In this document: positions 1 to 64,000 of the stretch, in pieces | Numbering within the stretch: the first letter of the stretch is position 1 | Layout: each line of letters starts with the position of its first letter | Notes under the pieces: model-generated | What the model was told of the DNA's origin: nothing | Database searches by the model: none | Seen by the model: the letters and a program-made list of their open reading frames with translations, nothing else | Assembly: GCA_030390025.1 (NCBI GenBank) | Contig: CM059432.1 | Span: 42,596,001 to 42,660,000, forward strand | DNA from: Squalus acanthias | Lineage: Eukaryota | DNA: 64,000 nucleotides | Direction of reading: 5' to 3' | Position numbers and translations under genes: made by a program

Positions 1-3000
1 TTGTCTATAGGCCCTCAAACAGTAGTTGTAATGTAGGGCAAAATATTAATCAGGAAATTAGAGGCGCTGGTAACAAGGGTAATATAGTGATCATGGGGGA
101 CTTTAATCTACATATAGACTGGGCAAACCAAATTTGCAGTAATAGTGTGGAGGACGTCACCTTAGACACTGATGCCTTATTACCTTTGTTACTCTCTCTG
201 TCTCTTCCTGACCCACTCTGCTTATTTTTACCCAAAACTCTACTCTGCTCCAGAGCCTTGACATTTCTCCCGCTGCTTTTAAATTTACTCTTTCTTGAAT
301 CCTTCCACCCCCTTCATTAGTTTAAAGCCCTGTCTACTGCCCTAGTTATTCGGATTGCCAGGACACTGGAATGTATGCAAGATAATTTTCTAGATCAGTA
401 TGTTGAGGAACCAACTAGGGAACAGGCTATTTTAGATCTAGTATTGTGCAATGAGAAAGGGTTAATTAATAACCTTGTAGTAAAGGGGCCTTTAGGGAGG
501 AGTGACCATAATATGATAGAATTTTATATTCAGTTTGAAAGTGATTTAGTTAAATCTGAAACTAGGGTCTTAAATCTAAACAAAGCAAACTACGTAGGTA
601 TGAGGGGAGAGTTGGCTATGGTAGATTGGGAAACTAAATTAAAAGGTATGATGGTAGACAAGCAATGGCTAGCATTTAAAGAATTAATACATAATTTAAA
701 ACAAATATACATTCCTTTAAGGCACAAAAACCCCACAGGAAAGTAAATGTGGGTCCCTTACAGGCTGAGACAGGAGATGTTATAATGGGGAATAAGGAAA
801 TGGCTGAGAAATTAAACAAATACTTTGGCCGCGATTTTTCCTATCAAGGCGACTTGGAGGCGGGACAGCTGCCTTCCAGGTTCCAGTCCCGCGCCCAATG
901 ACACCAGACGCACAGATGTGATTTGGCGTCAATTGGCCTTGTAAAGCCTGTCCTGCGGGCTTGCCGGCCAATTAGGAGAAAGCCGGTGTCAGATGACATC
1001 AGTTGATGACGCGTCATCTGCCGGTTTTCTTAAAGAGGCCACGCACAATTTTTTTGACAGCTGATTTTTCAGTGTTTGACAGCATTGAGGTGCTGCAAAC
1101 ACTGACAATCACTGTACAAAGGTGAGCCCTTGCGCCCAGGCTCTCCAGTGACCCCCTCCTTAGGCTAGAACAGATGGCAGCTGCAGGTGAGGTTACAGAA
1201 GCGGTGAGAGAGGTTCTCCCAATGAGGTGGGACTACACACACAATCCAAAACTTGTCACCTACAGAAAAGTGTAAATGCATTAAAAATGATTTTCCCAAC
1301 ATTTTCTTACCTCTGAAACTCACCAGTGTACCATTGGATCCTTCACACCACTTCTGCAGCTGTCATCAATGCAGAAACATTACAGTAGACCCACAGCACG
1401 CCACAATTACCTAGCGTGGTGTCCGGACATCGGGAAGCCCGCAGTAGACCTGTCAAAATTGCAAAAAGCCTTTTAACTGCCTGTTAACAACCTATTAACA
1501 AGCAGTTAAGTGCCTATAATCCTCTTCCAGCCACTAGGTGTTGGGTCCATGCGCAAATCGGGGACCCAACACCTGGGAAGATTGTTTTGAGGCGGCTTGA
1601 CAGCGGGTTTCTGACCCGCTGTCAATCTTTGCGATTTTGCCGGATGTCCCGTCTCCAAACCCACCCACTGAGCGCTGGCAAAATTCCGGCCTTTGTGTCT
1701 GCCTTCACGGAAGAAGACACAAAAACTTCCCAGAAATAGTGGAGTACCAAGGCTCTAGCGAGAATGAGGAACTGAAAGAAATTAGTAATAGTAAAAAAAA
1801 GTACTGGAGAAATTAATCGGACTGAAACCCGATAAATCCCCTGGACCTGATGGCCAAATCCTAGGGTTTTGAAAGAGGTGGCTATAGAGATAGTGGATGC
1901 ATTAGTTGTCATTTTCCAAAATTCCATCGATTCTGTAACGGTTCCTGCAGATTGGAAGGTAGCAAATTTAACCCCACTAATTAAGAAAGGAGTGAGAGAG
2001 AAAACGGGGAACTACAGCCCAGTTAGCCTGACATCAGTAGTAGGGAAAATGCTAGAATCTATTATTAAGGATGTGGTAACAGGGCACTTAGAAAATAATA
2101 ATAGAATTGGGCAGAGTCAACACGGATTTATGAAAGGGAAATCATGTTTGATGAATCTGTTAGAGTTTTTTAAGGTTGTAACTTGCAGAATAGATAAGGG
2201 GGAACCAGTGGATGTGGTGTATTTGGATTTTCAGAAGGCATTCGATAAGGTGCCACACAAGAGGTTATTAAACAAAATTAGGGCTCATGGGATTGGGGGT
2301 AATATATTAGCATGGATTGAGGATTGGTTAACAGACAGAAAACAGAGAGTAGGAATAAACGGGTAATTTTCGGGTTGGCAGGCTGTAACTAGTGGGGTAC
2401 CGCAAGGATCAGTGCTTGGGCCTCAGCTATTCACAATTTACATCAATGATTTGGATGAGGGGACCAAATGTAACATATCCAAGTTTGCTGATGATACAAA
2501 GCTGGGTGGGAATGTAAGTTGTGAGGAGGATGCAAGGAGGCTTCAAGGGGATATAGACAAGCTAAGTGAGTGGGCAAGAACATGGCAAATGGAATATAAT
2601 GTGGAGAAATGTGAAATTATCCACTTTGGTAGGAAAAATAGAAAAGCAGGGTATTTTTTAAATGGTGAGAGATTGGGAAATGTTGGTGTTCAGAGGGACC
2701 TGGGTGTCCTTGTACACGAATCACTGAAAGTTAACATGCAGGTACAGCAAGCAATTAGGAAAGCAAATGGTATGTTGGCCTTTATTACAAGAGGATTTGA
2801 GTATACGAGTAAAGACATCTTACTGCAATTATATAGGGCCCTGGTGAGACCACACCTGGAGTATTGTGTACAGTTTTGGTCTCCTTACCTAAGGAAGGAT
2901 ATACTTGCCATAGACGGAGTGCAACAAAGGTTCACCAGACTGATTCCTGGGTTGGGGGGATTATCCTATGAGGAGAGATTGAGTAGACTAGGCCTATATT

Positions 3001-3420
3001 CTCTAGAGTTTAGAAGAATGAGAGGTGATCTCATTGAAACATAGAAAATTCTTACAAGGCTTGACAGGGTAGATGCAGGGAGGATGTTTCCCCTGGTTGG
3101 GGAGTCTAGAACCAGGGGTCACAGTCTCAGAATAAGGGGTCGGCCATTTAGGACTGAGATGAGGAGAAATTTCTTCACTCAGAGGGTGGTGAATCTTTGG
3201 AATGCTCTACCCCAGAGGGCTATGGAGGCTCAGTCGTTGAGTATATTCGAGACAGAGATCGATAGATTCTGAATATTAAGGGGACCAAGGGATATGGGGA
3301 TAGTGCAGGAAAGTGGAGATGAGGTAGAAGATCAGCCATGATCTTATTGAATGGCAGAGCAGGCTTGAAGGGCCAAATGGCCTACTCCTGCTCCTATTTC
3401 TTATATTCTTATGTTTCTTA
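1..3420 (+). mobile_element. CR1 LINE ORF2 (APE endonuclease + RT) and 3' tail, degraded; interrupted by an inverted fragment (155-366) and a MITE (827-1691)
   Basis: ORFs with IMGDFN, LDLVL, SDHN (EN) and YLDFQKAFDKVPH, KFADD (RT); CR1-type 3' end GGCCTACTCCTGCTCCTATTTCTTATATTCTTATG near 3380-3420. Confidence 0.95.
827..1691. mobile_element. Non-autonomous PIF/Harbinger-type element (MITE) nested in CR1
   Basis: Imperfect TIRs GGCCGCGATTTT / AAAATTCCGGCC, 3-bp TSD TTT; CR1 sequence resumes after it (AAATAC-TTT-GTGTCTG). Confidence 0.85.
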
Positions 3421-4400
3421 TGATTGAATCTGCCTCCACCACCCTTTCAGGCAGTGCATTCCAGATCATAACCACTCATTGCATAAAAAAGTTTTTCCTC
3501 ATGCCGCCTTTGGATCTTCTGCCAATCACCTTAAATCTGTGTCTTCTGGTTCTCGATCCATCTGCTAATGGGAATGGTTTCTCTCTATCTACTCTGTCTA
3601 GACCCCTCATGATTTTGAACACCTCGATCAAATCTCCTCTCAATCTTCTCTGCTGTAAGGAGAACAACCCCAGCTTCTCCAGTGTATCCACGTAACTGAA
3701 GTCCCTCATCCCTGGAACCATTCTTGTAAGTCTTTCTGCACCCTCGCTAAAGCCTTCACATCCTTCCTAAAGTGCGGTGCCCAGAATTGGACACAATACT
3801 CCGGTTGTGGCTGAACCAGTGTTTTATAAAGGTTGATCATAACTTCCTTGCTTTTATACTCTATGCCTCTATTTATAAAGCCCAGGATCCCATATGTTTT
3901 TTTAACCACTTTCTCAACCTGCCCTGCCACTTTCAATGATTTGTATCTCTGTTCATGCACCCCCTTTAGAATTGTACCCTTTAGTTTATATTGCCTCTCC
4001 TCGTTCTTCCTACCAAAATGTATCACTTCGCACTTTTCTGCGTTAAACTTCATCTGCCACGTGTCAGCCCATTCCATCAGCCTGTCTATGTCCTCTTGAA
4101 GGCTATCACTATCCTCCTCACTGTTCACTGTACTTTCAAGTTTTGTGTCATCTGCAAATTTTGAAATTGTGCCCTGTACTCCCAAGTCCAAGTCATTAAT
4201 ATATATCAAGAAAAGCAGTGGTCTTAGTACTGACCCCTGGGGAACACTACTGTATACTTTCCTCCAGTCCGAAAAACAACCGTTCACCACTACTCTCTGT
4301 TTCCTGTCACTTAGCCAATTTCGTATCCATGCTGCCACTGTCTCTTTATTCCATGGGCTTCAAGTTTGCTGGAAAGCCTATTATGTGGCACTTTATCAAA
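3421..4400 (-). mobile_element. CR1 LINE RT fragment (second subfamily)
   Basis: ORFs 3706-4338 and 3476-3721: VPQGSVL, KFADD, YCVQFWAP, RRLRGDLIEVFK. Confidence 0.93.
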
Positions 4401-5504
4401 CGTTGCTACAAACTCTACACAGAAAAAGGTAATAGAGTAGGTGAATACATTGTCCGTTGTAAATAGGATATCCACACAAATAAAAAAGACATTTTCACCC
4501 TTAGGAAACTTGCCAAGATAAAGGTACCTCTATTTAGCTGCAAGTGGAATGATATGGCATGCCTGGAACAAACATTTTTACCTCAAATATCTGCATGCAT
4601 TTGAATGCATGTTAATCATTTGGGAATCCTGTCGCCTTTTTCACACTAGCAGAAAGCAGAGCATATTGATGTATGTCACAACTTCCAGCTACCAAGCAAA
4701 GCTTTGGATTACATGATTCACTTATCAGAAAACTTAGGACTAATGTTTCGATCAAAAGCAACTTGTAGACTGCATGCTCATTGACTCAAACATATTTTAA
4801 GAGGCAAGGCAGTCACATAAATTGCTGCTTTAAGCTCTTCAGACCTCAAGAATTTCACCAATTTGTTGATGATTACAGGAAATAGAAATATACAATAGAA
4901 GGAAGAGGTGAACAATATGAGGTCAGGCGCCCCATCTGTAGCTCCTAACCTGACTGGAAGAAATTACTCTTGAAAAAGGTGCTCAAAACTATACAGCCAG
5001 TTGCACAGGACCATGCAAAAGTCTATCATAAACCTCCAGGCTAGTGCCCATCACTGCTGTTTATTCTACTTTTGCACAATCTCTCCAATTCTCTATCATC
5101 CCAAATTTACCCTGGAATCATAAGATACCATGAATTAGCAAGTCAGTTTTGTTACAAGTTGATTGGTGCTAAACCCATCGTAATACTTGTTCAAGTTATA
5201 TTTCATAGGTGTCCCTGAGAAGCCACAAGCCACAGCCATACAAGATGGAGAGTGAGGTGTTCGTGATTCTGCATCTGCCTGCATGGTTTGCTTTCCTTTG
5301 CGCAGAAGTGCAGTTTTTCGCTTACCAGCTCATGATTCATCTGGGCTCTGAGTTACCACGGGGAGGGAGAATTGTCTTCCCACTAAATCATTTCAGTTCA
5401 ACTGATAGTTCTGTCAGCAGGTAAGGAGTTCACATCACAGCCTCTTTGTAGGCCACATTGTTGTTTTCAGCTTTTTTTAAAAACGAATCTGTAAAATTTA
5501 TTTT

Positions 5505-5760
5505 GTTGAGAAATTTCTTCACTCAGAGGGTGGTGAATCTTTGGAATTCTCTACCCCAGTAAGCTGTGGAGGCTCAGTAGTTGAGTATATTCAAGGCAGA
5601 GATCGACAGCTTTTTGAATATTAAGGGAATCAAGGGTTATGGGGATAGTGCAGGAAAGTGGAGATGAGGTAGAAGATCAGCCATGATCTTACTGAGTGGC
5701 GGAGCAGGCTCGAAGGGCCAAATGGCCTACTCCTGCTCCTATTTCTTATGTCCTTATGTT
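5505..5760 (+). mobile_element. CR1 3' tail fragment
   Basis: Near-identical to 3165-3420. Confidence 0.9.
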
Positions 5761-6204
5761 TTATTTTTTAAAGAAACATTTCCTTCCAATTATTTTTTTC
5801 CTTTTGCTTGATTCCAAAGGTGGGCCACTTACTTTTGCTTTGTCACGTAATCTTATGTCATGTAATGTTATGCTCACACCACCAACTGCAGGTGCAATCA
5901 GATTGGAATATTGCAACCTCACACTCATTTTTAAATATTTATTAGATATGTCTGTGCCTTGACATCAATGCATATAATATCTGCTTCTAATGATTGGGAT
6001 GACTATGATAGAGCTATATGGCAATGGCTGGTATTGTTTTCACTGACCACTCAATGGAATGTATTAAATGTAATGTACCCATTTACAGGCTGAAGATGTG
6101 ACTGCAGGGAGTTACTTCTTAGGATTAAAGGTGTACAGAAAGGTGTCACAGTCCTCCAGTTAGTGTAAATTTTGTATTGGCGAATGGTGGAGGAAATACA
6201 TACA

Positions 6205-6425
6205 AGTCCCACATCATCCTGACTTGTAAATATATCGCCATTCCTTCATCGTCGCTGGGTTAAAATCCTGGAACTCCCTACCTAACAGCACTGTGGGAGT
6301 ACCTTCACCACACGGACTGCAGCGGTTCAAGGTGGCTCACCACCACTTTTTCAAGGGCAACTAGGGATGGGCGATAAATGCTGGCCTTGACAGCGACGCC
6401 CAGTTCCCATGAACGAATAAAAAAA
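6205..6425 (+). mobile_element. 3' tail of the tRNA-headed LINE family
   Basis: Matches 31310-31470 (CACCACACGGACTGCAGC...AGGGATGGGC..TAAATGCTGGC..A-rich end). Confidence 0.85.
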
Positions 6426-7159
6426 TACAGATTTTTTTTCCACAAGTTGGAGATAAACCGTAGATACAGAAGTTATCAAGGTTGTGCCATAATGAAACAA
6501 AAGGCACATAGGAACAGGAGTAGGCCATTCAGCACCTCGAGCCTGTTCTGCCAATTAAATTAGATCATGACTGATCGAAAAGGCCAACTATTATTTATGA
6601 ATTTTTTAAAGATTTATTTCAGTAAATGGAGGGGATTGGTGGGGGTTATCCACACACTTTATGTAATTGGCTAATAAGTACAATTATACCAGCGTGGACT
6701 TCTCTCTTTTTCAACAGGCCACGTAACTCAAAAGGTTTATTTTTCTTCTGCATTTTTCGCTGTGTTTACCCCCTTTACACCTCCTCTTATAAAGACGCTA
6801 ACTCATGGAAATTGGTGGCAGGCCTCCATTATCTTATCTAAGTTGCTGTTCTTCATGTGTGAGTTTGAATGGTGAGTTCTGCCCAGGCTATTCAGACATG
6901 GGCAGCAAGAACAAACCTATTCTCACCCAATCTCCATATACATGCAGGACCCTATTGGGCAGGGAACAGAAAAGGAAAAATGCACAATTTTCTCCCTTCT
7001 GGCATGTATAATATAATTAGCATAACCTGCTATTTTCACCTGCTACACGTTTGCAAACACTTCTCTTTGTGAGTAAAATGCTTTTGCATATATCTTTAGC
7101 AAGCACAACTTTTCTTCCTCTCCATATGCTTTCATTTTCAGGAATATTCCTGACTTACC

Positions 7160-7256
7160 TTTATGATCTTTTTTAAAGTCATGCAACTTCTTCCGCACCT
7201 CCTGCTGTTCCTCACTACACTGGGCACTGCGTTCTCATTCTCTGTGACCTGGTTAG
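7160..7256 (-). pseudogene. Decayed Harbinger Myb/SANT-like exon relic
   Basis: Minus strand reads ..ENAVPSVVRNS / EVRKKLHDFK.. (frameshifted) then GTAAGT, resembling the end of exon 2 of the Myb gene at 21004-21263. Confidence 0.4.
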
Positions 7257-7699
7257 CTGCTTAAGAAGTGTTTAAGAATCATTATGACAGATGCACTGCA
7301 ATTGGCAGCTAATTAAATAAAATTGAATGAAATTCCATGTTTTAAAACTGTGTGTTTCCGCCAATGAAAAAATACATTTATTTCACATTTGGAAATTTGG
7401 GCTCCTCATTGCAAATAATTGATTTCCTTGTCACTGAAAACGTAGTGCATTCCTGTGTGTTGTGTGGTCTGGACCAAACACAACTACAGAATTTCAGAAA
7501 TGTAGCCCAGGTGTTATTTGTGTTTCATATCACTTGCTGTTGTACAATGATGCTATAAACACTGCTGTATAAAATTTTATCAGGAACAATAAGATGGCAA
7601 TTATGAACCGATTTATATATGTTGCTACAAATAAACAGTTTTAACAGCTACATAGAAACTGGTTATGATAAGTAATTATTTATTCATTTATTCAGGCTA

Positions 7700-8100
7700 A
7701 TTTTCCTCCTTCCCTCCTCAAGGTATGAACTTTTAGCTGGGGCACAGTCCCATGTATATTGGTCTTTCACTGCTATCGCATTCAAGTGCTCATCATTCAT
7801 GTGTGAGCTGTGACAGTGAGCGTTGGAGGCTGTTCAATCACAGAAGGCTTCAGAGCCAAGCCCGATTCTGTCATCAGCTGATGGTCACACGTGAACTTTC
7901 AGCAGGTGTCACTGGATAGTGAGCAGAAGCAGCAACCCTGCCCGATTATCCTCTCCCTCACCTGCGGTGCTGAGGCCAATTATAGTCCCTTTACTGCTGC
8001 TTCAGCTGCAATGAACTAACTCAGCAAAGATAAGCAATCAGCCTGGGAAATTCCTTGTCTATATGGCTTAGCTAGTCAATGTATAAAGTCACTGAGCTGC
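7700..8100 (-). mobile_element. Old tRNA-derived SINE-like relic
   Basis: Minus-strand head begins CAGCTCAGTG (A-box-like); highly diverged. Confidence 0.35.
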
Positions 8101-8966
8101 CAGAGGAACCAACTAGTTATTCAAGCAATAAATAAATAAATAAATGTAGTACACACTTTGGTGTCATCATTTACAGAGTTTCCTGTTTAAAGATATTATA
8201 GAGGGAGTAGAAAGTAAATAACCAGCCGACAGTGAAGCTGCATTATTATCATGCATGCACTAGAATGGAAAGCATGCCCATAAATATAATTGTTGGCACA
8301 CTCTCAGGAACAGATTAAAATGTTTAATGGATCTGCACATACTTGGGACAATTCAATTATGCACAGGTTTCCATAAGTGAATTGAAGTGGAAAAATTAAT
8401 TTTGTAGAATGCATATCTGAAATGGCACAGTGTAAAGCAAATACTGAAATATTAGAAAGATAAATTTTTACAAAGCACCTGGACAGATGGATTTCTTGAC
8501 TAATGTAAAACAGAGAAAAGTTATTTTTCAAAATTTGTTATGTAAAAGAAAATCAATTTAAAAGATTCATTTTACAGATATTTTTCCAAAAATCTATATC
8601 ACATCTCTCTGAAATGCCTCAAAGTGCTTCACAATGAGTTACTTTAACATGTAATCACTTTTGTTTTGTAGGTAAATGGTAGGTAGAGGCTAAGGAAGCT
8701 GGCACTAAAAGGGGTAATAAACTGGGAAAAGAACTGATTGCAGCATTAGCTAGTATCTGTAGCAACGCCCCTCGTTTCCTGCACTAACATTTCTGACATT
8801 ATTTCACCACCTGCTGCTCAATAATGCACAGTAAAGGAATTGTTAACAGCAGCTAATACCAATTGGTGCTGTTTTCTATTGAGTGCAATAAAATCTCTGC
8901 CGGCGCCAGGTCTTCCCAGCTGGGATTGAAGTTATTGTACCTCTGGGATACATAAACATGTTGCTA

Positions 8967-11038
8967 TGTTACGGCCCTCATCTTCACTCCCTTAAGTCCA
9001 AGGGACGCAGACTTGAACGGATATGGCGGACAACTGGTTTAGCCATTCACCACCAGATCTGGCTGGACCACATAAAGCATTATCGGGTCCTACTCTCGTC
9101 TGCCAAAACTGCTCACTATTCCGGAATCATTTGGAATGCAAAGATAAACCCCATCTCTCTACTGCTAGCCGTCTTTTAAAACCCATCTCCCCTGTCTTCT
9201 CTACCCTCACCTCTGACAACAAGTGTGAGGAGCTCATGAACTTCTTTGTCTCTAAGATTGAGACCATCCGTTCAGCTGCCTCTGCCACTTCCCTTTCTTG
9301 CCCTAGCCCACCGGGTCAAACTCTAAGGTTCCCTCCTGCCCTAGCCCCGAACTCGCATCTTTCTCCAGTTTCTCTCCGATCTCCCCTCATGACCTCTCCG
9401 TGCTCATCTTGTCCATGAGACCCACTTCCTACACCATCGACCCTATTCCCACCAAACTGCTGACCACCAAACTTCCTTTTCTGGCTCCCATGTTAGCAGA
9501 CATTGTCAATGGTTTGCTCTCCTCAGGTACTGTCTCCCTCTCCCTCAAATCTGTTGTCATCAACCCTCTTCTCAAAAAAACAACCATTGACCCTGCCATC
9601 CTTGCAAACTACCACCCCATCTCCAACCTCCCTTTCCTCTCAAAGTCCTTGAACATGTTGTCGCCTCCCAAATCCATGCCCATCTTTCCTGCAACTCCAA
9701 GTTTGAATTCCTCCAATCAGGTTTCGACCCTGCCACAGTACCAAAACGGCTCTCATCAAAGTCACAAATAACATCCTTTGTGACTGTGACAAAGGTAAAC
9801 TATCCCTCCTCGTCTTTCTCGACTTGTATGCAGCCTTTGACACGGTTGACCACTCCATCCTTCTCCAACGCCTCTTCACCGTCGCCCAGCTGGGTGGGAC
9901 TGCACTCGCCTGGTCCCATTCTTATCTATCTAATTGTAGCCAGAGAATAACCTGCAATGGCTTTTCTTCCCGCACCTGCATCATTACTTCTGGTGACCCC
10001 CAAGGGTCTATCCTTGACCCCCTCCTATTTCTCATCTACATGTTGCCCCTCAGTGACATCATCCGAAAACACAGCGTCAGTTTTCACATGTATGCTCACG
10101 ACACCCAGCTCTACCTCATCACCACTTCTCTCGACCACTCCACGGTCTCTAAATTGTCAGACTGCTTGTCCGACATCTAGTACTGGATGAGCAGAAATTT
10201 TCTCCAATTAAATATTGGGAAGATTGAAGCCGTTGTTTTCAGTCCCCGCCACAAACTCCGTTCCCTAGCCACTGGCTCCATCCCTCTCCCTAACATCTGT
10301 CTGAGGCTGAACCACACTGTTTGCAACCTTGGTGTTATATTTGACCCTGAAATGTGCTTCCAACCACATATCCGCAGCATAACAAAGACCGCCTATTTCC
10401 ACTTCCGCAACATCACCTGTCTCCGCCCTTGCCTCAGCTCATCCACTGCCGAAACCCTCATCCATGCCTTTGTTACTTCGAGACTTGACTATTCCTCCGC
10501 ACTCCTAGCTGGTCTCTCACATTCTACCCTACGTAAGCTTGAGGTCATCCAAAACTCGGCTGCCCGTGTCCTAACTTGCACCCAGTTCACCCATCACACT
10601 GTGCTCACTGACCTACATTGGCTTCTGGTTAAGCAGCGCCTCCATTTCAAAATTCTCATCCTTGTTTTCAAATTCCTCTATGGCCTCGCCCCTCCCTATC
10701 TCTGTAATCTCCTCCAGCCCTACAACCCCCACCCCCGAGATATCTGCGCTCCTCTAATTCTGCCTTCTTTAGCATTCCTGATTATAATCGCTCAACCATT
10801 GGTGGCTGTGCCTTCTGTTGCCTAGGCCCTAAGTTTTGGAATTCCCTCCCTAAACCTCTCCACCTCTCTTTCCTCCTTTAAGATGCTCCTTAAACTTGCT
10901 CTTTGACTAAGCTTTTGGTCATCTGCCCTAATTGCTCCTTATGTGGCTTGGTGTCAAATTTTTGTCTTATAATACTCCTGTGAGGCGCCTTTGGACATTT
11001 TACTACGTTGAAGGCACTATATAAATACAAGTTGTTGT
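8967..11038 (+). mobile_element. L2 LINE, 5'-truncated, with TSD
   Basis: ORFs with AAFDTVDH, PQGS, FHMYAHDTQLY, HAFVTSRLDY; tail TATATAAATACAAG(TTG)n; TSD TGTTGCTA at 8959-8966 and 11039-11046. Confidence 0.93.
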
Positions 11039-11046
11039 TGTTGCTA

Positions 11047-11934
11047 AGCATTGCAGCTGCAATATGAGCTGTCCTATGTCACTGCAGAAGTCAGAATAGG
11101 AATAGAGGTTTCAGAAATGACATGAGCATCCACACCAACAATCCTTTGGGCCTTGTGTACAGACCATGAAGTAACTACCTGTACCTAAAGAAGAAGTCCA
11201 TTGCCAGGCTAAGGTGGTCCATAGGCACATTACAGGCCTGTACGATGGGTTACAGGGACAATACTCAGTCTGCAGTAAATCCTGAAGTTGCTGTCAGTCA
11301 TTCACTGCTCCGACACAGGCTGTGCTGTGGACCCCCCCCCCCCCCCCCTCCATAGCCGACAATCAGTGAAATCAGTGGAACTAACAGAAACTTGAGCTTT
11401 TCTGCACTAATATTACTGTTAAATACCCCATTAAATGTCAAGCCCTGTTGAAATAGGTGCAACTGGGGTTTTAACAGGGTATTGATTGCTAAACAAGCAT
11501 TCTGGACCTGAAAAACTATTTTTTATATTTGTGGAATGTCAAATTTCTCCATTATGATAAAAATTACAATTTAAAAATAACAATGTTAAAAATATTTTTT
11601 GGAATGTTTGTTCATGATATTTCAGCTTCTACCTTATCCCCATGTGACAGTCCCAAGCTTTATTTCACTCTGTAACATTTTTAAAAAGTGAGGATAAAAG
11701 CTGCCTTTTATTTCCTTGTTTGCTGTCTGTGAGAATTCTTCAATGTGATTGGCTGCTTAGACCGCTTGATGATGTCACTGCTGTATTGCACTAGAAATCC
11801 CCTATTTACAGCACTACAGTCATGTCAAGAAACCTCAAGTTTTCGCCACAGAGATCGAGAGATCTCTGTGGGCAGCTTTCTTCGATGTCAGCGGCGACCG
11901 CCGTCACATCACCACTGACCACAAATTACGGCCC
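11047..11934. mobile_element. Old Harbinger-derived element remnant (may continue from ~8690 across the L2)
   Basis: Ends in AAATTACGGCCC, a Harbinger-type TIR; minus-strand SLAMDFF..GS at ~11170-11215 resembles the transposase ALNFFASGS motif. Confidence 0.45.
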
Positions 11935-12048
11935 ATTAATTCTTGTTTCCTGACCCATGATTTATACATCCTGTACGAATCCAACATTACCATAGTCTTC
12001 CAAGAGGAGGGAAGGATCAGTGGCTGGCTTCTGGGAGAAACGGACTAT

Positions 12049-12203
12049 GGGGGTGAATTGCCTTAGAGTTGCTCCTACTCTACTGCCATAATTTCATCAG
12101 AAGTGCAGCAGAAACCACTTTTACATGCGTTAATGGGGTTTCTGCCATACCTCTGGTGAATTATGGTGGCAGAGCATGAGCAGTTCCAAGGAAATTCCCA
12201 GCC
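12049..12203. repeat. Short palindromic MITE-like element
   Basis: Imperfect ~65-bp arms (GAATTGCCTTAGAGTTGCTC..GCCATAATTTCATCAGAAG..GCAGAAACC / GGTTTCTGCC..CTCTGGTGAATTATGG..GAGCAGTTCCAAGGAAATTC). Confidence 0.65.
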
Positions 12204-12299
12204 AATGTTTTGCAACCATAGCTCATGCTAATTCTGCACAACCCACACACCAGGGCTGAGATGTGTTACAATGAGTCCTGCAAGACCTTAAATGTACTT

Positions 12300-13110
12300 C
12301 TCTCAATATAATTACATCCAACCTGGACCTTGACTTTTGGCTGTTCTCCTTCTCTTCCCAGAATTTTTTTCAGCCATTCTGTGATGTCCTTCACTTTGGC
12401 ACCAAGGAGGCAACATACCGTTTGGGACAGCCGTTAATGACTGAACAAAAAGATGTTTATAATTCGACTAGAGAATCCCCCATTAAACCACTCTCCTATT
12501 GCTGTAACCTACCTGCCTCTCACACCTTTGGGTAGTCCCTTGCGCTATGTGCTGCAATGTTGCTCAGGACCACCGTCCTCTGAACTGCTGTCACTGCCTA
12601 ACCCATATTTGTCCATCGCTAGAGAGGACATTTCTCGCAGGGGTTCTTCTGCTCATCCGCCATAACTTTGATGGAAGAGCTGCAAAAACCCCAGCGTAAA
12701 CTGTATGTTTGACATTTCCAGGAACTCAGGGCTTCCCTGCGCCTGTGAGACTGCGCAGTCTTCTTCTGCTACCACTGTGGATGACCACCCACTTCCTTCT
12801 TTCAACATTATCCCTGTGTCCTGAACTGTCTAGCACTTTCTCTTGGGTGACCATATTTTGGAGAGTGGGATCCAGGAAATCCTCATACTCTCTGATGATG
12901 TGGAATGTGGCCAATTACTACACAAGCACAGATATCATCTGCTCCAGAGACTCAATTTTCTGACAAGTAGTGCAAATGTATTGTCCCTGGATACACTCAG
13001 GATGCAGGTTGGCCTATATATCATACTCCACACACATCACAAGGGTTTTGTGCACTTCTATCCATGTGTGTCTAACTTAAAACAGGTAGCTAGTGTTAGT
13101 CGAAAATCCG
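12300..13110 (-). mobile_element. Ancient CR1 ORF1 relic (zinc-finger/esterase region)
   Basis: Minus strand gives VCCLLGAKVKDITEWLKKILGREGEQP, matching VCCLPGARVKDVSERLQNILEGEGEQP at 36375-36653. Confidence 0.7.
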
Positions 13111-14180
13111 TACACTAAACTCTTGCAAGAATCAAACTTCTCTTACTCACTTCACACAAGTATTAATCTTTGAAAAGAAGATTCTGTCTAACAGCACCTC
13201 AAGGCTAAACTTCCTCTTTGGCTGAAGACCTGCTGAGGCTAAACTTCACAGTCTTCTACCCTTTCACTCTCCGCTGGCTTTGCTGCTCAGTTCAAATTTA
13301 TACTGGCTTAATTTACACAATAGCCTAACTGCCACAGGAAAAGAACTGCTGATCAGAGAACAGCTAATCATACCTCTCTTGTAACTAATTAATTACCTAT
13401 TACCATCTCAAACCAGCCGACAGTTGAGGCAACAAATAAACAACTTTAACCTACTACTTGTATTGTACAAGAAAGATGAAGCAAGTTACCAAAAGTGGCT
13501 ACTAAAGTCAATCACGATACAGAATTACACAGATTTAAGGAAGAACTAGATAAACCCTTGAAGAAGAATAAATAATAAAGGATACAATACAAGAAAAGAG
13601 GAGGGGAATGGATTGGAACAGACAGGTCTTGTGGAATGTACTCGCAGCTGGATGGCAGCTAGCACAGCAGTCTTCTCAAGCATCGCTTGAAGGGATAATT
13701 ACTAGTCCTAGCCCCTTTAGGGCTACCCCGGATCAGACGTATTTCTCAAGACGTTCACCTTCAACTAAAGTTTGAGGTAGCCGAATCCTAATGACGCTTA
13801 ATTGGGTCTAAAGTTCCGGGCTATCTCTCCCTAAAGGAAAGGAACAACTCGAGAATGTTACCGTCCTCCAGATAACACTTTTAATAAGTTTAGCTAGACT
13901 GCAACGTTCCAGATATTATGAGGTTCTGGAAAACTCCCTCAGAATTCTGCAACTCCTCACCAAAGAGTGTACAGAGATTGAATTCACGAGTTTTTGATAC
14001 AGAATCCTTATGTGAGACAATTCTAAAAATATATAGATTTATTAAAGAGCCGACATGTAATTTACAGTTGGTGAGTCAATCGCAACATTAACAGTTCCAA
14101 AAAGAGAAAACTTACAATCTTATTATTAACAGAGAATCTTACTTTTAAATCTTAACTTCACTACAGTATTACAGTTCTTA

Positions 14181-15074
14181 GGGGGAAAAATTAGGTCGCG
14201 CCCCATTTGGGGCGCAAATATCGTCTGGACGCAAATATTAGCGCCTGGCGCTAATTATCGCCACTGACTGGAAACTTCACTTTTACCGCCCCGGGAGGTG
14301 AGTGGAGCGCTAAATCAGGCGCTGCACACCTGTCTTAAGGCACAAAGGCCAAGGAGTGAGGCGCTACCTCAGAGCGCTGGCGAAGCTCATGTAATGTCAG
14401 TCAGCAATGGAACACACACACAATGGCACGGGCCAGTTCTTAAAGGGGATGGTTAATCTTGCTTTCCATCCACATCCTGTTCATTGCAGCCTTGAATCTC
14501 GGCCTGGAGAGACTTGCACATCAAATGTGCTGGAAAGAACAATGGAGAGTACCAGGCAAAGAGCTCAGAGTGCAGCTCCCACAGTCTCTGCTAAATCGAT
14601 ACAAGGAATGGCAAATCAAAATGAACCTGCAAAGTGCTGCTCAGTACCCAAAACTCCTTCACACAACGTTGAATCTCTCCAGAAGTCTCTCCCTCTCGCT
14701 CTCAGAATGCGTAGTTCAAAAATGCCACCAACAATAAAAGACAGGAAGAGCCCCCCTTTAAATAGCGCCCCCCCCCAGCCCCACAGCGATTGATAGCATT
14801 CCAGTCTTCTGGTCGTTGGATGCGTCAGGCGGTAAGGCAGGGGGCGCCACTCAATTTCCGCTCCGGGGCGCCACAAGGGCGTTGCACCATGGAATGACGT
14901 CACAATCTGCGCGCGCAGGTGGTCGCAGCGGTAAGTTTTAGCGCCGCCGCACAATGTCAAGTTAAGTTCCCGAGCGGCGCAAACATCGCTGCGCCCAGGC
15001 GTTAGCGGCTTTGCGCCCCATTAGCGCCCTCTTAAGGCGCTAACGGGAGGCGCAACCAACTGAATTTTTACCCC
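14181..15074. mobile_element. PIF/Harbinger MITE
   Basis: TIRs GGGGGAAAAATT / AATTTTTACCCC, TSD TTA, GCGC-rich subterminal repeats. Confidence 0.9.
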
Positions 15075-15668
15075 TTAGTGTTCTACAGGATATCCACCAA
15101 AATCAAATACCTTTGATCCCTGAGGTACAAAGAGTTGGAGACTTACAAAGCCACCTCTGAAGCCAAGAATCGCTTTGCCCGATTAAAGCGAGCCTGATAT
15201 CCTATTTGAGAATTCAATATTTATACCTTTTTCCAGTGGTATTTCCTTTAAGGTTTTCTGCTGATGCAAGTTAATTATCTCTAGTCATTTTTCTGCTGAC
15301 CTCTGCAACTCTTACAGCCACCTCAGCCAGAATCATGTCTCCTCTCTAGGTGTTCTAAGTTTACCATATAAAAACGGTGTGACGGCAGGTGTTCCTTACT
15401 TGATATCATCTTTACGAGGGCAATGTTCCTTATCTTATGTGCCTCTTTATGAAGTATAAATTAGAACACCTTATCCATGGTGAACCATTGTTTTTGTTCC
15501 CAAAGGTCAGCCTGTCAGAGCCCTTCACCTTCTGTTTCAATAAGGTTATTTATTCAGGGTCAACAACTGTCTTATCTCAATAGCCAGAATGCTTTCACAG
15601 CTATTTCAGAGTTAGGTTTCTAAATTTCCAAACCCAGTTTGTCATGTTTTAATAAGGCCAGAATTCTT

Positions 15669-16271
15669 TCATAAGATAGTGTATTTTTCTGAATAGGTTA
15701 TATGGCTTATTCCTTCACACGCTGAGCCATCAGGTTGAAGTAGCTCTGCCTGGGTCTGTACATGTGGAGATATAGGTACATGAGGGAAAGGTTTCTTCAT
15801 TAGCCTGGCCTTTCTGTGGTTATACTCCTGATCTTCCTTTTTTTTTGGATTATAGTAGAGGGACAGGGGTAGGCCTAAGGAAACCAAATTGTTTTTCAAG
15901 GTCGAGAAGTATGCAAGTTTGTCCTGAAAAAACTTGTCTGCAACTCTTGAAATTCTGAGCAAGGGGTACAGCAGTACACATATCTTGGGGCTACCTCTGG
16001 GTCCATCGTGGTCTACAAAGACTTCAGCACCCGTGCCCTGCTGCAAGCAGGCCCCACTGTCTTTTTTTACTAATGCATTGTTTTGAACAGTTGGGGTAGG
16101 GATGGTAGGGGAGGGAATGGGATGGGCCAGCAAATCATTTTCCTGCGGAAGGATGGCCAAGGTGTAGGCGCTGCAGCTTGCTGATTCGTGGTGGGGGTGA
16201 GTGGGGGAGGGGGTCAGCAAAGGATCAATGTCAGCAGAATCCAACTGTAGAATAACCCGATTTTCCTCCAA
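15669..16271 (-). CDS. 200-aa ORF of unknown function, possibly a retroviral accessory/U3 ORF
   Basis: Uninterrupted Pro-rich ORF (alternative start codon) directly upstream of the putative LTR TATA box; no family recognised. Confidence 0.3.
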   Translation of the reverse strand: MEENRVILQLDSADIDPLLTPSPTHPHHESASCSAYTLAILPQENDLLAHPIPSPTIPTPTVQNNALVKKDSGACLQQGTGAEVFVDHDGPRGSPKICVLLYPLLRISRVADKFFQDKLAYFSTLKNNLVSLGLPLSLYYNPKKKEDQEYNHRKARLMKKPFPHVPISPHVQTQAELLQPDGSACEGISHITYSEKYTIL

Positions 16272-16629
16272 CTACTGCCAAGAATATGCTACAAATCAGG
16301 GGGTAACAGGAAAGAAAATCTATCCCTTTAATTCCATCAATCTGACCTGGATTAAATCTAGGTTCCAAAATTGAAGACAATGTTCTGTCTATGCAGCTGT
16401 GCTACCCATTATATTTTTACCGTATTATTGCTATTCACTCCTATGCCAAAGGAAATCTACTCCAAGCACAAGCCATCTCCTGACATCCTTCCAATATTGT
16501 TCCACTCACCCACAGCACCGTCCTAGAATACCTTCACAGAAAGGTTGCAAAGATGACTATAAACACATAGTGATGTGTTAAAACTAAGTTTGATTCATGC
16601 CCTACACCCTGATCCACCTTTCTAAAGTA

Positions 16630-16750
16630 ATAGCTTGCCTTTATATAGAGCCTTTCACAACCTCAGAATGTCCCAAAGTGTTTCCCAGCCAAAGAAGTAC
16701 TTTTGAAGTGTAGACACTGTTGTAATGCACAGAAACACGGCAGCCAATTT
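16630..16750 (-). mobile_element. SINE/L2-type 3' tail fragment
   Basis: Reverse complement of the 18235-18335 tail (CATTACAACAGTG..AAAGTACTTC..TATATAAA.GCAAG). Confidence 0.75.
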
Positions 16751-17910
16751 TCTCAATTAGTTGGATATTACTAATAAAGATTAGTTAAAATATTGTTAAA
16801 AAACTATTATTAATACAGTAGTTAAAATAATCTAGTCTATTGTAAGTTGTAAATATCATGTAATGCTACATTTTAGAAACTCACCTTTTGTCTTGCAATT
16901 GGAACCTACATGTTCATATTCAATTATACAACACGTTCCATTCCAATTTAATAACTGAAGAACTGTGTGTTTTTTTTATGAAGTTGGCTAATCTACAGAG
17001 ATTTATCTAATATTATTTTATGGCTATCCTCTGTCAGGAAACAAAATTATTTTATTTTTTCTCAATAACTCAATAGATTTTCATCAACCTTTTAATTGTT
17101 GCTGCTCTTGCTTTTCTTTGTGATGTTTGTTCCCTTCTGGAATTTTCTGTTACAAAATAATAGATATTTGTCTGTGCTTTGATTTTATTATTTAACTGCC
17201 AGTAGAATTTTGATTACTGCTAGTAAATGACAATTTAAAAAAAAACTTTGTAATAAAATATTAATTATACTGTATTTTAGACAGCCCACATTCATTCTCC
17301 CCACGCTTCATTAGGTGAAAGCTATATTTAACTCATATAATTTGCGTCAGCATTAACAATTCAAAATGCCCTGATACAAACATTATGTTTTATATGGTGA
17401 CACTAGCTTGCACAGATTGATTAACAAATTCTAGTTCATTTCCATTATGCTTTCATATTTTGTACCCTAGGAATTCAATCAAGCACTCTGGAAAATAAAA
17501 GAGAGATCCTTACACAGAAACAAAAATTTAAAAGGTTTAAATTATTTTAAAAATCATAGAATCTGTTTAATGAATCCTTTCCCCGTCAGAGTTTCCAGTG
17601 GAGTTTTTTTAAATTGTTTTTGAGTTTTTCTTCTTTTACTTTTAATACGAAATTCCACCACAGTTCACACTACACTGAGGTGGTAATTTGGGGACTAGTG
17701 GTTCAAGGTAGTGCCATGAATGTAGTAAATTTTTACCAACCGTAAAGAACCAGGCTTGTTCAGCCATTTGTCCTTTTCCTGTTCCTAAGATTTTCTATGT
17801 TGCTTAATTCTGTGCTGACAATATATCAAAACACGGCAGATTAGTTTGTGCACTGCTGCGTATTGTGGTTCTAGCTCTGTTTGGGAGTGTTCTAGCAATA
17901 ATACATAAGT

Positions 17911-18340
17911 GTCAGCTGTGGCTCAGTGGGTAGCACACTTGCCTCTGAGGCATAAAGGTTGTGGGTTCAATTCCCACTCCTGGGACTTGAGCACATAAAT
18001 CTAGTCTGTCACTCCAGTGCAGTGCTGAGGGAGTGCTGCACTGTCGGAGGTGCCGTCTTTTGGATGAGACGTTAAAATGAGGCCCTGTCTGCTCTCTCGG
18101 GTGGACGTAAAAGATCCCATGGCACTATTTCGAAGAAGAGCTGGGGGTTATCCCCGGTGTCCTGGCCAATATTTATCCTTCAATCAACATAAAAAAAACA
18201 GATTATCTGGTCATTATCACATTGCCGCGTTTCCCACATTACAACAGTGACCACACTCCCAAAGTACTTCATTGGCTGTAAAGTGCTTTGAGACGTCTGG
18301 TGGCTGTGAAAGGCGCTATATAAATGCAAGTCTTTCTTTT
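17911..18340 (+). mobile_element. tRNA-derived SINE with Deu-domain-like core (SacSINE1/AmnSINE-like) and L2-type tail
   Basis: A box TGGCTCAGTGG, B box GGTTCAATTCC, core GCACTGTCGGAGGTGCCGTCTTT..AAAGATCCCATGGCACTATTTCGAAGAAGAG, tail TATAAATGCAAGTCTTTC. Confidence 0.85.
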
Positions 18341-19039
18341 ATTGCCTAAGAACTGCAGATATCCAGGCACTTTGGAAAAAGGAAACCCCACAATTTACCA
18401 ATAATCATTGTACACTATTCATTTTCACTATTTCAATTCACTTCAAAAACAAGAGTGGATTTAGATTTTCTCAGTGCAGATTGTTCTCCATTATTTTTTT
18501 GGACGATTTTACCCAAGTGGGGAATTCTCACAATTCTACTGAATTTTAGGTAACTTTTAAAAATTAAATGACACTTAAATAAATTACTATTTTGTGCATG
18601 AATGTGGCTCTTTGTGTTATATTTTGTAATTCAAAAGTGTATTGCAAAATGATCCAATGAAGCATGTAAACAATTAGTACCTACCACATAAATATTATAA
18701 TTGTAATACTGAGTTTCTTCCCTCTTCCTTGGTAATAATCTCACTGAAATTCATTTCTGGAGCTGTCGATTGATTCTGCATTTTATCTATATTATCTATA
18801 TTCATATGGCACTCATTAGGATTAATGATCACCTATTCTCATTTTTAAATGTAACCTATGTTTATGTATGAAGAAACACAACATCAAATGTCCAAATGAG
18901 TTTGTAATCTGGGACAATCTTGCTGATCATAAACATTACGCCTAACAGTTCCTCAATATTAGCAGGTTTTCTTTTGCTCTGCTTTTGAGAGAGTAATTTA
19001 GTGCAATTGCAAAACTGTCGTAATCAGGTAAATGTTAAA

Positions 19040-19265
19040 CAGCAATAACTTGTATCTACATGGCTCCTTTAATGTAGAAAAGTGTCCCAAGGTGCTTCAT
19101 AGAGGTATGAGGATTAGACACTGTGCTAAAGGAGAGAATAGGAGGAGTGACCAAAAAAAATTGGTCAAGCAGGTGGCTTTTAAGGATGGTTTTTAAAAAG
19201 GAGTGAGAAGTAGAGGGGTGGGGAATTTAGGGAGGCAATTCCAGAATGGGATTTAGGTGGCTAAA
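19040..19265 (-). mobile_element. Diverged L2 3' end
   Basis: Similar to 58381-58545. Confidence 0.65.
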
Positions 19266-19432
19266 TATTAATCTCTTGGACACTGCTGCGAGCAACCCAT
19301 GAGAAAAGCCATAGGGGCATTTAAAAATGGTGTGTTTTTAATTTTTTTTAATCACTTTTGTTTATTAAACAAAAATAGGATAAAAGGCTGTTTGACTGGG
19401 CGGTTGGAGGCATGATGTCATATGATGAAAAA

Positions 19433-20480
19433 TATTCAACCAGAGTTGTCAACCCGAATGTGGGATATGATCCAAACAGCAGAGTTTTGGTTAAGCTGGA
19501 ATTTATGGAGGATGGAAGGCTGGCAAAGATAGCATTGGAGTCATTTAGTCTGGAAATGACAAAGGCATGCAAGAGGGTTTCATTTATGATCATTAAGAGT
19601 GATGTAGCCTACAAAAAGATGTGGAGCTTTATTTATTTTCAAGAGTGAAGTACATCAAACTACATCACATTTTTCAACCAAAATGAGTGTCATTCCTACT
19701 ATCTGGTGGAAGACCTTCAATTGCAAAGAGCTGTCAATATCGGTATTAGGAGTAAAACAGATTACAAATAAATTTAAACATAAAGCTGCATTTATTTTTC
19801 AAAATGGGGTAATATAAAATAGGTTATTTTTTTAAAACTATGACTAAGTTTTACTGATGGGGATCTTCCAACCTGAGGAGAACTTTGAGGGTGAAGAGCC
19901 GGGCAAATCAACAGGAGATTCAGGGAATTGCTTCACCCCAATACAAAAGTGAAATACTGCGGATGCTGGAAATCAGAAATAAAAACAGAAAATGCTGGAA
20001 ACACTCAGCAGGTCAGGCAGCATCTGTGGAGAGAGAAACAGAGTTAACGTTTCAGGTCAATGACCTTTCATTGACATTTTCTGTTTTAATTGCTTCATCC
20101 TGTAGCTTTGAGGTTGGAATGACATCCGATACAATCTAAGGCGTATCTGAGACTACGAAATGCATCCCACCCTGTCGTTTTCCCTCCCTTTTAAAATGTG
20201 AGCAGCGACCTCCAGGCCCTCTGTAATAATCACACTGAGTGATAAATCAATCCCACTTCTGTACTGTTATGATTGGTGCTCCATATCTTTAAGTGGGTTT
20301 TGTAGGCTACATCACTCTTAATGACCATAAATGAAACCCTCCTGCATACCTTTGTCACTTCCAGGCTAAATGACTCCAATGCTATCTTTGCCAGCTTTCC
20401 ATCCTCCCTAAATTCCAGCTTAACCAAAACTCTGCTGTTTGGATCATATCCCACATTAGTGTTGACAACTCTGGTTGAAT
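19433..20480. repeat. Inverted duplication of an L2-derived ~185-bp segment (19433-19616 / 20297-20480)
   Basis: Arms are near reverse complements; near-identical ORFs on opposite strands (MIINETLLHAFVISRLND / MTINETLLHTFVTSRLND). Confidence 0.9.
19945..20075 (-). mobile_element. Penelope-like terminal repeat fragment (truncated hammerhead)
   Basis: Matches 51208-51335. Confidence 0.85.
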
Positions 20481-20843
20481 GTATTCCAACACCTGTGTCT
20501 CAATCTCAGCTGTGTGCATCCTTGATACGGCTGATAAGGGTAAAATATGGGCCCGTATTTTCCGCTCAGAGGCTTCTCGTGGACGGAAGCTTCCGACGAG
20601 CAAAAAAGATCCGCACCGACCTGAAGTCACTGGGCCCACAGAGATTTCCGCTTTCTGGATGAGGACTCCTGGGCAGCATATGACGTCACGCTGCCCAGGA
20701 GCGCAGCGTGCACGCAGCCTAGGGCTTCGATCGAGGGGAGACCCGCCCACAAGAGCTGTCAAAATTTATATTTGCATAGGCCACGCCCCCGAATGTTTTA
20801 ACTCTTCAGAGGCGATCAACACTGAAAGTAGCTGTGAACCTCA

Positions 20844-22572
20844 ATGGTAAGTTCTTTCTTTATAGTTTAAAAAAAAAACTTTTGTAAACTTTTAAAGACT
20901 TTTACATGGATTTGAAGAATCTTAAATAGTTTGAAAGAGATTTCAAGCAATTTAAAGAGTTTAAAAAGCCCTGAAAACATTTTCATTAATTTTAATTAAT
21001 CAGCAAAGTGAAATGGAAGGACCAAGCACAATTCGCATGATTAAGAGAGCTCAGAATTTCACTGACGGTGACATCAGCACACTCCTCAATGAGGTTGAGG
21101 CGAAGTGCCTGCGGATCATTGGGAATGAGAAGTCCAGGGCGCCACGGAAAGGACAGATGACAGCTTGGACATAAGTTGCCCAAGCTGTCAGCGCGAACTC
21201 CACCATTCCATGGACAGCGGAACAATACCGCAAAAAATTTATGATTTGATGCAATCTGCCAAGGTTTGTACAGTTATTAGAAATGTCAACTGTAACATTT
21301 GTTTAAATTTAACTGAACTATTTAAAAAAATTTCTTATATGCATGGGTGTTCTAAAGTGACTTCATTATCCAGGTATCTGAGCTTGTCATAAAATGTTAT
21401 GGCTTTGGGGTTAGCTCGGATCATCCATTGCCCTCTTATCTTTACTCCACAGCTTTGAGTTCTAAATTTTCAAATAGTGAAAAAAAACCTGTCTCCAAAG
21501 CAGCATGTGGTCCTCTCTCAAAGGCAGGTAGGGGGTCTCTGCAGGAAAAACTGTAGTTTCATTTTATTTTCTGTTTTCATTTTGGAGTAAAATTGTTAAC
21601 AACGCCAGAGAACGTGCCCTGACAGGCGGTGGTGTTGTCACTCTGAGGGAGCTATCGGAGCAAGAGGAAATGGTCACACCATTGCTTGGAATCAGTAGTG
21701 GCTGTTCAGTGCCTGGTGCCCAATCAGACATTGGGGTAAGGAAAGGTGAGTTGGTCTGCCCAGCTATATGTTTAAAACTGATAGGTGTGTGTTGAATATC
21801 AGCTTCTGTGATGTGGCAGATCGTGCTTCACCTTTGTAAATGTTTACTGTTTCCTTCTCACAGGTGGACAGCTTTCTTCTCACACACGGGATGAACAGTG
21901 TGTTGAGTCTGTGGCTGCAGAGGGCATTGGGGAAGGGGTTACAGATGCAGTGGGAGCAGTAAGTGAGGTGGAGGAGGTGGAATTTGTGCTGTGTCAGCTA
22001 GTGGAAGGGGAGGGTATGGACCCTGGATGGCTGCACAGCACCTCTCCATCTCCTGGCACCTCTGGCTCTGTGCCAGGCACAGATGACTGTCGTTCCACAG
22101 CCAGACACCAACCTGATACTGCAGAGCAGGTGGGAGAAGCAGCAAGATGTTCAACGCAACAGAATGACATAGAAGCTCAGGTGCAACAGGTTGAAGAGTT
22201 GAGGCAAGAGATCTGTACCCTTCATGGGAAGAAAGTTGACTCTCTTGCCTCTATCAGACAGTTACTATGGCGCTTGGTCAGATAAACGAGTCTCTCGTTC
22301 AACTCTTGCAGTTGCTTAAAACAGTTTCTGCTGCCATTACTTTGACTCCCGCAGAACCGCCCTTACCTGCTCCCAGCGCAGACACAGTGCAGGCCCACGA
22401 GACACCAGCTCCGCCAATTCTGATGCAAACAAACGTTGCCTTTCAGCAGCAGCGGCAGCAGCAGCCCTGTCACGAGCCAATTGCTGAAGGGCAAGAGATG
22501 GCACACAGGGGTCTTTTACTTGGCAACAGAGGGCTCCAGTCACGGGGAAGGGGAAAGCGCAGGAGACAGTAG
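20844..22572 (+). pseudogene. Harbinger Myb/SANT-like (trihelix) DNA-binding protein, 4 coding exons, inactivated
   Basis: Exons 20844-20846 (ATG|GT), 21004-21263 (KRAQNFTDGDISTLLNEVEAK..AW..VAQAV..EQYRKKF), 21586-21745 (NARERALTGGG), 21864-22572; TAA at 21172, frameshifts, degenerate exon-3 acceptor. Confidence 0.85.
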
Positions 22573-23122
22573 GTTGTCACCTTTTGCACAATCCACCTCC
22601 TTTGACCCTCAGGCACAGATGCGAGGGGTCAAATCGTTCAATTCTTTAATGTTTTGTTTTATTTAAATGTTGTCGTTGCTTTTTTTTAATTGAAATATAT
22701 ATTTGTGACTGAAAGTGCATGTAACCGTTTTGTTTAAAAAGTACAGCCTCTAGTCACTTTGAAAAAAGGTTCAACTTTTTTATTTGCAAAAAAATTCAAC
22801 TTTACAACTGTTTGAAAATTAGAAAATAGCTAGTTTCCATCTTGAATGTCTTTATTGCACTAAGAAACCAAAAAAGTCACTTTAAACTGTTTACAAATTT
22901 TATCCAAAAAATTATCTTTGCGAATGTTTGCAAAGTAGAAAATAGCTAGGTAACATTTAAAAGTTCAAAACTAAGAACATCAAAACTGTACCTCAAAAGT
23001 CTTTGATGCTGCAATAAAAGTTCACTGTTTCACTTTAAATTGTGTCTGTTCCTTTCTTTGCCTTGCTGGGGGAGGGGGAGGTACAAGGCAACACTATCAT
23101 CACCTCGTGAAGGTGTTGGCTA

Positions 23123-24240
23123 CTAGCAGTTCCCGGGAGCAGCCTTGCTTTCGGCAACACTTGGCTCCTCTGTGTCAGGCCGGGCCTCAGGCAAATAGGC
23201 ATCATCCATGTCCTCCATTTCAGCATTGAGCTCCTCTGCAGTGTTAAGGGTCAGTCCTTCCCGCAGGGCAAAGTTATGCAAAGCACAACAGGCCACCACA
23301 ATCCTTGCCACTTTCAGAGGAGAGTACTGCAAGGTCCCCCCTGACCTGTCCAGGCACCGGAAGCGTGATTTCAGAACCCCGATTGTCGTCTCCATCACTT
23401 GCCGTGTGGACACGTGTGCCTGGTTGTATCTCTCCTGAGCCTCATTATTGGTCTTGTGGTAGGGAGTCATCAGCCATGGTTTTAGCGGGTAGCCCTTGTC
23501 GCCCAATATCCATGCGGATCCTGGAGGCAATGTGCTGGGGGTGCCATATAAGTCCGAGTTACGGAGGACGAAGGAGTCATGAGCACTTCCCCGGTGATCT
23601 GCATTCACGTTTAGGATCCTGAGTTGCGCATCACAGACTATCATAACATTTAATGAATGATACCCCTTCCTGTTGATGTATGTCACAGGTGCATCAATTG
23701 GTGCCTTCAATGCAATATGGGTTCCATCGACGGCCCCAATCACTTTGGGGAATCCAGCAATGCTATAAAATGCAAGGGCCCTCTCCTTTTGATGCCAAGT
23801 GGACAAGTCAAAGTCTATGAGCTCTGAAGCCCGACGGAAAATGGCATCTGTGACCAGGTGAATGCAGGCCCTCGCAGCACTCTGGGACATGTTGGAAATG
23901 TCACCGGTGCCTGCCTGAAATGACCCACTTGCAAAGAAGTTCAATGCTGTGCTTACCTTCATGTTCACTGACAAGGCAGTGTGGGTTTTCGAGTGTGCTT
24001 GAAGGTCGTCCTTTAACATATCACAGTCGGCCGATTGCCTCTATACTGAAGCGCAGCCTCCTCACACACAACTCCTCCGACAGCATCTCAAAAGACAGCC
24101 TCCCCCTGTACACTCTCTGGGGTGGGTAGTAGTTCCTCCTGATCAGGAGACGGTGATGGTTCCTCAGTCTTCTTTGCTGTTCCCTGGTGTTTTCGATTCT
24201 ATGATGCAGAATCACACCGAGGATCAGGGCAACATCGTCA
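23123..24240 (-). pseudogene. Harbinger (HARBI1-like) DDE transposase, frameshifted near 24020
   Basis: ALNFFASGSFQ, GFPKVIGAVDGTHI, GSAHDS, LGDKGYP, VMETTIGVLKSRFRCL, CCALHNF; N-terminal part in ORF 24021-24215. Confidence 0.93.
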
Positions 24241-25114
24241 AAGGGGATGTTTCTCCCTCACAGGCTTCCTCTTTAAACAGATGAAGTACTTGTAAGGAAA
24301 ATATGGAAAGAGTTGTAAAAGTAATTTTAATAAAGTGAGTGGCTAGCAATTCACGTCGGGCTGTGGTGGGAAATGTGCGGTATCGGATCGGGCACACGTC
24401 ATACCCGCCTGATGAATATCACGGCCTGAGATGATTTTCTAAGAACTTTAACATTTTCACAAAGTCATACATACAATTTTTAAAGGGCATAGAAAAGGTA
24501 ACATATAACGAATTCATATATTCTGGCATAATTATTTAAAACATTAGTAAATATGAAATAAATTATTTTTAAACAGTCATATTCACATTTAAAAAAATGA
24601 AATCTAATTCAATAGAATGCTTACCTTGCACACAGCGAGAGTTGCTCTTTAAATGAACTACACTCCTCAAAACAAGATCCAAAACCAATAAAGTATTTAA
24701 CAAATTAAAGTTGTTAAAAACTTACATCAGGCTTTCGACCAAGAACTTTGCTCACTTTCACAGTTAAAAATGTTCCGTTTCCAAACCCCCTGCTGAAAAA
24801 GGTCTTCTTCCTGCAGCTTCTTCTGGTAGAATGCAGGCTGTACGCCTGCTTTTACTAGTCGCAGCTGTTTTGGACGTACCTGAACTCAAGCAGTTGAGAA
24901 ATCATTGAAAATCTGAGCCGGTAGGGCTACCTTTCCTGCGCATGCGGCTGATCTGTCAAGAGGATTCTTGACAGATCAGAAACACCGGTTTTCAGCCGGC
25001 ACTTGCGAGGCCCCCACGGGTGTGTAGACAGCTCGTACACACCCGTAGGGATCAGAAAATACGGCCCATGATTCGCAAACATGAGCAGTGATTATTAACT
25101 GCCTTTGAAGGTTA

Positions 25115-25585
25115 TAGAATCATAGAATAGTTACAGCGCAGGAGGCCAGTTGGCCCGTCGAGCCCATGCCGGCTCTCTGCAAGAGCACTTCAGCTAGTCT
25201 CGCTTCCCCGCCCTTTCCCCATAGCCCTGCAAATTTTTGCCCTTCAGGTACTTATCCAATTCCCTTTTGAAAGCCATGATTGAATCTGCTCCCACCACCC
25301 TTTCAGGCAGTGCATTCCAGATCCTAACCACTCGCTGTGTAAAAAAGTTTTTCCTCATGTCGCCTTTGGTTCTTCTGCAAATGTCCTCTGGTTCTCAGCC
25401 CTTCCGCCAACAGGGACAGTTTCTCTCTATCTACTCTGTCGAAACCCCTCATGATTTTGAACACCTCTATCAAATCTCCTCTCAACCTTCTCTGCTTTAA
25501 GAACAACAACCCCAACTTCTTCAGTCTATCTAAGTAACTGAAGTCCCTCATCTCTGGAACCATTCTCCTAAATCTTTTCTGTAAA
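25115..25585 (-). mobile_element. CR1 3' fragment with (ATAGAATC)n tail
   Basis: Near-identical to 47461-47945. Confidence 0.9.
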
Positions 25586-25679
25586 TTCTTCATGTATGTT
25601 TTTTTAAAATGAGTTACATTCAACAGAAATGGGGGCAGTCTGCCTACAATGGACAGATGTGGCAATTGCCCTGCCAGGA

Positions 25680-26060
25680 GTGGTTACCTCTCCTTTGCAG
25701 ACCGGAAGTGCGAGCGCGAGGCGTATCTGGGCAAGGTTCTGGAGCGGTGGAGGAAGCAGCAGCCACTGTGCGGAAACGGGTACTGTTTGACTTCACTTAT
25801 TTTATTCAACACCCAAAAACGGAATCAAACACACAGGTCGCCGGCTATTTGCCGCCTGCGATGCAATCCCTATTCCCGCGAAGGCAATATTATTTTCACT
25901 CTGGGGTTTATTTACACGAATCCTTAGGCGAAAGGGGCGGGACAGAAGGAGCCCGGCCCCGCGATGTTGCTTGCAGCTGGTTGGACGCTGTGGGCACATG
26001 TTAGTTTTTCATTGGCTGGCTCTAACGTCAATTTGGGCTGGTTGACTCGGAAGCAACGTT
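25680..26060. promoter_or_regulatory. CpG-rich promoter-like segment
   Basis: Non-repeat CpG-dense stretch with ETS-like CCGGAAGTG (~25702), GC box GGGGCGGG (~25934), ATTGG/CCAAT (~26011); splice-donor-like sites facing outwards on both strands. Confidence 0.55.
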
Positions 26061-26475
26061 GACAATTTTTTGTTTATTTAATGAGTGGAGTTCGCCAAGT
26101 TTGTTGTGTTACTGATTTGCAATGAGAAGTATTTAATTATACCAAGTTAGGTGTCTTAGGACGGTGGGGGGCGTATAGTGGTAAAACGTGCAGTCATTCT
26201 TTCGCTAATCGTTTGGTTTCAAATACCACAGGTACATGATATACTAATTAGAACTACTACTGCATTCTTTCATCTGCATGCTTGTCAATCTAAAAAAGAA
26301 CTTGCATATATATAGTATATATCTATCAAACGTTTCAAATCATTTTGCACAATACATTACTTTGAAGTGCAGGCACGAGGGTTGCCAACTATGTTCCAAC
26401 ATATTCCTGGAGATTTGATCATGTGATATTCAATCATGTGCCTCAGAAGTGAGGATTATAACATAGAATTACATA

Positions 26476-27177
26476 GGGCTGGATTTTGAATGACCCATGG
26501 AGTCGGGTTTGGAAGCGTGTGGGGGGTTAAATTTGCTGGGTCGGGGGTCCCGACCTCATCCCAACTCCAACCCGCCTCCACGCAATTTTGACAAAATCAG
26601 TCGCGGGGTTCCCGACTCCGTCCCGTCTCCAAGAGGCAGGAGAGGCCATTAAAGCCCTTAACAAGCCCTAAATTGGCTCTCTAATGCCATTTTGAAACAT
26701 TTTAGCTAGTTTAACCCTTTTCCGACGTGAAGTACGCCTGATGTGAAACACTCCAGTGAAACCTGGCGGGAGCACAAGTGGATAGCTGACTATCAGCTGC
26801 AGGTCCACTATTACAACGGAGATGTGATGAAGTTAGTAGTAGTATTAGGTCTGAAAGTTGCCTCTGATGCTGCTGCATCGAATGTCTTCAGAGACTGCAT
26901 GGCCTTTGCTGTGAGAGGACTTGGATGCAAAAAATTCTCTCTCCTCTTCCTTTCACATTTTGCATCCAGGTCCACTCACATCAGCAATGATGACATCATC
27001 AGAGGCGACTTTCAGACTGAAATCACTAATTAGTTCATGGGTTCCCACATGCTGGAACTCAATTGCCCAATTAAGTGAAAATTGCATCATTCATCCACAT
27101 TAATCTGGAGTCGGGGGGGGGGGAACACGAAATGCGAATGACACGACCCAACCCGACCCCAAGACAAAATCCAGCCC
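26476..27177. mobile_element. PIF/Harbinger MITE inserted in a CR1-type tail
   Basis: Perfect 13-bp TIRs GGGCTGGATTTTG / CAAAATCCAGCCC, TSD ATA. Confidence 0.92.
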
Positions 27178-27400
27178 ATAGAATCTACAGCATAGAAACA
27201 GGGCATTCGGCCCAACTAATGTTTACATTTCACTTGAGCCTCCTCCCACTCGAATTCCCACAGTGCCCCTGTATCCCTCTGTTCCCTCTCATTTATGCAT
27301 CATCTCCCCTTTAACGCAGCAGTGCTATCCGCCTCAACCACTCCATCTGGCAGCGAGTTCCACATTTTCACCACTCTCGGTAAAGAAATTACTTCTAAAT
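27178..27400 (-). mobile_element. Old CR1-type 3' tail fragment (starts ~26460)
   Basis: CATAGAA repeats and GGCATTCGGCCCAACT; similar to 48110-48365. Confidence 0.7.
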
Positions 27401-28304
27401 CACCCTTCAGACACCTTTGTAGACTCAAGCTGTTGTTTCTCCAGCATTTACTCGTTGCTCAGATCCTTAACGACAACAATTACTTGCATTTATATAGCGC
27501 CGTTAACATAACAAAAATGTCCCAAGCCATATCACAGAGACATAAGGCAAAATTTAATGTCGAGACAGAGATGTTAGGAGTGGTGAGCAACAGCTTGGTT
27601 GAGGGTCTTAATGGAAGAGATGAGAGGTGGAGAAGCAGCTGACCGAATGGTCTCCACTTTAGTGACATTGGGGATCAGCACTTAAATAACTCATTTCCTC
27701 GTGACGAGAACTGGATGCAGTATTCAAGATGCGGTCTAACCAGCGCACTATAAAGTTTGATCATTACCTCCTCTGACATATATTCTACTGTTTTGGCTTA
27801 GTATTTAGACATTCTATTGGTTTTGTTGATTACTACTCTGCATTGGTTAGATATATTTAGCATTGAATCTACTAGAAATCTTGGGTTTCTTATAGCTTCA
27901 TCCTTGGCTTTTCAACACCATTCATGTCGTCTATCTCGTCCAATTCATTTTGTAATTTCTGAGCTGCTTCCTCTAATTCCACTGCCTTCCTATTGTGGTA
28001 AACTAGAAACCAATAGTGGTCCTAGCACTGAGTGTTGAGGTACCCCCCCCCCAAAAAAAAATTCTGACATAACTCCTCTAATGAGTACCTGTACCCTAAT
28101 CTTCAGCCAGCATTATAATCATTCCCAACAGCTTTGAGCTTGATTAATACCCTTTCATATGGAACTTTATAAAAAAAACTTTTGGAAGTTGGAAAGGCTT
28201 ACCACAGTCCACTTGGATTGACACGTCCTCATCTAGGAGGTTGGTCAGCTTTCAAAGTTACTTAACAGATGCTGCACTTGCATGTAAATTATAGTAAAAC
28301 GAGA

Positions 28305-31300
28305 GGGAACGGTAGCATAGTGGTTATGTTACTAGACTAGTAAATCAGAGGCCTGGACTAATGATCCATAGTTCAAATCCCACCACGGCAGCTGAGGAAT
28401 TTTAATTCAGTTAAATAAATCTGGAATAAAAAGCTAGTATCAGTAATGGTGACCATAAAACTATCGGATTGTCGTAAAAACACATCTGGTTCACTAATGT
28501 CCTTTAGGAAGGAAATCTGCCGTTCTTACCTGGTCTGGCCGATGTGACTCCAGACCCACAGTAATGTGGTTGACTCTTAACTGTCCTCTGAAATGGCCTA
28601 CCATACCGCTACGAAAAACAATGATAAGAATAAAACCAGACGGACCACCCAGCATCGACCTCGGCACTGGCTACGGACACGACAACGGCACACCCAGCCC
28701 AGTCAACCCTGCAAAGTCCTCCTCACCAACATCTGGGGACTTGTGCCAAAATTGGGAGAGCTGTCCCACAGACTAGTCATTCTCACAGAATCATACCTTT
28801 CAGCCAATGTCCCAAACTCCTCCACCACCATCCCAGGGTATGTCCTGTCTCACCAGCAGGACAGACCCACCAAGGGTGGCGGCGCATTCGGGAAGGAGTG
28901 GCCCTGGGAGTCCTCAACATTGACTGCGGACCACATGAAATGTCATGGCTTCAGGTCAAGCATGGGCAAGGAAACCTCCTGCTAATTACCACCTACCGCC
29001 CTCCCTCAGCTGATGAATCAGTACTCCTCCATGTTGAACACCACTTGGAAGAAGCACTGAGAGTAGCAAGGACACAGAATGTACTCTGTGTGGGGGACTT
29101 CAGTGTCCTTCACCAAGAGTGACTTGGTAGCACCACTACTGACCGAGCTGGCCGAGTCCTGAAGGACATAGCTGCCAGTCTGGGCCTGCAACAAGTGGTG
29201 AGAGAACCAACCCTAGGGAAAAACCTACTTGACCTCGTCCTCACCAATCTACCTGTCACAGATGCTTCTGCCCATGACAGCATTGGTAGCAGTGACCACC
29301 GCACAGTCATTGTGGAGACGAAGTCCCATCTTCACACTGAGGACACCCTCCATTGTGTTGTGTGGCACTACCACCGTGCTAAATGGGATGGATTCAGAAC
29401 AGATCTAGCAGTTCAAAGCTGGTATCCATGAGGTGCTGTGGGCCATCAATAGCAGCAGAATTGTATTCCACCACAATCTGTAACCTCATGGCCTGGCATA
29501 TCCCTCACTCTACCATTACCATCAAGCCAGGGGACCAACCCTGGTTCAATAAGGAGTGTAGAAGAGCATGCCAGGAGCAGCACCAGGCGTACCTAAAAAT
29601 GCGGTACCAACCTGGGGAAGTTGCAACACAGGACTACATGCATGCTAAAAAGCAGAAGCAGCATGCTATAGACAGGGCTCAGCGATCCCACAATCAACGA
29701 ATCAGATCAAAGTTCTGCAGTCCTGCCACATCTAGTCCTGAATGGTGGTGGACCATTAAACAACTAACGGGAGGAGGAGGCTCCATGAATATCCCCATCC
29801 TCCATGATGGTGGAGCCAGCATGTGAGTGCAAAAGACAAGGCTGAAGCGTTTGTAACCATCTTCAGCCAGAAGTGCCGAGTGATGATCCATATCGGCCTC
29901 CTCCTGCAGTCCCCACCATCACAGAAGCCAGTCTTCAGCCAATTCGATTCACTCCACGTGATATCAAGAAATGGCTGAGCGCACTGGATACAGCAAAGGC
30001 TGTGGGCCCCGACAACATCCCAGCTGTTGTGCTGAAGACTTGTGCTCCAGAACTAGCCACGCTTCTAGCCAAGCTGTTCCAGTACAGCTACAACACTGGC
30101 ATCTATCCGACAATGTGGAAAACTGCCCAGGTATATCTGTCCACAAAAAGCAGGACAAATCCAATCCAGCCAATTACCGCCCCTTCAATCTACTCTCAAT
30201 CATCAGCAAAGTGATGGAAGGTGTCGTCGACAGTGCTATCAAGCGGCACTTACTCACCAATAACCTGCTCATTGATGTACAGTTTGGGTTCCACCAGGAC
30301 CACTCAGCTCCAGACCTCAATACAGCCTTGGTCCAAACATGGACAAAGGAGCTGAATTCTGGAGGTGAAGTGAGAGTGACTGCACTTGACATCAAGGCAG
30401 CATTTGACCGAGTGTGGCATCAAGGAGCCCTAGTAAAACTGAAGTCAATGGGAAAACTCTCCACTGGCTGGAGTCATACCTAGCACAAAGGAAGAAGTTG
30501 TGGTTGGAGGTCAATCATCACAGCCCCAGGACATTGCTGCAGGAGTTCCTCAGGGCAGTGTCCTAGGCCCAACCATCTTTAGCTGCTTCATCAATGACCT
30601 TTCCTCCAACATAAGGTTGGAAATGGGGATGTGCGCTGATGACTGCAGTGTTCAGTGCCATTGGCAACTCCTCAGAAAATGAAGCAGTCCATGCCCGCAT
30701 GCAACAAGACCTGGACGACATTTAGGCTTGGGCTGATAAGTGGCAGGTAACATTCACGCCACAGAAGTGCCAGGCAATGACTATCTCCAACAAGCGAGAG
30801 TCTAACCACCACCCCTTCACATTCAACGGCATTACCATCGCCGAATCCTCCACCATCAACATCCTGGGGGGTCACCATTAACCAGAAACTTAACTGAATC
30901 TGCCACATAAATACTGTGGCAACAAGAGCAGGTCAGAGGCTAGGTATTCTGCGGCGAGTGTCTTAGCTCCTGACTCCCCAAAGCCTTTCCACCATTTACA
31001 AAGCACAAGTAAGGAGTTTGATGGAATATTCTCCACTTGCCTGGATGAGTGCAGCTCCAACAACACTCAAGAAGTTCAACACCATGCAGACAAAGCAGCC
31101 CGCTTGATTGGCACCCCGTCGACCATCTTAAACATTCACTCCCTCCACCACCGGCGTACCGTGGCTGCAGTGTGTACCATCTACAAGATGCACTGCAGCA
31201 ACTCGCCAAGGCTTCTTTGGCAGCAACTCCCAAACCCGCGACCTCTTCCACCTAGAAGGACAAGGACAGCAGGCGCATGGGAACACCACCACCTCCAGGT

Positions 31301-31478
31301 TCCCCTCCAAATCACACACCATCCTGACTTGGAAGTATATCGCTGTTCCTTCACCACACGGACTGCAGCAGTTCAAGAAGTCAGCTCACCACCACCTTCT
31401 CAAGGGCATTTAGGAAAGGGTAATAAATGCTGGGCTTGCCAGCGATGCTCAGATCCCATGAACAAATTAAAAAAAAAA
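28305..31478 (+). mobile_element. Single-ORF LINE (EN + RT) with tRNA-like 5' head, near full length, degraded
   Basis: A box 28313-28323, B box 28371-28380; EN motifs (NIWGL, LTES, YRPP, GDF, LDLVLTN, SDH); RT motifs (DIKAAFDRVWH, GVPQGSVLGP, ADD); A-rich 3' end. Confidence 0.9.
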
Positions 31479-31824
31479 CTCAGCTCCCCATGACTGATCC
31501 TGGAATGGACCACAAGACACATATTGTAGTAATATCTTAAATATATAATTTTAAAAAAAATCACCACTTCAATCCCACTCACTGTTTTACTTCCAAATCC
31601 TGGCAATTCCACACATTAAGTGGCATGAATGCTTAAAGTCAGTTAATATATACACAGCAGGAACATCCTCTTTATCTCAAAAAAGAGATTGTAATGAGTC
31701 TTGAAGAAAATAAACCTCTAAGACACCTTGGCATACCCCAGAAATATCCTTTGAAAATAAAAAAATTATAAAAGCTGCACTTTATTTTTTATGTTAAATC
31801 GTATTTAATAAAAATTGATTAAGA

Positions 31825-32635
31825 GAGTGGCCAAAACTGTGGCAGATGGAGTTAAATGTGGGGAAATGTGAGGTTATCCACTTTGGACCTAAGAAAGGTA
31901 GATTAGAATATTTTCTAAATGCAAGAAGCTAGGAACTGTGGAGGAGCAGAGAGATTTAGGGGTCCAAGTACAGAAATCACTAAAAGCTAGTGGACAGGTA
32001 CACAAAGTAATTAAGGCTAGTGGAATGTTGGCCCTTATCTCAAGGGGGCTGGAATACAAAGGGGTAGAAGTTATGTTAGTTATGTAAAGTTCAGGTTAGA
32101 CCCCATTTAGAGTACTGCGTTCAGTTCTGGGCAGTGCACCTCAGGAAGGATATGTTGGCCTTAGAGGGGGTGCAGCGCAGATTTGCCAGAATGATACCTG
32201 GGCTAAAAGGGTTAAATTATGAGGACAGGTTGCACAGACTAGGCTCATATTCCCTTGAGTATAGACAATTAAGGGGTGAACCAATTGAGGTGTTTCAGAT
32301 GATCAAAGGATTTGATAGGGTAGATAGAGAGAAACTATTTCCTCTGGTGGGGAATCCAGAAAAAGAGGGCATAACCTTAAAATTAGAGCTAGGCCATTCA
32401 GGGGTGATGTCAGGAAGCACTTCCAGTGCAAATCTGGAACACTCTTCTCACAAAAAGCTGTTGAGGCTAGGGCGATTGAAAATTTCAGAAGTAGATTGAT
32501 AGATTTTTGTTAGGCAAGGGTATTTAGTGTTACGGAACTATGGTGGGTAGATGGAGTTAATATACAAATCGGCCATACTGATTGAAATGCGGAATAGGGT
32601 GAAGGGGCTGAATGGCCTACTCTTACTCCTATGTA
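31825..32635 (+). mobile_element. Diverged CR1 3' fragment
   Basis: ORF 32134-32499 (LEGVQRRFARMIPGL); tail GAATGGCCTACTCTTACTCCTATGT. Confidence 0.88.
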
Positions 32636-33060
32636 TGCTAGTTGACCTCCTATGGTGTTGCACATAGTAAGTCTAAGAATATGGTCACTCTCTTTCCTGT
32701 ATCTGTGTTTTTTTTTCTCTGTCTATCTCCTCTGGTTTTGTCTATCTTTTTTTTTGCTTTTCTGTGTCTTTTTCTTTGCTTTCAGATGGGAGGCGGTGGG
32801 TGATGTGGTGTAGTGGAAAGAGGACTCTAATGGCTGTAGGCTGAATTTAGGTTGGGGATTGCTGGGGAAATATGGCCTTTAGCATCTCCCTTACTATCTC
32901 CCCCAATGACTCAGTTTTCCTCCCATCCCATTGTGTCCCCTACCACTTCAACTTTCCATTCCCCTTCCTATCACTTTCTCCAAAGGTTGGTGGAGCGAGG
33001 CCAGAGACCCCTCACTCTCTCACCCAGTTTCCTCCTTACCTCTCCCTTCTACCCTATCTT

Positions 33061-36000
33061 CATAGAAACATAGAAGATAGGAGCAGGAGTAGGCCATTCG
33101 GCCCCTCGAGCCTGCTCCGCCATTCGATGAGATCATGGCTGATCATCCAAACTCAGTACCCTGTACCTGCCTTCTCCCCATATCCCTTGATACCTTTAGC
33201 TTTAAGAAATATATCTAACTCATTCTTGAATATATTTAATGACTTGGCCTCAACTACCTTCTGTGGTAGAGAATTCCACAGGTTCACCACTCTCTGGGTG
33301 AAGAAATTCTTCCTCATTTCTGTCCTAAATGGCTTACCCGTTATCCTTAGATTATGACCCCTGGTTCTGGACTCTCCGACCATCAGGAACATTCTTCCTG
33401 CATCTAGTTTGTCCAGACCTGTCAGAATTTTATATGTTTCGATGAGATCCCCTCTCATTCTTCTATACTCCAGCGAGTATAAGCCCAATCGACCCAATCT
33501 CTCCTCATATGTCATTCCTGCCATCCCAGGTATCAGACTTGTGAATCTTCGCTGAACTCCTTCCATGGCAAGAACATCCTTCCTCAGATAAGGCGACCAA
33601 AACTGCACACAGTACTCAAGGTGTGGTCTCACCAAGGCCTTGTACAACTGCAGCAGGACATCCCTGTTCCTATACTCAAACCCTTTCGCTATGAAGGCCA
33701 ACATACCATTTGCCTTCTTCACCGCCTGCTGCACATGCATGCTTACTTTCAGCGACTGGTGCACAAGGACACCTAGGTCTCGTTGCACTTCCCCTTCTCC
33801 CAATCTATTGCCATTCAGATAATAGTCTGCCTTTCTGTTTTTGACACCAAAGTGGATAACCTCGCACTTATCCACGTTATATTGCATCTGCCACGCTTCT
33901 GCCCACTCACCCAACCTGTCCAAATCATCCTGGAGTTTCTCGGTATCCTCCTCGCAGCACACACTCCCACCCAGCTTTGTGTCATCTGCAAACTTGGAGA
34001 TATTACATTTAGTTCCCTTATCTAGATCATTAATCTTTATTGTGAATAGCTGGGGTCCAAGGACCGATCCCTGCAGTACCCCACTAGTCACTGCTTGCCA
34101 CTCGGAAAAAGACCCATTAATTCCTACTCTCTGCTTTCTGTCCGCCAACCAGTTCTCTATCCAAGTCAATACCTTGCCCCCAATCCCATGTGCTTTAACT
34201 TTACATGCAAATCTCTTATGCGGGACCTTATCGAAAGCCTTTTGAAAGTCCAAATACACCACATCTACTGGTTCTCCCTTATCTATTTTCCCAGTTACGT
34301 CCTCAAAAAATTCCAGTAGATTAGTCAAGCACGATTTACCTTTTGTAAATCCATGTTGACTTTGTCCGATCCTGTCACTGTTTTTCAAGTGCTCAGCTAT
34401 TACATCCTTTATAATGGACTCTAGCATTTTCCCCAATACCGATGTCAGGCTTACCGGTCTGTAATTCCTCGCTTTCTCTCTACCACCCTTTTTGAATAGT
34501 GGGGTAACATTGGCTACCCTCCAATCCATGGGTACAGTTCCAGATTCCATCGAATGTTGGAAGATGATCAGCAATGCATCTACTATTTCTAGGGCCACTT
34601 CCTTAAGTACCCTAGGATGTAGATTATCAGGCCCTGGGGATTTATCGGCCTTCAATCCCGTCAATTTCCCTAACACCATTTCCCTGCAAATACTGATTTC
34701 TTTCAGTTCCTCCCTTTCATCAGACCGTATGTTCTCCAACATCTCTGGGAGGTTATTTGTGTCCTCCTTTGTGAAGACAGAACCAAAATATGCATTTAAT
34801 TGGTCTGCCATTTCTTTGTTCCCCATTATAAGTTCCCCCGATTCTGACTGCAAGGGACCTACACTTGATTTCACTAATCTTTTTCTCTTCACATATCTAT
34901 AAAAGCTCTTACAGTCAGTTTTTATGTTCCCAGCAAGCTTACTTCATATTCTATTTTCCCCTTCTTAATTAATCCCTTTGTCCTCCTTTGTTGAATCCTA
35001 AACTGCTCCCAATCCTCAGGGCTACCGCTTTTTCTGGCCAATTTATATGTCCTCTCCTTGGATCTTATGCTATCCCTAATTTCCCTCGTTAGCCACGGTT
35101 GAGTCACCCTTTTTGTTTTACTCTTATGCCACACTGGGATGAACAAATTCTGTAGTTCATCCATGCAGTCTTTGAATGTTTGCCATTGCCTATCCACCGT
35201 CAACCCCTTGAGTGACATTCCCCAATCAATCCTACCCAATTCGCGCCACATACCATCGTAGTTTCCTTTATTTAAATTCAGGACCCTAGTCTCTGATTCA
35301 ACGACTTCACTCTCCATCCTAATGAAAAATTAGATCATATTATGATCACTCTGACCCAAGGGGCCTCGTACAACAAGATTGCTAATTAATCCTTTCTCGT
35401 TACATAATACCCAGTCTAAGATGGCCTGCTCTCTGGTTGGTTCCTCGACATATTGTTCCAGAAAACCATCTCGTAAACATTCTAGGAATTCCTCCTCCAC
35501 AGTATTTTTACTAATTTGGTTAGCCCAATCTATATGTAAATTAAAGTCACCCATGATGACTGCTGTGCCCTTACTGCATGCTTCTCTAATTTCCCTTTTA
35601 ATGCCGCCCCCAACCTCTGTATTACTGTTTGGAGGTCTATATACCACTCCCACTAAAGTTTTCTGCCCCTTGTTATTTCTCAGTTCTACCCATACAGATT
35701 CCGCATCATCAGAGCTAATATCCTTCGTTTCAATTGTGTTAATCCCCTCTTTAACCAGCAATGCTACCCCACCTCCCTTTCTTTTTTGCCTATCTTTCCT
35801 AAATATTGACTAACCCTGGATGTTGAGTTCCCAGCCTTGGCCACCCTGGAGCCATGTTTCTGTAATCCCAATCAAATCGTATTCATTTACCTCTATTTGC
35901 GCAGCTAATTCATCCACCTTGTTCCGAATGCTCCTTGCATTAAGACACAAAGCCTTCAGGCTTGTTTTTTTAACACTCTCAGACCTATATGAATTATTAT

Positions 36001-37140
36001 TTACTGTGACCAAGTTTGATTTAAACTGTTGAGTTCTTTGCCTTCTACTTTTGTTTTTCTCCTTCCTGTCTTTAGCTTTTATCCTTGTTTCCCTTTCCTC
36101 TGTCTCCCTGCTCAGGTTCCCAACCCCCTGCCACTTTAGTTTAAACCCTCCCCAACAGCACTAGCAAACACTCCCCCTAGGACATCGGTCCCGGCCCTGC
36201 CCAGGTGCAGACCGTCCCATTTGTATTGGTCCCACCTCCCCCAGAACCGGTTCCAATGTCCAAGGAATTTGAATCCCTCCCCCTTGCACCATTCCTCTAG
36301 CCACGTATTCATTTGAAATATCCTCCTATTTCTACTCTGACTAGCACGTGGCATTGGTAGCAATCCTGAGATTACTACCTTTTGAGGTCCTCTTTTTTTA
36401 ATTTACCTCCTAACTCCCTATATTCTGCTTTTAGGACCTCATCCCGTTTTTTACCTATATCGTTGATGCCTATGTGCACCACGACAACTGGCTGCTCGCC
36501 CTCCCCCTCCAAAATGTTCTGTAGCCGCTCCGAGACGTCCTTGACCCTTGCACCAGGGAGGCAACACACCATCCTGGAGTCTCGATTGCGGCCGCAGAAA
36601 CGCCTATCTATCCCCTTACAATTGAATCCCCTATCACTATAGCTCTTCCACACTTTTTCCTCCCAGCCTGTGCAGCAGAGCCACCCATGGTGCCAGGAAG
36701 TTGGCTGCTGCCGCCTTCCTCTGATAAGTCATCCCCCCCAACAGCATCCAAAGAGGTATATCTGTTTGAGAGGGGGATGGCCACAGGGGACCCCTGCACT
36801 ACCTGCCTGCACCTCTTACTCTGCCTGGTGGTCACCCATTCACTTCCTGCCTGTACACCCTTTACCTGCGGTGTGACCAACTCGCTAAACGTGTTATTCA
36901 CGACGTTCTCAGCGTCGCGAATGCTCCAATATGCATCCATCCGCAGCTCCAGCGCCGCAATGCGGTCCGTCAGTAGCTGCAGCTGGATACATTTCCCACA
37001 CACATGGTCGTCAGAGACACAGGAAGTGTCCCTGATTTCCCACATATTGCAGGAGGAGCATATCACTGCGCCGAGCTCTGCTGCCATGACTTACCCTTTA
37101 ATTAATTAATTAAAATTAAACCAATTGAATCCCACCAATT
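33061..37140 (-). mobile_element. Near full-length CR1 LINE: ORF1 (zinc finger/leucine zipper + SGNH esterase) and ORF2 (EN-RT)
   Basis: ORF1 pieces 36608-37087 (CSSC..CGKC, IGDS), 36375-36653, 36136-36363 (DGLHL); ORF2 pieces 35810-36013, 35330-35761, 34922-35317, 33153-34892; tail CATAGAAACATAGAA on the plus strand. Confidence 0.97.
33153..34892 (-). CDS. CR1 ORF2 reverse transcriptase portion (579 aa open)
   Basis: Continuous RT with QHGF, YLDFQKAFD, QGSVLGP, KFADD. Confidence 0.9.
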   Translation of the reverse strand: MKRKRLVKSSVGPLQSESGELIMGNKEMADQLNAYFGSVFTKEDTNNLPEMLENIRSDEREELKEISICREMVLGKLTGLKADKSPGPDNLHPRVLKEVALEIVDALLIIFQHSMESGTVPMDWRVANVTPLFKKGGREKARNYRPVSLTSVLGKMLESIIKDVIAEHLKNSDRIGQSQHGFTKGKSCLTNLLEFFEDVTGKIDKGEPVDVVYLDFQKAFDKVPHKRFACKVKAHGIGGKVLTWIENWLADRKQRVGINGSFSEWQAVTSGVLQGSVLGPQLFTIKINDLDKGTKCNISKFADDTKLGGSVCCEEDTEKLQDDLDRLGEWAEAWQMQYNVDKCEVIHFGVKNRKADYYLNGNRLGEGEVQRDLGVLVHQSLKVSMHVQQAVKKANGMLAFIAKGFEYRNRDVLLQLYKALVRPHLEYCVQFWSPYLRKDVLAMEGVQRRFTSLIPGMAGMTYEERLGRLGLYSLEYRRMRGDLIETYKILTGLDKLDAGRMFLMVGESRTRGHNLRITGKPFRTEMRKNFFTQRVVNLWNSLPQKVVEAKSLNIFKNELDIFLKAKGIKGYGEKAGTGY

Positions 37141-38714
37141 TCACTTCAATTAAATGATATACTCTTTGTTTACCGCAAACCGGTTTTGTTTGCTTTCAAA
37201 ATGTAACTTTTTCTTAAGAAATGAAACCAAATTAGGATAAGAGACTCTCTTGTTGAGTCTTTCTTTCTGTCTGTCTCATTCCTCCTATTGACAGATGTAA
37301 GCAATTAGCATTGACATTTCGTAATTGTCAACAAAACACAGGTGAGGTAATTAGCTAGTTTCAAAATTCAACTGCTCATGAAGAGCAAGACGCTTTCTCC
37401 CCCTCAACCTGCTGTCGCCTTCTCTCCAACCCTCATGTCTCTGTCTCTTGCACTTTCTAAGATTTATGGAGCACAAAGTAAAGGCTACAACAGGTATACA
37501 GTCAGAACTCTTCAATTCTTTTCCCCCCACACACACAGCCTCTCTTTATTTAAAAAAAAAGTTATGAACTTTACCTCAGTAAAACTTTGAAATTTGTCCT
37601 CTAACTTTTCTTCAAATAATTTTGCAATTTTTTTGGGGCAGGAGCTGCTAGAAGCTAAAGGGGAAGAATATTCCCCTGGTAGAGCTGAATGAACAACACT
37701 GAGGTAACTGCACATGGTCTGACTGCACAATCCAAAATTCAGCTCACAATGTCACAGTTCTGGACAAAAATATCTAGTCCAAGCCCAGGGTTGTGGGAGA
37801 GGCAGAGGCCAGCAAGTAAAAACTTGAATGAAAACATTAAAAGACAAAAAAGACAATTCAATAGATAAAGTCAATTATATTGCAAAACTTTTTTTTATTG
37901 TGTTGGTTAAATTTTTATTTTGCATTTAAATTCAGTTATTGAGGAATAAATGGCAGTTGAAATACATTTTTAGAAAACATTTTGAAAGAATCATGGGAAC
38001 CCAGTGGCTAGATTTACAATTAGAGGGACAGGTTTATGCTGGTGTTTTCTATTGTAAATGTGAATGTAGGATTTAATAATTCAAAAAGCAGACATGAAAT
38101 TGATGTTGGTGTAAGGTTTTCATATATTCTCTCTCTCCCGTCAGTTTTTGCAGATAAATACTAGTTAACACAACTATAGCTGACTGTCAGAAGTTATTAG
38201 CTCAACTTAATACTTTTCTGCCTCAAGTTCACATGTAACCAACTGTAAGAATGTAATGTCTGCTTGTGCCAGCCTCCAATTCTGCCTTTGAATTGGTTTG
38301 ATTGGTTCAGCCTTTTCCTAATGGTGAGAGACTGGAAACTGTGGAGGAGCAAAGGGCGTCCATGTACACAAATCACTAAAAATGAGTGCACAGGTAGGGA
38401 GGCAACTCAAGTTGAGTGCATGAGAGTGCATAAGAGCTGCTCGAGTCCTGAATGCAGTTCAAGTGCAGAAAAGCTTGATGTTCCATTAGAATAAGCCTGG
38501 CAGAGGAGAGAAAGTACCAGAATAGATCCCTGCACGCAGGAAAGAACCGCAGTAGAGAGCACAGAGAGAGAGAGGCCTACAGTGAAATTGAGGAAGCTAA
38601 CCTGAATAGCCTTTTTACAAACCTTCCAAGTTGGAAGATGTACTGAGAAATGTAATGGCTCACAGCATCTTTTGACAATATGGTATAGTTTGTGGACTTG
38701 AAAGTTGCATGTGA

Positions 38715-41700
38715 CAAGCATAATACAGTAATCATGGGGGACTTTAATCTACATATAGACTGTGCAAACCAAATTTGCAGTAATAGTGTGGAGGATGAAT
38801 TCATGGAATGTATGCACGATCATTTTCTAGATCAGTATGTTAGGAAACAGGCTATTTTAGATCTAGTATTGTGCAATGAGAAAGAGCTAATTAATAACCT
38901 TGTAGTAGAGGGGCCTTTAGGGGAGAGTGACCAGAATATGATAGAATTTTATATTCAGTTTGAAAGCGATTTAGTTAAATCCGAAACTAGGGTCTTAAAT
39001 CTAAACAAAGCAAACTACGTAGGTCTGAGGGGTGAGTTGGCTACGGTAGATTGGGAAACTACGTTAAAAGATATGATGGTAGAGAAGCAATGGCTAGCAT
39101 TTAAAGAATTACTACATAATTTACAACAAATATACATTCCTTTTCGGTGCAAAATCCCCTCAGGAAAAGTGGTCCAACCGTGGCTAATGAGAAGTTAAAG
39201 ATAGTATTAGATCAAAGGAAGAGGCTTATAATGTTGCCAAAAAGAGTAGTAAGTCTGAGGATTGGGAGGATTTTAGAATTCAGCAAAGGAGGACCAAGAA
39301 ATTGATAAAGAAAGGGAAAATAGAATGAGAGTAAACTAGCGAGAGACATAAAAACAGACTGTAAAAGCTTCTATAGGTATGTAAAAAGGAAAAGATTAGC
39401 AAAAGAAAATGTGGGTCCCTTACAGGCTGAGACAGGAGAACTTATAAAGGGGAATAAGGAAATGGCAGCGAAATTAAACAAATACTTTGGGCTGGATTTT
39501 CTCAGCCCCGAGGAGGTGGGTATGGAGGCGGGACTGCCGGGGAAGTTGCAGAATTTGGGGGCGAGTGACAAACCCTCCGTGCCCTCTTGCCAGGAGGCGG
39601 GAAGCCGTCCTGCCCCAGGTCCCGTCTCCTTGGAGGCGGGAAGGGATTAAAGCCTAATAACTGCCTGTTAACAGGCAGAAAATAGGATTATCTCAATTTT
39701 TCGTTCCGAAGTGCGGGCTTCCCGACCTGGGGGTACCCCGCCAGGGTGTAGGACCCGAGTAGGAGGTCTGCGGGGGTCGGAGGGGTCTGAAAGTGCAATG
39801 TAGAGGTGAGTGATGGGTGCAAGTGTGGAGTGGTAAGTATGTGAGGTGAATGTAAAGTGTTAGAAAATGTTCACTTACCTTTGGTTCTGCCTACAGCCTT
39901 CAGCCGCTGTAGAGCCGGAGTCTCGACATCTCCATTGTAGAGATCACAGACTGGCTGTTGGATCTTCTGATCCAACAGTCATCTGATTTCTACAAAGTAG
40001 AAAGGTTTGATGAGTCCTGAACACAAGGACTCCTCAAACTACACAGAATGTCAGTGTTTGACAGCTTCACAGAGCTGTCAAACAATGACATTTCTTCTTT
40101 CAAAAATTCTTGACAGATGACACGTCATACGTTGACGTGCTCTGTCACTGACTTCCCCCTAATTGGCCTGCTGAGTCTGCTGGGCGGGCTTAACAAGGTC
40201 AATCAGGGGAAAATCCCGCTGGTTGACCAGAGGCTGATGGAGGCGGGACTGAAACCAGGCAAGCAGCAGTCCCGCCTCCAACACGTCTCCATTCATAAAA
40301 TCCAGCCCCTTGTGTCTGTCTTCACGGAAGAAGACGCAAAAACTTCCCGGAAATAGTGGAGAACCAAGGGTCTAGCGAGAATGAGGAACTGAAAGAAATT
40401 AGTATTCGTAAAAAAATAGTACTGGAGAAATTAATGGGACTGAAAGCCGATAAATCCCTGGACCAGATGGCCTACATCCTAAGGTTTTGAGAGGTGACTA
40501 TAGAGATAGTGGATGCATTGGTTGTCATTTTCCAAAATTCCATAGATTCTAGAAATGTTCCCGTGTTTGGAAGGTGGCACATATAACTCCACTATTTAAG
40601 AAAGGAGGGAAGAGAGAAAACGGGGAACTACAGACCCGTTAGCCTGATGTCAGTAGTAGGGAAATCCTAGAATCTATTATTAAGAACGTGGTAACAGGGA
40701 GCTTAGAAAATAATAATAGGATTGGGCAGAGTCAACACGGATTTATGAAAGAGAAATCGTGTTTGACGAATCTGTTAGAGTTTTTTAAGGTTGTAACGAG
40801 CAAAATAGATAAGGGAGAACCAGTGGATGTGGCGTATTTGGATTTTCAGAAGGCATTCGATAAGGTGCCACACAAGGTTATTAAACAAAATTAGGGCTCA
40901 TGGGACTGGCGGTAATATACTAGCATGGATTGAGGATTGGTTAACAGACAGAAAACAGAGTAGGAATAAACGGGTAATTTTCAGGTTGGCAGGCTGTAAC
41001 TAGTGGGGTACCACAAGGATCAGTGCTTGGGCCTCAGCTATTCACAATTTACATCAATGATTTGGATGAGGGGACCAAATGTAATATATCCAAGTTTGCT
41101 GATGATACAAAGCTGGATGGGAATGTAAGTTGTGAGGACGATGCAAAGAGACTTCAAGGGGATATAGACAAGCTAAGTGAGTGGGCAAGAACATGGCAAA
41201 TGGAATATAATGTGGAGAAATGTGAGGTTATCCACTTTGGTAGGAAAAATAGAAAAGCAGAGTATTTTTTAAATGGTGGGGGATTGGGAAATGTTGGTGT
41301 TCAGAGGGACCTGGGTGTCCTTGTACACGAATCACTGAAAGTTAACATGCAGCTACAGCAAGCAATTAGGAAAGCAAATGGTATGTTGGCCTTTATTACA
41401 AGAGCATTTGAGTATAAGAGTAAAGACGTCTTACTGCAATTATATAGGGCCCTAGTGAGACCTTTGTGTACAGTTTTGGTCTCCTTACTTATGGAAGGAT
41501 ATACTTGCCATAGAGGGAGCGCACCGAAGGTTCACCAGACTGATTCTTGGGATGGGGGGATTGTCCTATGAGGAGAGATTGAGTAGACTAGGTCTATATT
41601 CTCTAGAGTTTAGAAGAATGAGAGGTGATCTCATTGAAACATGGAAAATTCTTACAGGGCTTGACAGGGTAGATGCAGGGAGGATATTTCCCCTGGCCGG

Positions 41701-42004
41701 GGAGTCTAGAACCAGGGGTTACAGTCTCAATAAGGGGTCAGCCATTTAGGACTGAGATGAGGAGAAATTTCTTCACTCAAGGGTGGTGAATCTTTGGAAT
41801 TCTGTACCCCAGAGGGCTGTGGAGGCTCAGTCATTGAGTATATTCAAGACAGAGATCGATAGATTTTTGGATATTAAGGGAATCGAGGGATACGGGGATA
41901 GTGCAGGAAAGTGGAGTTGAGGTAGAAGATCAGCCATGATCTTATTGAATGGCGGAGCAGGCTCGAGGGGCCAAATGACCTACTCCTGCTCCTATTTCTT
42001 ATGT
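38715..42004 (+). mobile_element. CR1 LINE ORF2, same subfamily as 1-3420, interrupted by a MITE
   Basis: ORFs 38692-39198, 40688-40894, 41023-41571, 41552-41749 nearly identical to the first copy. Confidence 0.95.
39489..40308. mobile_element. PIF/Harbinger MITE nested in CR1
   Basis: TIRs GGGCTGGATTTT / AAAATCCAGCCC, TSD TTT/CTT. Confidence 0.9.
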
Positions 42005-42207
42005 AAAAGAGGATTAGTCCTGGCCTAGAACCAAGGTATTAGGTAGAGAGTTACTGAGCTGTGTATAATTTTATAAAAACACTCCAGCTCTCTGAAAAAA
42101 GGGAGGGAAAATAGCTAAATAAAATTAATAAAAATTAAAATATGAAAGTAAACACTAAAGGGCACTCAGAACAGGAGTTCATTACAACAGTGCCAACACT
42201 TCAAAAA

Positions 42208-42862
42208 GACCAAACGCAGATTGGGTGACCGCTTTGCGGAACACCTCCGTTCAGTCCATAAGGGTGACCCCGAGCTTCCGGTCGCTTGTCATTTTAATTC
42301 ACCTCTCCATGCCCACTCAGACCTCACCGTCCTCGGCCTCGTGCATTGTTCCACGGAAGCTCAGCGTAAGCTCGAGGAACAGCACCTCATCTTTCGTTTA
42401 GGCACTTTACAGCCTCTGGACTCAACATAGAGTTCAACAATTTCAGATCATAACCTCGGCCCCTACCATATATATATATATATATATATATATACATTTA
42501 TCCACCCTTTTGGTTCGTGCCTTTTTCCTTTTTTTTCTCTCTCTCCCCCTGCGGCAGCTGTCTCTCATTCTGCCAGCATTTCACACTTCACCTTTTGTTT
42601 CTTAACCTGTCCCATTACCATCTCGTCTTGCCTTGCTGGGGGGAGGAATAACTATGGTAAGTAGAGACATTAAGAGATCTTAATGTCTCTACTTACCATA
42701 GTTATTCCTCCCCCCAGCCTCCCCCTTGCTTTTTTATCTGTTTCATTTCCTGCTTTTTTCTCAGTTCTGACAAAGGGTTTCGACCTGAAACGTTAACTCT
42801 GTTTCTCTCTCCACGGATGTTGCCTGGCCTGCTGAGTTTTTCCAGCGTTTTCTGTTGTTGTT
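42208..42862 (+). mobile_element. Penelope-like 3' fragment (GIY-YIG C-terminus, 3' UTR, hammerhead) nested in a SINE tail (42180-42933)
   Basis: ORF GDRFAEHLRSV..PVACHFN..RKLEEQHLIFRLGTLQP; flanking duplication TTCAAAA; the SINE tail continues on both sides. Confidence 0.88.
42635..42718. repeat. Perfect hairpin, 41-bp arms, 2-nt loop
   Basis: GCTGGGGGGAGGAATAACTATGGTAAGTAGAGACATTAAGA-GA-reverse complement. Confidence 0.97.
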
Positions 42863-43688
42863 TCAAAAAGTACTTCATTGGCTGTGGGATGTCCGGTGGT
42901 CATTAAAGGCATATAAATGCAAGTCTTTCTTTCTATAACTTTGTAAAGTCTTAGGATGTATGATATACTGTGAAAGTAAATGTGCTATAGTACACTTGAA
43001 GTTTAGAACATGAGCATGTACTTTATTGCATAACCTTTTGTTAGGCCACTCCTGTTCTGAGTGCCCTTTAGTGTTTACTTTCATATTTTAATTTTATTTA
43101 AGTATTTTCCCTCCCTTTTTTGAGAGAGCTGGAGTGTTTTTATAAAATGACTGTGTGCAAAATCATTAAAATGGATTGGTATATGCGGTATGCATCTTCA
43201 GCCAGTCGAAGCTAGGAACATTGAGGGTTGATCCAGTCATGACTAAATTAATCTTCTGCTGTATCTGTCAAGAAAATGTTCAATATTTAATTTATTAACA
43301 GAATATTCAGTGGCTCAACTACTAACATGAGTTAGTTACGTTAGCAGTAACCTAATGGTCAGGATCATCATTAAAGTGGCTTAGCAAATAATGACACACC
43401 AGAAGCAAAACAAAAATGTAGGTAGGTGCAGTGGCAAAAAACTGAAATCCACAATCACAAACAATAGTCTTATCATACTCCTGTGCAGTACATCTGTTCC
43501 AGGACATGCCTGCCAGCCATATAACTCGTGGAATTATTTTACATAGTTGGTCATCAGGTTCTGCCAAATTTCAGTCAACACAACAAAGTCTTAAATTAGC
43601 TTATGATTAATGGAATAGAACCAAGTCTCTTGAAGTGGGTACTTGAATAGTGCAGCAGAAAAGTGTACTGTTTGGCATAGGCCATTAA

Positions 43689-43915
43689 TTAAAAAAATGA
43701 ATTCTTTGGATCTGGGCATCGTTCGCAAGGCCAGCATTCATTGACCATCCCTAGTTTCCCTTGAGAAGGTGGTGGTGGGCCTTCTTCTTGAACCGCTGAA
43801 TCCATGTGGTGAAGGTACTCATGGTACTCCCACAGTGCTGTTAAGTATGGCGTTCTTAGATTTTGACCCAGCAACAATGAAGGAACAAAGATATATGTCC
43901 AAGTCAGGATGGTGT
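43689..43915 (-). mobile_element. 3' tail of the tRNA-headed LINE family
   Basis: Matches 60870-61080. Confidence 0.8.
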
Positions 43916-44129
43916 TATTGTGCTAATGCGCGGTATCATCAGAGGCTTAGTCTGGTGCAGTCGTGAACACTTTTAAATCTCTTGGAATGGTCACTGCCTG
44001 TTTGATCTGCTGCTGCTGCTCCAGGGGATGGAATGTGGCTGTAAATGGCAATTCTTCCAATAGACCAGGAGTCACATAATTGTGAGAATCCCTACGTGGT
44101 AGCAGGTAGGAATCACGTAGCACTGAGAG

Positions 44130-44363
44130 GAAAAGTGCCAGTGAGAACTGGGGGGGAAAGTGCCAGAATGAATTAAGAGGAGCAAGGAGGATGAAAGTGC
44201 TAGTGTGAACTGGGGAAAGGTGGGAAAATGCCAACATGAACTGCGGGGGTAGAGTGCTAATAAATGGGAGGGGAAGAAGAGTGCTGGTGTAAATTGAGGG
44301 CTAGAAGGAGACGGAGAAGAGTGCTAATGTGAATTGGGGAGGGGGATGAAGAGTGCCCTTGTG
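44130..44363 (+). repeat. Degenerate purine-rich minisatellite
   Basis: About 8 copies of RAGTGCYARTGTGAAYTGGG separated by variable G/A spacers. Confidence 0.7.
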
Positions 44364-45880
44364 TCACAGTGACAGCCATATATATAATTTTAAAACTGAG
44401 TGACAATACATAATCACAATAGCCCAAAATTTGTCTCTGATAGAAATGAGAGGAAAATTCTCACAATGTTTGGCCCAATCTTCCACTATACAAGTGCTGA
44501 AACTTTGGTATACCTGCAACTTAATTTATGACAAGCCCATCTCCCATTGCACTCTTTCAGCGTAACTACATGTCGTAGCTATATATTCAGGGATGTTCCT
44601 AAACTCTCAGCTTATTTTTAAGGTTGTGTCAGTTTTTTTAAACTGTTGCTGAGCCTTTGCTAGCTTTCCAGGTTGGCACATATGCTGCTGTTCCTGGCTG
44701 CCGCTACTACCTGGCACTGCTGTTTCTCATAGGTTGTCACTTTGTTATGCAAGTGAAAATTCCTGGTTTTGCAATAAATTAATCCAGGAACAAAGCAGCA
44801 ACATTCAGTAGAAGCTGTAGCCAGAACTAGTCGCATGCATGCCAACCCAGAAAACTAGGAAAAAAACCGACTAGCACTAAGGAACAAATCAAGTGTCTGT
44901 GAAGGGGGTGGGGAAGACTGACTATTTAAGTAGCTCTTAGGGAAGAAATGGACTGGTTGGTATGTTGAGTATGGATAAATCCAAATTTAACTTATTTTGC
45001 TCCAGAATCATGAGTTGTGAAGTAGAGAAGCCTTTAACCAGAATGCACCAGTTTAATTTCACAGTTTCCCAAGGTTGCATGCCCATACCTTTTTGGATAC
45101 GTATGCACAATGCAGGCAGGGTCGAGAGGAATAGTATTTGGAACGAAGTGTATACAATTCTTCATGTGCTCTACAAAGTGGTAGGATTAGCATTTCTCAC
45201 GTTGTGATTTGACAAACCTGTTTGTACCATTCGAGAGAGATGCTGAAAGGAGACCACAGCTGCTTTCTGACATTGGTGGAGGGAGGATGAGGAAAAAGTC
45301 AGAGGCTTGATTCCCCTGAGATCACTTTTGTACATTCTGCTGACTCATTACAGGGAGATGTCAGTGCAGTTTAAAATCTTTGTTTTGGTAAGAGTGAGAT
45401 CTCACCTGGCAATACACCTGATCGTGGCAGGAAACTTGAATAATTACCTGCTGCCAATAACCAGGAGCAATGTGACTGGTATCAGCAATCTGATTTTACC
45501 TGTACCTCTTTAATCATTTAATTGTCCGGGTCTGCTGCTGCATGTTTGCTAAATTTAAGTTCAGGAACAGCATAGGCATTGCGACCTGGGGCAGGTTCTC
45601 AGTTTGTTCTTTGTTTGATGACTGGCAAGGAGAGATATAAAAACAAATTAACATGTTGAAGGTTGTCATCAATAAAATCACAGACTGAAATGTTGAACTA
45701 TTTTATGCTTAAACTCCTCTTAGCCTGAGCACGGGTCTCGTAGGGCTTTCTGTTATGCATTTGTTTTTTTCAAATTGCAAGGATTAGAGGATTACCAACA
45801 TTGAAAGGGTTGGCAACTGCACAGTGTTATTATAAGGCATTTAATATTGGTTAAAGTGACATAGTGTATGGAAATTAAAT

Positions 45881-46290
45881 GTCAGCCTTGGCTCAGTGGT
45901 AGGACTCTCATCGCTGAGTCAGAAGTCCATGGGTTCAAGTGCCATTCCAGAGACTTGAGCACATAATCGAGACTGACCCTTGTGTGGTGCTGAAGGAGTG
46001 CTGCACTGTTGGAGGTGCCATCTTTAAGATTAGGTGGTAAACCTCTCCGGAGGATGTAAAAAGATCCTATGGCACTATTTGAAGAATAGTAGAGATTTCT
46101 CCTGGTGTCCTGGCCAAAATATCCTTCAACCAACACCACCAAACAAAATAACTAGCAATTTATTTCACTTTCTATTTGTGGAGCTTTGCTGAGTACAAAT
46201 TGGCTGCTATATTTGCCTATATAATTAGATTGACTACACTTCAAAAAGTAATTCCTTGGTTCTGAAGCATCTTGGGACATTTTTAAAATG
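45881..46290 (+). mobile_element. Deu-domain-like tRNA SINE, older copy
   Basis: Colinear with 17911-18340. Confidence 0.82.
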
Positions 46291-46291
46291 C

Positions 46292-46412
46292 GATCATGGC
46301 TGATCATCCAAATTCAGTACCCTGTCCCTGCTTTCTCCCCATATCCCTTGATCCCTTTAGCCTTAAGAAATATATCCAACTCCTTCTTGAATCTATTTAA
46401 TGAATTGGCCTC
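46292..46412 (-). mobile_element. CR1 3' fragment
   Basis: Reverse complement of ~57880-58000. Confidence 0.85.
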
Positions 46413-47460
46413 TATGCTATGCTAATGCAAGTTTGTTCTTTCTTTCTGATTCTCTCCCTTCCTCCCTACATGGGAAGGCAAATCAGTGCCTACGTGTGCC
46501 GCAACAGCTGATTTGCAACAACAAGGGATCTGGCCTTGAGATTGTTACTGCTCTGTTCCCTCTCCTTGCTGATCCTACCTCCATTTTGAGCCTCATGTTA
46601 CTGCTGTGGAAGTGGGCTCACATTTGCTGTTTGCTTAATCAGGAATTCCTGCCCAAGGTGTGGGTCACAAAGTCTGCTTCTGGAGTGAAGCAATGGCATC
46701 AGTTAGGAACTGGAGTTGGGACTGGCAGGGAGAAAATCATCAGTGATGGTGATTGCCACTCTGACATGGGGGGGGGGGGGGGGTGGCGGCGGTGGTGGTG
46801 GGTGTGCATCTGTGAACTTGGTGGGGAAATCAGTATGGGGGAGAGTTATACAAGACTTGTGAATAGGGGAAGAGTGACTTCAGGTAGCTTTTGCGGAAAA
46901 AAATAAATGACTTTGGACTACTGTAGCAGGTATTGTGAATGTTATATATCTAAATAGAGCAGACTATTCAATGCAACTGTGTTTTGGTTAACCTCTGGTT
47001 TGAGTATGCTGTACATTTTACTGTTAAGCCACTTTGGGAAGAATGTCAAGAGACGTACAAATAATGCATTAACTGCCTTTCATGGCTGTGGTTCTTAAGT
47101 ATTGCCCTGTGGATCTGGAGGTGACTGAGACTATTACATTGCAGACTGAAGGCTATAATAGTAACCATGGGAACAATATTCTAGCACATGCAATATATCG
47201 CATTCAGAAAATAGCACATATGTGTGTGCGCTGTTTGGCTACAGTAACTTGTCACTAGTTTAGCAAATGTTACATTATCAGTTTAGTGCATGATGATTGT
47301 CGCAGCATCAGGGATCCCAGTGTGTGCAGCAGATCCAAACCATTGTGAAAGCACTGAGAAAGTTGTAGCATTTTTTTGTTCTGTTGCTCTCCTGTCATGT
47401 TCTGCAGAATATAAACAACATTTCAGAAAAAGGTGTTGGATAAGTTTGCTACCTTATTAA

Positions 47461-48053
47461 TAGAATCATAGAATGGTTACAGCACAGAAGGAGGCCAATC
47501 GGCCCGTTGAGCCTGTGCCAGCTCTCTGCAAGAGCACTTCAGCTAGTCCCATTCCCCCGCCCTTTCCCCGTAGCCCTGCAATTTTTTTCCCCTCAGGGTA
47601 CTTATCCAATTCCCTTTTGAAAGCCACGATTGAGTCTGCCTCCACCAACCTTTCAGGCAGTGCATTCCAGATCCTAACCACTCGCTGTGTAAAAAAGTTT
47701 TTCCTCATGTCGTCTTTGGTTCTTCTGCCAGTCACCTTGAATCTGTGTCCTCTGGTTCTCGACCCTTCCGCCAATGGGAAAAGTTTCTCTCTATCTAGTC
47801 TGTCTAGACCCCTCATGATTTTGAATACCTCTATCAAATCTCCTCTCAACCTTCTCTGCTCTAAGGAGAACAACCCCAGCTTCTCCAGTCTATCCACGTA
47901 AGTGAAGTCCCTCATCCCTGGAATCATTCTCGTAAATCTTTTCTGCACCCTCTCTAAGGCCTTCACATCCTTCTAAAGTGTGGTGCCCAGAATTGGACAC
48001 AATACTCCAGTTGAGGCTGAACCAGTATTTTATAAATGTTCATCATAACTTCC
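47461..48053 (-). mobile_element. CR1 3' fragment
   Basis: ORF 47466-47966 (ERVQKRFTRMIPGM..NFFTQRVV). Confidence 0.93.
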
Positions 48054-48109
48054 TAATGTTCATATTATAGCTGCTGAAATTATTTTCATTAGCAAGAAGT
48101 AATGATAAT

Positions 48110-48365
48110 ATTACATAGAATTACATAGCGTATACAGCATAGAAACAAGCCATTCGGCCCAACTGGTCTATGCTGGCGTTCATGCTTCACACGAGCCTCC
48201 TCCTACCCCTCTTCATCTAACCCTACCAGTATATCCTTCTATTCCTTTCTTCCTCATATGCTTATCTAGCTTCCCCAGAAATTCATCTATGCTATTTGCT
48301 TCAACTAATCCTTGTGATAGCGCATTCCACATTCTTACCATGCTTTGGTTAAAGAAGTTTCTCTA
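48110..48365 (-). mobile_element. Old CR1-type 3' tail
   Basis: TTACATAGAA repeats, GCCATTCGGCCCAACT. Confidence 0.7.
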
Positions 48366-48569
48366 ACATCCCTATTTATCTGCATTTTCATGATTGTATT
48401 AATTTTTGTTGCTATTTAAGCCTGATATTTTGCATTGCAAAGATTTTATTTCCAAACTTTTACAACAGTCAAAATGGCAGGGGTGATTGTATCTCGTGCA
48501 TTATCTACACAACTGCCCTTACCCTAGAACTCACATCCACTCACCCAGATAGTCCTTCCTGAGCATCTC

Positions 48570-48900
48570 AGAGGGGTGACTGTTGCCTTCACTTCTCAAA
48601 GGGGGCGACTACATAGTTATGCCATTTCTAGGAGGCAGATCTGCAGACAACTTGCATTAAACATTTACACTGCTGCATCTTTCGAAGCCATCGCTGGCAA
48701 CATATGCCAAAAAGGGCAGTCAGCTATCCACAGATGCATCAAGCAAGTGACATAGGCCTTCTTGTTTGCAAGGCGCAACAAGTTCATCACTTTCCATTGT
48801 GGAAAGGAGGCATCAGCTCGACAGGGCACAGAACTTTCCCTGGGTCCCAGGGTTCCCAAGAGTGCAAAGCATTGTAATGCCACCCTCATGGCTATCTGGC
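48570..48900 (+). pseudogene. Harbinger transposase relic (the element may span ~48480-49980)
   Basis: Manual translation LALNIYTAASFEAIAGNICQKGQSAIHRCIKQVT, FARRNKFITF, PGFPRVQS parallels the transposase at 23123-24019. Confidence 0.75.
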
Positions 48901-50001
48901 CAGCAGTTTCATCTCCTCCTCTGTCATTACCGCTTGCTCCTGTTTGTCTGTGCACTCCGCCTGTTTCGGTACCACCTGCTCATGTTCAGACCCAGGGGCA
49001 TGTGTGTTGCCAGTTGAGCCAGACAGGGCACTGGTTGGGATTATGTCCCTCAACAAAAAGTTATCCTACTGGCTTGTGCTGTCTCATGAGGGGGTATCTC
49101 GGCTTTTGTTCTCAGTTGCATGGGGAATGGACTTGAGCCGTTACTGTCTCAACAAGATGCTGATGCCCTTGCTAAGTTGTCCCAAGCCTTCCTGTATTGC
49201 TTTATATACAGTATCCAGGAAACCAGTTATACTTTTGTGGTCAGTGTGGATGGGATCCTGAACCTATTAATGTCCATTAAACACTGGCAATCTGCAGATT
49301 CAGCCTGCAAGAGTACCCCACCTATCTGTTGCGCTTTCCTACATTGTACTTTCTGCTATTTATCTCATCCGGTGTCCTACATTCAGTACTCTGTAAATGA
49401 GACGGTTTCTGTTTTCTCCACCGGTTGTGGTACTCGTGAGTGCTCTTGTGGTTTTGGTGACTGTGGTTATGATGGTGCAGGATGTCCAAGTGCTGGTGTA
49501 AGTGTTGGCAGTGATCACGGTGCTTGTGGTGAGCAAGTTAATGTTGCCCTGTTGCTGCTTTGTGGCACGGATGCCACTACCCTGGCAGACCGTTTTGCCC
49601 CTTAAGATCCCAGTTGATGTTTATAGATAGAGAGGGAACTCTTATCAGTGTCAACAGATGAAAAAACATGGAAGGTTTAATGCAGTCTTTACTTTTAATG
49701 CGCAAAACATTCATAATATTTGGCTGTTAAAAAATAGGGTGGTAGTGGGACTTAAATAGTGCATATAGTTGAAACGCTGACTTGCTGCTGAGGTCCTGCC
49801 TGTTCCAATTCTCGGGCAGACCTCGATCCTCGTGGCTGGAGCTCAGCTGAAAATAGGCAGAAGTCTCATGAATATGTTAATTGGAGTCAGCTAACGTAGT
49901 TACAACACCCAATGCCAATTTAATCTCTGCCCGCCGGAATGCATCCAGTTCCTGCTCTCGGCCAACTAATATGGACAGTAGATGTTGGGAGGCAGCTATT
50001 T

Positions 50002-50880
50002 TAGAATCATAGAAATTTACGGCACAGAAGGAGGCCATTTGGCCCATTGTGTCTGTGCCGGCCGAAAAAAGAGCTATCCAACCTAATCCCACTTTCCAGC
50101 TCTTGGTCCATAGCCCTGTAGGTTACGGCACTTCAAGTGCATATCCGGGTACTTTTTAAATGTGATGAGGGTTTCTGCCTCTACCACCCTTTCAGGCAGT
50201 GAGTTCCAGACCCCCACCACCCTCTGGGTAAAAAAAGTTTCCCTCAACTCCCCTCTAATCCTTCTACCAATTACTTTAAATCTGTGCCCCCTGGTTATTG
50301 ACCTCTCTGCTAAAGGAAACAGATCCTTCCTATACATTCTATCTAGGACCCTCATCATTTTATACACCTCAATTAAGTCTCCCCTCTGCCTCCTCTATTC
50401 CAAAGAAAACATCCCCAGCCTATCCAATCTTTCCTCATAGATAAAATTCTCCAGCCCTGGCAACATCCTTGTAAATCTCCTCTGCATCATCGCTAGTGCA
50501 ATCACATCTTTCCTGGAATGTGGTGACCAGAACTGTACGCAGTACTCTAGCTGTGGCCTAACTCATGTTTTATACAGTTTAAGCATAACCTCCCTGATCT
50601 TATATTCTATGCCTCAGCTAATAAAGGAAAGTTTCCCGTATACCTTCTTAACCACCTTATCTACCTGTTCTGCTACCTTCAGGGATCTGTGGACATGCAC
50701 TCCAAGGTCTCTCTGTTCCTCTACACTTCTCAGTGTCCTACCATTTACTGTGTATTCCTTTGCCTTGTTAGCCCTCCCAAATGCATTACCTCACACTTCT
50801 CCGGATTGAATTCCATTTGCCCCTTTTCTGCCCTATTGACCAGTCCATTGATACCTTCCTGTAGTCTACAGCTTTCTTCC
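50002..50880 (-). mobile_element. CR1 3' fragment (third subfamily)
   Basis: ORF 50083-50367 (TRGHRFKV..FFTQRVV) with tail. Confidence 0.9.
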
Positions 50881-50954
50881 TTTTACTGTACCTTTTACTG
50901 GACAGTTGTCGACCATTGTTTGTAACACAGCAGTTCTGATGATTATCAATAATC

Positions 50955-51200
50955 AAATTGTACATTCTTTGTTCCAGTTCTACTCAGGTCCCCACCCTCA
51001 CCCCTTTTTCCGGTACATTGATGACTATTGGTGCCGTTTCCTGCTCTCGCCCTGTACTGGAAAATTTCATTCACATTGCTTCCAATTTCCACCCTTCCTT
51101 CACCTTCACATGGTCCATCTCCGACTCTTCCCTTCCCTTCCTTGACTTCTCTGTCTCCATTTCTGGGGATAGGCTATTGCCAAACATCCATTATAAGCCA
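50955..51200 (+). mobile_element. Penelope-like RT fragment
   Basis: FFRYIDD..SNFHPSFTFTWSISDSSLPFLDFSV..HYKP. Confidence 0.85.
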
Positions 51201-51207
51201 CTATTAC

Positions 51208-52295
51208 AAAAGCAAAATACTGCGGATGCTGGAAATCTGAAATAAAAACAGAAAATGCTGGAAATACTCAGCAGGTCAGGCAGCATCTGTGGAGAGAGAA
51301 ACAGAGTTAACGTTTCAGGTCGATGACCCTTCGTCAGAACGTTCCACATTCAACGTATCATCTCCCGCCACCTCCAGCATGATCCCACCACCGAACACAT
51401 CTTCCCTTCCCCTCCCCTTTCAGCATTCCGAATGGACCGCTCCCTCTGCGACAACCTGGTCCACTCCTGTCACCCCCAACACCCCCTCCTCTTCCCACGG
51501 CACCTTCCCGTGCAAGCGCAGGAGATGCAACACCTGCCCTTTTACCTCCACCCTTCCCACTGACCATTGCCCCAAATACTGCTTCCAGGTGAAACAGCGA
51601 TTTACTTGCACTTCTTGCAATTTAGTATACTGTATACAGCTCACCTCTACATTGGGGAGACCAAATGCAGATTGGGTGACCGCTTTGCTGAACACCCCCA
51701 TTCAGTCTGTAAGTGTGACCCTGAGCTTTTGCTCGCCTGTCATTTTAATTCTCCGCTCCACTCCCACTCTGACCTCTCTGTCCTCGGCCTCTTACACTGT
51801 TCCAACGAAGCTCAACGTAAGCTCGAGGACCAGCACCTCATCTTTCGATTAGGCACTTTACAGCCTTTTGGACTCAATATCAAGTTCAACAATTTCAGAC
51901 CATAACCTCTGTCCCTATTTTTTCAGACGGCAGCTGTTGATGATTCTGCCATTCCTATTTACACCTCTTCTAGACCCATCTTTTTGTTTCTTTACTTGTC
52001 CCAATACCATCTCCTTTTGCTTTGTACAGTCATACCTTTTTGTCATTTAATCACTCCTGCCTTCCACCCTATCACAGACCTTTCCTTTTGTTCTTTCCTC
52101 CCCCTCCCCCTTTCCCTGCCCCTGCACTTGCTTAAAATCTGTTGCATCTCTAACTTTTTCCAGTTCTGACGAAAGGTCATCGACCTGAAACGTTAACTCG
52201 GTTTCTCTCTCCACAGGTGCTGCCTGACTTGCTGAGTATTTCCAGCATTTTCTGTTTTTACTTCAGATTTCCAGCATCTGCCGTATTTTGCTTTT
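51208..52295 (+). mobile_element. Penelope-like element, 5'-truncated, with inverted terminal repeat
   Basis: CKRRRCNTC and YIGETKCRLGDRFAEH (GIY-YIG); 51208-51340 is the reverse complement of 52163-52295. Confidence 0.92.
52162..52198 (+). ncRNA. Minimal type I hammerhead ribozyme motif
   Basis: AGTT-CTGACGA-A-AGGTC atc GACCT-GAAA-CGTT-AACT: core CUGANGA/GAAA, stem II, palindromic stem III, stem I AGUU/AACU. Confidence 0.75.
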
Positions 52296-52849
52296 ATCAA
52301 ATTGTTCCTTATTGGATGCCTGGTATTTGTTTTGGTAAGAGAAGTTCTTGTGTTTTGATATTGCTGTTCAATGCTGTAAGCATGTATTAAAGCTTTGGAA
52401 AGAAGATACATTCAGGCCAGTAATTTACAAAGCAATTTGCAGCCTTTGATGCAAGATGTTTATCAGTATGTAGGAATGTAAATTCACTACTCAGCTGGGC
52501 TGTTAGAGCACTATACTGCAAGAGAGCGTTCAGTCTTTGTGGGAAAGGGCTAAATTTAGAATTGACAATTACAGAGTGGCATGACCAGTACTGACCTATT
52601 GAAGTACTTCTTCTCTTGGCACAAACTGGGAGCGGCCAGATGGACCATAATGGTATTTTCTGGCCCTGTACATTCCTATGTTAGTATAAAACAGAATAGT
52701 ATCTCTGTAAGTCCATATCCCAGTGCCTTCTGCCTTCACAACTGATAGGGAAAGTGAGATGGTTGGAGGCTTCAGAAAGAGATTCAAATGAAGAAAAAGG
52801 AGAAGGGTGTAAGCATATAAATTACTTGAATCAGACATGCTTCTTGACT

Positions 52850-52947
52850 AACAACAGAAAACGCTGGAAAAACTCAGCAGGCCAGGCGACATCCGTGGAG
52901 AGAGAAACAGAGTTAACGTTTCAGGTCGAAACCCTTCGTCGGAACTC
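52850..52947 (-). mobile_element. Penelope terminal repeat fragment with mutated hammerhead (CCGACGA)
   Basis: Reverse complement of ~42762-42860. Confidence 0.82.
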
Positions 52948-53393
52948 TTGACTGATGGCCAATTTAAGTTCTGAAATTAACATATGATTTTATTATCCAG
53001 ATTTATGCTGACTTGCATATATGTACAAAATTTTTGACTAAATTACATTTTACACAAGCACAGATTGTTTATACACTTAGTTCCAACTGTATGTGTTAAT
53101 ATTTTTAGTAATGTGTTCATGTTTCAGTAATATTCAACTATAATAAATTAGCATAAAGATAGCATTTAGTGAGACCTCAGATGGCTCAGAAATTTGAATC
53201 CATGACCTTTCACTGGTATGACCTATGTACGCTTAAACCTGTAATCTTCACACTTGGCAAAGGTGCAAGGTGTTTTAAGCTCAAAAGAGGCAGCTGTAGG
53301 GTTGCCAACTCTAGTTGGAGGTATTCCTGGAGGTTTGATCATGTGACATCTGACGATGTGACATCTGACCACGTGATGTCTGCAAATGTTAAT

Positions 53394-54228
53394 GGCCCGT
53401 AATTTCCGATAGGAGGCTTCCTGCATGCGGATGCCTCCTATCGGAAAAAAAATCTATGAACTTACCTGAGGGCTCCCGAGGTCTTCCGCTCCTTGGCCTG
53501 TCCACAGTCGAAATGTGCAGGGCCCACGTATCCCAGGGGCGCATGCAGTTCGCAAGCGTCCCTGGGATTATGTGGGCCAGGCCAGCCAATAGGAGAAGGG
53601 AATCTCCCTTCATACTTTTGACAGATAGACCTGACGAAAGGTCATCGACCTGAAACGTTAACTCTGTTTCTTCACAGATGCTGCCTGACCTGCTGAGTGG
53701 CTCCAGCATTTTCTGTTTTTATTTCAGATTTCCAGCATCTGCAGTATTTTCTTTTTGTCAAATATATGAATGGAGATCACCCCAAAAAGACACTAAAACA
53801 TTAAATACATTTTTAAAAAACCATCACGTATTTAAAATGAGTTAAAATTACATTAAATTCAATATTTTAAACAAAAATTTAATTTTTTGAAAAAAAGAAT
53901 TAAAGCTTTTTACGGGGTTAAAAATAAACTTACCTTTTTAAAAGTATTTTTAAATTATAAATGAGTGAAAAATATATATTTTTTTTACTTTTTTCAACTC
54001 TTATGCTCGTAAAAGCAGGCCGTACACCTGCTTTTACCAGGCGTAAGATTTCTAAGGGTTTTCAGCGGGCGGGAGTTATGCAGAAAGCGGAACTCTCCAC
54101 CCGCAGAGGCCCTTCTCCAGGGCAGGCGGCGATCTGTCTAGAGCATTCAGCGCAAACCGGCATTTCCGATGTCCCTACGGATGTGTACACAGCGCGTACA
54201 CACCCGTAGGCATTGGAAAATACGGGCC
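53394..54228. mobile_element. Non-autonomous Harbinger related to 20550-25067, carrying a nested Penelope terminal fragment (~53630-53756)
   Basis: TIRs GGCCCGTAATTTCC / GGAAAATACGGGCC; subterminal CGTACACACCCGTAGG shared with the full-length element; flanks AAT/ATT. Confidence 0.85.
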
Positions 54229-54600
54229 ATTGCATTTACCGAAAAAAAAAGTTGGTTCCCCTGTAGTTGACTACCTTTGCTCATCGCTTAGCCCCAGTAG
54301 CTGTTGTGCAAGAAGTTCTGAGAACTAGGAGGCAGGTAAAGAAGGGAAACCGAGTGCGGCGAAGAGAGGTAATGAATGTGGGGCAGGGATTCGCAGGGGC
54401 AAACCAGAAGTGGGAAGAACTTTGACTCCACCAGTCGTCAATAGTAACACACTGAAATTGCACTGATAACAAATACGAATACCGGTAGCACTTACATTCC
54501 CTTCATAACCAACAGTAATACAATAACTTACTGATAGTCTATACGTAACTGGTAGTAATAGGTGTAATGCCCCAATATCCTACCTATAATTAGTATAATC

Positions 54601-57600
54601 GGAGTGGCTGCAGGGCATTCTGGAGGGGGAGGGTGAACAGCCAGTTGTCATGGTGCATATAGGTACCAACGATATAGGTAAAAAATGGGATGAGGTCCTA
54701 AAAGCTGAATATAGGGAGTTAGGAGGTAAATTAAAAAATAGGACCTCAAAAGTAGTAATCTCAGGATTGCTACCAGTGCCACGTGCTAGTCAGAGTAGAA
54801 ATAGAAGGATATTTCAGATGAATACGTGGCTAGAGGAATGGTGCAAGGAGGAGGGATTCAAATTCCTGGGACATTGGAACCGGTTCTGGGGGAGGTGGGA
54901 CCAGTACAAACTGGACGGTTTGCACCTGGGTAGGACCGGGACCGATGTCCTAGGGGGAGTGATTGTTAGTGCTGTTGGGTAGGGTTTAAACTAAAATGGC
55001 AGGGGGTCGGGAACCTGTGCAGGGAGACAGAGGAAAGGGAAGCAAGGATAGAAGCAAAAGACAGGAAGGAGAAAAGCAAAAGTGGAAGTCAGAGAAATCA
55101 AGGGTGTAAATCAAACATGGCCACAGTAAAAAATAATTCTAAAAGGTGTAAGAGTGTTAAAAAAACAAGCCTGAAGGCTTTGTGTCTTAATGCGAGGAGC
55201 ATTCGTAATAAGGTGGATGAATTAGCTGCGCAAATAGATGTAAACGGATATGATATAATTGGGATTACGGAGACATGGCTCCAGGGTGACCAAGGCTGGG
55301 AATTCAAAATCCAGGGGTATTCAATATTCAGGAAGGACAGGCAAAAAGGAAAAGGAGGTGGGGTAGCATTGCTGGTTAAAGAGGAGATTAACACAATAGT
55401 AAGGAAGGATATTAGCTCTGATGATGTGGAATCTGTATGGGTAGAGCTGAGAAATACCAAGGGGCAGAAAACATTAGTGGGAGTTGTATACAGACCCCCA
55501 AACAGTAATGCTGAGGTTGGGGATGGCATTAAATGGGAAATTAGAGACGCGTGCAATTGGGGCACAGCAGTTATCATGGGTGACTTTAATCTACATATAG
55601 ATTGGGCTAACCAAATTAGTAACAATACTGTGGAGGAGGAATTCCTAGAGTGTATACGGGATGGTTTCCTGGACCAATATGTAGAGGAACCAACTAGAGA
55701 TCAGCCCATCTTAGACTGGGTATTATGTAATGAGAAAGGATTAATTAGCAGTCTTGTTGTGCGAGGCCCCTTGGGGAGGAGCGATCATAATATGATAGAA
55801 TTCTTCATTAAGGTGGAGAGTAAAGTAGTTGACTCAGAGACTAGGGTCCTGAATTTAAATAAAGGAAACTACGATGGTATGAGGCGCGAGTTGGCTAGGA
55901 TGGATTGGGGAACGTTACTTAAAGGGTTGACGGTGGATAGAGAATGGCAAACATTTAAAGATCGCATGGATGAACTACAGAATTTGTTCATCCCTGTTTG
56001 GCATAAAAATAAAACAAAAAGGGTGACTCAACCGTGGCTAACAAAGGAAATTAGGGATAGCATAAGATCCAAGGAGAGGTCATATAAATTGGCCAGAAAA
56101 AGCAGCAAACCTGAGGATTGGGAGCACTTTAGGATTCAGCAAAGGAGGACAAAGGGATTAATTAAGAGGGGGAAAATGGAATATGAGAGTAAGCTTCAAG
56201 GAACATAAAAACTGACTGTAAAAGCTTCTATAGCTATGTGAAGAGAAAAAGATTGGTGAAGTCAAGCGTAGGTCCCTTGCAGTCAGAATCAGGGGAATTT
56301 ATAATGGGGAACAAAGAAATGGCAGACCAATTAAATACATACTTTGGTTCTGTCTTCACAAAGGAGGACACAAATAACCTCCCAGAGATGTCGGGGAACA
56401 TAGGGTCTAATGAGAGGGAGGAACTGAATGAAATCAGTATTTGTAGGGAAATGGTGTTAGGGAAACTGATGGGATTGAAGGCCAATAAATCCCTAGGGCC
56501 TGATAATCGACATCCGAGGGTACTTAAGGAAGTGGCCCTAGAAATAGTAGATGCATTGCTGGTCATCTTCCAAAATTCTATAGACTCTGGAACAGTTCCC
56601 ATGGATTGGAGGGTAGCTAATGTAACTCCACTATTTAAAAAAGGTGGTAGAGAGAAAATGGGGAATTATAGACCGGTAAGCCTGACATCGGTAGTGGGGA
56701 AAATGCTAGAGTCCATTATAAAAGATGTAATAGCAAAGCACTTGGAAAACAGTGACAGGATCGGACAAAGTCAACATGGATTTACAAAAGGTAAATCAGG
56801 CTTGACTAATCTACTGGAATTTTTTGAGGATGTAACTGGTAAAATAGATAAGGGAGAACCAGTGGATGTGGTGTATTTGGAATTTCAGAAGGCTTTCGAT
56901 AAGGTCCCGCATAAGAGATTAGCGTGCAAAGTTAAAGCACATGGGATTGGGGGTAAGGTACTGACTTGGATAGAGAACTGGTTGGCAGACAGGAAGCAAA
57001 GAGTTGGAATAAACTGGTCTTTTTCCGAGTGGCAGGCAGTAACTAGTGGGGTACCGCAGGGATCGGTGCTAGGACCCCAGTTATTCACTATATATATATT
57101 AATGATCTAGACGAGGGAACGAGATGTAATATCTCCAAGTTTGCAGACGACACAAAGCTGGGTGGGCGTGTGTGCTGTGAGGAGGATGCAGAGAAACTGC
57201 AGTATGATTTGGACAGGTTGGGTGATTGGGCAGATGCATGGCAGATGCAGTATAATGTGGATAAATGCGAGGTTATCCACTTTGGTGGCAAGAACAGGAA
57301 GGCAGATTATTATCTGAACGGCAATAGATTGGGAAAAGGGGAAATGGAACGAGACCTGGGTGTCCTTGTGCACCAGTCGCTGAAGGTAAGCATGCAGGTG
57401 CAGCAGGCGGTTAAGAAGGCAAATGGTATGTTGGCCTTCATAGCGAGAGGATTCGAGTACAGGAGCAAGGATGTCTTGCTGCAGTTGTACAGGGCCTTGG
57501 TGAGACCACACCTTGAGTATTGTGTGCAGTTTTGGTCACCTTATCTGAGGAAGGATGTTCTTGCCATGGAGGGAGTGCAGCGAAGATTCACCAGACTGAT

Positions 57601-58066
57601 ACCTGGGATGGCAGGAATGACGTATGAAGAGAGATTGGGTCAATTAGGCTTATATTCGCTAGAGTTTAGAAGAATGAGCAGGGATCTCATTGAAACTTAC
57701 AAAATTCTAACAGGACTAGACAGACTAGATGCAGGAAGGATGTTCCCGATGGCGGGGGAGTCCAGAACCAGGGGTCACAGTCTAAGGATAAGGGGTAAGC
57801 CATTTAGGACTGAGATGAGGAGGAATTTCTTCACCCAGAGAGTGGTGAACCTGTGGAATTCTCTACCACAGAAGGCAGTTGAGGCCAATTCATTAAATAT
57901 ATTCAAGAAGGAGTTAGATATATTTCTTAAGGCTAAAGGGATCAAGGGATATGGGGAGAAAGCAGGGACAGGGTACTGAATTTGGATGATCAGCCATGAT
58001 CTCATTAAATGGCGGAACAGGCTCGAGGGGCCGAATGGCCTACTCCTGCTCCTATCTTCTATGTTT
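54601..58066 (+). mobile_element. CR1 LINE: ORF1 esterase C-terminus and complete ORF2 in three frames
   Basis: ORFs 54650-54982, 55117-56208, 56238-57110, 57170-57979; same subfamily as 33061-37140. Confidence 0.97.
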
Positions 58067-58194
58067 CGAGTAGAATAAGCCGCTGATACACAGCCTTTAA
58101 CGACAGCCAGAACTCCCCCTGCATTGTACAAGGTGTGGTCAGGCTCCCCAATCGATGCCACTTTTAACAGGCCCCATCTCCGTATCACGGCTGC

Positions 58195-59710
58195 ATTTAA
58201 TGCCCATCACTAGTTGTTTTGAGAAGGCAGTGGGCATCAATTGCTTGCATAACTAAGTGGCTTGCTAGTCCACTTCAAAGTGTTAATCATGTGATAGGCT
58301 AGGATTGGCAAGACTGGATAGGATTGGCAAGTTCCTGTTCTGGAAAGATATTAGTGCACTAGTGGGATTTTTTGACAATCAACAACAACTTGTATTTATA
58401 TAGCGCCTTTAACGTAGTAAAACGTCCCAAGGCGCTGCACGGGAGTATTTTAAGACAAAGAATTTGACACTGAGCCACATAAGGAGAAATTAGGGCAGGT
58501 GACCAAAAGCTTGGTCAAAGAGATAGGTTTTAAGGAGCGTCCTTTAAGGGCGGGGGGGGTGTGGGTTGTGGGGCTGAAGGAGAATACAGAGATAGGAAGG
58601 GGCGAGGTCATAGAGGGATTTGTAAACAAGGATGATCATTTTAAAATCGAGGCGTTGCTTATCCGGGAGCCAATGTAGGTCAGCGAGCACAGGGGAGATG
58701 GGCGAACGGGACTTGGTGCGAGTTTGGACACGGGCAGCCGAGTTTTGGATGACCTCAAGTTTACGTAAGGTGGAATGTGGGAGGCCAGCCAGGAGTGCGT
58801 TGGAATAGTCAAGTCTGGAGGTAACAAAGGCATGGATGAGGGTTTCAGCAGCGGATGAGCTGAGGCAAGGGTGGAGAGGGGCGATGTTACGGAGGTGGAA
58901 GTAGGCGGTCTTTGTTATGCTGCGGATATGTGGTCGGAAGCTCATTTCAGGGTCAAATATGACACCAAGGTTGCTAACAGTGTGGTTCAGCCTCATACAG
59001 ATGTTAGGGAGAGAGATGAAGTCAGTGGCTAGGGAACAGAGTTTGTCGGGGGGAACAAAAACAATGGCTTCGGTCTTCCCAGTATTTAATTGGAGAAAAT
59101 TTTTGCTCATCCAGAACTGGATGTCGGACAAGCAGTCTGACAACTTAGAGACCATGGAGGGGTCGAGAGAAGAGGTAGTGAGGTAGAGCTGGGTGTCGTC
59201 AGCGTACATGTGGAAACTGATGCTGTGTTTTCAGATGATGTCGCCAAGGGGCAACATGTAGATGAGAAATAGGAGGCGGCCAAGGATAGATCCTTGGGGG
59301 ACACCAGAGGTAACGATGCGGGAGCAGGAAGAGAAACCGTTGCAGGTGATTCTCTGGCTACGATTAGATAGATAAGAATGGAACCAGGCGAGTGCAGTCC
59401 CACCCAGCTGGACGACGGTGGAGAGGCGTTGGAGAAGGATGGAGTGGTCAACCATGTCAAAGGTTGCAGACAAGTCAAGAAGGACGAGGAGGGATAATTT
59501 ACCTTTGTCACAGTCGCAAAGGATGTCATTTGTGACTTTCATGAGAGCCGTTTCGGTACTGTGGCAAAGGCTGTGACAATCAGAGAGGTTTCATGGTCGG
59601 TCATTTTTTCTGACACTAGCCACAATTTACCAGATTCATTGAATTCAATTTTGACAACCTGCCAATATATAATTTGAACTCAGGACTACTGGGTTGTTCG
59701 CCCAGTTGCA
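58195..59710 (-). mobile_element. Old SINE made of head, 5'UTR and tail of the tRNA-headed LINE, split by an L2 insertion
   Basis: 59574-59710 and 58195-58380 match (reverse complement) 28330-28610 and the AGGGATGGGC-type tail. Confidence 0.6.
58381..59573 (-). mobile_element. L2 LINE 3' fragment with TSD
   Basis: ORFs 58544-59209 (YADDTQLY) and 59231-59542; (AAC)n tail; TSD TGACAATC at 58373-58380 and 59574-59581. Confidence 0.95.
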
Positions 59711-60199
59711 AAGAAATTAAACAAAGCTTCCAAACTCACATGAGCACCCAAAGATTCTCATTCGCATCAATGACTTACAATGCACTGCTGGACAAAAAGT
59801 TGTTTTGAATGGTGGAGTAAAACAGCAGCAGTACAACATACCATCGTAGCACTCTTAATGCACATAAAGCCATTTAGTGCCATTTATAAGAGCCTAGAAT
59901 GTACCTAGTGTTGCCTCAGGGAGCAAGTGCTTTCAGAGACCATGCTCCATACACCTCTACTTCAGGGACTTCAGGAGTACCAAGATGATGGTTAAAAGTA
60001 GGGGTGGAATTCATGAATTGAAGGTTAGGGAAGCTGTTGTGATGTTACTGCAGAAAAAATTGTTGACAATTGCAGGGGAGTATAATAAGGGAATTATTTC
60101 TGAATCAGAATTATGGGTGCCTCATATTCATGATAAATACTGCATGTGGTTTTCATTACCTGTCCTGAATGACAGCAATTTACTTTTATCCTCTCCATT

Positions 60200-60490
60200 A
60201 GGCCGAGGGGTGACCTAATAGAGTTCTTTATAATTATGAAAGGTTTATATAGAGTAGACAGAGAGAGTGTTTACACTTGTGAGGAAGAGATAAACTAGAG
60301 GCCATCAATATAAGATAGCCACCAAGAAATCAAATAGGGATTTCAGGAGAAACTTCTTTACTCAGAATGTGGTGAGAATGTGGAACTCGCTACCACAGGG
60401 AATAGTTGAGGCGAATAGAATAGATGCATTTAAGGGGAAGCTAAATAAGCATATGAAGGAGAAGGGAGTAGAGGGTTATGCTGTTAGAGT
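60200..60490 (+). mobile_element. Diverged CR1 3' fragment
   Basis: AGGGGTGACCTAATAGAG..AGAAACTTCTTTACTCAG..TGGAACTCGCTACC. Confidence 0.8.
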
Positions 60491-60867
60491 GCATCTTCGT
60501 GCTGCCTGGGCATTAGCATGATTTCTGCGTACGGCCAGAGGTAACCACGCTTTTGTTTGGCTGCACGCATTAGCAGGGGGCCCAAAATTGATACTTGCGA
60601 GCACTACTTAAAGCTAGCCTGCACCTCTTAAAAGGGAGGTGCATTTTGGCTGGAGCAGGTGCTGGGAGTCCTTTGTGAACTGAATCTGACCTGGGAAAGA
60701 GAACGGCTGAACATGCGAGAAAGCGGGCACCCAGGTTTCCGATGCTGCAATGGAGGTCTTGGTAGAGGAGGTGGAAAGGAAGGGAGACCTCCTTTATTGC
60801 ATGGGGCCAGGAGGCCCTCCAGACGCACGGTGAAAAGGCAGTGGAGCAGATAGCCGCGGAGGTCAAT
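60490..60867 (+). pseudogene. Harbinger Myb/SANT-like gene relic truncated by a LINE
   Basis: Frameshifted RAPRF.DAAMEVLVEEVERKGDLLY..GARRPSRRTVKRQW.QIAAEVN. Confidence 0.7.
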
Positions 60868-63800
60868 TTTGTTTTTAATTCGCTCTTGAGATGTGAGCGT
60901 CGCTGGCAAGGGCAGCATTTATTGCCCATCCTTAATAGCCCTTGATAAGGTGGTGGTGAGCCACCGCTGCAGTCCCTGTGGTGAAGGTACTCCCAAAGTG
61001 CTGTTATGGAGGGAGTTCCAGGATTTTGACCCAGTGATGATGAAGGGACGACGATATATTTCCAAGTCAGAATGGTGTGTGACTTGGAGGGGAACTTGGA
61101 GGTGATGGTGTTCCCAGGCGCCTGCTGCCCTTATCCTTCTAGGTGATAGAGGTCACGGGTTTGGGAGGTGCTGTCGAAGAAGCCTTGGCAAGTTGCTGCA
61201 GTGCATCTTGTAGATGGTACACACTGCTGCCATGACGCGCTGGTGGTGGAGGCAGTGAATGTTTAAGGTGGTGGATGGGGTGCCAATCAAGTGGGCTGCT
61301 TTGTCCTGGATGGTCTCGAGCTTCTGGAGTGTTGTTGGAGCTGCACACATCCGGGCAAGTAGAGAGTAATCCATCGCACTCCTGACTTGTGCCTTGTAGA
61401 TGGTGGAAATGCTTTGGGGAGTCAGGAGGTGAGACACTCGCCGCAGAATACCTAGCCTCTGACCTGCTCTTGTTGCCACAGTACTTACGTGGCTAGTCCA
61501 GTTAAGTTACTGGTGAATGGTGACCCCAGGATGTTGATGGTGGGGGATTCAGCGATGGTAATGCTGTTGAATGTCAAGGGGCAGTGGTTAGATTCTCTCT
61601 TGTTGGAGATAGTCATTGCCTGGCACTTCTGTGGCGCGAATGTTACCTGCCACTTATCAGTCCAAGCCTGAATGTCGTCCAGGTCTTGCTGCATGTGGGC
61701 ATGGAATGCTTCATTATCTGAGGAGTTGCGAATGGAACTGAATACGGTGCAATCAGCGAACATCCCCACTACTGACATTATGATGGATGGAAGGTCATTG
61801 ATGAAGCAGCTGAAGATGGTTTGGCCTAGGACACTGCCCTGAGGAATTCCTGCAACACTGTCCTGTGGCTGAGATGATTGACCTCCAACAACCACAACCA
61901 TCTTCCTTTGTGCTAGGTATGACTCTAGCCAGTGGAGGGTTTGCCCCCGATTCCCATTGACTTCAATTTTACTAGGGCTCCTTGATGCCACACTCAGTCA
62001 AATGCTGCCTTGATGTCAAGGGCAGTCGTTTTCACCTCACCTCTGGAATTCAGCTCTTTTGTCCATGTTTGGAGCAAGGCTGTAATGAAGTCTGGAGCTG
62101 AGTGGTCCTAGCGGAACGCAAACTGAGCATCGATGAGCAGGTTATTGGTGAGTAAGTGCCGCTTGATAGCACTGTCGACGACACCTTCCATCACTTTGCT
62201 GATAATTGAGAGTAGACTGATGGGGCGGTAATTGGCCGGAGTGTGTTTATCCTGTTTTTTGTGGACAGGACATACCTGGGCGGTTTTTCACATTGTCGGA
62301 TAGATGCCAGTGTTATAGCTGTACTGGAACAGCTTGGCTAGAGGCGCGGCTAGTTCTGGAGCACAAGTCTTCAGCACGACAGGCGGAATGTTGTCAGGGC
62401 CCATAGCCTTTGCTCTATCCAGTGCACTCAGCCATTTCTTGATATCACGTGGAGTGAATCGAATTAGCTGAAGATTGGCTTCTGTGATGGTGGGGACCTC
62501 AGGAGGAGGTCGAGATGGATCATCCACTTGGCACTTCTGGCTGAAGATGGTTGCAAACGCTTCAGTCTTGCCTTTTGTACTTGTATGCTGGGCTCCGCCA
62601 TCATTGAGGTTGGGATGTTCATGGAGCCTCTTCCTCCTGTTAGTTGTTTAATTGTCCACCACCATTCACGACGGATGTGGCAGGAATGCAGAGCTTTGAT
62701 CTGATCTGTTGGTTGTGACATCGCTTAGCTCTGTCTATAGCATGTTGCTTCCGCTGTTTAGCATGCATGTAGTCCTGTGTTGCAGCTTCTCCAAGTTGGC
62801 ACCTCATTTTAGGCACACTTGGTGCTGCTCCTTCTACACTCCTTATTGAACCAGTGTTGGTCCCCTGGTTTGATGGTAATGGTAGAGTGAGGGATATGCC
62901 GGGCCATGAGGTTACAGATTGTGGTGGAATATAATTCTGCTGCTGCTGATGGCCCACAGCGCCTCATTGATGCCCAGTTTTGAACTGCTAGATCTGTTCT
63001 GAATCTATCCCATTTAGCACAGTGGTAGTGCCACACAACACGATGGAGGGTGTCCTCCGTGTGAAGACAGGATTTCGTCTCCACAAGGCTTGTGCGGTGG
63101 TCACTGCTACCAATACTGTCATGGACAGATGCATCTGCCACGGAGATTGGTGAGGACGAGGTCAAGTAAGTTTTTCCCTCATGTTGGCTCTCTCACCACC
63201 TGCCGCAGGCCCAGACTGGCAGCTATGTCCTTCAGGACTCGGCCAGCTCGGTCAGTTGTGGTGCTACCGAAGCACTCTTAGTGATGGACATTGAAGTCCC
63301 CCACCCACAGTACATTCTGTGCCCTTGCTACCGTCAGTGCTTCTTAACATGGAGGAGTACTGATTCATCAGCTGAGGGACGGCGGTAGGTAGTCATCAGC
63401 AGGAGGTTTTCTTGCCCATGCTTGATCTGAAACCATGAGACTTCATGAGGTCCGGAGTCAATGTTGAGGACACCCAGGGCCACTCCTTCCCGACTGTATA
63501 CCACTGTGCCGCCACCTCTGGTGGGTCTGTCCTGCTGGTGGGACAGGACATACCCAGGGATGGTGATGGAGGATTCTGGGACGTTGGCTGAAAGGTGTGA
63601 TTCTGTGAGTATGACTATGTCAGGCTGTTGCTTGACTGGTCTGTGGGACAGCTCTCCCAATTTTGGCACAAGTCCCCAGATGTTAGTGAGGAGGGCTTTG
63701 CAGAGTCTACTGGGCTGCATGTGCCTTTGTCATGTCCGTAGCCAGTGCCTAGGTCGATGCCGGCTGGCCGGCCGGTTTTTATATAATTATTGTTTTTCGT

Positions 63801-64000
63801 AGCGGTTTGGTACAACTGAGTGGCTGGCTAGGCCTTTTCAGAGGGCAAATCAGAGTCAACCACATTGCTGTGGCTCTGGAGTCACATATATCTCAGACCA
63901 GGTAAGTACGGCAGATTTCCTTCCCTAAAGGACATTAGTGAAGCAGATGGGTTTTTACGACAATCCAGTAGTTTCATGGTTACCATTACTGATACTAGCT
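60868..64000 (-). mobile_element. Second copy of the single-ORF tRNA-headed LINE (5' head runs off the window)
   Basis: ORFs 63334-63720 (EN) to 61153-61479; 63760-64000 matches 28433-28670. Confidence 0.92.

Follow-up and report, generated by a model that had tools for sequence, protein, structure and literature searches.

Recurrent Harbinger-type insertion at one nucleotide of a CR1-like LINE in Squalus acanthias probably reflects a short palindromic landing motif

The window, which is the whole 64,000-nucleotide stretch of Squalus acanthias DNA analysed, contains two copies of a CR1-like LINE that are each interrupted by an insert, two empty copies of a sister CR1 subfamily and a third Harbinger-type element at a non-LINE site (Table 1). 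A further element at 20550-25067 matches DDE_Tnp_4 (E 1e-40). Both inserts follow ...TTAAACAAATAC of the LINE, which then continues with GTGTCTG, and they have the left junction ...AAACAAATAC-TTT in common. The sequence-only reading had placed two different inserts, in opposite orientation, at the same nucleotide of two CR1 copies, and this was borne out by direct reading and by alignments.

Table 1. Positions of the inserts, their flanking duplications and the LINE copies in the window
Feature	Position	Strand	Remarks
Insert 1, non-autonomous PIF/Harbinger element	827-1691	+	865 bp, imperfect 15-bp TIRs
Insert 2, probable non-autonomous Harbinger-type element of a family other than that of insert 1	39489-40308	-	820 bp
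Target-site duplication of insert 1, TTT on both sides	824-826 and 1692-1694		read directly
Left duplication of insert 2, TTT	last 3 bases of 38715-39488		
Right duplication of insert 2, CTT	40309-40311		one change from TTT
Third Harbinger-type element, non-LINE site	26476-27177	+	702 bp, GGGCTGGATTTT ends, duplication ATA
CR1-like LINE copy 1, left of landing site	1-826	+	90-93% identical to copy 2
CR1-like LINE copy 1, right of landing site	1695-3420	+	reverse-transcriptase region, 3' tail of 8-9-bp repeats
CR1-like LINE copy 2, left of landing site	38715-39488	+	aligned to copy 1
CR1-like LINE copy 2, right of landing site	40312-42004	+	aligned to copy 1
Sister-subfamily CR1 copy	55568-58064	+	empty site 56343-56345, TAC-TTT-GGTTCTG
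Second sister-subfamily CR1 copy	33068-35562	-	empty site 34785-34787, TAT-TTT-GGTTCTG

The termini, read directly, are GGCCGCGATTTTTCC and GGCAAAATTCCGGCC for insert 1 and GGGCTGGATTTTCTC and CATAAAATCCAGCCC for insert 2. The terminal repeats of both have the form GG(C/G)C...ATTTT, and 12 of 15 bases pair between the ends of each insert. Motifs of the GGAGGCGGG type are found close to both ends of insert 1, and seven of them near the ends of insert 2. There are 39 further full-length copies of insert 1 in the genome (90-93% identity) and 39 of insert 2 (89-93%), every sampled one of the latter being found at another site. The halves of insert 1 correspond to the two termini of a 5.4-kb element that encodes DDE_Tnp_4 (the insert in locus L084), and insert 1 is a deletion derivative of such an autonomous-type element. 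The matches of insert 2 to the sampled long inserts are terminal only (48-145 nt, 74-85%); that it is probably of Harbinger type is indicated by its ends, by the duplication and the landing motif, and by its patchy resemblance to insert 1.

The host LINE has an ORF2 with two RVT_1 matches and a sub-threshold endonuclease match, and a 3' tail of short repeats, which are features of the CR1 type; the label CR1-like was taken from the sequence-only reading and the form of the tail. RVT_1 is found in copy 1 at 1851-2363 and 2367-3041, while the Exo_endo_phos_2 match at 3-317 is weak (23.2 bits, curated cut-off 27.4). The tail of this copy (3395-3421) consists of three 8-9-bp units ending in TTCTTATG, and its left part has an unrelated extra segment of ~215 bp at about 155-369 and a deletion of ~235 bp relative to copy 2. 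Identity between the two sister-subfamily copies is 91.3%, similar to that between the copies of the insert-bearing subfamily (CR1-A), and equal exposure of the two subfamilies rests on one copy pair apiece.

A genome-wide count (3.71 Gb) of the exact word TTAAACAAATACTTTGGSC gave 1,724 matches, against 0 for the reversed word as control, so the recurrence exceeds chance. Exact words for the left junction gave 1,724 filled and 1,949 empty sites and those for the right junction 1,241 filled and 2,107 empty, which means that the intact CR1-A site is filled in 37-47% of copies by counts in which diverged copies are missed and segmental duplicates, as well as LINE copies retrotransposed with the insert already present, may be included. 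The two window copies of the sister subfamily were claimed to be empty, and both are; genome-wide the GGTTCTG variant is filled in 40 cases versus 11,983 empty (0.33%). Two changed bases in the right half-site and two in the left accompany this ~110-fold lower occupancy.

Both junctions could be placed for 23 of the first 30 filled sites in the contig C1 listing, and in the other 7 the right junction was not resolved within 10 kb. The 23 loci contain 15 elements of 648-1,415 bp and 8 of 1.5-7.4 kb, with TTT on both sides in 19. A set of 25 inserts at the CR1 site forms five clusters, and the three large clusters each hold both orientations. DDE_Tnp_4 (PF13359) is encoded by five of six long inserts tested (E 5e-13 to 3e-40), and Myb_DNA-bind_5 (PF13873) was found in three (L078, L080 and L081; E 4e-10 to 9e-9), in an ORF on the strand opposite the transposase ORF. 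Three ORFs of a 3.2-kb insert (L072) matched no Pfam family. The long inserts with these ORFs have matching ends and occupy this very nucleotide of CR1, which upholds the assignment of the inserts to the Harbinger type, and the junction counts and clusters confirm the expected genome-wide spike with several families and both orientations.

The landing sites were sampled with the element at 26476-27177 as an additional family. Identical triplets flank 42 of the 90 sampled elements; most of the others have triplets one base apart or one end that was not found. The duplicated triplet is A/T-rich and not the TWA of plants. After removal of 48 elements with unequal duplication copies or a missing end, and of 9 in recurrent contexts, a weight matrix was trained on the 33 non-recurrent, non-LINE landing sites (66 half-sites). 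The resulting motif is palindromic, CARANAC-NNN-GTNTYTG, roughly 17 bp long and with about 7 bits in all. The half-site before the duplication is C-A-R-A-n-A-C, with A at -7 in 55/66 and C at -4 in 47/66, and the positions past -10 carry no information. The core is common to the three sampled families and the motif also surrounds copies at unrelated sites; the target preference of these elements extends past the duplication. The site in CR1 ORF2 spells CAAATAC-TTT-GTGTCTG. The occupancy predicted by the matrix, which assumes independent positions, is about 33-45% for CR1-A (observed 37-47%), 0.3-0.5% (0.34-0.51%) for the sister subfamily (observed 0.33%) and 20-28% for a second site, in the RT domain of a related LINE (observed 28%; 1,304 filled versus 3,320 empty genome-wide), taking about 4-6x10^4 elements, as roughly estimated by counting exact words and tallying by hand, and with wide bootstrap ranges (10-82%, 0.04-1.8% and 6-54%, respectively).

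The hot spot is best explained by the motif, in that the stretch of CR1 ORF2 would match the palindromic landing sequence that the Harbinger machinery uses wherever it inserts; the probability of this reading is put at about 85%. Because a matrix trained without LINE sites predicts the occupancy of the CR1 site, the sister subfamily and the RT site, insertion is most likely motif-driven and not LINE-directed. The preference is most likely one for a short palindrome that is present by chance in the CR1 coding stretch; this would be a known habit of such transposons rather than homing to the LINE. The Myb-like protein would bring the transposase to the element ends, and the transposase, presumably the protein that reads the target, would recognise both half-sites as a symmetric dimer, making cuts staggered by 3 bp. 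The LINE would be hit often only because of its thousands of scattered copies of a near-ideal site.

The sequence-only reading had gone further and proposed that the Harbinger family targets this LINE as such. A Harbinger lineage would then have evolved to seek the CR1 position as a self-renewing safe harbour, with context beyond the motif raising insertion or retention. The filling of more than a third of the intact sites agrees with homing, as does the location of two of the strongest recurrent landing sites within LINE ORF2 coding sequence. However, homing implies that most copies are found in one target, and the CR1 site holds just 3/87 sampled copies and, among the matches listed, about 6/85 GGGCTGGATTTT ends and 3/100 GGCCGGAATTTT ends, the GGGCTGGATTTT tally being made by hand with 15 chance rows removed from 100 listed. 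The RT site has 7/87 sampled copies and the rest of the CR1-like sequence 2/87. About 3-7% of the Harbinger copies sampled are at the CR1 site and about 93-97% elsewhere, and equally precise hot spots occur in other repeats. The commonest GGGCTGGATTTT context (15/100 listed), considered as one more hot spot, is a chance 12-mer in a young 4.2-kb repeat unlike the elements. The matrix built without LINE sites predicts all three LINE site variants within its error. In addition, PMC3016246 gives the same half-sites for zebrafish Harbinger3_DR, which suggests that the preference was inherited rather than adapted to this LINE. Targeting of the LINE as such is therefore not borne out and homing is judged quite unlikely; the safe-harbour idea is a conjectural extra that is not needed by the data.

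Another explanation is that the inserts share descent, one CR1 insertion having multiplied through segmental duplication or through retrotransposition of the insert-bearing LINE, and one copy having been inverted between its terminal repeats. The two have the same nucleotide, the same duplication and related element ends, and some of the 1,724 filled junctions in the genome could well be copies. Left of the site the LINE flanks of copies 1 and 2 are 90.2%, 92.9% and 93.1% identical; to the right, the identity is 92.6% over 1,714 nt. The inserts align on opposite strands, collinear but in patches of 74-92%: positions 28-66 of insert 1 with 793-755 of insert 2 (87%), 106-194 with 715-626 (74%), 243-290 with 600-552 (80%), 604-663 with 237-178 (76%) and 820-839 with 46-27 (90%). 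One short internal palindrome matches in both senses (639-663 with 161-185, 92%). The closest relatives of each insert (93%) are found at other, unrelated sites. Since the inserts are less alike than their flanks and have their closest relatives elsewhere, the insertions are independent, as had been claimed, and duplication or inversion of one insertion is ruled out. The inserts at the CR1 site in general, with their five clusters, both orientations and lengths from 648 to 7,351 bp, also argue against shared descent, which can be regarded as refuted for the two window copies on these alignments and as highly improbable overall.

Retention bias, that is near-random insertion followed by preferential survival inside dead LINE copies, where insertions are harmless, would agree with the neutrality expected of insertions into TE remnants and with the general excess of TE-in-TE nesting in the human genome (PMC2836564), but it has hardly any chance of being correct, as single-nucleotide placement is beyond the reach of selection, two positions account for 10 of the 12 insertions sampled in CR1-like sequence, no further Harbinger insertion was found in the 45,224 bp of CR1-aligned sequence searched in 40 loci, and the equally dead sister subfamily is so rarely filled. 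Segments of the CR1 loci that looked like additional Harbinger sequence turned out to be nested unrelated repeats in the comparison library, or CR1 tail fragments.

The landing motif could also act as a selective sieve on LINE lineages, so that transposon families shape each other's coding sequence, although this is judged unlikely. If it were true, the CR1 subfamily that spells the palindrome would be knocked out at one codon in about 40% of its copies, with active masters among them, and the sister subfamily, with Gly-Ser (GGT TCT) for Val-Ser (GTG TCT), would escape about 100-fold. The sister subfamily has 3.6 times more intact site copies than the motif-bearing subfamily.

The motif-driven reading gives a quantitative natural example of how, with only a modest cut-and-paste preference, over a third of the copies of an abundant retrotransposon can become filled at one position, an effect that is lost when two or more bases differ. 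It also adds large families of another vertebrate to those with a Harbinger3_DR type of target preference. No new mechanism is revealed by the CR1 hot spot. For annotation it serves as a warning that LINE copies with identical nested insertions have not necessarily arisen by duplication.

R1/R2 in rDNA and Tx1L in Tx1D insert time and again at a single nucleotide of a multicopy sequence, and almost exclusively at their own target. These Harbingers share the repeated insertion at one nucleotide but differ in that nearly all sampled copies are elsewhere. The target of maize PIF is a 9-bp palindrome. To our knowledge, an occupancy comparable to that of the CR1-A site at a single nucleotide is not known from Levy, Schwartz and Ast 2010. 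Their study describes human TE-in-TE hot spots, at which nested insertions accumulate at particular positions of the host TE and thereby reveal the integration motif of the incoming TE, for Alu, hAT, ERV1 and MaLR and not Harbinger (PMC2836564). For PIF/Harbinger, PMC2836001 gives an extended target preference, covering 9 bp in plant elements and 15 bp in those of vertebrates, a need for both ORF1 and transposase in transposition, and excision that as a rule is precise. Maize PIF/mPIF and rice Ping/Pong/mPing have, according to the same source, the 9-bp preference and a TTA/TAA duplication, whereas the preference here is about 17 bp with a variable triplet. The closest known system is zebrafish Harbinger3_DR with Harbinger3N_DR, a vertebrate PIF/Harbinger that has a transposase and a Myb-like ORF1, makes a 3-bp duplication and strongly prefers a palindrome of ~15 bp (PMC3016246 and PMC2836001), integrating into palindromic AAACACCWGGTCTTT (PMC3016246). 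Its half-sites as given there, AAACAC and GTCTTT, agree with the ARANAC and GTNTYT of this genome, and its central triplet is CWG where that of the shark elements is loosely W-N-W (TTT, ATA, AAA, TAA and others). Unlike Harbinger3_DR as described in that source, the elements of this genome have other terminal repeats and another host and number tens of thousands of copies in many families.

The two CR1-like LINE copies in the window are broken at the same nucleotide, each by a non-autonomous PIF/Harbinger element (insert 1 in copy 1 and insert 2 in copy 2). Direct reading places the landing site in ORF2, with ...K L N K Y F before the break and V S A/V F T E E D after it, and a domain scan of the LINE puts it between the RVT_1 domain and a weak match to an endonuclease. 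The interrupted copies belong to the subfamily with the right half-site GTGTCTG (CR1-A). A sister subfamily, with 74-78% identity to the CR1-A copies, has two copies in the window; both read TAC/TAT-TTT-GGTTCTG at the homologous position and have no insert.

CR1-like LINE copies, Harbinger elements and neighbouring features in the window
Feature	Position	Length	Description
CR1-like LINE copy 1	1-3420		broken after ...TTAAACAAATAC-TTT, continues as GTGTCTG
CR1-like LINE copy 2	38715-42004		broken after ...TTAAACAAATAC-TTT, continues as GTGTCTG
Insert 1	827-1691	865 bp	termini GGCCGCGATTTTTCC / GGCAAAATTCCGGCC; TTT on both flanks
Insert 2	39489-40308	820 bp	termini GGGCTGGATTTTCTC / CATAAAATCCAGCCC; TTT left, CTT right
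Third Harbinger element	26476-27177
Extra segment of copy 1 relative to copy 2	155-369	~215 bp	without Harbinger-type ends
ORF2 segment missing from copy 1	at 745 (copy 2: 39160-39400)	~235 bp
Autonomous-type Harbinger	20550-25067	4.5 kb	further end variant GGCCCGTATTTT ... AAAATACGGCCC; ATG on both flanks
Open frame in the preceding element	23126-24040, minus strand	305 aa	complete DDE_Tnp_4 match, E 1e-40
Terminus forming a palindrome with the AAAATATGGGCC word directly ahead	20542-20561		small palindrome
Another terminus of the 20550-25067 type	54228

Filled sites were sampled as the first 30 places on contig C1 with the LINE left flank followed by GGSC. A GG(C/G)C...ATTTT-type end comes next in all 30. 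Both junctions were located in 23, enclosing 15 elements of 648-1,415 bp and eight of 1,545-7,351 bp; the other seven, with no second junction located within 10 kb, are outside the junction counts. TTT is present on both flanks of 19 of the 23 inserts, the right triplet is altered in two and there is a terminal deletion in two. DDE_Tnp_4 was found in five of the six long inserts with ORFs scanned (E 5e-13 to 3e-40), three of these five also having a Myb_DNA-bind_5 ORF on the opposite strand. The halves of insert 1 match the two ends of one 5.4-kb DDE_Tnp_4 element (80% and 90%), and insert 1 is thus an internal-deletion derivative. The likeness of insert 2 to the sampled long elements is terminal only. 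Motifs of the GGAGGCGGG type number 2, 7 and 5 in insert 1, insert 2 and the third window element, compared with 12 in the other 57 kb of the window, both strands counted, and are concentrated within ~150 bp of the element ends. The analogy with Harbinger3N_DR, as reported in PMC2836001, makes them candidates for binding by the Myb-like protein.

Insert 1 and insert 2 align on opposite strands only, collinearly and in patches at 74-90%, apart from a short internal palindrome that matches at 92% in both senses. The flanking LINE sequence is 90-93% identical between the copies. Insert 1 as query gave 40 scored matches, all full-length, at 90-93%, and insert 2 gave 40 full-length matches at 89-93%; each is a member of its own large family. 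The closest relatives of both (93%) are at unrelated sites. Since the inserts are much less alike than their flanks and have closer relatives elsewhere, duplication of one insertion is excluded, as is its later inversion. The description given by the sequence-only reading was correct in every checkable point. The Harbinger type that it proposed is supported by the ends, the 3-bp duplication and the DDE_Tnp_4 and Myb-like ORFs of long inserts at the site, and the independence of the insertions by the contrast with the flanks and the nearest relatives elsewhere.

Occupancy of the CR1 site was obtained from exact-word counts across the 3.71-Gb genome. At the left junction, TTAAACAAATAC-TTT is followed by GGSC (filled) 1,724 times and by GTGTC (empty) 1,949 times, giving 47%; at the right junction, TTT-GTGTCTGTCTTC is preceded by GSCC (filled) 1,241 times and by ATAC (empty) 2,107 times, giving 37%. 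All four reversed-pattern controls for these words gave 0. Twenty-five inserts at this nucleotide (23 on contig C1 and two in the window) form five clusters at a threshold of at least 80% identity over at least 60% of length. Both orientations are present in every one of the three larger clusters, with 10 inserts in one and 13 in the other. CR1-aligned sequence totalling 45,224 bp, drawn from 40 loci, yielded no further Harbinger insertion that survived inspection. In the sister subfamily the site is filled in 0.33% (40 of 12,023). Unequal age does not appear to be an obvious cause of this 110-fold gap, since the two window copies of the sister subfamily are 91.3% identical to each other, similar to the CR1-A pair (one pair each).

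All 40 filled GGTTCTG sites carry a GCCC-type end. One of these rare sites (L078, the same place as L045; G000:C1:34486269-34496268) holds a 4.3-kb autonomous-type Harbinger with DDE_Tnp_4 and Myb-like ORFs. Short reversed CR1 3'-end segments, starting at ...CATAG/AAACATAGAA, are inserted within or next to CR1 copies at L061, L067, L068 and L069; the one at L061 is just a few bases away from the Harbinger site. Truncated LINE copies or a SINE derived from the tail could account for them.

Identical triplets flank 42 of 90 sampled elements, and removal of nine in recurrent contexts left 33 sites with 66 half-sites. The half-site ahead of the triplet is C(-10) A(-9) R(-8) A(-7; 55/66) n A(-5) C(-4; 47/66), and the outer positions of the duplicated triplet are A/T-rich. 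Positions -20 to -11, an internal control, are uninformative. The whole landing site is the palindrome CARANAC-NNN-GTNTYTG (~7 bits), with a core common to all three sampled families. The CR1 site, CAAATAC-TTT-GTGTCTG, agrees in its left and right halves with all informative positions; mismatches in the sister subfamily are at -8 (left) and at -5 and -6 (right).

Relatives of insert 1, insert 2 and the third window element were sampled, 29 for each (87 copies), and three of them are at the CR1-site nucleotide. Seven (L004, L007, L023, L096, L106, L110 and L144) share one nucleotide in another, related CR1-like family, about ten codons past the FADD box within RVT_1; the site reads GCAGACTC-TTT-GTGTCCTC on the strand opposite the coding one, which reads ...SCEEDTKSLQRD. 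This RT site is 28% filled genome-wide (1,304 filled, 3,320 empty). Two copies lie elsewhere in CR1-like sequence and the remainder outside it. The end word GGGCTGGATTTT has 57,250 matches genome-wide with the three-quarters filter at -20 (control 103), and in a hand tally of the 100 matches listed the CR1 site accounts for six ends and the RT site for 14. For GGCCGGAATTTT, with 8,283 matches, three of the 100 listed are at the CR1 site. The copy sample and both sets of listed matches agree that the CR1 site is not the main target of the families.

Recurrent landing contexts also occur in other repeats (for example G000:C1:2761973-2762704 and 5110918-5111722, L002, L017 and L132). Among the 100 listed GGGCTGGATTTT matches, seven have the context GGNGACCAAAGAC-AAT with a mirror-image partner, six CCATAGAGTC-ATA with the partner ATTATGACTC-TAT, and three TTGCTTTTGTACTC-TAT-GCCTCTATTT. 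Fifteen of the 100 were rejected as element ends, being a chance 12-mer in a young ~4.2-kb repeat (G000:C1:565187-573712 and dispersed; loci L146-L148). Its copies are 98.6% identical, three of them forming a tandem array with a 4,247-bp period, and have no kinship with the Harbinger elements.

A weight matrix from the 33 non-recurrent, non-LINE landing sites gives likelihood ratios against background of 37,364 for CR1-A, 319 for the sister subfamily and 20,454 for the RT site. Across the 64-kb window the matrix averages 0.89 (expectation 1). True GGGCTGGATTTT ends are estimated at ~65,000 (57,250 x 4/3 x 0.85), exact in 94 of 120 sampled ends, hence ~42,000 elements, and GGCCGGAATTTT ends at ~11,000, exact in 20 of 30, hence ~16,000 elements; the element number is a rough figure and covers these two end types. 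The predictions assume 4-6x10^4 elements. The matrix contains no LINE site, yet it ranks and scales all three. Because the bootstrap ranges are wide, the match is one of order of magnitude and not precise.

Predicted and observed occupancy of the three LINE sites
Site	Predicted	Observed	Bootstrap 5-95%
CR1-A	33-45%	37-47%	10-82%
Sister subfamily	0.34-0.51%	0.33%	0.04-1.8%
RT site	20-28%	28%	6-54%

Site occupancy tracks motif score, the motif is symmetric and both orientations are equally used. The spike at the CR1 site, for which the sequence-only reading suggested a test with several families and both orientations, is real and falls on a single nucleotide (37-47% filled, five clusters, 10 against 13). 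The accompanying idea that the LINE itself is targeted is not supported, given 3 of 87 copies there and a LINE-free matrix that scales the occupancy; the most likely driver of the spike is the motif rather than the LINE. From known biology of the family, added to the element structure, coding capacity and 3-bp duplication observed here, the Myb-like ORF1 protein would bind the element ends and bring in the transposase, and a symmetric complex would recognise the two half-sites and cut with a 3-bp stagger. Excision would be mostly precise, and sites counted as empty may therefore include once-filled ones. The LINE would contribute only many dispersed near-ideal sites, replenished while it retains these codons.

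Nucleotide-precise hot spots of transposable elements within others are known in principle, as reported by Levy et al. 2010 (PMC2836564). Among the papers listed on Harbinger with shark, CR1 and MITE and on Harbinger target sites, no title or abstract gives an account of this CR1 Harbinger hot spot. The present analysis adds a 2x2 comparison of the CR1-A and sister subfamilies, a further LINE site whose occupancy was counted, and a quantitative occupancy prediction from a LINE-free matrix. PMC2836001 gives PIF/Harbinger an extended target preference, covering 9 bp for plant elements and 15 bp for vertebrate ones, and PMC3016246 describes zebrafish Harbinger3_DR as highly specialised in its target, the palindrome AAACACCWGGTCTTT. 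The half-sites of the latter, AAACAC / GTCTTT (PMC3016246), are compatible with ARANAC / GTNTYT here. The families studied are vertebrate Harbinger families with a target preference of the same, already known type as that of Harbinger3_DR.
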